A stretch of 64,000 nucleotides of DNA. It comes from Daphnia carinata (taxonomy: Eukaryota). The stretch spans positions 14,198,001 to 14,262,000 of the forward strand of contig NC_081331.1 of the NCBI RefSeq assembly GCF_022539665.2. Reading direction: 5' to 3'. The notes below the pieces were generated by a model. That model was not told the DNA's origin and did no database searches. It saw only the letters and a list, made by a program, of their open reading frames with translations. Positions 1 to 64,000 of this stretch are shown here, one piece after another (position 1 is the stretch's first letter; each line of letters starts with the position of its first letter). The translations under genes were made by a program, and so were the position numbers.

Positions 1-496
1 CCATTTATTTCTGATAGAATATAAATTCTTTTTTATGTTTGAATGTGATATAGGCCGACAAAGATGATTTAACAGCAGCAATGAACCAAGTAATTGACTT
101 TATTAACGAGGATTTCGGTTCTTAATGGTTTGAATATTGGTACGTACTTGCTGTGCATTAGTTTTGCATATCATTATTGGCGGTCAGATTGCTTTCCGTA
201 TTCGTTCCATCCCAATTGTATTTTTAATTTTACAAAATTGAAATGTTTTTACCATCGTGGGAATATTCTTTTCGGTCGATGTAAATCATGACATTTTTAT
301 CCTACCTTTAATTGATGTCGAATAAATGTTGCAATTTACAACAGAATCATGGTCATTGATTTTGCACAGCGAACAGATAATACGCTTGCACGACAAGACT
401 AATTTATTTTTTTATCTTTCGGCTGATGTTTCCATTAAACGTGTTTTGCCAATTTTGAGCTTGATTTGATTTTTTACTTAATACTTTACCCTAACA

Positions 497-864
497 AATA
501 AGCCCGACAAAATCAGCCCGGCAAAATAAGCCCGACTTTTTCTATATTATTTTATTTTTTTCAAAAACCCTGATATTATTATAACTAAACATGACGTATA
601 CACACAATTAATCAAGGATCACGATAATAGACATCATTTTCTTGTAGCACTTGTGGTTCCTGAGTTATTCAAATTCAAAAATGACTGTGGTGAAACCACT
701 TTGATTACCTACAAACCGCGCCACAAACGGGAAAACGAATACTTTTTCCTGAATTAGCGTTCAGTTTTGGTTAGTGCAAGTAAGTTTTATAGAATTTCAA
801 GTAAAAATTTTTATCTACATTTTTTAAACGAAAAGTCGGGCTTAAAAAGTCGGGCTTAATGTCG
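497..864. mobile_element. Short non-autonomous inverted-repeat element with subterminal TAAGCCCGAC repeats (MITE/foldback-like)
   Basis: AAGCCCGAC-type repeats at 497-542 face GTCGGGCTT repeats at 831-864. The internal GAAAACGAAT..CTGAAT(T/C)AGCGTT segment recurs at ~56966-56995. Confidence 0.6.
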
Positions 865-2221
865 GATACATTTCGCTTTAACTGCACTTCATTCGATCAA
901 GCATTATTATGAGATTTAAATATCTAAAAAAAATATAGCCTAGCTAACGTTGTTGAAATGTTTCGTTTAGGTGACAAATAAACAGGACTCGATGACATAA
1001 CAGTTTATCTTAACTGCACTCGCATACGCATGATCTTTGTCGAGTCCTACAACGTAACAGGCTTGTTAATTGCCATAATTGGAGCATTGTAGTATTCACG
1101 GATAGTTACCGGCTAGTAGCAGATGTTTGCAGCGGGGATAAACTGCACGAGTTTTAAATTTCAAAGCACGTGTCATCCAAATTTGGATGGCATTGAAATC
1201 GATACTGGGAAAGAGCCACACAAACGGAAAACAACTGCGCATCCCACGAATTTTCAAGAGAATTGATTTCAACAAAAAATTTAAGGTGTGGTTAGAGTCC
1301 AAAAACCTGTTGATTCAACCTTGGAAATTCTAATAGCTTGTCGCCACTTTGTTTTGCTACAAGGCATCGTGATCATCTTCACCACTGATATATAATCAAC
1401 TTTAGTTCAAATTAAGCGTCCTTGAAAAATCACGCAGGTTCAACCGCCATTAAAAATTCCATAAACGGAGCTATTATTTCAAGTTTTTTTTATGTGCAAA
1501 TGCTACTGAAAGTTTATATCTATAACGATTCGGGGAGATCCCGTACGCAGCATCATACTTTAGCTTTCTAATGCGAAAGAAAATGTTGGAATCTCTCACT
1601 AAATATAAAGCCTGCGAACACAATGATGTGATTACAAATCCTGGTTTACCCTGCGTTGATTATACGATGGGTTTTTCGCAGAAAAAGAGAAATTTTCTCT
1701 GTTCCAAATTGAGATCTGGAACAACGTTGAGGCGAATAACCTCGCCAAGCGATAGGTAATGTTCACGAACGTGCGGTACGTCACGTTTTCCATACGTAAA
1801 TCACGTGCCGTTCTGCTACCAAGAAATGCAAGTGACACACAAAGAAAAACCCACTTCTAATTCGCAAGTGCTGATGAACCATTTGAATATCGATTTTGAA
1901 AACAGAAATTCGACGTCGAATGTCTTTATAGAGAGTTTCTGGAAGCAAGAGATTGGAATTCCCAAATTTGGCTTTCCTGTTGCACGATACAAACGTGATT
2001 GCACGCGTGCCGCTTTTTTGCTAGCCAACAGTTTATCGAACTACGTTCAAGTTTTTTTATCGTCGCCCCCCGTCACTTTCTCCACTTGGAAAGTGAATAA
2101 TAAAACATAGCAAACGCGGGTCAATGAAACACCGGGCGTCAAGTTGCCTTTATAAACCACCGGCATTCGAACCACTTCCAGTCGATTACTGAACACAGGA
2201 ACAACAAGCCAGAACCACAAA

Positions 2222-2560
2222 ATGATGGCCATTCGATTACTTTTGCTCGTCGTCCTTACCTGCATGTGCCTCACCTTCGTTTCTGCCGCTCCACGTAAGT
2301 TGCTGATACATCAGACCGTTTTAATGTCCGTCATTTATTTTATGGTATTAATTTCACGTTCGTTTGTCACAGAGAACCGAGTGAGTCGTGCTGCTGGCTG
2401 TTACCAGCCAATGGAAAAAGGATTATGTCGGGGACTTTTTCAGCGCTACTACTACAACCCATCGAGCAGATCCTGCCAGTCTTTCATCTACAGCGGCTGC
2501 GGGGAGAACGGCAACAACTTTCGCTCTTTCGGCGAATGCAGTCAAACGTGTCAGAGTTAA
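2222..2560 (+). CDS. Secreted Kunitz/BPTI-type serine protease inhibitor, P1 Arg (exons 2222-2294, 2373-2560)
   Basis: TATA box at ~2150 and a signal peptide exon. Six-Cys Kunitz pattern CYQPMEKGLCRGLFQRYYYN...CQSFIYSGCGENGNNFRSFGECSQTC. Phase-1 GT-AG intron. Confidence 0.92.
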   Translation: MMAIRLLLLVVLTCMCLTFVSAAPRKLLIHQTVLMSVIYFMVLISRSFVTENRVSRAAGCYQPMEKGLCRGLFQRYYYNPSSRSCQSFIYSGCGENGNNFRSFGECSQTCQS

Positions 2561-4563
2561 ACGAATGTTTAGTACTTCTTTTACGTTACATAACAAAATC
2601 AAACTGCCTTCATTTTCATGTCTCTATCGACTTGTTTAAATTTGATCATGTTCTGGCATATATTTATATACATGAAATAACTTTGATTTTCCATCGCAGT
2701 GTTGAAATAAAGATTATTTTTCAAATCAATTTGATTTAATGAAACACATGCAACTAGGTGTGTTCTATACAGAACTGTATGCATCTATAAAATTCATAGA
2801 CTCTTAAGGAAATGCGATGCTTCACTGGACTTGTAAATCGCCTTTAAAGGTGCGACGAGCATAAATAAATAACAAGTTATATCTATTAAGTGCAATCAAA
2901 TAAACAAGGGTGTGGTTTTCTAAAATCAAGGATGAGAACAATAGACCTTGACAAACATTTGACACATGCGCGACACACGGGTCAGGTGAAGAACTCGTTC
3001 TGTCCTCATTTTCAAGTATTGTTTCAACATTAATACTATCTTAATTGCAATCAACTTAAAACCCTTTTTGTACTATGGTTTGAATCGCTTGTTTCTATTG
3101 GCTATCTAGCATCATTAATCATTGCAGGATGAGTCGTGCATTGAGATTTTTTTTTAGCTGCTAGGTCTTTGCAGGATATTGACCCCGAGTCTGATGGGGC
3201 GTTTCTCTTCTTCGCCAAGTTTTTCGTTTTTATTTTTCAAGGCCCTTTTTTTCGGCACGAAAAACGGCCGAGAAACAAGTTTTTAATCTGCAATTCAAAA
3301 GCGGTTCCTTAAAAAAAAAAAAATGAACGAATTTCATTTTTTTACCCTGTACGGTTTCATTCTTGGCTAATTCCATCTTGCAGACTACATCGTTAATTTA
3401 CTACAGGAAATTACTACAAATGAATCAAGGTCTCAATAAACTAAGGTAATTAAATGGCAATCATTTTTCCTTGAAAGACTGCAATATCTGAACTTAGGAA
3501 ATCAACCGTTGCGTTAATAGGAGCAATGTCAACATCTGTAACCGAAATAGCCAAAACTAAAAAACCGAACGTTATCCAAGGATAAAACAACTGTGCATTA
3601 AAAAGGACAAAAATAATTTTCTTTTATTGCACGACGAAGGCATGAAATTGAATATTGCAACATGTAAAAGCGTTTGGTTTGGGCCGGATTTTCTGCCGAA
3701 TTCCGCAGGCTAGACAGGCAATCTGATTCGGGAATTTAGGCACTGGAACCTGTTTTCACGCTAAAAGCTGTAAGGTTTTTGAAGACGCATTTTGGAAACC
3801 TACATATATTTGCTCTATATAAGGATTTATGCCCCTTTTCATCTTACTGCGTCGTATGTACTCTACTTAAGGATACATACAGCCATTCTGCTGAATTTGG
3901 CATATAACTTAAATTCTAGCTTTCAAATTACAAATCGTTCGTTGCGCTCTCCATTTCAACTATTATTTTTCAAATTAACAATAAGCACATTTCTCTGTGC
4001 CAAAAAAAACAGGATAAACAACTTTAAGCTGAGTAACATAGAACATTTAATTTTCGGAACTGTTGAAAATAATATTTTAAACGCGCGCTTGGATTACTAT
4101 GTAATATCCTGTGGAGCGCGCACTTGACTTGAAATAATTCCGCAACGTACGAGATGATTTTTTTTTTTCCCATTTAGAAAATGGTTATACCGGAGGCTAT
4201 AGAAAACAAAAGGCGCTACCTGTTTTCTCGTAAATCGGAGATGTTGAAAAATTCAGCGATGCGGCAAACCAGTTTTTATCCTGGTACGCATCTTCCCATT
4301 CGATCTGAGTCTTCTTTTCCTTCTAGACGAGTTGTGTTTTTTTTTTTTTTACTATAAGCAAGTCCGATTTTTTTTTGTCTTTTTCCCAAGGATGACTTTG
4401 CGAGGTCATCTGGAATTTGGCAGTTAATGAAATAGGTGTAGCCAGCGTGTCAGCGGACCTATAAAGACCGGCCGATCGGCTCTTCTTCCTCAGTTGAAAC
4501 ACAGAAATTGCAAACGATACAACCACTTTGCTCTGTCTACTCGCCTACACCCAACAATACAAA

Positions 4564-4992
4564 ATGTCCAAGACTTGTATCGTCATGCTTTGCCTCGTCG
4601 CCCTCGCCATGGCTGTCCCTCGTAAGTTAAAAAAAAAAAAATAGAATTCTAATTGCCATCACGTTTTTTCCTTTGATTTCAACTGCCAATTAAATGAATT
4701 GCAACTGTCGTTTTCAACAGAGCCGGCACCGCAAGTGCGAGCCCTCAAGTTGGACCCCGTTTGCCTCCTGCCTCCCATTGCGGACCCCACCAAGAATTGC
4801 AACAACTTCTCCGTCAGGTGGTACTTTGACGCTGTCGATGGTGACTGCGAAGACTTTGTCTATTCCGGATGCGGAGGCTCTGCGAACGTCTTTGAAAGCG
4901 AATTTGCTTGCGAGGTCCGCTGCGAGCACGTCCATGATCGTTTGAACAGCTTCGAGAGCGCCGAAAGCGCTGAATTTGTTCTTGGAAAATAA
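4564..4992 (+). CDS. Secreted Kunitz-domain protein with atypical binding loop and acidic tail (exons 4564-4621, 4721-4992)
   Basis: TATA box at ~4460 and signal peptide MSKTCIVMLCLVALAMAVP. Domain CLLPPIADPTKNCNNFSVRWYFD...CEDFVYSGCGGSANVFESEFACEVRC. Confidence 0.9.
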
Positions 4993-5715
4993 GCAATGTC
5001 TTTTCTCAATGTGCATGTAATTGTTACCTGTTTCGAGGAATTTAATTTCAATTAATTTTAATAATGGCTTATCGCCAGCTCATATTTGTTGACATTGTAG
5101 CAACCAGTCTGTTATAGCCTCAATGTAATCCGCTTAGCTCACTGTTTTCATTAGAATACATACACGAATTTTGTTTTTAAAAACTATTCCAAATTTGTTC
5201 TCGAATTATTCAGTCGCATCTAATTATTCAACAACGAAAAATAACATTGGAAATTATCATAATTCCGATGAATATGTACGTGCATAGATTATTCCATTTC
5301 CAGTTCAGGTGAATACTATCGTTGATGCACGGCAATTGCGCAATAGATTTCTGAATTTTACTAAACAAAAACAAAAGAAAACGAGTAAAGCAACACGCCC
5401 GGGGAATGAACTGTAAACCGGATAGTGATATGCAATTTTTTTTTGGTATAGTTTGCGGGATTTGTTGATTCCCTTGCCTGCAGGACAACATTTTCCGTTG
5501 GAAGGAGGGCGGTGAATGATGCAGCAGTTACCCCATCCCAGTTACAAGTGGTTATCATCTACTTTTTTTGTCGCTATCTGATGCAAGTGCATGAGCCATT
5601 TTCCGTATCACTATAAATACGGGCCATCCAACTGCTTCCTTGTTCACTTGAACGCGGCAAAAGGTCGACGAACGTCAAATTTCTCCCCACTCTAGTTCGC
5701 ACAACTCAACCGACA

Positions 5716-6178
5716 ATGTCGAACGTTTACGTTTTATTGCTTTGTCTCATTGCCTTTGCTTCAGCGGCTCCTCGTAAGTAAACATTTAGCATTTACACAA
5801 ATGCGGAAGGTTAACGTTGATTCGTATAATTAACGCGTGCAATCATTAAATCTGCCATTTTTCACGATTGAATTCACAGAAGGTTCACTTCCTCTGTTCG
5901 TGCAAGAACCGGTACCGATTAATCCGGTTTGCCTATTGGCCCCAATCAATCCAACGGTGCGTTGTAATAACTTCTCGCTTAAATGGTACTACGATCCAAG
6001 GACCAGGGACTGCGAAAAAATCCTGTACTCTGGATGTGGTGGCTCTAAAAATCTTTTCAACTCCGAAAACGCCTGCGAGAGGCTTTGCGACTATGACAAT
6101 TTCGACAGCTATGAGAGTGCCGAAGACTACTATGATTACCAGCCCACCTACAAGTACTTCACCTTTGGAAAAAAATGA
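5716..6178 (+). CDS. Secreted Kunitz-domain protein with atypical binding loop and Tyr/Asp-rich tail (exons 5716-5773, 5880-6178)
   Basis: TATA box at ~5612 and signal peptide MSNVYVLLLCLIAFASAAP. Domain CLLAPINPTVRCNNFSLKWYYD...CEKILYSGCGGSKNLFNSENACERLC. Confidence 0.9.
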
Positions 6179-6548
6179 TTTGATTTTGTCCCAGTTGTTA
6201 TTTTCCAAACGCGTTGTTTTGTTAAGCCATTAATATTTAACTTTTTGCTGTTACATTAGAAAATTGTTTGCCATTTGGTGCAATTTAGTTAAAGTGGCTT
6301 TCATCTTTTTGAATAAACTGCGTCTGATTGCAAAAAACAACAAGAATTTAAAAAAAATTTAGATTAGAAATTGGTATTTTTCTACTGCGAAAAAGTTTAA
6401 TTGAACTTTTCTGGCAACGTCGCATTTGCGTCTTTCTCCGGTTTTCATTCAGACAACAAGTCGGCTGCGAAGTCAAACGAATCACTTTGCAGCCGTTTTA
6501 AAACACACTTTTCTCTTTTCTTCTTGATTACAGTCATATATTGTCATT

Positions 6549-10329
<3,781 letters not shown>

Positions 10330-13300
10330 ATGCCTCATTAAACCCCTCTTTCTCTCTGGGTACCCTATGATTGATGTATTTCTCCCTATCGCCTGTCGGT
10401 TTTGATAATTATCGACTCGAATTTACCGAATAAAATCGATAGATGCAGTGAAAGTGGCATTTCTCGTTTATCGATTTGGTTCAATCAATTTTTGCCCTTT
10501 TTTATGCATTGATTAATTTCTTTCTTTTTTTTTTTCTTTTCTTTAGATATCTGCGGAGGTATGGGAGGAATGTGCCGAAAGAATTCCGCCATCATCGTAT
10601 GATTGCAAAAAGGAGCGGAAAATAATAATGGCCCCGGTGCGCACTCGTGCCGGCCAAATATCGATCCGTCGAGTTAACGGTAAGTGACTTTGTGTTTCCG
10701 CCTAAACATTCTTGGAACCCAAACCTTAAATCTTGTTTGCTTCGTGATCAGTCGACCGTTTTTTTCCGCCCCTCTATTTATCAATATGCAAAACGGTTGC
10801 GTAAAGCGCAGCCAAAAAGAGCGATTCGTTCAATTTCTGATTTTTTGGATGGGATTTAACCAAATTTTCCTTTGTGTTTGCTTTGTTTTTTGAGTGTAGA
10901 GGGGAGGAGGGCGTAAAAGCAGCGAGTGTGAGAGAGCATTAAAAATACAAATGTCGTGAATACCGAACAGGAGTCGTCCGTGGAGGACGTGACGACCGAC
11001 GCGTAAGCCCCGCCGAAAACTTAAAAAACCTATTGGCTTTTCCTTTTTTTTTTTTTTTTCTTCTGGAGAAACAAACTTTCGGAATGCCAATGTTTCATTC
11101 TCAACGCCTCTAAAAAAACGTTTGCTCTCGCATGTGTTGGATGGTGGGTTTGTGTGTACTGGCTCTTCCGCTTTTGTTGATTGAAATTTCTTTTTTTTTT
11201 TTTTTTCCCTTTGTTCCAGTGAATTGTCCAGTAAATTGTTGATAAAGAGTCTACACGATTAAAGTGCGTGGATGGATGTGTGCGCGAGCGACGCCGGATG
11301 TTTGTAAACGACGTGACATGCAGGTAGGGTCTGTGTATTGTAATACCTGGAAAGCCGTCTGAACTCGACGTCGCGTGCGCCCAGTTGAAAAAGACTGGAA
11401 GAAAAGCGCGTTACGTAAAGACGGCTGTCGCCAAGTCGTCGTTTTTGGCCGCAATTTTTGTAGTCAAAGAAGAAGAGACCTGGAATAGCGCAGTGAGAGT
11501 GAGGCCATAAATCGTGTGAAGCGGCAGGCGGTCGGCGCTAGCGGATCGATGCCAAGACAAAAGAACTGGGAAGAAGCAAAAAAAACAAACAATTGTGATG
11601 AACTGAAAGACGAGAAAGCGACATTTTGGCAAAAGCATCAAATGGCCAAAGTGTTGGTCCACCCGGTGCCCACCTTTCATATTTCCGAATTTAGCTGACG
11701 AGCCACACCCCTTCTTTTGAACGTCGGAAGAAAAATGATTCAGAACGAAGCCAACGCCAAATATAGGTCAACAGTTGTCATGTCGATCCTTTTTGTGACT
11801 ACGCCCCGTGTCAATCTAAAATACGCCGAGGAGTCACAGTGGACGAAAAAAACAGCGTGCGCGTTCCAAAATTCTCTCGAAACGCCAAGGACCGAAACGA
11901 CGCTTCTTGATAGACTCTCCCTCCTCTATGTAATATGCTGTGCGTGACGATGCTGATGCCAGCTGATGCCTGTCAATGTGACAGACGACGAGGCAATCCC
12001 GCGTCTGCGGTAATTCTGGTAGGCAGTTTTCTTTCTATTCTATAACCGTAAGAATAGACACGCCGAACTAATCTCTTTTCCATTCTTATTGGATATATTC
12101 ATGTTCGCGTTGTCATGTCGGACCAGAGACCAAGTGGCAGCAGCTGCTTCCCAAAGAAAAAGGGAAGCAATTGACAAGACGGCTAGTGGATTTTGCTCGC
12201 CTTTTAATCGACATGTCCTTATGCAAATTTAGCGTAGGTGCGAGAAAGGGTAAGTCGATTTATATATTCAAAAGGCAAATAATTGTGTGCGTGTCGTACG
12301 GGATTCCGCCTGACGTCATCACGTGGCGTCAATGTCAACACGATCTTGCACAGCTGTGAAATAAATGTAAGCGGATAGAAACGGAGATGAAGCGGGGCGT
12401 TGGTAAAAATTAGCGACCCACGGCATTGAGCCATCGTCATGAATGAGTTGATTGAAAACGCACATCATCCTCGCAATCAGTAGCCACCAAGAAAAGCGGT
12501 GGGAGTTTATTCACATTTTTTCCTCATGTTGTACACAAGTCAAAGTTGGTAAAGCGGGACAGAAGCTACTCTTTTGGATTCGGAACACGGACGGACCCAT
12601 TTTTATTTTCGTCTTCTTCCTCAGCTTTAAAATAAAAAAATTCTTTTTTCGGTAAGTAAATCACCAGCATTTGAAGTGCATGCGGCGCCGTGACGCCATC
12701 ACGTATTCAATTGAGGTCAATGTCGGCCTCAGTGGGGGACGGTAAAAATACCGAAATTGGGAACGCGGGTAAATTTTTAAAAAGGCCCAGTTTTTTTTTT
12801 TTTTTTGTTTACCCCGCCATTCAATTAGTCAAATAGCTTAAGAGTTATTCGTTTAAACTCGACAGATTGCAGCTGGCCGCACCCTTCACTGTTTCACGAG
12901 TGTGACGTCATCGGCCAAATTGGAAAAGGATCAAAATTGAGACCTCCTCCTCCCGCGTGACAGGAAAGAAATCGACCGAGCAAAAAAAAAAAAAAATAAC
13001 GGGATGCGAAGAAGCGTCCAAAATAATTAGAAGAAAAAGAAATGCCTCACTTTGTAGAAGAAAAAAAAAAAATAGGAAGAGGATCCGCCCACCTCTGGCG
13101 CCCAGCAGAGTGCCTGTCCGTCCCCTGGCGGGCATATGCTATTGGTCTATTCTCTCCCGGTGTCCTATATGGCGGGTGTGTGACTTGAAACACGTAAGAG
13201 ATAGGCGGCCACGTCGTCTTTCTGATCGGTGCTCTTAAAACGGGAGGCAAACAACTCACCAAACCCTCCTGAAATAAAAACAAAAAAATTGGGGGGGTTA

Positions 13301-13879
13301 AACCTTCCACGAAAGAGGCAACAGCAGCTGATGGGCATTCAGTTGGTTGCGACCGTGGCGACTCGAATGTGGACCCGTTTGCCTCTGAAAACACTTTCAA
13401 AGTGAGTCCAGTGCTGCCCGCTTTTTTGCAATAATGGAAAAGAGTTGAATTCCATCGTCTTGTGATTTCGAGAGAAAACAAAAGGTAGAACACAACACAC
13501 ATTGATGAAAGATTTGCGCGCCTCGTGAGCTACTTGTACTTTTCAGTTGTTGCCGGGCCACACATCACGCTAGCAAAAGACGGACTCATCAGTCAACTCC
13601 GCGCTTTATCGGCCATAATTTTATCCGCCCTATTTTTTTTTTGTTTTGTTTTTTGTTTTTTCGTTTGATTGTTTTCTCTGCTATTCTCTGGCGAGCAGTG
13701 GTAGCGTGTCCGGCAATTGCTTCCAAACGGCATTGACGGATCGTAAGCAAGAGCCGATCCATTTCCTTGCGTGCGGTCCGAATAGGAAAGTGTGTTGCCA
13801 TCTCGATTTTTGGTTCGTTGAGACACAAAAAGAAACGGACGGTTTTGACTAGGCAAAAAAAAAAAAAAAAAAAAAAACA

Positions 13880-16800
13880 ATGGCCGGCCAATGGAACAGC
13901 AGCAAAAGTTATTGGAAATGGCTGCTCTACCTTTCCATTTTGTTGGCCATTTTGGCTGAAGGCGAAGGCCAGCAACAACAGCAAGTACAGCGGCAAGAGC
14001 AACAAAGACAACGACCCATCAGGGATGGAACTCGTCGTCAACGAAGACATCGAACGGACAAAGCCAAACTGATCCAGCATTACCTCAAGAAAAACGGCCG
14101 ATTGGAAGGAATGGTCCGTATCGTTGACGGTGTCCATCCCAACGAAGGTAATGTGCCACAACTTTCAATTCTGTTTTCCATTCAATTTAAATGATTAATC
14201 AATAACAAAAAAGGGAACGTTGAGATTTATCATTCGGGCAAATGGGGATCCATTTGCGACGATGAGTGGGATCTTCGTGAAGCGACGGTTGTCTGCCGTG
14301 AGCTGGGCTTCTCCGACGTCGTCCTAGAAACGCACAACTCCATGTACGGTCCTGCCAGGTGTAAGTAGACGCTATTGAATTGGCCCTCCTTCTAACATTT
14401 CAAAAATAAAACAAAAATCACGATCGAAAGCCCCACCTCCTTTCGCTTGTTGTTTATCCTCTTGAAAATTCATTTCTTTTTTGAGTAATGATGATGACGT
14501 CAAACTGTTTCTCAACTGACCGTAATAATAGATCCGTTTTGGATGGACAACCTCTACTGCGTCGGAAGTGAAAATAACTTGACGGATTGCCGCTTCGATG
14601 GTTGGGGCATCAGCGATTGCGAAGAATCAGAAGCCGCTGGCGTCATTTGCAAACCTGGCCCTTTATCCAAATTGAGCGTCGCGACAACAACGATGAGTCC
14701 CACGACGACATCAACAACAACGACGACGACGACGACGACGACGGTCAAGACAATATCTAATAGTAGCGATAGCAGCGCTGGCGATGCATCAGTGACGAAA
14801 CGTCTGCAACAAGATATGGCTCCAGCTATGCGCATCAAGGTATGACTAATGGAGTCTATTAATGACAATCCGGCATCCTTAAAAATAACGTACGACCTAT
14901 TTGGCACTAACCCTACATCCTATGTGTGTATGTGTGACCGTAATAGACTACGTAGGTTTTTGAGGTAGACTAAATAAGGTAGACAATCGATGGCAAAACA
15001 AACAGTTTGGCAAACGATTGTTTGAATTTTTTTTTTTTTTATTTGCACGTGCCCCAGGATGTTGTCGGCAGTAAAAGCAAGATCCGCTTACGCGGCGGCC
15101 GGGCCAAAGAAGAAGGACGCGTTGAAGTCAAAATCGGTCAGGGACGATTGATGTCAAAGATTGACGTAATTGAGATTCGCAATGTTTCGTTGGCAGGCGC
15201 CAACGATTGGGGACTCGTTTGCGGCGACGGTTGGAGTTTATTTGAGGCTGGCGTCGTGTGTCGCGAATTGGGACTTGGCTACGCGCAAAACGCTTTGCAG
15301 ACGGATTTTTTCGGTGGCAATCGCAGTTCGCTCGTCCTCAGTGGCGTCCGTTGTCACGGATCGGAGAAATCTCTCATCGACTGTCTGCACGATCGTTTCG
15401 GCGCCGTCAGCTGTCCAGGCTCCGCCAACAACATCGCGTCCGTCGTCTGCGCTTCAGGTCTAAACAAAATTCAGACACTCAAAAACAACGTACTCATCTT
15501 TTTTTTTTTTTTTTTATAAATAAAATAGAAATGGCGGACTTGGTGCCGGACCACCTGGAAATGATGCGGACGGCCCACCTGGAAGACCGTCAGCTCTTCT
15601 TCTTGCAGTGCGCCATGGAGGAGAATTGCCTGGCAGCGTCGGCCTACCAAGTGCAAAAGGACGACCCGTACGGATGGCACCTGGAGACGCGACGTCTCCT
15701 CCGCTTCACGGCCCGCATCGCCAACCTGGGCACCGCCGACTTTCGGCCTTTCATTCCCAAACACATGTGGGAATGGCACGCCTGTCACATGTAAGTCGAT
15801 CTAACCGAAAGGTGTCCATTCTTCTGTTGCCTCGTTTTATGCGGAAAATTAAGGCGGGTATTATAGCACTTTGAGCGCTTAACTCTCGTCTCGCCGGGCT
15901 TTGAAAGCTCCCTCCTTTGGCATAATAATGAGGCTAGCACTTTGAATCAAAGTGGGATCGTCGGTCGCCATTTACTTTGAAAGAAACTGTTGTCGGCAAA
16001 TGGCATTATCGCGATGAGGTACCAAGGCGAGTTACTCGGCCTTTTACACATTACAAAGAGAAATGCTTGAAAATTTCTTATTGATCGCCATATGTGCCAA
16101 TCGTTGTCAGAACGCACGAATGTGCGGTTTTCCTCGTCATGGCAGAATGTTGCAAGCGTGCACAATGGCCGCAGAGGAAGCACTTTGGATGATTTAGACA
16201 AAAAGGCACGTGCCGTTTGGCTTATTTGAATTGGCGTTGTCATGGGCCACTAACGGTCGTCATTCATCGGCCAAATGATCGCCAATTGCCTATGTTTAAC
16301 GCTGCCTTGTTACGTTGCCGTTTGGGCCTCCGTCTTTAACTAAATTGGCACATTTCCTTAAACTCAACTGATTGAAGCGAGAGATTTTTGTTTACAATTG
16401 AACCCCCCCCCCCCCTTCTAAATTGAATGAACGTGTTGAAAGACTATTGACTTAAGCAGCAACCACGCCCGAAAGGGTTGTGCAAAAAAATCGATACTGA
16501 AGACTTGAAATCTGTTTACAAAAACAAGGCAGAGTTATGGCGATTCTGATTTGCTCTTGTTTGTGTGCGGCTATCGTTGCGGGACACGCCACTCGTGTGA
16601 CCTACATCCAACAACAAAAAGGCAAACAATAGAACTTGGTATTTAAAAAAAAAAAAAAAAAAAAAAAGGATTCTTTTGATCAAGTATTGCGCACAATCAC
16701 GCCATTTATTGGGCCCCTTTTTTTTCCCGATTGAGAGGGTCAACAAGTTGCAACTAAGAATCGATGACCTTTTTTCTTTTGTGATGGAATCCAAACTAGG

Positions 16801-17606
16801 CACTATCACAGTATGGAAGTGTTTGCCCATTTCGACATCATCAACTCTTCCGGGGTGAAAGTGGCCGAGGGACACAAAGCCTCTTTCTGCCTGGAGGACA
16901 ACCAGTGCAGCAACTACGCCGAGCCGGTCTACAAGTGCGCCAACTACGGCGACCAGGGCATCTCCGTCAACTGCACCGACACTTATGCCTACAACATTGA
17001 TTGCCAGTGGATCGACATCACCGACATTGATCCCGGCATCTACACTTTCAAGGTATATTTAGACTTCAAAAAAAAAGCAGACCTTTAGGCTAGTTGATTA
17101 AGGGCTCCCATCTTCCGTCAACACGCATTGATTGGGTAGAAGGCGAAACGTTCAATCGGGATCGCTTTATCGCCTTCGAAAATGGGATAAAAAGAATGAA
17201 CGTCCATCTCAATTATATGCATGACGGCTAGTGAAATGTCTAGAAAGTTCTTTCATGCAGGAAAGCACTCAGCGCATCCGGCTAATGTTACATGGACGGA
17301 CCGCTCACACGAGGGAAATTCCTTTCATGTATTGCCCTACTAATATTGTGCCGTGTAATTACGGCGTGATTGAGGGTGGGGGGGGGGGGGCGGAGTTCAC
17401 TTGATAAATGCTTTTGATTATGACTACTAGAGTTTAGGACATTTTTGGATAATGTGTTGATCTCGTTTGCGTGTGTGCAATAGGTGGTGATCAATCCGGA
17501 ATTCAAGGTGGCCGAAATGTCGTTCGACAACAACGCCGTCGTCTGCACGCTCTACTACGGACAACAATACGCCACGCTCTTCAATTGTTCACTCCAACGT
17601 CCTTGA
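13880..17606 (+). CDS. Loxl: Lysyl oxidase homolog, LOXL2/3/4-type: signal peptide, two SRCR domains, LOX catalytic domain (exons 13880-14147, 14214-14360, 14532-14839, 15058-15136, 15197-15457, 15529-15790, 16800-17052, 17484-17606)
   Basis: SRCR motifs GNVEIYHSGKWGSICDDEWD and EGRVEV..WGLVCGDGW. Copper-binding WEWHACHMHYHSM is formed across the 15790/16800 junction. LTQ-forming Lys (AEGHKASFCLED) and Tyr (DTYAYNIDCQWIDITD) are present. Confidence 0.95.
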
Positions 17607-20600
17607 AAATGTCTTCATTTTCTTTAACCTATTTTTTTTTGTTTCGTGTTTAGTTTATTTTCAAAAATCGAAAAGAAATGGAAGCGCTGCGTCCGTCATA
17701 TCCGCTCGTCCGAAAACAACAATTTCGTGCGGGACTGGAACGGAAATTAAAAATAACTATCGTGCCTTAATTGTAGCACCTTGGTGCCGCAAGAATTTTC
17801 ATTAAGACGGTTGACGAGTTGTTGTTATTTGGGCAGGATTTGCATGGCGTCAAATGCGCACGTTCATCTAGTTGATTCGATTTTGTCTTTTGATTCTTTA
17901 TTTTGAATGAAAACGCCGCAATGTGTTCTATTCTGGCCGATGAGTTTTTCATTGGCGCCCAAAAATTTGTGTCTAGTTTTTCTTTTCTGATGGCTAAACA
18001 ATTCGTTTCAATGTGTTCAACTTGTCTGCAACTATCGATCGTCTCTTAGTACAACGCGACGCATTTGAATCGTCGTCGTCATTTGCCAATGAGAGAAACC
18101 AATCGATTTTCTTTTTTTTTTTTTGTATTTCAAATTGTTTCCCGATTTGAAAGAGCGTCGTCTCTGTTTGTGCCAACTTCTTCTTCTTCATTAGGCTTAT
18201 TCTAACTACCTTTTTTTTTGCCTTGTATTCCCGCCGTATGACGACCTTATTTTAGACAACAACGTTTTCATGTTTCATTGTCGAGACGACAAATACACGG
18301 ATCGTGTTCTTTTCTCTTTCAAAATACACCACATCGATTTAGATGGTATTCAATTGACGTATATCCGCATAGACGGAACAATAGACATTTAGTGTTTTGA
18401 GTGTTGCACGTGCGCTCTACATGATTGGGTCGAAATCAAAGTTTTTATAGATTCGCATCACCCACTGCTGACACGTGCGCCAGTCGTGCTTTATGCACAC
18501 ATTCTTTACATGTGTATACACGCTATGTATCTACGCATTTAATGGGCCATATATTTATACAAGAGAGTCTGTATAGCCGATGAGCCAACGGTACCATTTT
18601 TATATTACATTTTTTTTTTTTTTTTTTTTTGCCTGGATCGAATCGATGTACACACTCCATCTTTCGTGTGCTTTCTGTTCGATATAGATAAAAAAAAAAA
18701 AAAAAAAAATTACGATATAATCGATTAGACGTAAATTCTTCGAAACCACAATCAAATATGATTTTCTTTTTTTGCAGAAAGAATTAGAAAAAGAGAGCGA
18801 GTATCGATAACCATATATACAGAAAGAAGCCTGAACTGTGAACATGTTGTCCGTTCTCTCGGGTCGTGTAGGCCGCCATTCTATAGACAAAGCTCTTGGC
18901 CCAATTTCCCTTACGGGGAAAACGCAAATATTTAGTGAGAGCCCTGCGTAACAGACATGGACGCATTTGCAAAAATAAAAAGGTTTTTCAATTGTGTATA
19001 CATACATGGTTTGTACAGTGAGTACATTCAGGGAAACGTTGAGGCATTTCATAGACGATCCACTAATGATTGCACACATAGAACATGATCTTTCAAATGG
19101 ATGTGTAGGAAAAACGTCTAAAAAGCCAAATGATATTTAATGAGATGAGTTTGATGTCATCTACTTGCATTTGTTAGCTAAACCGAGATGAATGCACACG
19201 CTCCGCTGCCTTGTTTCTCTCGTCTGATCCTATTAGTTGCTCGTTCGTCTTCTACAATTCTCGCTCTACGTATAAATGCACTGCATCGCTTTAAGCAAAA
19301 AAAGGACGAACGACGACGTGAAGGATGACAGTTTATATAAATGGTTTCATCAGAAGACAAAAATAATTCAACATTCCAAACGACTTGTGTAATATCAATT
19401 TAATCCGGGCCCAAGACAATCAACGGTACGAGGGGGGTACGCGTCGGCGCACAGTTGCCCAGCACAGAGTTGAAGGCAAATGGCCCACAGGAGAGAGAGA
19501 GAAAAAGGAAGGGGGAGAGGTTAGAACGTAAGGTTGTCGTAGACTTTGACAGTTGCTTACCGACCGTCGCGTTCAACGATTGCAATATCACGGCGCAATG
19601 TTCCTTTTGTTTTTGTTTTTTTTAAGTTCACAGTGGCATTATTTTTGAGTTCGATGCGATTCAACGATGTGTTAGTGATCGCCTTGGTGTTGCTGCCGAT
19701 TGTTGGGCATTATAAAGTGACGCATTCATTTTGGATTTGAGTTGTTATTTATCAATCGAGTGATCATCCAAACGCACGGATTGTTTTTTTTTTTCCTGTT
19801 TGCGAATTGGGCCCTCAGTTTGACATTAGGAAATGGGTGAGTTTCATATTGAGGTATTGTACCTTTTTTTTTTTTTTTTTTTCGTTAATAATGATATTGG
19901 AGGTAGGGTGAACATAAAAAAAGGGGGGCGTTTTTCGTGCATTCGTTTTGATACTTTTTCTCATTTTGTCTGAAAAGAGAAAATCCTTATATATTTCGTC
20001 TAACGTCTTTTCTTCCTTTTCTTCACAAATCTCTTAGAATAATGGCCGCAATTTTGTTCCCTTCTTCGTATTGAACCCAGTATCATCTTTTTTTTTTTTT
20101 TGAGTCAGAACTGAAGCGGCAAAAGTTTTGTCGTCAAGGAGACAATTTCTTTCCATATTTCTTTGTTATCTACGAGACGGTACTATTTCATTGCCACCAT
20201 TCCTCTTACTGCAACTTGACAAGTGCATTCTTTACGTCGAATTTTTGATATTTCAAATGCATCATTTCGTTCTTAAGATTTAGCCGTTTCAAACAAAAGG
20301 CAAATGGGAGAAGACACACTCATTGACTGGTACGAGTGTGACATCAATCAGCCGCATTATGTCCATCAATGTGATCTGTTTTTTTTTTCTAACGGCACGT
20401 CACATTCTATTTTTCCCGAATGAACGGTGACCTCTTAATAGACAATCTATCCAAATGAAAAGGCATTGCTTGTAATGCTGCAGCACTCGTTGATTGACTA
20501 TCTGCTGGCATTGTGTCCGCCTGAAAATGCCTTCCTTTTGACGTGCTTATTCAGCCAACGCTTTTGATGGAGGTCTCAACCGATCGACACGAATCGACCG

Positions 20601-23600
20601 TGCAGCCAACGTTCACGGAGCCACAGTTCCGAGAGTTCGATCGTAGCTCACGGCTTATAGAATCCACCCTCAAGAATGACCGATACTAGTGTACAGGAGA
20701 GAGATAGTTGTGCTTTATAGTTTTGCTTGCTCTAGATATATATAGTGGCCCGACTTGGATATAATATGGACAAACAGTCAAATGCCAGCCAATCAATATG
20801 ACCACTATATACTATATAATCTAATTTTTTTTTTCTTCTTCTATTCGAGATACGTTATTTTTGTTCATGACTAGAGCGAAATGTTTATTTCGTGTTCTTG
20901 CCATAAAAGTCGAGCGTGATGAATATATATTGAAGGCTTTTGAAAAAGGTGATGTAGTTTAGCGTCTCGTCTAGCATCAGTTTAAGGGATGATGGTTCTT
21001 AAATTGGTTTTGTTTCTTTTTAAAAAAAAAATCCCTTTTAGCTATGCGTTGCATCTCTTTGTTTATCTTTTGCTTTGTGATTTCGGCCGCCTCTCTTTTC
21101 GATCTCCACCCGCTTTAATTGGGTCCACCCACTCTTTTGGGTTGTGCCTCTGTATAGATAGAGAGGATAGGACGGCATCTGATACGCTGCTATCGATTTT
21201 GAAATTCTGTGAACGTCAAATGAAATAGAGGGGACACGCTAAAGGATGCAGAACGAGCCTCTGTCATCACTTTGATAACGCCAACGCAGCACGAGATGCC
21301 ACAAAGTTTGTTTTTATGTCTCTCTTCCTTTAGGCCTATTTACACTCTATTATTTTTTAAGAACACAGTTTTCCATCCGTGCTTTTTTCTTTCAATTCTT
21401 TTATTCGATTTCATTTTGTTGCTCGAAGCCAAGAGTTTTCTCTGTTGCAGACGTTTTCTTTTTTTTTTTTTTTTTGTTTGGCCTTTTGTTCGACATCATC
21501 TCCACTTCTTTGACACATAGCTTCTTCTTTACCAATTGAGACTGTCAAAAGACGAAGCTAATCTTCTTCTTGCATGGCCTGCAACCGATTTTTCAGCTGC
21601 TCTTTTTCTCAGCTGCCTAAAGAAAATGGAACGTTTCGATTTATTTTGCATTCATTCAAAGTGTCGAAGCGCAAAAAAACAGGAAACGTGACACAGCTGT
21701 TTCTTCTTTTTATTGATAGTTTGTGTCCTAATCAAAACTAACAATCCAACTTGCACGTCATTGTTTGAGCGTACAAGTTTGAAGAGCGACGATGGTAGAT
21801 AAACCCAACATTTTCGAGTGCGGCCTTTTGATGTAATTTCGCATCTAATGAGGCAAAGACGAATTTTTTTCTGTACACGAAAATGTTTTGGATAAAGACT
21901 CGAAACGGAGAGACGGTTGTTGAGCACGCCCGTTGGACAAGCAGGTCAATATAATGATCTGAGTCTTTCGGTCTATATACGAGAAAAGAAATGCATCTTG
22001 ACTGTGCTGAGAGCACTAGACACGTCAAAATTTGCAATCAAACAAGTAGACGTTATCTCCTGCAAATATAATGAAAGTCAATATACAAGTTTATATAATA
22101 ATAACTTTGACTCATTTATTGATTGTGCTCTTGTAATATACAAGAAAACATTTTCGGAAGGCGGGTACGAGAGTCAACTTTTGTGCCACGTAGTTTGACG
22201 TGATGCTCGGCACGTCTTGGCTTTCACGCTTCTTTTTTCTTATCTCATTCCTTGTGTGTATACGAGTTTTTTTTTTTTTTTTTCTTTTCTTTTGCAACCT
22301 GGTTTATTTGTTTTGTTTTTTTTGACTTTTTGGCGTGACGCATTATAGATGATGTTGATTTTTCTAGTTAGAATCCAGCCTTGATGCATTTCGAATAGCA
22401 ATTCTATGATTATCCATTTTGAATATGCATTACTGGGCTAAAGGAAGACAGTTGCGGATGATTCAGACGTTATGCTCGTAGCAAGTTTGCTGATGATGGA
22501 TCTGCGTTCGATTCCTTTCGTATTCTGCATTTTGATCGATTGCCACGTATAGTGGAAACTCGCATTTCCGATGTTGGTTATCTGCGAGTTTATAAAAGGA
22601 GATTGTTTTTGATTTGCACAAACATTGTTGACGATGTGCTTGTTTACAAGTTTTTTTGTTTTTTTTTGAAAAGGTATGACGTCATCTACTCTAATGGGAG
22701 CAATCCGCCAAACTTTGTGACGCTTCGCGTATCACTGCCATTTTTAGTGTGCTGGGCGCCCTCATAATGTCCGTCTCGTGTATATACCGTAACACGTTTT
22801 AGAATGATGGATGACTCAAAATGCATGTTGCCCCTGTAAGTTCAATAATACCTAAATTGGCTTTTTTCTTTAAAGAAAACAAAACAATCGGAACAAGGGC
22901 AGTATCATATGTTATCCTATTAAAGTCGTACGTTAGCTATTAACAAACGATATGTTTATAGTTCTCTAAAACGCCTAGCCATTTGTTTCCTTATTTCTTT
23001 CCATCAGCATGTGTTGTCACACACGGGAGACATATTTGTTCAGTCATCACTGTCCAGCTGCAAGTTTTATAGCCGGCCTTGTATGCTATTTTCTTTTATA
23101 CATCGGGGCAATCGAAAAAAAAAATAAGAAACACAATGATTTCGTTTTGCTGGGGACGACTCCCCTGTGGACTACCTAGTAGCTATTTCTATCCAACCGG
23201 CTCTATATATAAAGTATATGTATATAAAACTGTATATACGGAATACTGATTGGCCCATTTATTTATCTTCTTCTTATAGACTTTTGTTTGTTCCAGTTGA
23301 TCCATTTCCTACCGCCCAAATCAGGGCACACTTTCTATAATTCTCTAATAAATGAGCAGCAATTGATTACTACTATAAACGTCTTTGCTATAACGATGAC
23401 ATTGTCGTTCGTGATCGTGTAGGAAAAAAGACTCTTGCCGTAGTTTTGTTGGCCAACAACACACGACCGGAATTGTCAAACTTTATTTCATTGGCTGCGA
23501 TACAAAGTCGCTTTGCTACAAATCACTACGTTTCGCCTAGGCTCTCTCTATACGATGATGACGTCTATACATTATCATCGTCATTTTTTTGTGCCACAAT

Positions 23601-25668
23601 TCTTTCTTACTTACCATTTCCTCGTCTCCCATTTCCGCCGTGATCCGTATAGAAACTCTATAATCGCATTAAATGTAATGGGACCAAGGGAAAAAGAGGA
23701 GTGCATGTACATATTGATCTTTGGATGTGGTCCAGCACGCGACCGTCCGCGTGTAGACAAAATAAAAGCCCAACTTGAAGTTGGAAAGAATATTGCAGCT
23801 AGAGGTTATTAGGTATAAGAGCCACAGGGCAATCGGATTGCATTATTAGATAATAATTCATATGCGAAAAGATTTTTCATGGTGCCCTATATACTCATCC
23901 GCCTACCCTACAACGAGGCCAGTTTTTAAGCAGGGCGACATTATACAAGAGGATCACGTCCGATTCGTAAAGTATCCAGCGTGCAGCTCTGCATACACAA
24001 GAGTCTCAAAAAGAGTTACGTTGTTTTAGCCAGGCATTTTTTTTTTTGTCTGTAACGTTTGTGGTTATAGATCATCGTGAGCTCTGGTGGCGCCAAATAG
24101 ATTTATACACCACTGGCTTTTAGATGCCATACTAAAGTATAAATTCATTTACTATTTTAGCTGGCCGTTTCAACACATCAATCAAATTGCATCACGTACA
24201 CGTAAGGCCTTTTGTTAGATACGACGTTTTTAAATTTTACATATTTTTAGGGTAGGACCTAATTGGATGCATGGCCCAATCCATGTTAGGAATAAATGCG
24301 ACACTGTAATTTTTGGGACGGACGATGAAAGGTCTTTTTTGATTGAATAGAGCTATTATTCAAATTTTTCCAAGAGGAGATGGGAGCAAAACTGATGTCT
24401 GGCAACATAGGTTAATGATCCAATTGGCTTTTCTCTTATTGATTTGCTATACATGTGTAGTAAAGCGCAAACGACATGTGAGTTCGAATTTCACGGGCTA
24501 TTGTTGTGCGTCGCTCTGATTGGCTGCGACAAAGCGTAGCACCGTTCGTGAATATTTGATTAACATGACCAGCAGAGTCTACCCATCCGAAACAATTTCA
24601 CGGTGGCACCCTATACAGCAGCTGCTTATAAACACTATTTTTCATCCCGTCCCCTATTTTCAAATCATTCGTAATACCAGCGCATTTTGCTATTTTCGAG
24701 GCATGTTGATGTAATCAGAGAATACTTGTACTACGTAGAAAGAAATGACGATTAGCAATATCCAAACACGAGCTGTGCTGTGCATCATTAAAGGCATCGA
24801 GTATATACATCTTTCGTGTTTTGTATTAGACGTGAGTTCGTTATCTATATAGATTGACAATACACTGGCCTATTATTTATAGGCCGCCTTGTATCAAACA
24901 GCCATTATGTCTGTTGTTCTCTAATAACGCAGCATCTCTTAACGAAACACGTTCTATCATTGCGATGATCCTAAAGGCTGGTATACATTTCCCTGTTTTG
25001 CTTTTGTTTCTCAACACATGTAATCGATCCCGTGATCGTATTTTTCCTCCCAAGGCACATGGCTGTAAAGCCTATTTATTATCCATTAACCTTTACGTAA
25101 CGTATTGAGTGTTGGACACACAGCTGGGATTTCTAATCAATGATGACTAAGGGCGTGTGTCTGCAAACTATTTACATATTTCAATGTAAGAGAAATTCGT
25201 CAATTCTTTTTCTGTGTCTGATTCTATTGCGAATGAAAAGGACAGCTAGAAGCTTTGTAAAGAAAACATTTGGCATCGATCCCAATGTCTGGCTCTCATC
25301 TCTCTTTTCTTTTCCTTGTAAAAAAAAAGAAAATCTCAAAACTGAGGAAAAGAACTTCTTTCTGCCTTTGTTCTTTCTCTTATAGCCCAATTTAGTTGGA
25401 AACGTTGGATCTAGCGAGTGGGGGTCGGTGTGGGAAAAGCCAATAAACAAAAGAAACTTCTATCCAACATTTGACAATAAACAAACTGCATTTCTTTTTG
25501 ATATCACGTCTCTCCATCTGATGAGTTTCGTCTAAACTATTTGGTTTTTTGTTTTTTTTTTGGCTTAAAACAGTTGATCAATAATAAAAAGGCATTTGCA
25601 CGCGATTGATGTCGGCTGATGGGGAAACATGCGGATGCATCGATCTGACGTCCAGTTGTGTTGAATGA

Positions 25669-28600
25669 ATGAACGGCCAACACCCGAATCACGTCCGCAC
25701 AGCTGCAACAACGGTGGACGCTCTTCCGATCGTCAAAGAGAGTTTATTGGGTCGTCGACGTCAACAACAACAACAACAACGTGACGAAGATGGTGGTCGT
25801 CATCAAAAGATGATGGCCATGTTGACGATGCGCCAGCAGCCGAAATGTCATCGTTTACCTGCAACACCATCAAACATTCCAACGAGGCCAGTTCGCAATA
25901 ATTACGTCGAGCGGCTCTGTGTCCAACTGCCTCCGTCCCTGCAACAACAAGAACAACAACAACAACAACAACAAAGAGAGTCGAGTCGCTTCATACGTGA
26001 AGATGATGTTCTACGTCTGGTCATCCACGTTGAAGAGTCGCAACCGGATGAGGAAGAAGAAGAAGAAGGGAAGGCTTCGTTGAATAGCGACGAGCATCAT
26101 CAAGCGAATCGCCGGAAACACATTGGACGGCGACGTTCCGCTTCCGAGTCAAGCGGAGGAGGCACACGAGATTCTTTGGCTTCTCATTTAGTCGGCCGGA
26201 TGTCATCAGACGAAGACGACGTGGCTCACAAAAAGAGAGAAGCCGATCGATTGAGTCATGCCGGCATCCGCTCAACCAGCCCAAGGTCCAATGCCGTCAT
26301 CAAAGAATTCCGACGCAGTTCCGAATTGTTGCGTAACATTTTACTCAGTCTGTCGGCCTCGTCGGTCAGTAGCAGACGATCTTCCGATGGGTCCACCGTT
26401 AGTAGTATTAGCACCGCCGTTGCTCCGTCACACGTCGTCGCACCTCCGCCACAACAGCAGCCGATGAATGCCGAATCGACCTACGTCAGCGCTTTGCAGG
26501 CTCACCGGAAGCGACGCTGGGCCGTCCATCCGCAACCAGAGGCGGCCAACGTTGAACCTACGACGGCCGGATCGTCTAGTTTGATGTTGTTATTTGAAGC
26601 CATCGCCTCGTCGAACTGGACGTGGACGTGGCACGTGCTGGAGAGCGGGTTGGTGACGGACGTCAACGCTCCGCTGAACGACACGAACGGCTACACGGCG
26701 CTGCATTGGTGCGCCGTTCAGACGCCCGTCCCGTGGCCGGCCGTCTTCCTTTTATTAGAGCACGGATGCAAAGTGGAGCAACGCGATAAAGACGGCACTC
26801 AGCCCGTCTTCCTCTTGCCCAATTTGCCCAGGGTTCAGCAACAGCTCGTCAACGACGCCTTGGACTACCTGATCCGCGGTCAAGATTCAGCAACTGGTGC
26901 CGCAGGCGAACGTCGAAGCGAAGCCGATGGAGACAACGAGGCCGACGTGGACGAGGATGGCCGCCGATGGACGTCGACGTCGTCGACGATTGGCGCCGCG
27001 TCCGTAGGAGGAGTCAACAACATTTTGCGTCGTTTGCAACAAAGCGCCATCATTAACCAGGCGGGTCATTATCTTCACCAACATCACCCTCACCTGCTCG
27101 TTAACAAGAAATCGCAAGAGTCTAACGTTTCGCCATCTGGCCTCGTGTCGGGTTCGACCGACTATTGCGATTCATTTGAAATCACTTCCATTAAGGTAAA
27201 GCGTCTTCTTTTGTTTTCATTTTTTTTTTTTTCACGGGTCTGACTCGATTGTTGCTAAACTATAGTTGGCTGAATTAAGTCATCAAACGGCGTGCACGAC
27301 GACGGCCATGAATAATGAGCAGCCAGAGGTGGCCGTCAATGCCAATCACTCGACGTCTTGGCCGCCAAACGAGCAACAAACGACGACGACGCCCAAAAGG
27401 GAAGAAGAATGGACTCAACGTCTCGTCCGTTCGCTGTCGGTGCTCGTCAAAATGGCAGCCAATGCCGAATGTTTGCCATTGATCCTTCCTTCCTTATCGG
27501 AACACGTGGGCGTCTTTGTGCGGGCCCTGCAGGATACCAGCCACCTCCCTTGCCACTCGATGATGTCTGCCTTTCTTCACAATCTTCTGAAGGTAAGTTA
27601 ACCGTCCAACGTTTGCTTTCTCTCGTTCTCTCGTGCAATGTGTCCGGACTTGTCTGGTCCATTTTCTATGGTGGGACATCATCAACGAAGTGGGATGCAG
27701 TACTCCAAGTCGCCACTCCAATTACGCAAAAGCTTTTGATAGACTGCGCCAATCTCATTACGAGAGAGTCATTATTTCAGCATTTGAATGCGCAGCCCTC
27801 ATTGCCGCGCATAAATGTCCGCAAAATTTGATACAAGAAATTCTTTCGCTTTCATGTCCTCGGTGGATGCAGTCTGCGTTGGAAACGGCCGCCGGTCCGT
27901 CGGGAACAAAAGATTACCCGTCAATGGATTCGGCTTTGAGCAAATTGCTGCAGGTGGGCGTCGAGCTGTTGGCCGGGACGCACAGTGTCCAATTCACTGC
28001 GCTCGTCTTCATCAACAAAATAATTGACGTGTCAATGGCCGCGTCCGTTGCTCATCGACGTCATCGTCTGGCCGACAAGACGAAACGGCCCAAACGGCAC
28101 AGGAGAAACAACAATTGGAACGCGACGACCATCAAAGTGCCATCGGCCGTCCATTGGACGGGCAAAAATGCAAAGACATTGACGCCTCGTTGTTCGTTTT
28201 GGAAAGAAATGATTCAACAACAAGAGGCGAACGCTCCGCCTAATAAACTTGTCCATTCGAACGGCGTGAATACCGTCATTCATTTGTTGTCGGAAAAAGT
28301 CCACGCCGGGACGGTGTTGAGTTTGGTGTTGAACGCCATCACGTTGCACCGTCGTCTGGTGGTGGGCCAGCATCAGCACGAGAGCAGCCGATTCCGGTGC
28401 ACGCCCAGCCTGCGCATCCGCCAATGCAGCCATCACTGTCTGCAGATTTTGAGCGCCCGTCTTTTGTTGTACATGGCCGGCTCGTCTGCTTTGTCCAGGG
28501 ACCAGCTGATGGCCGAGGCTCAGCTGCGCATGATGGTCGAAGCTTTGGATTACACGTTGGATCCTCAACTTCTTTGTCTCGTCATCCAAACGGTGGCGCT

Positions 28601-28997
28601 CTTGGCTCTGCATTTTCCGTACCAGCGGCTGTTGCTCAGTTCCGGCATCCCGGACGCTCTGGCCCAGCTGGTCCTTCCGTCGGACGAGTGGTACTACACC
28701 AACCACACGACGCGTTTCTCTCGGATCGTCAAACACCACGCGGCCCGGGCTCTGGTCTACCTGGGACTGGCCCGCTGTCTCGGCCCTCGCGTCTCCCTCT
28801 TTGATTTTCAAGGTATTTCCTAAGAATTTGCATATGATAATCAACGATCGATAGTGTGCGTTCTATAGCGATTCAACTGAAAATCTCTTTATTGGGCTCC
28901 ATTGAAAAAAAAAAAAAAAAAGCACAGGCAGAGAATGCTGTTTTATTATATGGATCTGATGAAGATTCATTTCGCCATCTAGCGGCACTTTTTTCCC

Positions 28998-29035
<38 letters not shown>

Positions 29036-30625
29036 ACTCACTACTATTCTGGCTGGCATAACTCGATTGGCCTGGGCTTCGGTTGCTAACTGCAATATAA
29101 GAATCTACGTCGGTATCGACCCGATCGTCGAAAGCAATTCAGTTGATGAGGTTTCACTGGTGGATGTACAGTGTCGAGCTATGTCGCATTCAATAGCCGT
29201 CTGCTGGTGATCTCTTTTTATTTATATATATCCCAGCAAAGGGATATATCCATTGATCCTAGACATCATCGTGCACGATGACTCTCTTTGATCCCCCTCG
29301 CCTAGCTTATTAACACGCCAAACATGTTTGACTAGGCCTATTATAAGGCCAGCTTCTTAAAACATCGTTTGATGTGATTTTGGTCATTGATTTTTCTTTT
29401 GATTATCATTTTTGATTCGGTTATTTAGTTCGGCCTACATAGGCCTTGCTTTGATATGGATACGAACGTACCAACTATACATCATTGCTCTATACCAAAG
29501 GCCTATGCACCTCGAGTGGGGAGGGGGGCTTGTGTCGCAATGAATCATATCAGTCGATCCATCGTGTCACGAACGTTGTGGCTCTTCAAAATGTCTATCA
29601 AAAAAACAAACAAAAAAAAAAACATTGAGTCAACGTGCTTTAATATTGGTTAATCAAATTGCGCTCATGACGCATCCTGCTTATCTTGTTGACAATTTCC
29701 GATCAATAATTTGAATTTGTTTCTGGTCGGTTAAAGAGCCTAGAAAGGAGAGTTTCAAGACGAAGGATCGATGAATGGGTTGGCCGTATATGTAAGGGGT
29801 TTCATGAATAACGATCAGCCTTTCGTGTGTTTGTCAAATAGAACAAATCGATTCATCGATTTTTTGGCCCCAAAAACATTGACGTTTTCCATTTTGGGCA
29901 CACAGGAGGATCGGCGGGCGAATGTTGGTCAGAAGGAACGTGTTCTTCTCCGTGCTCCCAACAGCTGGCGTCGAGCATCAACGAAACAGCCGAAGACAGT
30001 TATGTTATGCAAATGTTGACTAGCCCATCGTCGGTTGTCGCTTATTCCGCTTCTCCTGCGCTCAATCGGACGGTGGCCATCAGTCCGGAAGAGGTGGCCA
30101 TGCGGATGCTCGACTACCACACGGTATTGAATTCTAATTAGAGTTGCCATTGCTTTTTTGTGTGCCATTTTTAGCCGGGCTCAAGCGTAACAAATCAAAA
30201 GCAAAAGAAAGTTGGGGTGTGGTCGATCGTGTGCATCGGACCGATTGATGATCAACTGAGGCCCAACTGATTTTTTTTTTTTTTTTTAATATTTTTTGAA
30301 TGTTTTTTTCCCGCCTGACTGATGAATGATGACAACGGATGAACTTAGGCGGGAGACGAGGACGAAGTTGGCAAAGTGATGACTTTAAACAGTCTGCCCG
30401 TCCTTATCGATCCCATCATCGTTTTGAGGTTGTTGCATCACTGGATCTTGTCACGCAAAATCGTCCATCAAATCCATCAGCAGCAGCGCCAACCTAAACG
30501 GCCGGTGCTCGTCCGTCGTGAACTTTCATTGCCCGCCGATGAGCGAATCATTTCGCGACTTGAAGCCCAGCTACTACCTCACGTAATTTCTTTTATCTTT
30601 TAAATTTTGGTTCTATTCAAATTTG

Positions 30626-30659
<34 letters not shown>

Positions 30660-31839
30660 GGTAGGTGGACATTTCGTTTGCGGACGAAGATGACGGATCG
30701 ACTGAAGAGATTCGACCGGCCGTCTCGATCATCCAACAAAAAGAATCGAAACAAATCAATAAAGAAGACGAGAAGGAGGAAATGAGTGCGAAACAAGAGA
30801 CGATCGCGAAGACGGGCCGTTTTAATCCGACGGAAGCCATTTTAGCCACGATGCAATTATTGCCTCTTCCCTGTGCCAAAGTCATGGCTGGCCGTGGCCA
30901 GCCTCTCGTCTTCATGACGCCCGGCGACATTGCCGCCGGCCAGCAGCAAAAGTCGGAAAACAACTTGGCCGCGTTGGCCATGCGTCGCAAATCCAAATCG
31001 CAAATGGGCCTCAACGACCAGCAAAGATCTGACTCCAAATCGCCGGCCGCTACGGCCCTGTCCGTCCGCCCCGATAGGCCGACCAGCGGTGTGTGCAATC
31101 AGCTGGACGAACTGCGTTCGTTTCAGCGCCAATTGCAAAATTTCCCGAGTCTGAGCGAATTGCGACGGCACCCGTTGGTCCCGTCTCAACCCAACCGGCT
31201 GGCCACCACCACTTGCTCTTACTCGAATAACAGACGCTCGCTATCGCCGGCCTCGTCCAGTCGCTGGTTCGTGGCATCCGAGCAACGCCAGGCGGACAAG
31301 GAAGACAATGGTAGGAAAGCAGAGCCATCTGTTGTCCAACAAGCGTCCATGTCCCCCGTCAGTCGATCGACATCGCCGTCCAGCAGCAACGACGAGTGCC
31401 GCTCTGCTGCTGGACGGCATCAGCACAACACAGAGTCGCACGCGCTGGCCATTCTCCACATTCTGCAGGTATGGCAATTCGTTTTTATAAAACTAGGCGA
31501 TGTTGAAAATGAAACGGAGAGGATTCAAGCTTGACATCCTAATTGAAATCAATAGGCCTTTCCTTTTGTATTGCGCTAATCAAAATGATGATGATAATGA
31601 ATGCAGGAATCGATGGAACAAGGCATTGTGAATGTGCGTTCCAGCGAAACGATATGCCGCGAGCTGGACGAGATGCTGGAATCGATCAAGACGGCTGCAA
31701 CGCATCATAATAGTACGGACGGTGGCGCCAGTAACGAGTCGTCGGACAGCGTCGTTGGTCGTCAAGTGGACGACATCCGAAACCGATTCATCTCTCCCGT
31801 AATATTCAAATTGCCCATTTTCATTTTCTATCGCTCATT

Positions 31840-31870
<31 letters not shown>

Positions 31871-31939
31871 ATCAGTTGCTGGACGGATACAAGGGAGCCG
31901 ATAGTGCCGAGCTTGTTGTCGACGCTGAATACCATCAGG
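25669..31939 (+). CDS. Large N-terminal coding exons with ankyrin-like and ARM-like segments, probably the 5' part of the PLC-epsilon gene (exon phases only partly resolved)
   Basis: ORFs of 524, 396 and 289 aa with splice donors at 27195, 27592, 28812 and 31468. Ankyrin-like DVNAPLNDTNGYTALHWCA...LLLEHGCKVEQRDKDGTQP. Helical LLSSGIPDALAQLVL...KHHAARALVYLG. No terminal exon is evident before the FERM exons. Confidence 0.6.
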
Positions 31940-34900
31940 TGAGTTCATTTTCTGTTTCAAATTCCAACCGATGTGGAAAGGGGGACATGCAAAGTAGATA
32001 GGAAATATCATCTAGTTGTCTCTTGCACGTGATCGAATATCTTTTGGCAAGGGGTTTGTTACACGAACGATTGAGCAAGTTCAGTCAAGGAATGTGTCGA
32101 GCTCGGCGAATTCGATCCGCGTGATGTCGTCTCGATTACGAAAAAAAAAAAAAAACGAGCCGTCTTGTCTTTCGGTTGCGCAGCTCGGGCCAGACAACAT
32201 CACGCCATTTGAATTCAAGTTCATCGGACGTTCAGCTAAAGGAAATGCAGCCAATGTCCTCAGGTATCGCATTGGCTGACGTTAGGCGGACATGTTGCCA
32301 TTCCGAAACGTGCGCCAAACACATTTGCCAATCTAATTAGCCATTTTTGAAAGTTGCATTTGTCTTTTTGAAAGTCGCACGACAAACAATTTGTGGTACG
32401 CGCCCGTGCAACGCTGCCGCTACCGTGAAAACATTTTTTTTTTTTTTTTTTTTTTCTCGGGTGGGGAATTCGTGTTTGTTTTTTTTTTTGGCCCTTTATA
32501 GTGTGTATGTGTGTCTACACGCCGAAGAACAAGAGTACCGAGGGAAATGGCGAAAATATATTATTTATAATCAGGTGCGCTGGTGTTGCCAACTTGTTAT
32601 TGATGTCGTTCTTTTGTTACTTGCCTTGTTTTATATGTTTGTCTTTGAATTTCGATCGGCTGGAACTCTTCCAGGACGATTTATTACTTACATATCTGAC
32701 ATTCTGACAGTTGACATGTCGCAGGAAATTAATAATAAATAATAAAGAATGATAATAAGGGCAGATCGCCATCTAGCGAGCGAAAAAGGAAGTAGTAGGG
32801 AATTTCCCGTAAAGCTGTTTGTCTTTTTCCTTATCTGACAGGTAAAAAGAGACCTAGTGAGTGGCAGACAGTTTGTTTTTTTTTTTTTTTGTTTTTTTTA
32901 TGATTTTTCCTACAGCCAAATTTTCGTTGGAATGTAGGAAACTTTCGAAACAATTTCGCAAATTGAATGTGCGTATATTTCGCGTCGGAAAAGATGATGC
33001 AGAATGTCAAGCGAGAAAGGCACAAAGGAAAGGGGGCAAATACGACACTAAACGTTTGAAGACAGTAGTGAAGCAAAAATAAAAAATGGGGGTGGAGTTG
33101 TCCGAAAGAGACACATACACGAGAGAGAAAAAAGGGAAACGAGTGGAAACCGGGCCAACCATCGAAAAGTCAGTGCCTTGTGCAAGACACACAGAGTATA
33201 TGAAAACACGTACGGTGTCACCAGCCAAGAAAAGAAAAATCCCTTTTAACACATTCCCTTTTCTCTTTTTTTCCTACTGATTCGAGCTCACCCATTGGTT
33301 GTGTATACTCTAAAAAAGAAAATAATAAATGCCCGTTGCCAGTTTTTTTTTTTTTCTTTTTTTTCTGTAAAAAGCTTTTTTTTTGGGGGGGGGAGGAATG
33401 TCTTGGTGGTGCTGCTGGCTGGTGGTGTGTTTTTTTTTCCTTTAGTTGTCGATGGATGACACGCTTTGGGGGCCAGTCAAACGCCAACAGCAGAGCCAGC
33501 GGCTTTTGCTCTGGCTTGCCTCTTTTTTTTTTTTCATTCTTCTCCTTCTTTTTCGATAGATTTGTTTATTTGTTGTGTGTGTTGCCAACGTAGGCCGTGT
33601 AGTTTTTTGGGACTAGTGCACATATTCGTCTGCTTCTTGACGAGAAACAAAAGTTTGTGGCTTCAGTTACCTCAATTCTGGATATATCGAAAACCGCAGA
33701 ATTAAAACATCTTGTTTGCATGATCGCGTTTTTTGTGTGTGTGTGTGTGTGTGTACGTGTACGATGGAAAGACACGAGTGCTGTTGTAGCCGACAAGCAA
33801 GAACGTGAGTAATCTGATTTGTACAAGTATGTTGGCTCATTATTCATCATTTCCATGCCCTGCCAAACAACGAGACAAAAAAAAAAAAACAATGTTGGTT
33901 GTCCTACCTCATTGTCTTTGCCGTGTAGAAACTCGTTTCTGATTTGTGTGTATATCATTATCCTTCACTTAGATTTGATTTTTTTTTTTGAGATCAATGC
34001 CAATGGATGAAAACAGATTTGCCTTAAAACCAAAAGGCCATTTATTTATATCAAGTATGTCGTCTGCTAGGCTTTTTCGACGTTTCTTGGGCACCTGTTG
34101 AAAACTCGATATCATTTCTTTCCTCCTCTAAAAAAATATGAGTCATTTTTTTTTTTTTTTCCGTTATCGAGGGGTGGTTGTTCTGACCTTTGAAACGATG
34201 ACTATTGCACCACACGCTCTCGAAAAAACAAACAAGGAATTTGGCCACCCAGAATGTGATTAAGGCGATGACAACATCTTTCGTCCATTTCCTTGTATAG
34301 GGACAAGTGGCGACAAAAAACAAAACAAAAAACGAACAGCGACACGACGACGATTGAGTTGTTACATTTTCTCTTTTATTCGATTTATATGCACACACAC
34401 ACACACGAAGAAAAAAGAAAGAGGAAAAATAGGCTATTCTGCGAAATGAGAAATGGAAACGGAAAAGACATTGGATATCCATCAGTGCGATTGCTCCATT
34501 GAAAATATGAAAAACAAAATGGCAGTATAGAGCAATGGAGAGAGAGAGAGAGAGAGAGAAAGGCGAAAGGGAACTTGATCCGAAAAGGAATGTTATTAAT
34601 GCAAGTTATGAAAGGGCGGCAACGGCGGCGTTTCTATGAATAATAAGGCGAGCTCCGGATACCTGCACGTGTTCTCTCTCTCTCTCTCTTTTTTTTCTAT
34701 CACGTCCGAAAAAAAAAAAAAGAAAAAAAAAAGAGGAGCCCTGAAAAACCCAAAACTCGAAATTTTTCATCCATAATACGAAGCCGTGAGTGGGGGGGCC
34801 ACTATCTCGGCTAACGAGTTCGAATCCGGTCTGCGTCAATGTCGGGGCGAAAAGGAAGAAAATGAAAACAACAAAAAAAAACAGGGCACAAGAAAAGAAA

Positions 34901-36714
34901 AAGGTGAAAGAGAAAGGATATTTATTTATTTTTTTTTTTTTTTTTATGATGGAACAAAACAAAAACCTGTTTTTTTTTTTGTTTAAATAAATAAAAACAA
35001 AAAAAAAAGGTTTGTTGTGTCCATTGGTCCGTTTTGGGTTAGTGATTGGGCGGCCCACCCGTCACAGCATCCCCCCCCCCCCCACACACACACACACGCA
35101 CTAGGAAATTTTGTTTTTTAGTTTGTTACTAGAGTTACATCGTGTCGGTTTTCGATTGAGTCTGTTCCAGTTGGGAAAATGCGGATAAATGTGAGCGGCC
35201 TTTTGCGGCTGGCACAAACAGCTGATTGTGTTGTGATGGAGAGCTAACACACAAAAATTGTTTGTTGGCCATCCACCGTGTTTTTTTCTTTTTTCGTTCT
35301 CATCGTTGTTAAAAAAAAAAAAAAAAAAAAAGAACTGGGTTAATGATAAGCAAGAAAACCGCGGGCGCGCATGGAACGATTTCTCTTTTTCGTGTGTTTT
35401 TATTTATTTTATTTTATTTTTTTTTTTTCAAATCTGCCGGGTAAAGTTAATTGTATTTAAACTCAAAGTGTTTTCGTGGTTTGTGCCAAAAGTGGCATCC
35501 ACCTTATTTCTGCCTTTGAATCAGTGCGACGCCCCATCTGATCGGCCATTTGAAATCGACACGTTTTGCAGCCCAAAAAAAAAAAAAAAAAAAAAAAAGA
35601 ATAATCGCCTCTGCCTCGAGCTTTTTCATTGTCAGTGGGAAAAACGAAAGAAGGGGATATCTGAAAGTGGATCACGTGGAAAAAAAAAAAAAAAGAGAGG
35701 GACGTATTGAACAAGCCAATGAAGGACAGCAAATGAACTATTTTTATTTTTTTTTTTCTGTGCTGAAACAAGAGCAAATCATTTGGAATAAAAAATGGAA
35801 ACGTGAATCAAAAATGACGGTCGATGTGACGTCATCGTAATTTTTGTTTTGGTGTTCAAAAAAAAAAAAAAAAAAATCCAAAAATCGAAAGGTAAAACGA
35901 AAGAGAAAAATGGGAGAAGGTAAGAGCCAATCGGCCGGTGGTGGAGGAGGCAAAGTGCGTGGCCAGCAAAGAGCTCGACGTCTGGGCATTTGTCACCATT
36001 CGGGCTCCATTCTGCCGGCGCCTTTGCGACTCCTTCAGGATTTGGCAAAGGCCGCGACGCCGCCCAGCATCGTCATCTCCTCCTCTTGTTCCACAACGGC
36101 AACGTTGCAAAGACGGAACGCCATCATCCGTAAAAATAGCGCGCCAGCCAGAGCCAGGATTGAAATAGCCGGACAGGCGGCCTCTTGTAATCATGACGTC
36201 ACTCAACGGCGACTGGTGGCCGACGTCACGCACCCACAACATCAGCGTTGCTCTTTGACGGCCGTCTCGCACGGATTGTCCATCATCTCCACGTCGGCCG
36301 TCGTCGTCCTCTACGTTTCCGATCGACGTCCGTCTTTAGCCCGACATGCGTCGCAATCAGCTGATTGCCGCGACATTGGCATTCGACGCCATCGACGCCA
36401 ACCGAAAGCAAAACGAGTCTCTTATCCGGTGGCTGCGCGTCGCGTCCGGCGCTCGTGTGCCCGTCGACGTTGGACTTTGGGTCCGGCCACGTTTTGGATG
36501 CAGCCCAGCGGGGTATATAACAAACAAAAAAATGCGAGCCACACACACATGATAATCATGATAACAGAGCCCATTTTTTTTTTTTTTCATGTTTTTAGCC
36601 CGTCCAATTGATATAAAAAAAAAAAAAAAAAAAATAAAATAAAATAAAATAAATGTCCGTTCCAATTGTCATTAAAAAAAAAAAAAAAAAAAAAAATTCT
36701 TTTTTGGAACGCAG

Positions 36715-37129
36715 TTGCAGCGATTGGTGACGACGGGGGCTCTGCCGTGCAGCAAAGAAGAGGCCGCCTCCCTGGCCGCCATCCAGCTCCGCTTACAAGA
36801 GTGTTTGCCCAGCATTAAATTGGCCAGCTCTAAATTCTCGTCTCAACAGTCGTGCAATCCGCAACACAATCAGGTTGGCCATTTCATTTCTTCTCTCCGT
36901 TTTGTTCCCCTTTTTTTTTTTTTTTTTTTTTTTATTAAACGATGTCCGTCTTTTAGGAAAGCGCAACAAGACTGGCCGGTACGGTGCCAGAAGCAGCCGG
37001 CCAGCTGCTTCATCCGCCCAAAAGAGAGGACGCTGTTGCTGAAACGGTCCGTTCTTGTGACGACTTGCTGTTCCATTCGGTCACTGATTTAGCCAATAGG
37101 GGCCGTTTCGGTACGTCCGTCCCCACTCG

Positions 37130-37163
<34 letters not shown>

Positions 37164-40100
37164 CGAAGACGGCCATCGATCTTCCGTCGTTGTTACTCGA
37201 CGGAGAGCAATGCCATCGTGGTGCCCAGTTGGTTCTCTTCTTCGTTTGGCGCACCTTCCACACCACCGGCTACCGGATCGACGGAATTATTGGCCAGCAA
37301 CAACAGCTCCTATTCGCTGGCCAATCCCGTCGGCAATCAGGCCGATGTGTGCGTGTCTCACGCGTTGGTCGACTGTCTTCCGCCTTATTATTGGGAGGCC
37401 AAACACATGCCCCGCCTTGTCAAAGTCAGTTTGTTTTTGTTTTTGTTTTGGTTTTGGTTTTGGTTTTATTTATGCACATTCCAATTTTTTTTTTTTTAAA
37501 TTTAAATCCCCCAAAAATTAGGAGACGAAAAGGAAGTTGTTCCATTCGTCCGTCTACGAGTCGGAGGCTCAACTGAAACGACTTTACGTCCAGACGTGCC
37601 AACGATTGCCGGCCTTCAATTGTCACCTGTTTCACGTGCGCGAGATTATCAGCAATTTGCATACCAAGAAGAAGGTGAGTCTTTTCACGAAAGTTTGTTG
37701 CCCATTAAAAAAAAAAAAACAAAAAAAAAAAACAACTTTCCCTTTAAAAATTATTTATCACTTGAAGGGAAGGGGGGGGGGGGTAAATTATTCCAGCGGT
37801 CCGTCTTTTTTTTTTTTTTGGCTGGGAATTCCGTCACGCTTAAGATGACACCTCGACTTTCAAATTGACTCTGCAAACATTTTTGAAATGTCGTTTTTGG
37901 CTATTTGGAGAAAACCGCCGGCCAACGACGGACATCCATTCGTCGTGTCTCCCCATTTTCCAAATTTTTATTTTTTTCATTCGTTTTTTTTGTTTTTTGT
38001 TTTTTCATAAAAAAAAAAGTCGAATCGGCTTTTGGCTCTCGGGCCGTCGTCCATCTCGCTGCTGGATAGCAAGACAAGGATGCTGGCCAAATCCCAGTCG
38101 ACCAGCGATCTCATGCAGGTACAATGTCCTCGAATGCCCAATTATTTCATTTGAATTAAAATTTTGAATTTAAAAAACAAAAAACAAAAAACAAACAAAA
38201 CAAACAAAACAAACCAAAAGTGGCAATTGGGCGGCGGTCGATCGCACGATCGAGTGACGTTTGAATTTCGCGCCACTAGATGGAACGTTGTCGTTCCGTC
38301 GCCTTCGTCATTGCAAGATCTCGGCGCCGCCCTTTGGGATCTTCAACAGCATCTCAATCCGGCGTACACGGACGGATCGGACGCGACGCCACACGAGAAC
38401 GTCAATCGAACGGGCTCTTCTTCCCTACCGCGCCGGATGCTGGCCTTACCGCCGTCCTTCCCGGACGAGCTCAACATCCTGCAAAGGCTGTTGCCCTTCC
38501 CGGAGGAGGTGGCGCTCAAATTGACGGAGAGCTAATTTGAACTGTTCAACAGCGGCCCGCCCATCAACTACCTCTGTCACTACACCACAGATCTCACCGC
38601 CCGTCACCACCAAGCCTCGAGCGCTACCCACCAAACAGCGTCGCAGGCCAACGCCCAACCGGCCGCCAATGGAGTGCCTTCCCTCATCCATCGTTTCAAT
38701 GAGGTTTTTTTTTGTTTTTTTTTTATTATTATTTTTTTTGTTTTTTTTATGGGCCGGCCGCACCCAAACTGGATTATTTTCTTTTCATTAGCCAATTATT
38801 TAATAATAAAAAAAAAACAAAAAAAAAAACGAGACAAAAAAGCGATGGAGCGCATACGCCGCCCCGTGGGCCATTTGCGCTCCGCTAAAAAAAAACGTTA
38901 ATCGTTGCAGCAACAACAACAACAACAGACTATCAAATGATTGTTGTTGTTGCTGGCCACTTTCTCCCACGCGTGATATACGACTGGCTCACGAACGCGG
39001 ACAAAATTTCCGCACCGATGGCAGTTTTTTTTTTTTTGTTTTTTTGTTTTTCCCCCGTGAACGAGAATGAAAATTTTCGGCGTGTCAAATTGCGGGACCG
39101 GATGATTGACGTTTTCTTCGTGACGTTGAATTGATTACCATCTTTTTTTTTTTGTTTTTTTTTTTTTGTTGCAGGTGAGTTCATGGGTGACGCATCTGAT
39201 CGTCTCGCCGCCCAGCCACGATGAACGCAAAGCCGTCCTCTCCTGTCTCATTCGGACGGCCGTCATCTGCTGGAATTTGGGCAACTTTCACGGAGCCACC
39301 GAGATCGTCGTCGGGCTCAGGTAAACATCATTTCAAGGCCGTTTCTTTTGTGTTGCGTGCCGTTGATGCAGCTGATTGGCGCAATTAAATTTAGATCGGA
39401 CAAGTTGAAACCGTTTTGGCTGTCCATCACCGAAAAGGAGAAATTACCTCAACTGGATTTCTTGGCCGGCGCCCTACTGTCGAGACAAACCAGCGCAGAG
39501 TACAGACGGGCCCTGGCCCGCGCTCTTCGAACCCCAAACAGCCGCGTCGTCCCTTTTTTCGGCGTCTTCATCCGAGACCTCAAAGCCACACTGTGTCAAA
39601 ATCCCAGCATCATCGTCGTCTCCTCCAACGACAATGCCGTGCCCATCTTGAGAGTAACATTTTCTTTCGCATTTGCATTTTTGCCCGTCTTTTCATCAAT
39701 TCATTCAGTTTTTTTTTTGTTTTTTTTTTTTGTCTTTTTTTAAAAAATAATTTCAGCACCTGTCCGAGATCGGACGAGAGGATCAATTCTTAGCCTTTCA
39801 TGGAACGGGCGGACTTTTAAACGTCGATAAAATCAGGGCCGCTCAAAAGGTTTTGGAGAAGATCGCTCGTTATCAATCGGAGAAACGGCCAAAACGGACC
39901 GATCAAAGTTCCAGCGGTCAGTGTTCCAGCAGTGACAGTTGTTCAGACTCTGCCACGAGCGACGACGCGTCCAAACGCCACAGGCAAGGGTCGTCGGACT
40001 GGTCGGAGCGATGCCTCCGCCAACCCAAAACTGGAACGGATCATCGTGTGACGTTGTTCGACTTGTGCGGCCACAACGGCCTCGACTTGAGGACGGTGAA

Positions 40101-40862
40101 AGTGTTGACCAACGGCACGACAGTCATCCACTGCGAAGCCGACGGTTCCAGGGGAGTGCCCGTCTTATTGCGCCTGGAGCGCAGTCACGGCACTCTGACG
40201 TGGAGCCGAACGGCCTGGAACGGCGGCAACGTTGTCAGCAGCAGCAGCAGCAGCAGCAGCAACAGCTCGGACAGTTCATCTCTGTTCGCCAATCCCGACG
40301 TGGACATTACGGCCGGACTCAAACTGAAGTACGCCCTGGGTAATGGCCCGTCGCCCTTAACGGCCGGTGCTGGAGGCATGGGCGGTGCCAGCGATGGCGA
40401 AGTTTGCGGCGGAGGCATCGAAGAAGGTTACCTGGACGTCGCAGCTCTCAAAGAAGTGGCCCTTTCGTGCCGGGAAGGCGATTTCATCTCCATCGCCCGT
40501 CGTCACGGTACGTCAACGGTCCATTTTTGGAACATATGCATCTCATGAACTTGTTTTTATTTTAGCCATTCCGACGTTAGCCGACGGCCCTTGGTGCATT
40601 TCGTTGGTGTACGGACGCAATTTGAGCGACAATCGAGTCACGGTCTTTGTGTGTCCGCCTCTCGTTGCCCGCCATTGGGCCTCCTTTTTCCAGGTGGCAC
40701 TTCAGGCCGTCCGCCGGCAACAAAATGGCGGCGATCGGCGGCTCTTTTGGCTCAAAGAGCAATACCTTCAACTCTATTACATGTCAGTTTTTTTTTTTTT
40801 TTTATTTTATTTTTTTTTTTTTTTTGACATTTAAATCGGGTTACGCAACCAACACGTTCTTC

Positions 40863-40895
<33 letters not shown>

Positions 40896-43800
40896 AAGGA
40901 ATGGCGCGTGCAGTGGACCGAGGCAGTCGGACGTGCTCAAACTGTTTGGCGGAAGGGACGTGTTCCAGCAGCATCTGGCCCAATCGGCTGGACTTGGAAG
41001 TGGCAACCTGGCCACGGCTGAAATGGCTGGCCGAGGAAGTCCAGCCTCTGCGCACAAGAAGAAACGTTCCATCGCTGGAATAGCTCTGGTCAAAGACAAG
41101 ACGTTGCTCAGTTATCCCAGTTCGCCCGTCTCCGGGGCGGCCAACACGAGCAACAACGACATCTGCTTGCCGTGCATGACCAGCCCGAAGAACCGCAGGT
41201 TGGAATGGGCGACGTCATCCGCCAATGAAACGATGGAAAGCTTTGGCTCTTCCGACAGCCTGGACATGCTGTCCGTTGTCCAGCGGACGCAACGCGCCAA
41301 CACCGTGACCGCCACGCCTAGCGGAGCAACAGGAGCAACAGAATTTGCCAGCCAAACGTATTTCCTGCCCGGCAGGAACGACAACACGAAACGATTGACT
41401 TTCCCAGAGACGGTCAGTTTGTTCCAGTCGTTCAACATCGGCATGCGCAAAGATCTGATGGATTTGTTTTGCGAATGGTCCATTCCGACTCCTGCCAGCA
41501 TCAACAGAACGGGCGGATCGTCTCCATTAATGGGTGGGAGACAAGCAACGCCATCTAACGGCAACGTGTTCAACGAACTGTCGAGCGCTCTGGGACGAGT
41601 GATCACGGCCACTAATTTAATGCAGTTCATGGAAACGCAGCAACACGAATCGTGTTCATTCGAATCGGCCAAGGAATTGATTCTGCGCTTTGAGACGGAC
41701 GCCGTCTTGCGATCGAGCGGTCCGTTTCTCTCCTACGAAGGATTCGCCGCTTTCATGAGCGACGCGGCCAATTTCGGTTTCCGCAGCGAGCACTTGGTGC
41801 CCAGCGAGGAGGACATGCAGTACCCACTGGCCCATTATTACATCGCCTCGTCTCACAATACTTATTTGACGGGCCATCAGCTCAAAGGTGCGCCGGCCTT
41901 CATTTTCAATTGCCCCTTTACGTTTCATTAATGAATTTTTAAAATATAAAACAGGTGAATCGTCCGTCGAGTTGTACAGCCAAGTGCTGTTGACGGGCTG
42001 CCGCTGCGTCGAGCTGGACTGCTGGGATGGCGACGACGGCCAGCCGATGATTTACCACGGCCACACTTTGACGACGAAAATTCCATTCCGTTCCGTGGTG
42101 GAGGCGATCCATCGATCGGCCTTTGTCACGTCTCCTTATCCGGTCATCCTCTCAGTGGAGAATCACTGCTCGGTCCAGCAACAAGCCAAGATGGCCCAAA
42201 TCTTCCAGTACGTCTTCGGTGACCGGCTGGTCTCGCGCTTCCTCTTTGATTCCGATTTCTCCGACGAGCCTCGTCTGCCCAGTCCGGCCCAGCTGCGTTA
42301 TCGCATCCTCGTCAAGAACAAGAAATGGCACGCGGAAATTCCGCCCATGGTCGCCACTCTTCCGTCGACAGTCAACGTCGTCAACGTCGTCAACGGCCAA
42401 ACCAAAGTTGTTCCAGGACGGCCGAGGACAGTGACCGAAGCCAGGTATATCAAATCCATTTAAAAATCCATCCAAAACGTCCGTTTCATTTTGTTGTATC
42501 AAACAGGCCTTGTCCAGCTCGAGCTGGAAGCGTAGCCTCGTCAACGGTGAGTGGGGCCGGCTCGTTGAGTGGCGACGTCAGCGATAACAACGACGACGAC
42601 GATGCGGATCAAATGGATTACCCGACCCGAACGCAAATGCTGGGCGATCATTTCGCAGTGGCCAGCAGTTACGGAGGATCGTCCGAAGCGTCCGCACCTG
42701 GCACTCCTCAATTAGCCAATTGGAACAACACGCACACGCCGACGCATCGGGCCAGCTCCGACACGGAGAAGAGAAGGAGACGGCCGGCTTCGGTCCCGCT
42801 GCGCAAATCGCTTTCGCAAGGCGGAGTCCCCGAAGCCGATCAAGTTCATCCGTCGCGAGGGGCAGGTGCCAATGGCGGAAGCACGTGCAGTCCCGGCAGC
42901 CTGGAAGAAGATTTATTGAACGACAATGGCCAAAGCGTCGGTTCCAAAGTGAACACGAAGAAATCGGCCAACGTCGGCGGAAGTCAAATAGCCAAGGAGC
43001 TGTCCGATTTAGTTAATTATTGCCAGGCCACGAAATTCAGAGGTCTGCGCTGTTTGCCTTCAACGTCCGTCGGTGTCCGTCTCGCTAGCGGTCCGCTCAA
43101 GGTGAATCGTCGATTTTGATTCCAATTGTATTTCCATGATGTTTATTTTTGAATTGCTTGCAACAGTTGGGGACGTCTCCGTCCAACTTGTCCCGCAAGT
43201 GTCGCCATCCAGTGTTCGAATGTTGCTCTATTAACGAAACGACAGCCAAAAAATTGTGCCGCAAGCAGCCGACGTCCATTTTGTACCACACGGAAACGCA
43301 ATTGTTGAGGACGTACCCGGCCGGAATGCGGATCGATTCTTCCAACTTCAATCCGGTGCTTTTCTGGTCGTTTGGCATTCAAATGGTGGCGCTCAACTAC
43401 CAGACGGAAGACGCGGCCCTACACCTCAACACGGCCCTTTTCGAACAGATGGGCAAGTGCGGATACGTCCTCAAGCCGGCCCTGATGCGCGACCGGGCGC
43501 ACGTCATGTACCGACGCTTCAACCCCTGGGGCAAGGAATTCGACGGCCTTCACGTCCTCCACGTCAACTTGACTCTCATATCCGGACAGTACGTTTGTCC
43601 GGCCAATCCGTCGGCCGGCAGTCCGTTGCTGGACGTGGAAATCGTCGGCATTCCAGCCGATTGCGTCAAACACAAGTCGAAAATGGTCCAGCGAAACGGC
43701 ATCAATCCCGTCTTCCAGGATAAATTCCGCTTTACGGTCCTCTTCCGCGATTTGGCTTTCCTCCGGCTGACGGTGACGGACGTGGCTTCCAATCACGTCA

Positions 43801-45655
43801 CGGCCCAGCGTGTCATTCCCATCAACTATCTGAGGCCGGGCTATCGGCACGTCCGATTGAACAACACGCAAAACCAGCCGCTGCCGCTCTCTTCTCTTTT
43901 CATCCACACGAAATTCGAGGAGGAAGGATACGACGTCATTCACGGAAGTGCCAAAGCGACCCTTCCATCGTTGAACGTCCCCCTCATCCCGGGCAACGAG
44001 CTGGACTCTGCCGCCGATGAAGATCGAAGTCCAACAGCGCTGACCAGTCCCAGTCAGGAGGAGAATCCCGACGGGCCGGGAGGAGCCGTCAAACGGCGAA
44101 TGTTCTTCCTCATCGTTTACGGCGTCCAGAATGTGGGCGGAACGGGAGCCCAGGGTGTTGCGCCCAGCCGGAATGAAGAAGAGCCTTATGTGATTCTCAA
44201 AGTGACGCAGGATTGCACGTCCGAGACGGTCATCCGCAAAGCATTGAGCAAACTCCCGTCGGCGGCCAGCGCCACGCCCGTCCACCTCCAGTTGCACGAC
44301 TACCTTTTGCTGGAGGAAGTCAATCGCGGATGGGAGCCGTCCGACAGACTTTTGCCACCTTTACAGAGGATTTTGGATGCCCAAGAACGGCCACTAGAAG
44401 CGCAGGCCAAATGGCGAGGAGAAGGCCGGTTCATCTTACGCCGCATTGGAGATGATCCAAGTTCTAGGGCGTGGCTTTCGTCCATTCTCAATTCCAACCA
44501 GAAAATGAAATCTCGCAAGGTTCTATTTTTTTAATAAATCGTTTAGCTTTTTTCATTCTAATGTTTTTTTTGGGGGGGGGGTGTGTGGGGAAATAGATTA
44601 GTAAAGTGGCCGTCCGTCCGGAATCGTGCAAAGTGGAATTGAAAGAACGCAGCCGCTTGGAGGACGAAGACTCTGGTGATGAAGATGACAACGATGAGGA
44701 TGAAGATGACGATGATGTTGGATTAGCCGAAGAAGAAGAAGAAGAGGAAGAAGAAACGTTTCTTGTCTGCGTTCATAATGTCTCACCGGAAATTCCGTAC
44801 GCCATTCTTAAAGGCCGCGTGACCGACACGGCCAAAGACATTCTTCTCCAGGCGCTGCTCAAGGTACAACATTTGTTATATCGCATCATTTATTTATTTT
44901 TTTTTTTTTTTTTTTTTGGTATTAATTAAATTTTAATGAAATTTAGGCGAGAAAACCACACGAACTGGAACGTTACGTTCTTGTTGAAGAACGTGATTTA
45001 GGTCCATCTTTGGGCCGGCATCGTCGCGTCCTTCGTGACGACGACAATGTGCATCAGGTTCAAGCCAGATGGACCACCTTGGGCCGTTTCGTTGCTGTTG
45101 AACGAGGCAGGATAAGAGCGCGCAACGGGAACGTTGACTGGAACGACAAAGTTGGTCCAACGACGCCGGATATGAATAGGAATAAAACGGGCGCCATGCT
45201 CCGAGCGTCTCTGTTCACCAGACGATTACAACAGAGCACGAAAAATTCAAAACTGCAGGTTCTTAAATCTTTTAAATTTAAAGGTAATTATCCAAATATA
45301 AAATCGCAATTTTTTCGAATAGGTGAAGGAGATGTACAGCGATCCTGGATTAGGTCAGAGTGGCCGATCTCGTGAGCGGATTCGATCGGATTCGAGTTTG
45401 GCACGCGACGGAGTTCAACCGACCAGCAGCAACGTCCATCCAATCAAGAGTCCGTCTTCTCGCGATACGCTCAGCAGCCTGGAACAGTTTTCTCCGCAGC
45501 GGACGGCCTACTCTGAAGGCGAATGGAATGCGGATGACACGGACGCCGATGCCGACAGCGGCGGAGGTGGAGGAGGGAACCAGGATTGGGAGTTGCGCTC
45601 CACTGTCGCCAAATTGAAGAAAATGTCACTACGAACGTTCCGTCTCTGGCGATGA
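36715..45655 (+). CDS. PLCE1: Phospholipase C epsilon: FERM-like, CDC25/RasGEF, PH, EF, X, Y, C2, RA1, RA2 (exons include 36715-36873, 36957-37424, 37522-37674, 38020-38118, 38221-38703, 39175-39320, 39395-39653, 39757-40507, 40566-40782, 40899-41887, 41955-42444, 42507-43101, 43167-44519, 44597-44863, 44947-45258, 45323-45655)
   Basis: X-box [16 protein letters not shown]...[20 protein letters not shown] with both catalytic His. Y-box [16 protein letters not shown]...QMVALNYQT. RasGEF motifs [10 protein letters not shown] and [11 protein letters not shown]. Two RA domains. One in-frame TAA at 38533-38535. Confidence 0.93.
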
Positions 45656-46499
45656 ATCACCCACAATCTTCGATTAGATCTCACGCCCTCCTTTGTGTAA
45701 TAACGTCGTCTGTTATAGGAACAATGTTCTTGTTTACATCGAGTCCTATTGACTTGGACCGTTTTGATACTGTACACCATCTTCTTTTGTTAGTCCTTTC
45801 GTTCCAGTTGCTTTTGTTTCAAAACACGTTTCTTAATAAGTTGGTGATTCTAGTCCATTTGTCTGATTGACCTCCTGTACATATTTTTTTCTTCGTCGAT
45901 GGACTTTGAATATTGCTGATTCGTGCACAAAAAATGTTTTTCATGTTTGTCGTCCATTTGCTTGAAGTTTTTCCCATCTTATTTTGCCAGGCGATTTCGT
46001 GATTACCTCAATCATGGAACGTGTAGAAGGAAGTGCCGTAATTCCTTCCTTCTAGCAACCTGAGCAAACATATCCAAATCAGTTAAAACTGTACAATCCG
46101 ATATTGTTCATATTTCTTCCCCTACATTTTTGACTGGCCCAATGATCCCCTTTTTGTCGTCATTTTGACATGAAAAAAATTGTGTTATGTATGCAAAATG
46201 TAAAACTTATTGACAAGAACGTCCAAAATAATAAGCTGATTCAAATGTCGGTTTCGTATCTTACTATGTAAATCTCTCAGTGAGTTTCTATAGTAATAAA
46301 ATCGGTTTGCTAGCCATCGACGGGTTTAAGCGAAATCCATTTTCTATGAATAAAAATTCACCTTGATATTATGGCAATCCGTTTCATATGGCAATCCGTT
46401 TTACCCAAAATAAAAATAAAAAATATTGGCCTTTTTTCTGTTTTACTGCTATCGCCATCTACCGATCACGCTACTAGTTAACTCTCTACTACACTGACC

Positions 46500-46592
46500 G
46501 AAAAAAATTTTTAAGCCCGACTAATTAAGGCCGACTAAATAAGCCCGACTTTTCTCGGTCGGGCTTAAATTTATTATTTTGTCGGGCTTATT
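46500..46592. repeat. Miniature TAAGCCCGAC inverted-repeat element
   Basis: Three TAAG(C/G)CCGAC copies are directly followed by two GTCGGGCTTA copies. Confidence 0.7.
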
Positions 46593-46758
46593 TAAAACCT
46601 GGCCAAATAGTATTTCCACTAGATGGCGTGCAGATTCATCAGCCTCTAGCGTGTTGAAATGGAACTATTGTTATTTTTTGTTGTCATGTGATTCTCATTG
46701 TTTACTTTGTTTTTACGTTGACAACGTGTATTTGAGTTTCTCTCGTCTGAACGGTATC

Positions 46759-47687
46759 GTTATTTCTGTTTGTTTTTTTTTGTTGTTTTTACCTCCACCC
46801 CTATTATCGACGTGCAAATATTCTTCTTTTGTTAGTAAACATATCCAGTAGTGGAGTTGCAAGTAACAGATGGGTTCTGTTGTGTACTTTGCACATGTCG
46901 TGGTTTGTTGCATGATTTTATTACTTTGTGAATCAATTGTAACTTATTTACGAGACATTCTTGAAGATGTGCTATTTGCTAATATTCTGCAAGAATGGGA
47001 TCACCCATTTACTTCTGTCTGGTAATAACCATATCTGTTCAACTATCCCCTTAATTCTGATGACTACAAAATTAAGGGGATGGTTTTAAAACATTAAAAC
47101 ATTATTGTTATTTCTGTTTTTTTTTGTTGTTTTTACCTCCACCCCTATTATCGGTGTGCAAATATTGCACTGCTTCATTACCTAAACGAAATGTCAGCCG
47201 TTGCACTTGGGCTTAAAATGAGGTAATATTAACATACTTTTGGAAAACCAGGTCTCATGTTGTATCATTCTGGGTAAAGCCAGTGTTACAAGCAGAACTG
47301 TGCATGATATTTGGTGAAAATCGATGGTTTTTGTGTTTACAACCAAAAGCCAATTTTCAGGATTATTAAGATGATAATTTACTACTTTTACATTTGCAAC
47401 ATGTTAATCTTATTCTTCTTTTGTTAGTAAACATATCCAGTAGTGGAGTTGCAAGTAACAGATGGGTTCTGTTGTGTAATTTGCACATGTCGTGGTTTGT
47501 TGCATGATCTTATTACTTTGTGAATCAATTGTAACTTATTTACGAGACATTCTTGAAGATGTGGTATTTGCTAATATTCTGCAAGAATAGGATCACCCAT
47601 TTACTTCTGTCTGGTAATAACCATATCTGTTCAACTATCCCCTTAATTCTGATGACTACAAAATTAAGGGGATGGTTTTAAAACATT
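46759..47687. repeat. Tandem direct duplication; the first copy lacks an internal ~245 bp segment
   Basis: 46759-46822 matches 47107-47166, and 46819-47095 matches 47411-47687 nearly identically. Confidence 0.9.
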
Positions 47688-47845
47688 TGCTTCGATTATT
47701 ATGTGTGTGGTAGTGATTTGAAGTGGTATACAGGTCGTACCTGAAAGCTGAACTTTAAGAACTTTGAAAGGCCATGTTATGTTCATTTACTATAGTTTAC
47801 ATTTGAAACTACGCAGATCTTTTGTAAGTTGTGAAGGAGAACATA

Positions 47846-48244
47846 GTTCATTTTTTACATTTTCGAAATTATAACTTTCAGTACAACTTCCGGTTTGAAA
47901 ATGCCTAATAACTCACTATCTGTTGGTCTGAATGAAAAAAGAACCACATTTTCGTAATCCTCGTGAAATTTGGGGTCGAATCCATGTGTCAGTAGGAAAT
48001 AGCCGAAAATCGTCAAAAATCGCAAATTTCCCTGAACTATAGTTCAGGAAAAATCACGATTTTGGCCAAATTGGACTTTTCGCCAAAAACAGGTCAAAAT
48101 AGGTCAGACACGCCCTAAATTTCACGAGGATCACGAAAATCATATTCGTTTTGTTGTGGGCCCAGTATTTCTGGAGATATAGGCTACTTCCGGTCACTTC
48201 CGGTAAATTTTTTTTTTAAACTTCGCAAAAACTAAAAAATGAAC
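47846..48244. mobile_element. ~400 bp palindromic MITE-like element nested in element A
   Basis: Ends GTTCATTTTTT / AAAAAATGAAC. Internal inverted repeat ATTTTCGTAATCCTCGTGAAATTT (47948) / AAATTTCACGAGGATCACGAAAAT (to 48140). Central perfect palindrome CCTGAACTATAGTTCAGG at 48030-48047. Confidence 0.65.
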
Positions 48245-48583
48245 ATTAATATGCCAAACACTTTAAGCATTTCGATCATATATGAAATGGTGTAGAAGCT
48301 TCTTTCGTGCTTGTTTTGTTATTTTACTGTTGGTTGATCGCGCGAATTGATATACTTATGACACTACTTCGTTAACAGAGACTACTAGCATTATGTATCA
48401 CGCTAATGGGAAGGTATACCTGGTAAATATAGATCATAGCATGAAGATATACCACATACTATTATTATAACCTTATCACGCACGGCCATCTGATGTATAG
48501 TCAGGTTGAAAAATAAGCCCGACTTCTTGTTTTACGTTACGCTGTATCGTATTAGCACGGTACAGGTAATTACATAATATTAA

Positions 48584-48650
48584 TAGCTCTGAGGTAGAGC
48601 GTCTGACTACGGGAATCGAGAATCAAGAGTTCGAGTCACGTCTGGATCCA
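48584..48650 (+). pseudogene. Degenerate tRNA-like sequence resembling tRNA-Arg(ACG)
   Basis: A-box-like TAGCTCTGAGGTAGAGC, then GCGTCTGACTACGG as in the eukaryotic Arg-ACG anticodon arm, then B-box-like GTTCGAGTC. The stems are broken. Confidence 0.6.
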
Positions 48651-48845
48651 ATGTGCCAGAGGATTGAATTACGGTTGCCACTATAGACAATATTTCTTTG
48701 TACGAAAAATGAATCACTCTATTGTATTTATAGGTGACATTCCGAGACGGAAATATTAAATTGCGTTGGGACGCACAACAATATTATTACAAGTGCAAAT
48801 AGATTTCCTTCAAAAGACATGGAAAAATAGTTATTTAATTTACAA

Positions 48846-48916
48846 GACTCATGGCTCTATGGTTGAGCATCGGCGTCGCACGCCAGAGATCAAGGGTTCA
48901 GTCCCCTAGAGAGTCA
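48846..48916 (+). pseudogene. tRNA-like cloverleaf, Ala(CGC)-like
   Basis: Acceptor-like GACTC/GAGTC, D-arm GCTC-TATGGTT-GAGC, arm GGC-GTCGCAC-GCC, T-arm AGGG-TTCAGTC-CCCT. Confidence 0.6.
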
Positions 48917-49275
48917 AAATGAAAATAAATATGTGTAACTCAAAATGTCAAATCTGATATACAATGCATGTATACTATTCAATATCAGTAATTCACATAA
49001 AGTTGTAGAATCTCCATGAAGTGAGATTAAAGTGCATCGTTCCATAATCTGTCTAACAACGAAATATAGTCCCATGATTGGGAATAGCAAAAACTGAAAA
49101 TGTAATGTATACGTCAATAAATTGACATAGCGACATCTATAAGGAAATGTATGTGTAATAAATAAGGAAATGTGAACAGTGCAGTGCAACAGCACGACAG
49201 TAAAAAAGACAATATCTGTAAATATTTTTTTGTAAAGAATTTGTATTGACAGTATTCGGCACAATTTGAAGACTT

Positions 49276-49641
49276 GCAACTTTGAAAGGCAAAATAGCCG
49301 ATTTCAAAGTTGCTGTCAACCAAGGTAGGGGGAGACACTACCTCAGTTTGACTCACCGGGGAGATTACCCGGTGCGTGGCTAAGAGAAGCCGGAAGAAGA
49401 GCGAAGGTTGCGGACAAGCTTTTACGTGAGCGATTAACTGTTAATTCGGATTTTTGGGTAGCCCCATAGCCCTCCAATGATATCATCGGACCATGAGGAC
49501 CCCCACGTCCCCTTTCCAGACAGCGCACTCACAACCGTTACTGCTGATCACAGTAGGGGCATGACCCCCTACGGGCTTATTAAAAATCAAAGGGAAACGG
49601 GGCCACAGAAAAGAAGGGAGCCCAGATATACACTTCAATTT
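49276..49641 (-). ncRNA. Conserved multi-hairpin structured element, copy 1 (diverged); function unknown
   Basis: Alignable to 53207-53587 and 54490-54870 with stems preserved. Strand inferred from G-U-compatible substitutions. Confidence 0.5.
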
Positions 49642-49879
49642 ATATAAATTTTAATACTTTGTTTTCCGGCCGCAGCAACGACTGAAGGTAATGGGCAGGA
49701 AGCATTTTTCAAAAATTCCTTCGGGCTTCCAACCGTTATCATTATGAAATTTGGTTCGACTAGATACCTCTTTTGATTCAGTATGATTCTTAACCTATTT
49801 AAAGAAAACGAAACATGAATCAATTTTTAAACGTTTGCCCATCAATATATATTCAATAAGGATCGGTGCAATCCTTCTT

Positions 49880-51380
49880 TACCTCTTGTTTTGGTGAACT
49901 ACTGGTATTAACTGTATTCAGCTAATGGTTTGACAGACATAGTGCTTGCTTGGATGGTAAGTTGACGGGCAGCGAAGAAACTAATCATTAAGCGACTACC
50001 TATTTTCTAATACCTATGCAAAAAACACAATAAATGGCATTTTAATTAGTTATAATCATGGGTTTCCAGGCACAAAAAAAGACAGACTTACTGGGTGAGA
50101 CGGTTCAAAACGTTCCAACTTCTTTCAGGACCCCTGCATCAGAATGACAGACTGAGGATGAGTTCGGAAGTCGCGAATTGAGATAGCCAATTTCGGTAAT
50201 ATACTTGATCTCTTTCATACTAGGCATGTAATCTAAATTTGCTGTACAATGTACAACAAAAAACAAAGCAGTAAAATAATTCTGTATAAAAAATTACTAA
50301 ATTGCATTTTGTTACACCTATTTGGCTTTGTAAAGTGATACTAACTTACAACATAGTCCTGTGAAGTTGCTCACCGGGCATGACAAGCAATACATCTTCG
50401 ATATAAGCTGAAGCAGTCTGATTCAAGAATGCTTAGGTTGTCCAAAAACACTGCATACTGACTGATGGAACAGCAGAAAATCAGGATGTAGATTAATTGA
50501 TTTTCCAGAAATAAGTACCTTTGACGTTTGAAATTCTGACCAACTGTTTTTGCTGTTCACATTTTTCAAAATGTTCAGCACATACTTAAGGCCACCATAG
50601 CACAGAATTTTTTCCAGTTTTGCAAACATACCATCACAGCATCTATGAGGAACAGGAGAGGTTAAAGTTTTCTTTCTTTAAAAATCTATTTATTTCATAA
50701 CATACCACGATAAGCTCTTCTTTTGTAATGGGCAGCCCTCTCTAAGTACTTGCATAAGTAATGCTTCAATACTTAGAACAGCTGAAACAAGCAGTTGTGA
50801 TAAAAAAAAGTATCAGCACCACTGGCAAGAATATAAGCATGAAGACTTGTTATGGACAATATCTACAATTGGTACAAATGACAGATGGGGTGAAACTACA
50901 ATACGACGAACTAAACTGAACCTTCCTCATTGATGTGTCAATCTATAGAAGGATTTAAATCTTTCTTAATGAGACATGCAGGATACTGTTTAAAATTTTA
51001 GTAAAGATGGTACCAAATGCTGAGTTACTAGAAATTTTGCCCGGAAAATCTCCAACTGACACGTGAAACATAAATCAGCTGTTCTGCATTTGCAAATCCA
51101 GTGTTCAAGTAACCATATTATCCAATCCATGTCTGCCATGTCTTGGTGTCACATAGAAAATCGTAAAAATTGTTTTAAAAAAAGAATATATTTTTTTCGA
51201 TAGTGAGTTTTATTAATATCTAAATAACGAAAGTCATATGTATACTCACAGATGTATCACTTTTCAATCCAAAGAAGTCTTATTTTTTTCTTAAGCCAAA
51301 CTTTTTTGTGAAGAAATGAAGAGTTTCTACTGGCATTACTCATTTTCACTGAAGGAAATCCTTGCAAACACACCATATTA
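49880..51380 (-). pseudogene. Decayed multi-exon gene remnant carried in element A; product not recognised
   Basis: A regular series of minus-strand donors (plus-strand ACTCAC ~51244, GTAC ~51010 and ~50516, CATAC ~50701, ACTTAC ~50086) and pyrimidine-rich acceptors. The exon-like blocks contain stops. Confidence 0.35.
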
Positions 51381-51751
51381 GGAGCAGCGCGACGAAGCAG
51401 AAATATTAGGTCAATGTATATAGAGAATTAACTAAAAATCTGACCGTTAGATGGCGATAGCAGAAATACAGAAAAAATGCTTATATTTTTTTTGGGGGTT
51501 GGGGGGGGGGGTAAAACGGATTGCCATATAATAACGTATATATCTGGCAATCCGTTTTACACAAAAAAAAAAAAAATATCGCCAAAAAAAAAAACAAAAA
51601 TCGCACTTTTTTCTTTTTTTCCGACACGTAGCCATCTACCGCTCAGACTCGTTATGACTAGCGTAGGCAATTTCAGTCCATTGGATTCCATTCGCAGTTA
51701 GTTCAGTAGCGTGGATGGAGAATAACGCGTGGCTGGAGGAACAATTGAAAA

Positions 51752-52355
51752 ATGGATTAGATAATAAAACAAAAAAATGGTAAGTATAAACATTATTATA
51801 TTGGTTTTCAATTATTAATTATTGTTTATTAGATCAAATTATGAAGCTGCAGGCCCAGTTATTGGAACAACACAAAATATTAGATAACAACAAAGCTAAG
51901 GATCGTAGGCCTAATACGTAATGATTCTATTTATTTGCTTTTATTCATTCGTGTTTTGTAGCTCAAATTTTGAGTCTACAAGCTCAGCTAGGGGAAAAGA
52001 ACAAATTGGAACGAAACACTTTCCAAACAGTGAAGGAGGTTTTTCAAAACTCATCCCTAACTGAACGTGAGGATGAGTTGGCATTAGGTGAACACAGCCA
52101 GGTACCTAAACTTTTCAAATAAGAATTCAAAATAAGTATAGAATTTTAAAAAACAATTATTTATTGTTTAGTTATTCAGTCCACTACCTGACAGCGTGTT
52201 AAAGTTAAATTCTGTTAGTGCTGCACTAAAAGAATTGTTAGTAATAAGCCCATGCAGTGAAGGAACTGAACAATTGTGGGACCATATTTGGGCCGAAAAT
52301 GGGTGTGGTACAGAAACCCAGAAATGGCACAAGTTCAACATGAAACATGGATTAG
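51752..52355 (+). pseudogene. Disabled copy of the spliced coiled-coil cargo gene (left arm)
   Basis: Same exon/intron layout as 55722-56326, but codon 3 is TAG (51758-51760) where the right arm has AAG. Confidence 0.55.
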
Positions 52356-53206
52356 GTACTTTTCGGTTTTTTGTCTATCGAAAAAGTATTTTTAATGCTA
52401 TTATTTTGCATTCACAGAACTTTAGCAGGGGATTAAGTCAAGTCTGGAAGTGTTACAGGATGGAAGAGTCAGCCTACAGTTGAAAAAAACACTGAGAGTG
52501 CATTACCATTAAGCTATGAGGTAAAGTAATAGGGTATGCACATTGTCTAATGAGAAGTACCATCTTGTGTGAATGAATCCTGTATAACAGCAATCCTTTA
52601 TAGTTCTGTCACAGCTAGAAGCCTCAAATAATTCTGCTTCCCTTGCTAAAGAACAACTTGTCCTTTACGCTCAGTGTTGGTGAAGCTGGGTACTTAAATG
52701 GCCCTAAAGATGTTTCACTTCACTGGCATTGCAGCGATGAACATCATACATAGACTCTTTAGGTATGAAAGGAATTTTCTTGAAAATTTTTTGAATTTAT
52801 GATGAAGCTTTTCTCCTCCTTTTTGCCAACCATGTCTAATCTACAAAAAAAAAATTATCCAATAGGAAAGGATTTTCAGCATACTGGGAACACAACTATC
52901 AACAATGCAACATTCTAGGGGTTTTATTTTATCATTCAAGAGCCTTATACAATGATTTTCATCTGCAATTTGTATGGCCTTTCCCAAGCTTCTGCTAGAA
53001 GTTGAATCTATGAGTCATGTAAGTCATGAGCAACAATTGAGATGCTTAATGGTGTTTTTCTTTTCTCAGTGTAGGTTAATAGTAACATTGGATCTGAAAA
53101 GATTCTTGGTTGGGGCATGACACTGAATAAATTGTAATGATTGAATGGATGACATGACATTTCTATACTTCATTCGGATTCCCGAGACGGTATTTTATAT
53201 TTAAAA

Positions 53207-53587
53207 AATTGAAGTGCATATCTGGGCTCCCTTCCTTTCCGTAGCCCCGTTTCCCCTTGACTCGTAATAAGCCCGTAGGGGGTCATGCCCCTACTGTACG
53301 GTATATATAAAAACAACATATACCGAGGTTTGGAGGGCTCTGGCCGGAAAGGGGACGTGGATGTCCGCTTAGTCCGATGATGTGTTCACGGAGGGCTCTG
53401 TGGCTACCCACAAATCCGAACTAAAGGTTAATCGCTCCTGTAAAAATGTTCCAAATCTTCAGCTCTTCTTCCGGCTTCTCTTAGCCAATCACCGGGTAAT
53501 CTCCCTGGTGGGTCAACAAGGCAGTGTCTCCCCCTGCCTGGGTTGACGGCAACTTTTGAAAGGGCTATTGTGCCTTTTTAAAGTTGC
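53207..53587 (+). ncRNA. Conserved multi-hairpin structured element, copy 2; function unknown
   Basis: Hairpins GTAGGGG/CCCCTAC, CGGTATAT/ATATACCG, GGAC/GTCC, TGTGG/CCACA, CACCGGG/CCTGGTG, GTCAAC-AGGCAG/CTGCCT-GTTGAC and GCAACTTT-GAAAGGGC/GCCTTTTT-AAAGTTGC. Confidence 0.5.
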
Positions 53588-53883
53588 AAAAATAATTGTA
53601 ACGTGTAGAGAATTGTCAATAAATTTTTTTTTCATAAAATATTTTTTGCAAAATTTGTCTCTTTCATTGTCTGTGTTCGCTTTGTTCACACATTACAATT
53701 ACCAAATTTTTTTTTATTTAGCTTGCTCAATTCATCTTTATTGTTTTTGCCACCGTTGTATCGTTTATCTGTAAGTATTCAATTATTATTATTACACTTT
53801 TTGAATTCTTGAACTTAGACAAGAAACAACGAGTAATACCTGGATATTTTCTGAAGTAATTTTGTAATTATATATTGTTTTAC

Positions 53884-53948
53884 TGGCATGGGAATCGATC
53901 CCCAGACATTTAGCGTGCAACGCCGATGCTCTAACATTGAGCCACGAG
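53884..53948 (-). pseudogene. tRNA-like sequence, Ala(TGC)-like
   Basis: The minus strand reads GTGGCTCAATGTTAGAGCATCGGCGTTGCACGCTAAATGTCTGGGGATCGATTCCCATGCCA, homologous to 48846-48916. Confidence 0.55.
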
Positions 53949-54047
53949 ATATATTTAAAATTTTATTATCGCATATCATATGTTATCCTCTAGGATGTTT
54001 ATGCAGTCTTTCACAACTATATGTTTATCTTTCTATTGCTTTCGTAA

Positions 54048-54110
54048 GGTCCATAGCTCTGTGGTAGAGCATTCAGCTGCGATAACTGTTACCCTGGGTT
54101 CAAACCTTAC
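54048..54110 (+). pseudogene. Degenerate tRNA-like sequence
   Basis: TAGCTCTGTGGTAGAGC (A-box/D-arm, one mismatch from 48584-48600) and GGTTCAAACC (B-box consensus GGTTCRANCC). Confidence 0.55.
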
Positions 54111-54232
54111 TAAATGTATAATGATCTACATCTAAATGGAGGAAAGAATAATGCACTAATGCATTTCAATTTTATTCAAAGTGTAAATGCAAGTCCGCAA
54201 GTGACTAGAAAAAAGCCAACTTGACATCATAT

Positions 54233-54300
54233 GATTCATGGCTCATTGGTAGAGCATAGGCGCGGTATGCCGAACATCCAGCGTTCGATCCCTGGATAAT
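54233..54300 (+). pseudogene. Degenerate tRNA-like sequence
   Basis: GATTCATGGCTCATTGGTAGAGCATAGGCGCGGTATGCCGAACATCCAGCGTTCGATCCCTGG has an A-box and a B-box. It is homologous to 48846 and 53884. Confidence 0.55.
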
Positions 54301-54489
54301 AATTGAATGCTTACAGCCTACACTGGCAAAAAACAATATAGGTGAATTGAGCAAGCTAAATAAAAAAAAAGGCGATATATGTAATGTGTGAACACAGCGA
54401 ACAAAGACAATGAAAGAGACAAATTTTGCAAAAAATATTTTATGAAAAAAAAATTTATTGACAATGCTCTACACGTTACAATTATTTTT

Positions 54490-54870
54490 GCAACTTTAAA
54501 AAGGCACAATAGCCCTTTCAAAAGTTGCCGTCAACCCAGGCAGGGGGAGACACTGCCTTGTTGACCCACCGGGGAGATTACCCGGTGATTGGCTAAGAGA
54601 AGCCGGAAGAAGAGCTGAAGATTTGGAACATTTTTACAGGAGCGATTAACCTTTAGTTCGGATTTGTGGGTAGCCACAGAGCCCTCCGTGAACACATCAT
54701 CGGACTAAGCGGACATCCACGTCCCCTTTCCGGACAGAGCCCTCCAAACCTCGGTATATGTTGTTTTTATATATACCGTACAGTAGGGGCATGACCCCCT
54801 ACGGGCTTATTACGAGTCAAGGGGAAACGGGGCTACGGAAAGGAAGGGAGCCCAGATATGCACTTCAATT
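54490..54870 (-). ncRNA. Conserved multi-hairpin structured element, copy 3 (mirror of copy 2)
   Basis: Reverse complement of 53207-53587 with very few substitutions. Confidence 0.5.
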
Positions 54871-55721
54871 TTTTAAATATAAAATACCGTCTCGGGAATC
54901 CGAATGAAGTATAGAAATGTCATGTCATCCATTCAATCATTACAATTTATTCAGTGTCATGCCCCAACCAAGAATCTTTTCAGATCCAATGTTACTATTA
55001 ACCTACACTGAGAAAAGAAAAACACCATTAAGCATCTCAATTGTTGCTCATGTGACTTACATGACTTATAGATTCAACTTCTGGCAGAAGCTTGGGAAAG
55101 GCCATACAAATTGCAGATGAAAATCATTGTATAAGGCTCTTGAATGATAAAATAGCACCCCTAGAATGTTGCATTGTTGATAGTTGTGTTCCCAGTATGC
55201 TGAAAATCCTTTCCTATTAGATAAATTTTTTTTTAGATTAGACATGGTTGGCAAAAAGCAGGAGAAAAGCTTCATCATAAATTCAAAAAATTTTCAAGAA
55301 AATTCCTTTCATACCTAAAGAGTCTATGTATGATGTTCATCGCTGCAATGCCAGTGAAGTGAAACATCTTTAGGGCCATTTAAGTACCCAGCTTCACCAA
55401 CACTGAGCGTAAAGGACAAGTTGTTCTTTAGCAAGGGAAGCAGAATTATTTGAGGCTTCTTGCTGTGACAGAACTATAAAGGATTGCTGTTATACAGGAT
55501 TCATTCACACAATATGGTTCTTCTCATTAGACAATGTGCATACTTTATTACTTAACCTCATACCCTTATGGTAATGCACTCTCAGTGTTTTTTTCAACTG
55601 TAGGCTGACTCTTCCATCCTGTAACACTTCCAGACTTGACTTGATCCCCTGCTAAAATTCTGTGAATGCAAAATAATAGCATTAAAAATACTTTTTCGAT
55701 AGACAAAAAACCGAAAAGTAC

Positions 55722-56326
55722 CTAATCCACGTTTTATGTTGAACTCATGCCATATCTCGGTTTCCGTATCACACCCATTTTCGGCCCAAATATGGTCCCA
55801 CAATTGTTCAATTCCTTCGCTGCATGGACTTATTATTAATGATTCTTTTAGTGCAGCACTAACAGAATTTAAATTTAACACACTGTCAGGTGGTAGACTG
55901 AATAACTAAACAATAAATAGTTGTTTGTTAAAATTCTATACTTATTTTGAATTCTTATTTGAAAAGTTTAGGTACCTGACTGTGTTCGCCTAATGCCAAC
56001 TCACCCTCATGTTCAGTTAGGGAAGAGTTTTGAAAAACCTCCTTCACTGTTTGGAAACTGTTTCGTTCCAATTTGTTCTTTTCCCCTAGCTGAGCTTGTA
56101 GACTCAAAATTTGAGCTACAAAACACAAATGAATAAAAGCAAATAAATAGAATCATTATGTATTAGGCCTTACCATCCTTAGCTTTGCTGTTATCTAATA
56201 TTTTGTGTTGTTCCAATAATTGGGCCTGCAGCTTCATAATTTGATCTAATAAACAATAATTAATAAGTGAAAACCAATATAATAATGTTTATACTTACCA
56301 TCCTTTTGTTGTATTATCTTATCCAT
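55722..56326 (-). CDS. Putative spliced cargo gene encoding an uncharacterised protein with an N-terminal coiled coil (exons 56326-56299, 56245-56174, 56115-55976, 55905-55722; 3' end unresolved)
   Basis: Four GT-AG exons join into 141 open codons: MDKIIQQKDDQIMKLQAQLLEQHKILDNSKAKDAQILSLQAQLGEKNKLERNSF...EQLWDHIWAENGCDTETEIWHEFNIKRGL. Confidence 0.5.
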
Positions 56327-56617
56327 TTTTCAATTGTTCCTCCAGCACCGCGTTATTCTCTCCATCCACGCTACTGAACTAGCTGCGAATGGCATCCAAT
56401 GGACTGAAATTGCCAACGCCAGTAATAACGAGTCTGAGCGGTAGATGGCTACGTGTCGGAAAAAAAGAAAAAAGTGTGATTTTTTTTTGTTTTGGGGAAT
56501 TTTTTTTTTTTTTTTTTTTTTGTAAAACGGATTGCCATAATCATCTACGTTATTATGAACAGCCTCTATTCATACTCGCCATCTAGTTTCCCGATGGAAA
56601 ACTAAATTGATTGGTGG

Positions 56618-57882
56618 AAAAGTCGGGCTTATTTTGTCGGGCTTATTTTTTGACATAAATGTTATGACCTTATGCTAGCGCGCCAGTACGCTACAACACT
56701 AGCGCGATGCTGCATATTCGGCGTATTTCCAAAATGGTTGCCTGAATGAATAAAATAACAATGTTATCGGTTTCAGCATTCAATTTTGAGTATATCCTGT
56801 GATTTTCAACCAATCCCGATGAGTGCTGGTTTGTGCAGGAAAAAATTTTAAGCCCGACTAAATAAGCCCGACTACATATATAAGCCCGACTACATATATA
56901 AGCCCGACTTTCTTATTTTTTGCACGAATATTCGGTATATTTAAAAAAACGGCTAACCTGACAAGAAAACGAATGGCTTTTTCTGAATCAGCGTTAAATT
57001 CTGACTATAACGTATGATTTTCATCGAATTCCAAAAGATTTTATTTTTGGCCGATTTTATCAAAAGTGAGAAGGCTAAAGCCTTCTCATTTTTTCATTTT
57101 TGGCTAAATTTTAAATTTCGCTTAAAATACATGATTTCGATTCAGAATTGAATGTTTATCACGATACTAAAATTTATTTTTCAATTGGCCTCATAGTTTT
57201 TAAATTAAACGTCAAAAACACTAGGTCGGGCTTATTTTGTCGGGCTTAAAATTTGTAACTGCAAAAACTGACGCTCACTGGAATTGGTTGAAAATCACAG
57301 GATATAGTCAAAATTTAATGCTGATTACGGAAAAATTGCTATTTTTACCATTAAGTTACTCGTTTTTGAAATACACCGAATATTTGACACAATGCTAGCG
57401 CGCCAGTATGCTACAGCGCTAGAGCGATGCAGCATAGATATATTCGGTGTATTTCCGAAATGGTTGACTTGATGAATAGAATAACATTTTACAGGAATCA
57501 GCATTCAATATGGTATATATCCTGTGGTATTCAACAATTCCGATGAGTGTCAGTTTTTGCAGAAAAAATTTTTAAGCTCGACTAAATAACCCCGACTTTT
57601 CTTATTTTTTCGTTTTTTACGTTTAATTAAAAAATCATAAGGCCGATTGAAAAATAAATTTTATTTTCATGATTACCATTCAATTCTGCATCGAAATCAT
57701 GTGTTTTAAGCGAAATTTAAAATTTAGCCAAAAATGAAAAAGTGAGAAGGCTATAGCCTATTAAGTCAACCATTTTGGAAATACCCCGAATATATCTATG
57801 CTGTATCGCACTAGCGCTGTAACGTACTGGCGCGCTAGCATATAGGATCAAATATTCGGTCTATTTCTAAAACGATTAACTT
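56618..57882. mobile_element. Complex foldback cluster of the TAAGCCCGAC family
   Basis: 56672-56860 is repeated directly at 57392-57600 and inverted at ~57240-57385 and ~57760-57841. 57065-57220 is inverted at ~57610-57760. TAAGCCCGAC arrays occur at 56618-56647, 56849-56910 and 57225-57250. Confidence 0.75.
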
Positions 57883-58288
57883 TCACGAACCTTTTTCGTT
57901 GTCATGACAACCAGAGAGCCATCTAGTGTTTGATAAGCATAGGAAAGAGGAAGCAGACTACGTTCAATAAGTTTGACAGCTTACCGGGGTTATTAGGGTG
58001 TGTGAGCTTTTTTGTTGGGAAGGAACCGTAAATAGAATGGTAAAATTAGACTTCTCCCCTTCGTGAACATTCGAGCGTCTTCGTGGTTTCTAGAAAGAAA
58101 AAATTTGTTTTTAAACTTTCAGTGAATGCGCTCCACGTTTAGTATTATCTAGCGCGCTATTCAAGAAACTTTGGAATTGCTACAGGTGAAGTACCAATTA
58201 CGGTGAGCTGCTGGATTTGAACAAAATCTATTTTATCTCTGGATCACATTTACTTTTTTACTTTTTATTTTTAAAATCTTTTAGGAAA

Positions 58289-61200
58289 ATGACTCATGAT
58301 AGTCCAACTGCACAGCTCAAAGAGGCTGGTAACGCAGCCTTCGCAGAAGGAGATTGGGACAAGGCCTTGACATGCTACACACAAGCTCTAAATTTGATTG
58401 AGTTGGACACTCCAGAGAAAGCTATTCTTTACAAAAATAAAGCAGCAGTGTACTTAAAAGTATCCGACTATGAAGCTGCCATCAAGGACTGTACTGCCTC
58501 TTTGGAAATCTCTCCCAATGATCCAAAAGCCCTTTTTCGTAGGTGCCAAGCATATGAGGCCTTGGAAAAATTTGAAGAGGCTTACAAAGATGCCAGACAA
58601 GTTCACAATTTAGATAAGAACAACAAAGCCATTGCACCCATTCTTCAAAGACTGCATGATATAGTCCAAGATAGGGTATGTTTTAAACAAAACTTGTTTA
58701 CATTTGTTTAGATAGAATCGCCCAGCAAATTATTGAATGTCGTCTGTCTTCCAGATGGCTCGGTTTGCTCAAACTACCACAAAAGTTACCCAGATGATGG
58801 AAATTGCGTTCGACTTGTCCACGACGGTCGAAAAGCGGGAAACGGCGACTTCCAATCTTCTAGTGCTTGCCAAGGAAAGTGCCGGTACGTTTTCCTGTTC
58901 AATTACACTATATTAAATTACCAATTACTATGTTTTGCTGATTTTTTTGTCGAATCTTTTAAATGAATTAATTATTTCTTAAAAATAAGGAGCTGATTTG
59001 TTGGTCAAGGAAGGGATATTTGAAAAGATTAACTCCCTGTTGAAAAAAGAAACCACTCCAAGTATTGTAGTGTCTTGTATTCGCATCGTCAGTGCATTGT
59101 GCAAAGGAAATTTGCCTCGGGTGAGTTGTTTTTGTTTACCACTTTTTCTATTTAATATGTATCTGAATGATTATACATCCAGGCTAAAATGGTTCTTCAA
59201 TTGCTTGGAGTTCCTTGGCTTCTTGATCAATTAAACTCAAATAATGATGACCAAGTTAGTGCAGCTCAGTATTGTTGTCAAACAGTGATCAATACCATTT
59301 CAGGTCTAGATTTGAAAGATGATAAACAACCCGATAAGGCGCTGTGTGAAGGTTTTTACCATTGAACTCTTTCTTTATAATTTTCGTTTTAAAATAACCA
59401 CAAAATTTATGTACATGAACAAAATGCAGCAAACCGCAAGGAAATCGACACCATTTTAACGTGCCTGATTTACTGTTCTACTAGCCGCACTATCACTGGA
59501 AAATGCCGAGATGCTGTTCTTGAGTTGATGATGAGGAACTGCGAATACCGTGCCTTAGACTGGGCGGAGCGTCTGGTCGATATCAATGGTATGTCTGAAG
59601 CTAAGTCGAACTAAATAGGAACTCGAGCAACACTTTTCAAACTGAATCTTTGTGAATTGTCGTTTTTAGGTTTACAGCGAATGATGCAAATAGCCAGTGA
59701 ACTGGAAGAGATGAAGTACGAATCATCAATGGAAATCACAGAAAATACGCGAACCATCATCTCTTGTGCCTTGGGCAAAGTCTATGACAACATGTACTAT
59801 GATTTGATCAAAGAGCGTTTCAGTGCAAAGATTGAAGATTTTATCCAGTAAGTTTGTCATTCTTTTTCATTGCCGTTTTTTTAAATGGAGGAATTATCTT
59901 GTGATCGTATTTTTAATTAGCGAACAACTACAAACTCCTGGCATGGAAAGCAAAGTTCGGGTGGTGGTTGCAGTCACAACATTGCTATTAGGACCGCTTG
60001 ATGTGGGCAGTTCTATTATAGGCAAGGAAGGTGTTTTAGAAATGATTCTCGTCATGGCCAACAGTGGCGACTTTCTTATGCAGGTAAGAAAAAAAGCTAT
60101 TTGTTTGACTTTTGATGAAAAAGAGTTCAATGCCTCTGATGACGCTCCTATTAAACTCTTTTTTAGCGAGTCTCGTGCGAGGCCCTGATCGCTGCCGCGT
60201 CGAAAAAGGATAAAGCGTCAGCTATTCTAGCCCAAGGTGTCACGATTCTCAAGAAACTCTACCAAATTGGCAATGACAATATCAAGGTAGGTTCGCATAC
60301 GAATAGAAATTAATAGGGGAAAAAAAAAAAGCAAAGTTAAATGAGTGACGAGTTGATTTTAAAATTACAGGTAAGAGCTTTGGTTGGCTTGTGCAAATTG
60401 GGAAGTTGCGGAGGCACTGACTCCTCTTGGAAGCCTTTCACTGACGGTTCCACAATGAAGTTGGCTGAAGCTTGTCGCAGGTGAGTCACGCTTTGTTTCA
60501 ATCTTATGAATAATTCAATTCACTTCAGTAAATTTGTTTTTTTTTTTAGGTTTTTGATCAACCCAGCGAAGGACAAAGACATGCGCAAGTGGGCTATTGA
60601 AGGCCTTTCCTATTTAACATTAGATGCTGAGGTTAAGGAGAAACTCATTGAGGACAAGGAAGCTCTTCAGTCACTTATTGAAGTGGCAAAGGTAGATAGT
60701 GAGAACATAATGATAGCATGGAATTTCTTAACGGCAAAACTTTGTCCATTTCTAGTCTGGAGATTTTTCAGTTATTTACGGAGTCGTGTCTACTTTAGTG
60801 AATCTTTGCAATGCGTACGACAAACAAGAAATCATCCCCGAAATGCTCGAATTAGCGAAATTTGCCAAACGGCATGTTCCGGAACAGCACGAATTGGACG
60901 ATCCCGATTTCGTTCATAAACGCGTTGATGTACGTATAACAAAAAGTTGGGATTGGTGAAACAATTGTTTTTTACTGTAAGATTTTTTCGATACTTTCAG
61001 ATTTTAGGGAAGGCAGGCGTTACGGTTGGTCTAGTTTCCTTATGCAAAACAGAGAGCGAAAATTGCAAAGAATTGATCGCAAGGTAAAACTTTGCCTTTT
61101 TCGTTTTTTTTTTTTTTTTTAACTTTAATCTAATGACGTTACCATTCTAGGGTATTCAATGCTATTTGCGAACACCAAAATTTGCGCGGCATTGTCGTCC

Positions 61201-62203
61201 AACAAGGTGGAGCGAAGGCTCTAATCCCTTTGGCACTCGAAGGTAATTGTATACAAATTTCGAAAATCGGATAAAAACTGATGTGCGATATGGTTTTCAA
61301 TGAAAATAATTTCATCAATAGGGACACCTAAAGGCAAATATCAAGCGAGTCAGGCATTAGCACGGATCGGTATAACCATCAACCCGGAAGTGGCATTCCC
61401 TGGACAGAGAATGTGTGAATTGATCCGACCACTCCTCGGACTTTTAGATCTCGAATGCAACGCTTTAGAAAATTTCGAAGCTTTGATGGCCCTTTGTAAT
61501 TTGGCTGGCTTCGAAGCGCCGAGAAAAAGGATCATCAAAGAGAACGGTGTTAGCAAAATTGAAAATTACATGTACGAAAATCACGACATGTTGCAAAAGG
61601 CGGCAGTGCAAGCGATGAGCAATTTGCTCTTTAGTGAGGAAGTAGTGAAATTGTTCGAAGGCAAAAACGACCGCACGAAATTCTTGGTCTTACTTTCCAC
61701 ATCGGAAGACATTGAAATGTCTAAAGCCGCAGCGGGAGCCATAGCCATTCTGACGTCCGTCAGCAAACGAGCGTCACGCAAGATTTTCGAGGTTTGTCTA
61801 CCCGCTCCCTTTTAAAGTTTCCCTGTTAACTTAAAAAAAAAAAAATATGTTTTGTGCTAGGCTTTGGAGTGGAAAGAGATTTTATGCTTTTTACTAAGCA
61901 ACAAAGACAAAGACGTGCAATACCGGGGGGCTGTCATTGTGAAAAACATTGCCAGCCATTCGAAAGAACTAGCAGAGAAATTGCTCGTACCTGAAGTGCT
62001 TCTGGTATTAGACGTTCTCTCCAAATTCGGTAGGGGAAGATTTCATTAGATGACTGTGCCGCGTACTTAATCTTTTCTTCACATTGGTTACTGTAGAAAC
62101 ACCTGAGATGGCAAAAGTTACCGAATGCGTCAAGGCAACTCTACAGCTGGCCGAGCAATGGAAACTTGTCGAGAAAGAAGACGAGTCAGAAGATGAGCTC
62201 TAA
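58289..62203 (+). CDS. unc-45: Myosin chaperone UNC-45 (TPR + central ARM + UCS domain), multi-exon
   Basis: Three TPRs ([25 protein letters not shown]...[13 protein letters not shown]). UCS motifs [41 protein letters not shown] and [15 protein letters not shown]. Stop at 62201-62203. Confidence 0.96.
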
Positions 62204-62353
62204 AATGAAATGAAATTAAGCCGATTCAAAAATATTTGTGCCTTTGCAAATCCACTCGTTAAAGTTAAATACACTTTATACGTCATTTGTCAAGATTAAA
62301 AAAAAAAATGAAATTTATTCATACGTATAAGATTATTGGTGATATGGCTGTGT

Positions 62354-63758
<1,405 letters not shown>

Positions 63759-64000
63759 TGTGATATTGTTGTCTGCGGATTTTCTTGTTTTTCGTTTGGA
63801 TCAGACTTGTCAACGAAAAAGGAAGAGTTGAAATCTTAAAGACGTCTCCGCCGTCGTCAGCTTTTCAAAAGGGATTACCGGTGCACTGTTGTCTGATTCC
63901 TCTAATTGGCTTCTTGATGACTGATTGAACAAAATGCATCCAAAGCCAAACGAAGAAGGGAATTATATATCCATCTTAGAGATTTACATATCACATGCAA

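Follow-up and report, generated by a model that had tools for sequence, protein, structure and literature searches.

Two neighbouring elements in Daphnia carinata with IS3EU/GingerRoot-like ends and a shared hairpin-rich, tRNA-like interior

In the accessible parts of the published accounts, GingerRoot elements are described as 3.9-12.9 kb long with terminal inverted repeats (TIRs) of 100-150 bp, and 22 of 77 had captured gene fragments (PMC6839031). IS3EU ends are given as TA..TA (PMC10045372) and those of fungal IS3EU as TAYGG..CCRTA, with a TIR of more than 30 bp being typical (PMC12730594), while the structure and function of the group have been called largely unexplored (PMC11934779). Styx, an IS3EU-related element of Zymoseptoria, hops locally and forms tandem-inverted copies (PMC10853768). 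An earlier note on 64,000 nucleotides of D. carinata (NC_081331.1, positions 14,198,001 to 14,262,000; hereafter the window) had proposed a gene-carrying mobile chassis of an undescribed class. Our analysis supports the mobile chassis and argues against the new class: the ends match IS3EU/GingerRoot and one of the genes links to a transposase-like N-terminus, so a non-autonomous IS3EU/GingerRoot derivative is most likely.

Layout and ends of the two elements

The locus holds two neighbouring elements, A (5142 bp) and B (4997 bp), that face inward from both ends (Table 1). A spliced gene reads inward from every complete half (A-right, B1, and B2), followed by a conserved segment that can fold, a hexamer resembling a poly(A) signal, a T-rich tract, and units with A and B boxes on the opposite strand. 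Three half-units had been reported, and their common order and polarity hold. However, B1 and B2 are the arms of a single 2275-bp inverted repeat (95% by blastn) containing two copies of one gene, so the independent versions number two. The match between the arms stops at the 3' edge of tB2b (54296). We rejected an assembly artefact, since the two arms disagree at about 4% of the positions aligned, and their centres are unlike. The A-left interior is unrelated to the other halves and holds a 14-bp repeat patch, a 277-bp direct duplication (46819/47411), and a palindromic MITE-like piece (47948-48140); no Pfam family was found across its six frames and no gene was identified in that arm. The A-left half shares the terminus of the other halves and not their hairpin element.

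Table 1. Features of elements A and B, in window positions.
Feature	Position	Strand	Remark
Truncated tandem terminal-repeat copy	46370..46386	+	directly outside A-left end
A-left terminal inverted repeat	46387..46502	+	TATGG start; GCCATCTA at 46454
A-left interior	46503..48575	.	unrelated to other halves; hairpin element absent
tA1	48578..48650	+	A box, D arm, B-box-like
tA2	48846..48916	+	cloverleaf fold; nearest tB1 (41/57)
T-rich linker A	48917..49273	-	AATACA hexamer ~25 nt past last hairpin
Hairpin element copy A	49274..49649	-	conserved, hairpin-rich
Gene A	49700..51140	-	broken, intron-bearing
A-right terminal inverted repeat	51406..51528	-	75% to A-left over 123 columns
Spacer, 14 bp	51529..51542	.	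separates head-to-head A-right and B-left ends
B-left terminal region	51543..51700	+	TCTGG start, one change from TATGG
Gene B1	51752..53130	+	spliced; stop at third codon; exons 2-4 open
Hairpin element copy B1	53195..53590	+	conserved, hairpin-rich
T-rich linker B1	53591..53879	+	AATAAA ~30 nt past last hairpin
tB1	53880..53952	-	tRNA-like unit
tB2a	54046..54118	+	tRNA-like unit
tB2b	54230..54302	+	tRNA-like unit
T-rich linker B2	54303..54486	-	T-rich
Hairpin element copy B2	54487..54882	-	conserved, hairpin-rich
Gene B2	54950..56326	-	spliced; exons after first four with stops in all frames
B-right terminal region	56380..56539	-	TATGG start

The four GGCAATCCGTTTTAC termini are present where they had been reported (46390+, 51525-, 51546+, and 56536-), and a fifth, truncated copy lies in tandem at 46373. 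Their location is borne out, while the true start, TAT, lies three bases further out. Once these outer bases are counted, the end sequence is TATGG..CCATA, which equals the published IS3EU terminus; TATGG stands at three of the four element ends and at the extra tandem copy. TATGGCAATCCG occurs four times in the window, each time at an element end, and never in 50 shuffles, and the TIR, at about 120 bp, is longer than 30 bp, as is typical of IS3EU, and falls within the 100-150 bp of GingerRoot. Eleven of the spacer bases are mirrored outside the B-right end. No 6-bp target duplication was found at five end pairings (best score 4/6). Because of the nesting and rearrangement of this locus, its ends need not derive from single insertions, and membership of IS3EU/GingerRoot is therefore likely rather than shown.

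As had been noted, each terminus has the motif GCCATCTA further in, at a distance of 64-87 bp (46454, 51455, 51631, and 56449), but six of its ten occurrences in the window fall outside the termini, and it is therefore not specific to the element. Its reading as a CTCF-like motif is weak: the terminal copies equal an 8-base half of what we take to be the CTCF core and depart from that core, whose full 13-base form is matched once in the window, at 46616, outside the termini.

In its TAYGG..CCRTA ends, TIR length, and size of about 5 kb, the locus resembles IS3EU/GingerRoot, derived copies of which have lost the DDE region. The opposed inward-reading genes, of which B has two copies of one, and the putative transposase-like N-terminal relic would fit the group as well. 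Unlike those elements, neither the 6-bp duplication nor a DDE core was found here, and B is a palindrome over its whole length. Styx offers a further parallel, with degenerate copies that are mobilised in trans, insertions close by, copies in tandem-inverted arrangement, and rearrangements. It differs in being fungal and carrying four protein genes, and RNA modules go unmentioned in the part of its description available (PMC10853768). The hairpin segment and tRNA-like units are also absent from the accessible IS3EU/GingerRoot accounts, where the term 'tRNA' occurs 0 times (PMC10045372 and PMC6839031), and, as far as our searches reach, this layout was not found described in the literature.

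Long inverted arms with spliced gene pieces also occur in Foldback elements, Pack-MULEs, and Mu killer. Here, the terminal signature and the protein link point to IS3EU instead, and the centre holds RNA-like modules.

Genes of the two elements

The first four exons of gene B2 encode a coiled-coil-like peptide and a stretch homologous to a transposase-like N-terminus. A gene B profile matched D. magna P0057 at E 1.6e-7 in 1.84 billion proteins, and hhalign gave a probability of 97.9 over 51 columns; the matching part is exon 4 and covers only residues 12-62 of P0057. Over the rest of its length, P0057 looks similar to the beginning of a transposase of the integrase-core type. Its top match in the ESM Atlas scored 0.96 and the second, an 'Integrase core domain-containing protein', 0.92. 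Among 10 structure rows, 5 have clusters with PF24764 (rva_4), which we infer corresponds to IS3EU; no row exceeds the bar for naming a family. Pfam named no family for P0057, no longer relative of it was found, and its single-sequence AlphaFold model (pLDDT 41.7) was not good enough to search for similar folds. In the window, no DDE core was detected and 18 read-through frames gave no match to a DDE or transposase family; neither Pfam nor NCBIfam put a name to any protein of the elements, and protein-to-locus scans gave no match.

The family that includes gene B counts at least 93 sequences, all from D. carinata, in 13 clusters (among 32 candidates). Measured on its proteins, the family is dispersed: the 47 members listed, of 86, come from at least 10 separate large contigs, and at least four cases of identical or near-identical gene pairs with adjacent numbers occur among these 47. 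The peptide has a pN/pS of 0.39, that is, weak purifying selection. Gene B, which had been taken for cargo, looks like a relic of the element's own transposase.

The cargo of A is unlike that of B, as had been claimed: their DNA scores 505 against each other, compared to 512 +/- 42 for shuffles, so nothing detectable is common to the two. No homologue of gene A was found (atlas scores of at most 0.77); its best resemblance, a weak one, is between the exon at 50641 and a transposase-like N-terminus (E 0.083), and a scan with the IS3EU core motif placed gene A at rank 11-15 of 81,137 positions. An apparent relationship with D. magna P0056/P0058 (tblastn E 1.6-2.8) vanished with a profile. Exons of A and B also seemed, by eye, to match the core of IS3EU in the alignment of a supplement, but a single-motif scan gave no significance, and we place no weight on this likeness.

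Hairpin element and tRNA-like units

The multi-hairpin element, reported at about 370 nt, was found in three copies of 375-400 nt. Copies A and B are 76-79% identical by blastn, with 304 of 373 aligned columns the same, and they fold better than shuffled sequence, with z of -3.2 and -4.7 and, in each case, not one shuffle in 100 folding as well. Between the B arms, the hairpin element has 2 mismatches in 395 positions versus 81 in 1847 elsewhere (p 2.4e-5), and the more central linker has 13 in 190, making the hairpin element the least changed part of the arms, below both neighbours. Judged by these comparisons, it looks like a non-coding module under selection, in line with the earlier note. 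Five of 48 hand-picked pairs vary, and all five stay paired, four of them as G-U on the gene strand. Folding of three sequences preferred the gene strand (covariation term -0.86 vs +4.34), while a rerun with two showed no such preference (3.25 vs 3.5), and covariation in the hairpin element was not above the shuffle control (155/500). Three of its 3' hairpins have a similar UCUC-containing loop. The AATACA hexamer in the A linker may act as a poly(A)-like signal.

A known RNA was rejected, as no Rfam covariance model matched the hairpin element; across 44000-59000, Rfam 15 gave three matches with E<=1, all of them elsewhere. A stand-alone Pol III gene was likewise rejected, since A and B have no common upstream element or terminator. 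Hairpin-element patterns were not found in viral contigs or prokaryote genomes, and the one match in metagenomes was a bacterial chance match of 63% GC. The terminus pattern gave two viral loci, with common bases limited to the 18-22 searched.

All five tRNA-like units facing the hairpin element were recovered. An A-box/D-arm pattern, picked after the units had been seen, occurs five times in the window, always within these units, compared to an expected 0.085. The units are mutually divergent (32-41 identical of 57-61 positions) and differ between B arms that are otherwise 95% identical. We rejected tRNA genes, since ARAGORN and Rfam each found no tRNA in the units; with relaxed thresholds, only tA2 and tB2b appear, at settings that give 11-31 calls across the window. 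As in tRNA-derived SINEs and tDNA/TFIIIC barriers, the A and B boxes are there but do not belong to a valid tRNA. SINE insertions were rejected, as there are no convincing flanking repeats and the heads are only 54-72% alike; compared to SINEs, the locus has five different heads and no flanking duplications or tails, and compared to both systems, its units keep a set place and polarity within a DNA transposon. The idea that they are TFIIIC barriers would fit the sequence.

Possible roles of the inner modules

We lean, with modest assurance, towards A and B as likely non-autonomous IS3EU/GingerRoot elements whose hairpin element and facing units likely shape and stop their own transcript. A transposase made elsewhere would move both elements. 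A promoter in the terminal repeat would drive a spliced RNA with a truncated transposase N-terminus as its sole product and the hairpin segment as its structured 3' UTR, and the tRNA-like units may recruit TFIIIC/Pol III and so keep transcription from running on into the other arm. Without this block, the palindromic B would be a source of double-stranded RNA of 2 kb, and the family would be silenced. The origin of B was probably a tail-to-tail joining of two family halves or, alternatively, an inverted duplication made by the transposase and ending at the A-right terminus.

The chassis may instead be IS3EU-derived with inner modules that are captured passengers of no use to the element, namely a non-coding RNA of the host and fragments from a cluster of tRNAs, whose conservation would then be due to recent capture or gene conversion. 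The divergence of the five units, their difference between the B arms, their lack of a valid tRNA, and the gene-fragment capture of GingerRoot (22/77; PMC6839031) are in line with such capture. However, order and polarity are common to A and B although their genes share nothing detectable, the hairpin element in B is more conserved than both neighbours, and no Rfam family fits it, and we consider this reading rather unlikely. A bolder proposal, that a eukaryotic DDE lineage depends on RNA machinery of its own, seems quite unlikely to us: a structured RNA of about 400 nt for mobilisation or silencing escape, together with exchangeable tRNA-derived Pol III units, would have stayed under selection after the transposase decayed to a short peptide, itself under weak purifying selection. 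It is improbable that the hairpin element assists transposition as a cofactor, whether as RNA or as single-stranded DNA, for example as a transposase scaffold or an IS3-like copy-out signal, with the units steering insertion or expression. Its retention where coding capacity was lost and the similar UCUC-containing loops are consistent with such a role, and the head-to-head ends 14 bp apart resemble IS3-type end junctions. Yet neither a variable region like that of a guide nor complementarity to a target was seen, the position is that expected of a 3' UTR, and a need for such an RNA was not found reported in the literature searched.

Maize Mu killer silences its own transposon family, and B could do likewise if transcription through its centre gave a 2.2-kb hairpin RNA and small RNAs. 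The 95% complementary arms with inward-facing genes would allow this, and the adjacent-numbered pairs among the 47 proteins listed suggest paired copies elsewhere, in whichever orientation, but the family is spread over at least 10 contigs among those listed, poly(A)-like signals and facing units precede the centre, and element A is left unexplained; we consider silencing highly improbable. Least probable of all is that the ends belong to another superfamily, such as ISL2EU/PHIS, and the transposase-like match to a captured fragment. ISL2EU/PHIS elements have GG ends, an AT duplication, and a Harbinger-type transposase; AT does stand directly outside GGC at four of five ends here and the 6-bp duplication was not found, but these bases are also the ones needed for a full TAYGG signature, B-left shows CT instead, the protein comparison leads to a family with an integrase core, and no Harbinger-type transposase was found in 18 read-through frames.

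Our findings suggest that some 90 proteins of D. carinata now labelled 'uncharacterized' are relics of transposons and not genes of the host. If the preferred reading of the inner modules as shaping and stopping the element's own transcript is true, they would, as far as our searches reach, constitute the first proposal of an internal cis-module in the IS3EU group, and they would allow a test of how a DNA transposon that is palindromic and present in many copies keeps from making double-stranded RNA.

Element layout at the locus

Two neighbouring elements of about 5 kb, A and B, lie in a eukaryotic stretch with short introns, flanked by a putative phospholipase C gene, as the earlier note named it, and by a gene, starting at 58289, that contains TPRs and that we take to be the unc-45 of that note. 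Three half-units had been proposed here. Because B1 and B2 are the arms of one long inverted repeat, to which A shows a weaker match, A-right is the only independent version; the repeated layout is real and non-random, but it exists in two independent versions rather than three. The A-left arm consists of unrelated, partly duplicated sequence without the hairpin element, a conserved foldable segment of 375-400 nt, and contains a MITE-like palindromic piece with 28-bp inverted ends. A and B are nearly equal in length despite their different contents.

The A-right and B-left ends stand head to head across a 14-bp spacer, 11 bases of which are mirrored outside B-right, and the mirror stops at the A-right terminus. 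An inverted duplication made by a transposase would fit this pattern, and so would an insertion at a palindromic site. A separate family of short repeat units with TAAGCCCGAC occurs in an inverted, MITE- or foldback-like arrangement; its core, TAAGCCCG, is also found once within each hairpin element. Immediately upstream of the hairpin elements of B is the motif TTCC(C)GAGACGG; in A it sits between the two tRNA-like units.

Features of the two elements and their surroundings (window positions; identities from self-comparison of the window)
Feature	Position	Length	Identity
Element A	46387-51528	5142 bp	
Element B	51543-56539	4997 bp	
Inverted repeat of B	51528-53789 vs 56556-54296	2275 bp	95%
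Match of A to the B inverted repeat	49171-49649	396-506 bp	76-79%
Palindromic piece, A-left arm	47948-48140	~190 bp	
Repeat family with TAAGCCCGAC	56617-57890, 46503-46600, 48510-48527, 493-865	14-18-bp units	
TTCC(C)GAGACGG	53179/54898 (B), 48740 (A), 9498	11-12 bases	
GCCATCTA-type motif	28974, 32768, 41550, 46616, 56578, 57918		
P0056/P0058 match	51961-52101		
UCUC-loop hairpins	53470-53545, with matching parts of A and B2		
Ser-like fold, anti-gene strand	54590-54677, 53400-53487		

Element ends and genes

A stretch of about 100-120 bp that contains GCCATCTA is common to all four ends. Read three bases further out, the ends give TATGG..CCATA, with TCTGG replacing TATGG at B-left. TATGGCAATCCG occurs four times in the window (twice in tandem at A-left, then at A-right and B-right) and in none of 50 shuffles. 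The ends resemble those of IS3EU DNA transposons, for which a passage of PMC12730594 gives TAYGG..CCRTA termini and 6-bp duplications; part of PMC10045372 gives TA..TA termini and unites IS3EU and GingerRoot in one lineage. According to an excerpt of PMC6839031, GingerRoot has TIRs of 100-150 bp, and its copies with captured fragments have lost the DDE region. Unlike IS3EU, A and B lack the 6-bp duplication at all five end pairings, which counts against membership, although the locus is rearranged. An IS3EU/GingerRoot-derived chassis is nevertheless probable, and ends from another superfamily are very unlikely; with these ends and the transposase link of gene B, the claim of an undescribed chassis is not supported.

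The supposed CTCF-like motif, GCCATCTA, is a common motif of the D. carinata genome, and may possibly form part of a terminal promoter; its insulator role in the earlier note is putative. It was observed 10 times in the window against 1.5 expected (~7-fold enrichment), and six of the 10 copies lie outside the termini. The full CTCF-like consensus core occurs in the window only at 46616.

A search with one exon of gene B, the inward-reading spliced gene of B, gave 32 candidates. Among them were 13 clusters holding 93 sequences, each an 'uncharacterized' D. carinata protein 118-162 residues long. The 47 listed of 86 family members lie on at least 10 different large contigs and include at least four cases of adjacent-numbered identical or near-identical gene pairs. 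In 1.84 billion proteins, a gene B profile had 10 matches at E<=0.001 (two family members, four D. magna, one D. sinensis, two unnamed and one unrelated repeat protein), and all named relatives of the element proteins are from Daphnia. Exon 4 matches residues 12-62 of the D. magna protein P0057, and in the reverse test, using a profile without B sequences, it ranked top in the window (E ~1e-14). P0057 in turn matched two eukaryote-only atlas clusters (0.96 and 0.92), of which the first may be its own and the second is named integrase-core; PF24764 appears on the clusters of five of its 10 structure matches, none of which reaches the naming bar. A Pfam search named no family for gene B or P0057, and no full-length relative of P0057 was retrieved. 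We read gene B as a coiled-coil-like pair of exons followed by the putative, truncated N-terminus of a transposase. Between B1 and B2, exons 2-4 differ at 16 of 319 non-synonymous and 10 of 77 synonymous sites (ratio 0.39, p 0.019), small numbers that do not look neutral; in gene B1 the third codon is a stop. Two further D. magna proteins, P0056 and P0058, match the coiled-coil-like exons but differ from gene B in the C-terminal part that follows; they may represent a second gene of the element family with 5' exons common through the long terminal repeats.

Gene A is broken in every frame, and protein searches, Pfam and the atlas detected no homologue. As the earlier note held, the cargo of A is unlike that of B, with no DNA similarity beyond shuffles (505 vs 512 +/- 42) and a single match in the last exon (E 2.2). 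Across the whole window, the best non-B match to a P0057-type profile lies in A, in the exon at 50641 (9.7 bits, E 0.083; the runner-up scores 5.9 bits). Gene A could be a more ancient remnant of gene B's transposase.

The internal hairpin and tRNA-like module

The hairpin element is indeed conserved between A and B, as previously noted (304 of 373 columns identical between A and B2), and matches no Rfam family. On the gene strand, the A and B1 copies each fold better than 100 of 100 shuffles; the opposite strand of A beats 99 of 100. B1 and B2 differ here at 2 of 395 positions, compared to 12/169 in the terminus, 40/780 in the 5' part, 16/708 in the 3' exons and 13/190 in the T-rich linker, a deficit with p 2.4e-5 when these four regions are pooled and 0.027 when only the 3' exons are compared. 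Gene conversion may account for this low divergence, but the linker, which is more central, was not homogenised between the arms.

Three-sequence folding kept 10 one-sided and three two-sided changes on the gene strand with eight pairs broken, against two, two and 17 on the other; the strands were alike in two-sequence folding, and covariation on a hand-picked structure was not above its control. The structured strand appears to lean gene-sense. A poly(A)-signal-like hexamer follows the last hairpin by 25-30 nt in all three copies, with a T-rich tract next. Transcript ends usually look like this, and we infer one here. Three consecutive gene-strand hairpins each have a UCUC-containing loop. 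At a relaxed threshold, ARAGORN also calls a Ser-like fold within the element, probably noise since it makes 11 calls window-wide.

The five tRNA-like units (tA1, tA2, tB1, tB2a and tB2b), which point back at the hairpin element, all keep an A box, D arm and B-box-like motif. They are identical pairwise at 32-41 of 57-61 positions, with tA2 and tB1 the most similar pair, and have no flanking duplications. ARAGORN ruled them out as tRNA genes (0 calls). Downstream of the units, read on the strand of each, a run of four T first appears after 116-641 nt and one of five T after 247-641 nt, in the linker; a Pol III transcript, if made, would therefore stop close to the predicted end of the opposite transcript.

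Taken as a whole, a structured 3' end with facing barriers is the model we moderately favor. Passive capture of the inner modules is unlikely, a role of the hairpin element as an RNA cofactor is quite improbable, and B acting as a self-silencer is slightly less probable still. No description of such a hairpin/tRNA-like module emerged from a literature search; because Repbase Reports and most subscription journals lay outside it, the element family may already be catalogued. The proposal of an undescribed, selected mobile element survives in part: the chassis is probably of a known kind, but the internal module of A and B is apparently both undescribed and under selection.

Follow-up and report, generated by a model that had tools for sequence, protein, structure and literature searches.

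A candidate structured RNA module behind transposon-like cargo genes in Daphnia carinata

The stretch of Daphnia carinata DNA analyzed here (the window, 64,000 nucleotides of contig NC_081331.1) contains a multi-hairpin element in several copies, and the question raised by this locus is whether the element works as a folded RNA and, if so, on which strand and in what kind of transcript. The explanation that we favor, and to which we give about an even chance from the sequence evidence, is that transcripts of IS3EU/GingerRoot-like transposons carry it near their 3' ends as a structured RNA module, so far uncatalogued, which likely protects them.

Three copies of the element were located in the window. 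Copy 2 occupies 53206..53589 on the + strand, which is the sense strand of its cargo gene; these limits were set by fold and alignment, and they agree with coverage and with loose contig ends in other organisms. Copy 3 lies at 54488..54872 (- strand) and has 378 of 380 letters in common with copy 2 (99.5% identity), and copy 1 (49274..49644, - strand) is clearly diverged, as originally described, with 80-81% identity to copies 2 and 3. A sequence profile search of the window found no fourth copy. The count of three copies was therefore correct, but copies 2 and 3 are so alike because they sit in the two arms (51528-53789 and 54296-56556) of a 2275-bp palindrome of 95% identity. They are thus not independent, and the window contains two independent copies. 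The description of a GC-rich island in AT-rich DNA also stood, with 50.5% GC in the element compared to 33.8% and 31.3% in the flanks.

A pattern scan of metagenome contigs yielded one locus, L001, which served as a third independent copy. It keeps a core of 220-240 nt at an overall identity of 61-62%, and its element lies between two convergent intron-containing genes, with flanks that differ from those in the window. Behind the same core, at positions 745-920 of L001, another array of long hairpins takes the place of hairpins H1-H4 of the window copies; core and array therefore appear to be separable modules. Four element patterns gave 0 matches in viral contigs, and genome contigs also gave 0.

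Part of the stretch was present in 20 of the 21 sequencing runs listed (11 studies), with no RNA runs among those listed. Contigs of four runs from four studies (X1, X2, X4, and X5) were aligned to 52900-54000, giving 251, 2, 179, and 160 records, respectively. In X4 and X5, which come from organisms B and C, summed contig depth was 4,000-50,000 over 53196-53565, compared to 44-64 on long contigs, and was zero over 52900-53047 and 53677-53861. Coverage in X2 was confined to 53214-53591. The depth pattern in X4 and X5, which is not a copy number, fits a multicopy repeat in which the element is conserved while its flanks differ.

Differing flanks between organisms and in L001 could also mean that the element acts as DNA, either as a single-stranded fold in a transposition or replication intermediate or as a small nested mobile element of the Helentron, MITE, or solo-LTR kind. 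As single-stranded DNA the element does fold nearly as well as RNA (z = -3.84), G-T pairs can form in DNA too, and copy 2 reads TG...CA between AAAAT flanks. However, these flanks are not duplicated at copy 1, homology extends past both ends of the element, the position behind genes is constant in all four full copies, and in X1 the 3' region of the cargo gene was covered about as deeply as the element. We consider either form of this reading quite unlikely. A solo LTR, which would be TG..CA with a 4-6 bp TSD, was rejected on the same flanks, since AAAAT is found at copy 2 only.

The preferred reading is a folded RNA. In the model for copy 2 (+ strand), an invariant 5' motif (53206-53223) is followed by core hairpin P1 (53224-53247), whose loop (14 nt, read by hand) pairs with a distal strand to form the long-range helix P2 (53232-41 with 53345-54). 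A junction of P3, P4, and P5 in the core, the long hairpin P6 (53357-53411), and hairpins H1-H4 (53473-53587) complete the model. A rival pairing for P2, 53252-58 with 53349-55, is equally compatible, and some core pairs are lost: 2 of the 5 P3 pairs do not form in copy 1, nor do 2 of the 7 P4 pairs in L001. Pairing is kept in 113 of the 125 cells (90.4%) that the three independent cores provide, compared to 48-62% with slid partners. This count understates P6, since L001 is shifted there by one column; with each sequence in its own register, P6 pairs at 11/11 positions in L001, 11/11 in copy 1, and 9/11 in copy 2. A pyrimidine run near P2, TTTCCCCT, is a parallel match of AAAGGGGA, the P2 purine strand (53250-53257 and 53348-53355), and a triple helix at P2 is possible, if speculative, from this match.

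Most of the stems named in the original prediction were as described. CACCGGG/CCCGGTG and GTAGGGG/CCCCTAC are kept, the named G-U pairs, CACCGGG/CCTGGTG among them, are present, and at 53522-53536 both sides of the stem have truly changed, with AGGCAG/CTGCCT replaced by AGGTAG/CTACCT. The GGAC/GTCC stem is present as named, but it is lost in the more distant L001 and competes with a longer hairpin.

Fold energies compared to dinucleotide shuffles gave z scores of -3.72 (sense) and -4.81 (antisense) for copy 2 and -3.81 and -2.30 for copy 1; the values for L001 were -2.62 and -1.89. Both strands fold better than shuffles, and energy alone therefore does not choose the strand. As for base changes, one that gives G-U on one strand gives A-C on the other. 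In hairpins able to form either way, wobble-type changes favored the gene-sense strand in 7 of 7 cases (p = 0.008), and in 10 of 10 with P2 added; some of these positions were taken from the 40 of 87 variants across runs that were listed. Among those 40, 17 fall inside the element; 7 of these lie in stems of the model, and none of the 7 disrupts its pair. At unpaired sites, transitions among the variants listed were 3 C>T versus 3 G>A, and the comparison of paired with unpaired sites reached only p = 0.07, which leaves room for strand-biased mutation.

Double changes were found at 4 of 42 core pairs in the three independent sequences; stems with double changes are P4, P6, and H3. With these three sequences, from which the structure model itself was derived, covariation was not above shuffles: values as high were reached in 55 of 500 cases, in 69 of 500 for double changes, and in 84 of 500 for the score. 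The proposal of a folded RNA on the cargo-sense strand is thus supported in part, by the 7/7 wobble asymmetry, by conservation across organisms, and by a poly(A)-type signal behind all four copies, but not by significant covariation.

The lack of significant covariation would also suit hairpins that are neutral by-products, with the similarity of the copies due to gene conversion between repeats and to their recent spread. A comparison of the palindrome arms shows differences at 2 of 380 sites in the element, compared to 56 of 1490 in the gene part (p = 4e-4) and 15 of 163 in the spacer behind it. Because the low divergence already begins near 52670-53050, ahead of the element, gene conversion may contribute. 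Against neutrality, divergence jumps just behind the element, L001 keeps the core despite an unrelated array and flanks, and the double changes fall in P4, P6, and H3. We regard this as the least probable of the readings weighed here.

Placement of the element relative to genes is consistent with a module in a transcript. In all four full copies, the element shares its strand with an intron-containing gene and turns its TGAAGTG end toward the 3' end of that gene, and a poly(A)-type hexamer follows 28-45 nt past the last hairpin, each before a T/GT-rich stretch. Copy 2 has AATAAA, a putative poly(A) signal, at 53618..53623 (+), 30 nt after its last hairpin, and copy 3 has AATAAA at 54454..54459 (-), also 30 nt past. 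At the homologous place behind copy 1 (49242..49247, -; 28 nt) the hexamer is AATACA, which we take to be a variant poly(A) signal; in L001, AATAAA lies approximately 45 nt past the last hairpin. Copies 2 and 3 have a further AATAAA 84 nt upstream of the element, so that some transcripts may end before it; this hexamer is common in AT-rich DNA. The cargo ORF stops approximately 790 nt ahead of the element, with further introns between. A stop codon well ahead of further introns makes an mRNA a target of nonsense-mediated decay, and the cargo mRNA would therefore be such a target.

Cleavage at the upstream AATAAA of copies 2 and 3 would put the element in the downstream fragment, and this bears on another reading: the element could be a separate noncoding RNA gene carried as cargo, whose product acts in trans as a decoy to counter silencing by RNAi/piRNA, for which adenovirus VA RNA and flavivirus sfRNA are models. 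Release could come from its own TATA-like promoter or from an exonuclease that stalls at the 5' knot. In all copies and in the loose ends of X1, X4, and X5, P1 is indeed preceded by an AT-rich TATA-like stretch and by the invariant, mostly unpaired AAATTGAAGTGYATATCT. However, apart from the AT-rich stretch, the last 60 bases before the element show no conserved promoter element, T4/T5 runs within copy 1 and L001 argue against Pol III, and the orientation is always that of the upstream gene. We judge a separate RNA to be unlikely, while giving it serious weight.

Five tRNA-like units with A and B boxes accompany the element in the spacers, which also fits a separate RNA gene. The unit at 48846..48916 (+) scored 19.8 bits with the Rfam tRNA model, below the gathering threshold of 29. 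The others, located by alignment, are at 48584..48640 (+), 53885..53945 (-), 54053..54110 (+), and 54239..54296 (+), and one contig each from X4 and X5 joins the element to the unit at 53885 (53574 to 53889). ARAGORN reported 0 tRNAs by default; with relaxed settings, 2 of 11 calls fell on tRNA-like units and the others were noise. A tRNA-derived SINE, in which tRNA head, body, and tail form one Pol III unit, was rejected, as the units are 200-360 nt off, behind several runs of T4 or more, and on the strand opposite to the favored fold.

The original prediction that the element does not fit the hammerhead, HDV, RNase MRP, 7SK, or SRP consensus was upheld. Rfam gave 0 matches in the window at the gathering threshold, and only chance-level matches at E up to 10 with each copy alone; the RNase MRP, 7SK, and SRP covariance models had no match at E up to 10. 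A search of the literature, with Repbase Reports, most subscription papers, and the D. magna TE FASTA of PMC8594854 outside its range, found no description of such an element, and 12 of the 32 other supplementary files of PMC8594854 gave 0 matches. The repeat may be present unannotated in Repbase Reports or in that FASTA library. None of the readings as KDZ, Harbinger, Crypton, Helentron, Penelope, SINE, solo LTR, or MRP had support.

The pseudoknot-like P1/P2 arrangement and the invariant unpaired stretches would suit a new class of self-cleaving ribozyme. Such a ribozyme would cut read-through RNA and prevent long dsRNA from convergent genes or palindrome arms, and convergent genes in L001 and the palindrome in the window provide a setting for it. 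The known classes were examined from their motifs. The hammerhead core is CUGANGA plus GAAA with three stems; CTGA.GA is missing from the sense strand in 4/4 copies and occurs antisense in copies 2 and 3 only. HDV-like ribozymes form a nested double pseudoknot with L3 and P1.1; here there is no L3-like motif at a shared place, and the P1 loop is too short. Twister has AAGCCC with UGCC..GGU upstream, and pistol has a loop pairing with CCCUAA; AAGCCC is kept in 4/4 copies, but UGCC..GGU lies downstream of it and is missing in L001, and neither class gave an Rfam match. The best ribozyme score was CPEB3 at 12.2 bits (E = 2.6, gathering threshold 35), on the antisense strand. Since the poly(A) signal behind the element would also make cleavage unnecessary, we find a ribozyme very unlikely.

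What carries the element was examined from the surrounding repeats. It is internal to two transposon-like segments (46370-51528 and 51543-56539), and homology runs beyond both of its ends; the possibility that it is simply a TE terminus was tested and did not hold. The segments are bounded by four inverted ends. End A (46370..46502, +) begins with TATGGCAATCCG twice, at 46370 and 46387, and its partner, end B (51406..51528, -), matches it at 75% over 134 bp. End C (51543..51700, +) has the TCTGG variant, and its partner is end D (56375..56539, -). TATGGCAATCCG is exact at four sites (46370, 46387, 51528, and 56539), with the variant at 51543. All four ends start with TATGG (one TCTGG) and then CAATCCGTTTTA, giving TATGG/TCTGG-CAATCCG starts, and have 120-165 bp of sequence in common.

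IS3EU elements are described with TAYGG..CCRTA ends (PMC12730594) and 6-bp TSDs (PMC12730594, PMC10045372), and GingerRoot, of the same superfamily, with TIRs of 100-150 bp that enclose intron-bearing gene fragments and with the transposase often lost (PMC6839031). TAYGG..CCRTA termini are present at the segment ends, and the inverted ends match GingerRoot-type length (~100-150 bp; A/B 134 bp, with all four ends aligning). The flanks of ends A-D have no 6-mer in common in any pairing, as a 6-bp TSD would give, and Pfam found no catalytic DDE gene or domain in the 64-kb window. For these two reasons the segments are called IS3EU/GingerRoot-like rather than members, and we describe them as putatively non-autonomous, rearranged derivatives. 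The share of IS3EU is given as 0.05% in D. pulex and 0.00% in D. magna in Table 1 of PMC8594854. An end-motif scan of viral contigs gave 2 matches, taken as chance.

Several other arrangements were observed among these repeats. At 51511-51560, ends B and C stand head-to-head, 14 bp apart, and the sequence between them is similar to the flank outside end D, which suggests that the palindrome arose when one end was duplicated, together with its flank, in inverted orientation. Another repeat family occurs at 485-860, 46500-46620, 48512-48525, and 56570-57930 and is marked by TAAGCCCGAC subterminal repeats and by nested inverted arms; one copy of it may interrupt the left arm of the first segment. 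This family carries CCACTAGATGGCG, presumably a CTCF-like motif. The first segment also contains a 277-bp direct duplication (99%; 46819-47095 and 47411-47687) and a small fold-back region at 47913-48180.

A large conserved fold within a DNA transposon, with a conserved core and a swappable 3' array, might be a scaffold RNA for a transposase or partner nuclease that guides or assembles transposition in the manner of omega-RNA or bridge RNA. However, the element is not at a transposon end, neither a neighboring Fanzor/TnpB gene nor a variable guide-like window was seen, and no literature was found that combines Fanzor and IS3EU. We view a scaffold as highly improbable.

Each copy lies behind a cargo gene. 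The gene before copy 2 (51752..52425, +) has five exons, with limits set against proteins P0001 and P0003, and a stop at codon 3 in this palindrome arm; palindrome alignment places a second copy of it before copy 3 (55652..56326, -). The gene before copy 1 (approximately 50100..51350, -) is decayed, with GT-AG introns read from the sequence, and a sequence search found no relative of it. The family of the gene in the palindrome arms has approximately 95 annotated D. carinata members in 14 clusters with no Pfam domain, and the exon adjoining the element is 82-93% identical to 14 D. carinata protein clusters (14 of 21 candidates). These orphan genes are probably transposon cargo. Host genes are found beyond the segments at 58270-62200 (+) and 62340-63780 (-); by their translations they resemble UNC-45 (TPR plus armadillo) and CWC24/RNF113A, respectively.

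The cargo protein is a mosaic, with residues 28-77 matching D. magna proteins P0016 and P0019 and residues 77-126 matching P0017 and others. A search for its relatives gave 8 new matches, one of which, a bacterial TPR protein, was taken as chance. Exon 4 of the window's cargo gene is 46% identical to P0017 over 50 aa. Residues 58-164 of P0017 resemble clusters with HTH and rva_4 integrase domains (features 0.89-0.93; TM 0.69-0.74), and its structural match clusters are 90-99% PF24764. By these model comparisons, the continuation of P0017 beyond the cargo-like part appears to resemble the N-terminus of rva_4-type transposases; rva_4 is, we presume, the IS3EU transposase family. Pfam names nothing in P0017 and nothing useful for the cargo proteins, and relatives of P0017 were found neither in viral or genome contigs nor, in longer form, by word search. 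A structure-atlas lead to GCR1_C/Crypton for the cargo protein (score 0.77) was dropped, and an AlphaFold model of it (pLDDT 47) was set aside.

A protective 3' module could work as follows. Promoters in the inverted ends would drive inward transcription, which would cross the cargo gene and then the element and run to the poly(A)-type signal. The RNA would fold a 5' knot, in which the pyrimidine loop of hairpin P1 pairs 110 nt off to form P2, followed by the junction, the long irregular hairpin, and an exchangeable hairpin array with pyrimidine-rich loops. This fold is predicted to bind host proteins and shield the polyadenylated transcript, a short ORF with a 3' region of approximately 800 nt that contains introns, from exonucleases or nonsense-mediated decay. 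Transposons retaining the element would spread better, which would explain why it outlasts its neighboring genes.

Cut-and-paste DNA transposons are thought to need little besides a transposase and their ends. That a non-coding fold is conserved across several organisms, and better than the surrounding genes, points to an RNA-level step in the expression of IS3EU/GingerRoot-like elements or in their escape from silencing. More tentatively, and with a real but minor chance of being right, this may be an animal DNA-transposon lineage that uses its own large pseudoknotted RNA and tRNA-like genes as an active tool, either as an exonuclease-resistant anti-silencing RNA or as a transposase-binding scaffold. 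To our knowledge, RNA in such a role has so far been described in viruses and in bacterial insertion sequences that are guided by RNA. The favored reading would also account for some of the orphan gene families and unclassified repeats in Daphnia, as transposon cargo. The many natural variants in sequenced Daphnia genomes make the structure solvable by covariation and quickly testable.

Compared with known systems, the segments resemble IS3EU and GingerRoot in their TAYGG-type ends, their long inverted ends, and their intron-bearing fragments devoid of a catalytic domain, and differ in the missing 6-bp TSD and in ends rearranged head-to-head and as a palindrome. A structured RNA is predicted here, whereas none is reported for IS3EU or GingerRoot in the available parts of PMC10045372, PMC12730594, and PMC6839031; the GingerRoot paper (PMC6839031) uses none of the words "tRNA", "hairpin", and "secondary structure" in its available text. 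RNase MRP RNA is approached by an antisense GUCCC/GGGGC pairing in 3/3 copies and an AGUCA-like motif; in contrast, a CR-I GNAA occurs only in L001, wobbles favor the other strand, and the element is multicopy with no Rfam match. Like the hammerhead pLTRs of Penelope-like elements and retrozymes, this is a structured repeat that belongs to a multicopy mobile element and lies 3' of genes with introns; unlike them, it has no sense hammerhead core, no reverse transcriptase, and ends of DNA-transposon type. The Rous sarcoma virus (RSV) stability element, the MusD transport element, and flavivirus xrRNA/sfRNA act in cis on RNA. They belong to elements with RNA genomes, whereas the carrier here is a putative cut-and-paste DNA transposon and the element has no Rfam match, but the likeness lies in the layout, in which a pseudoknot and hairpins, a few hundred bases in all, follow an ORF.
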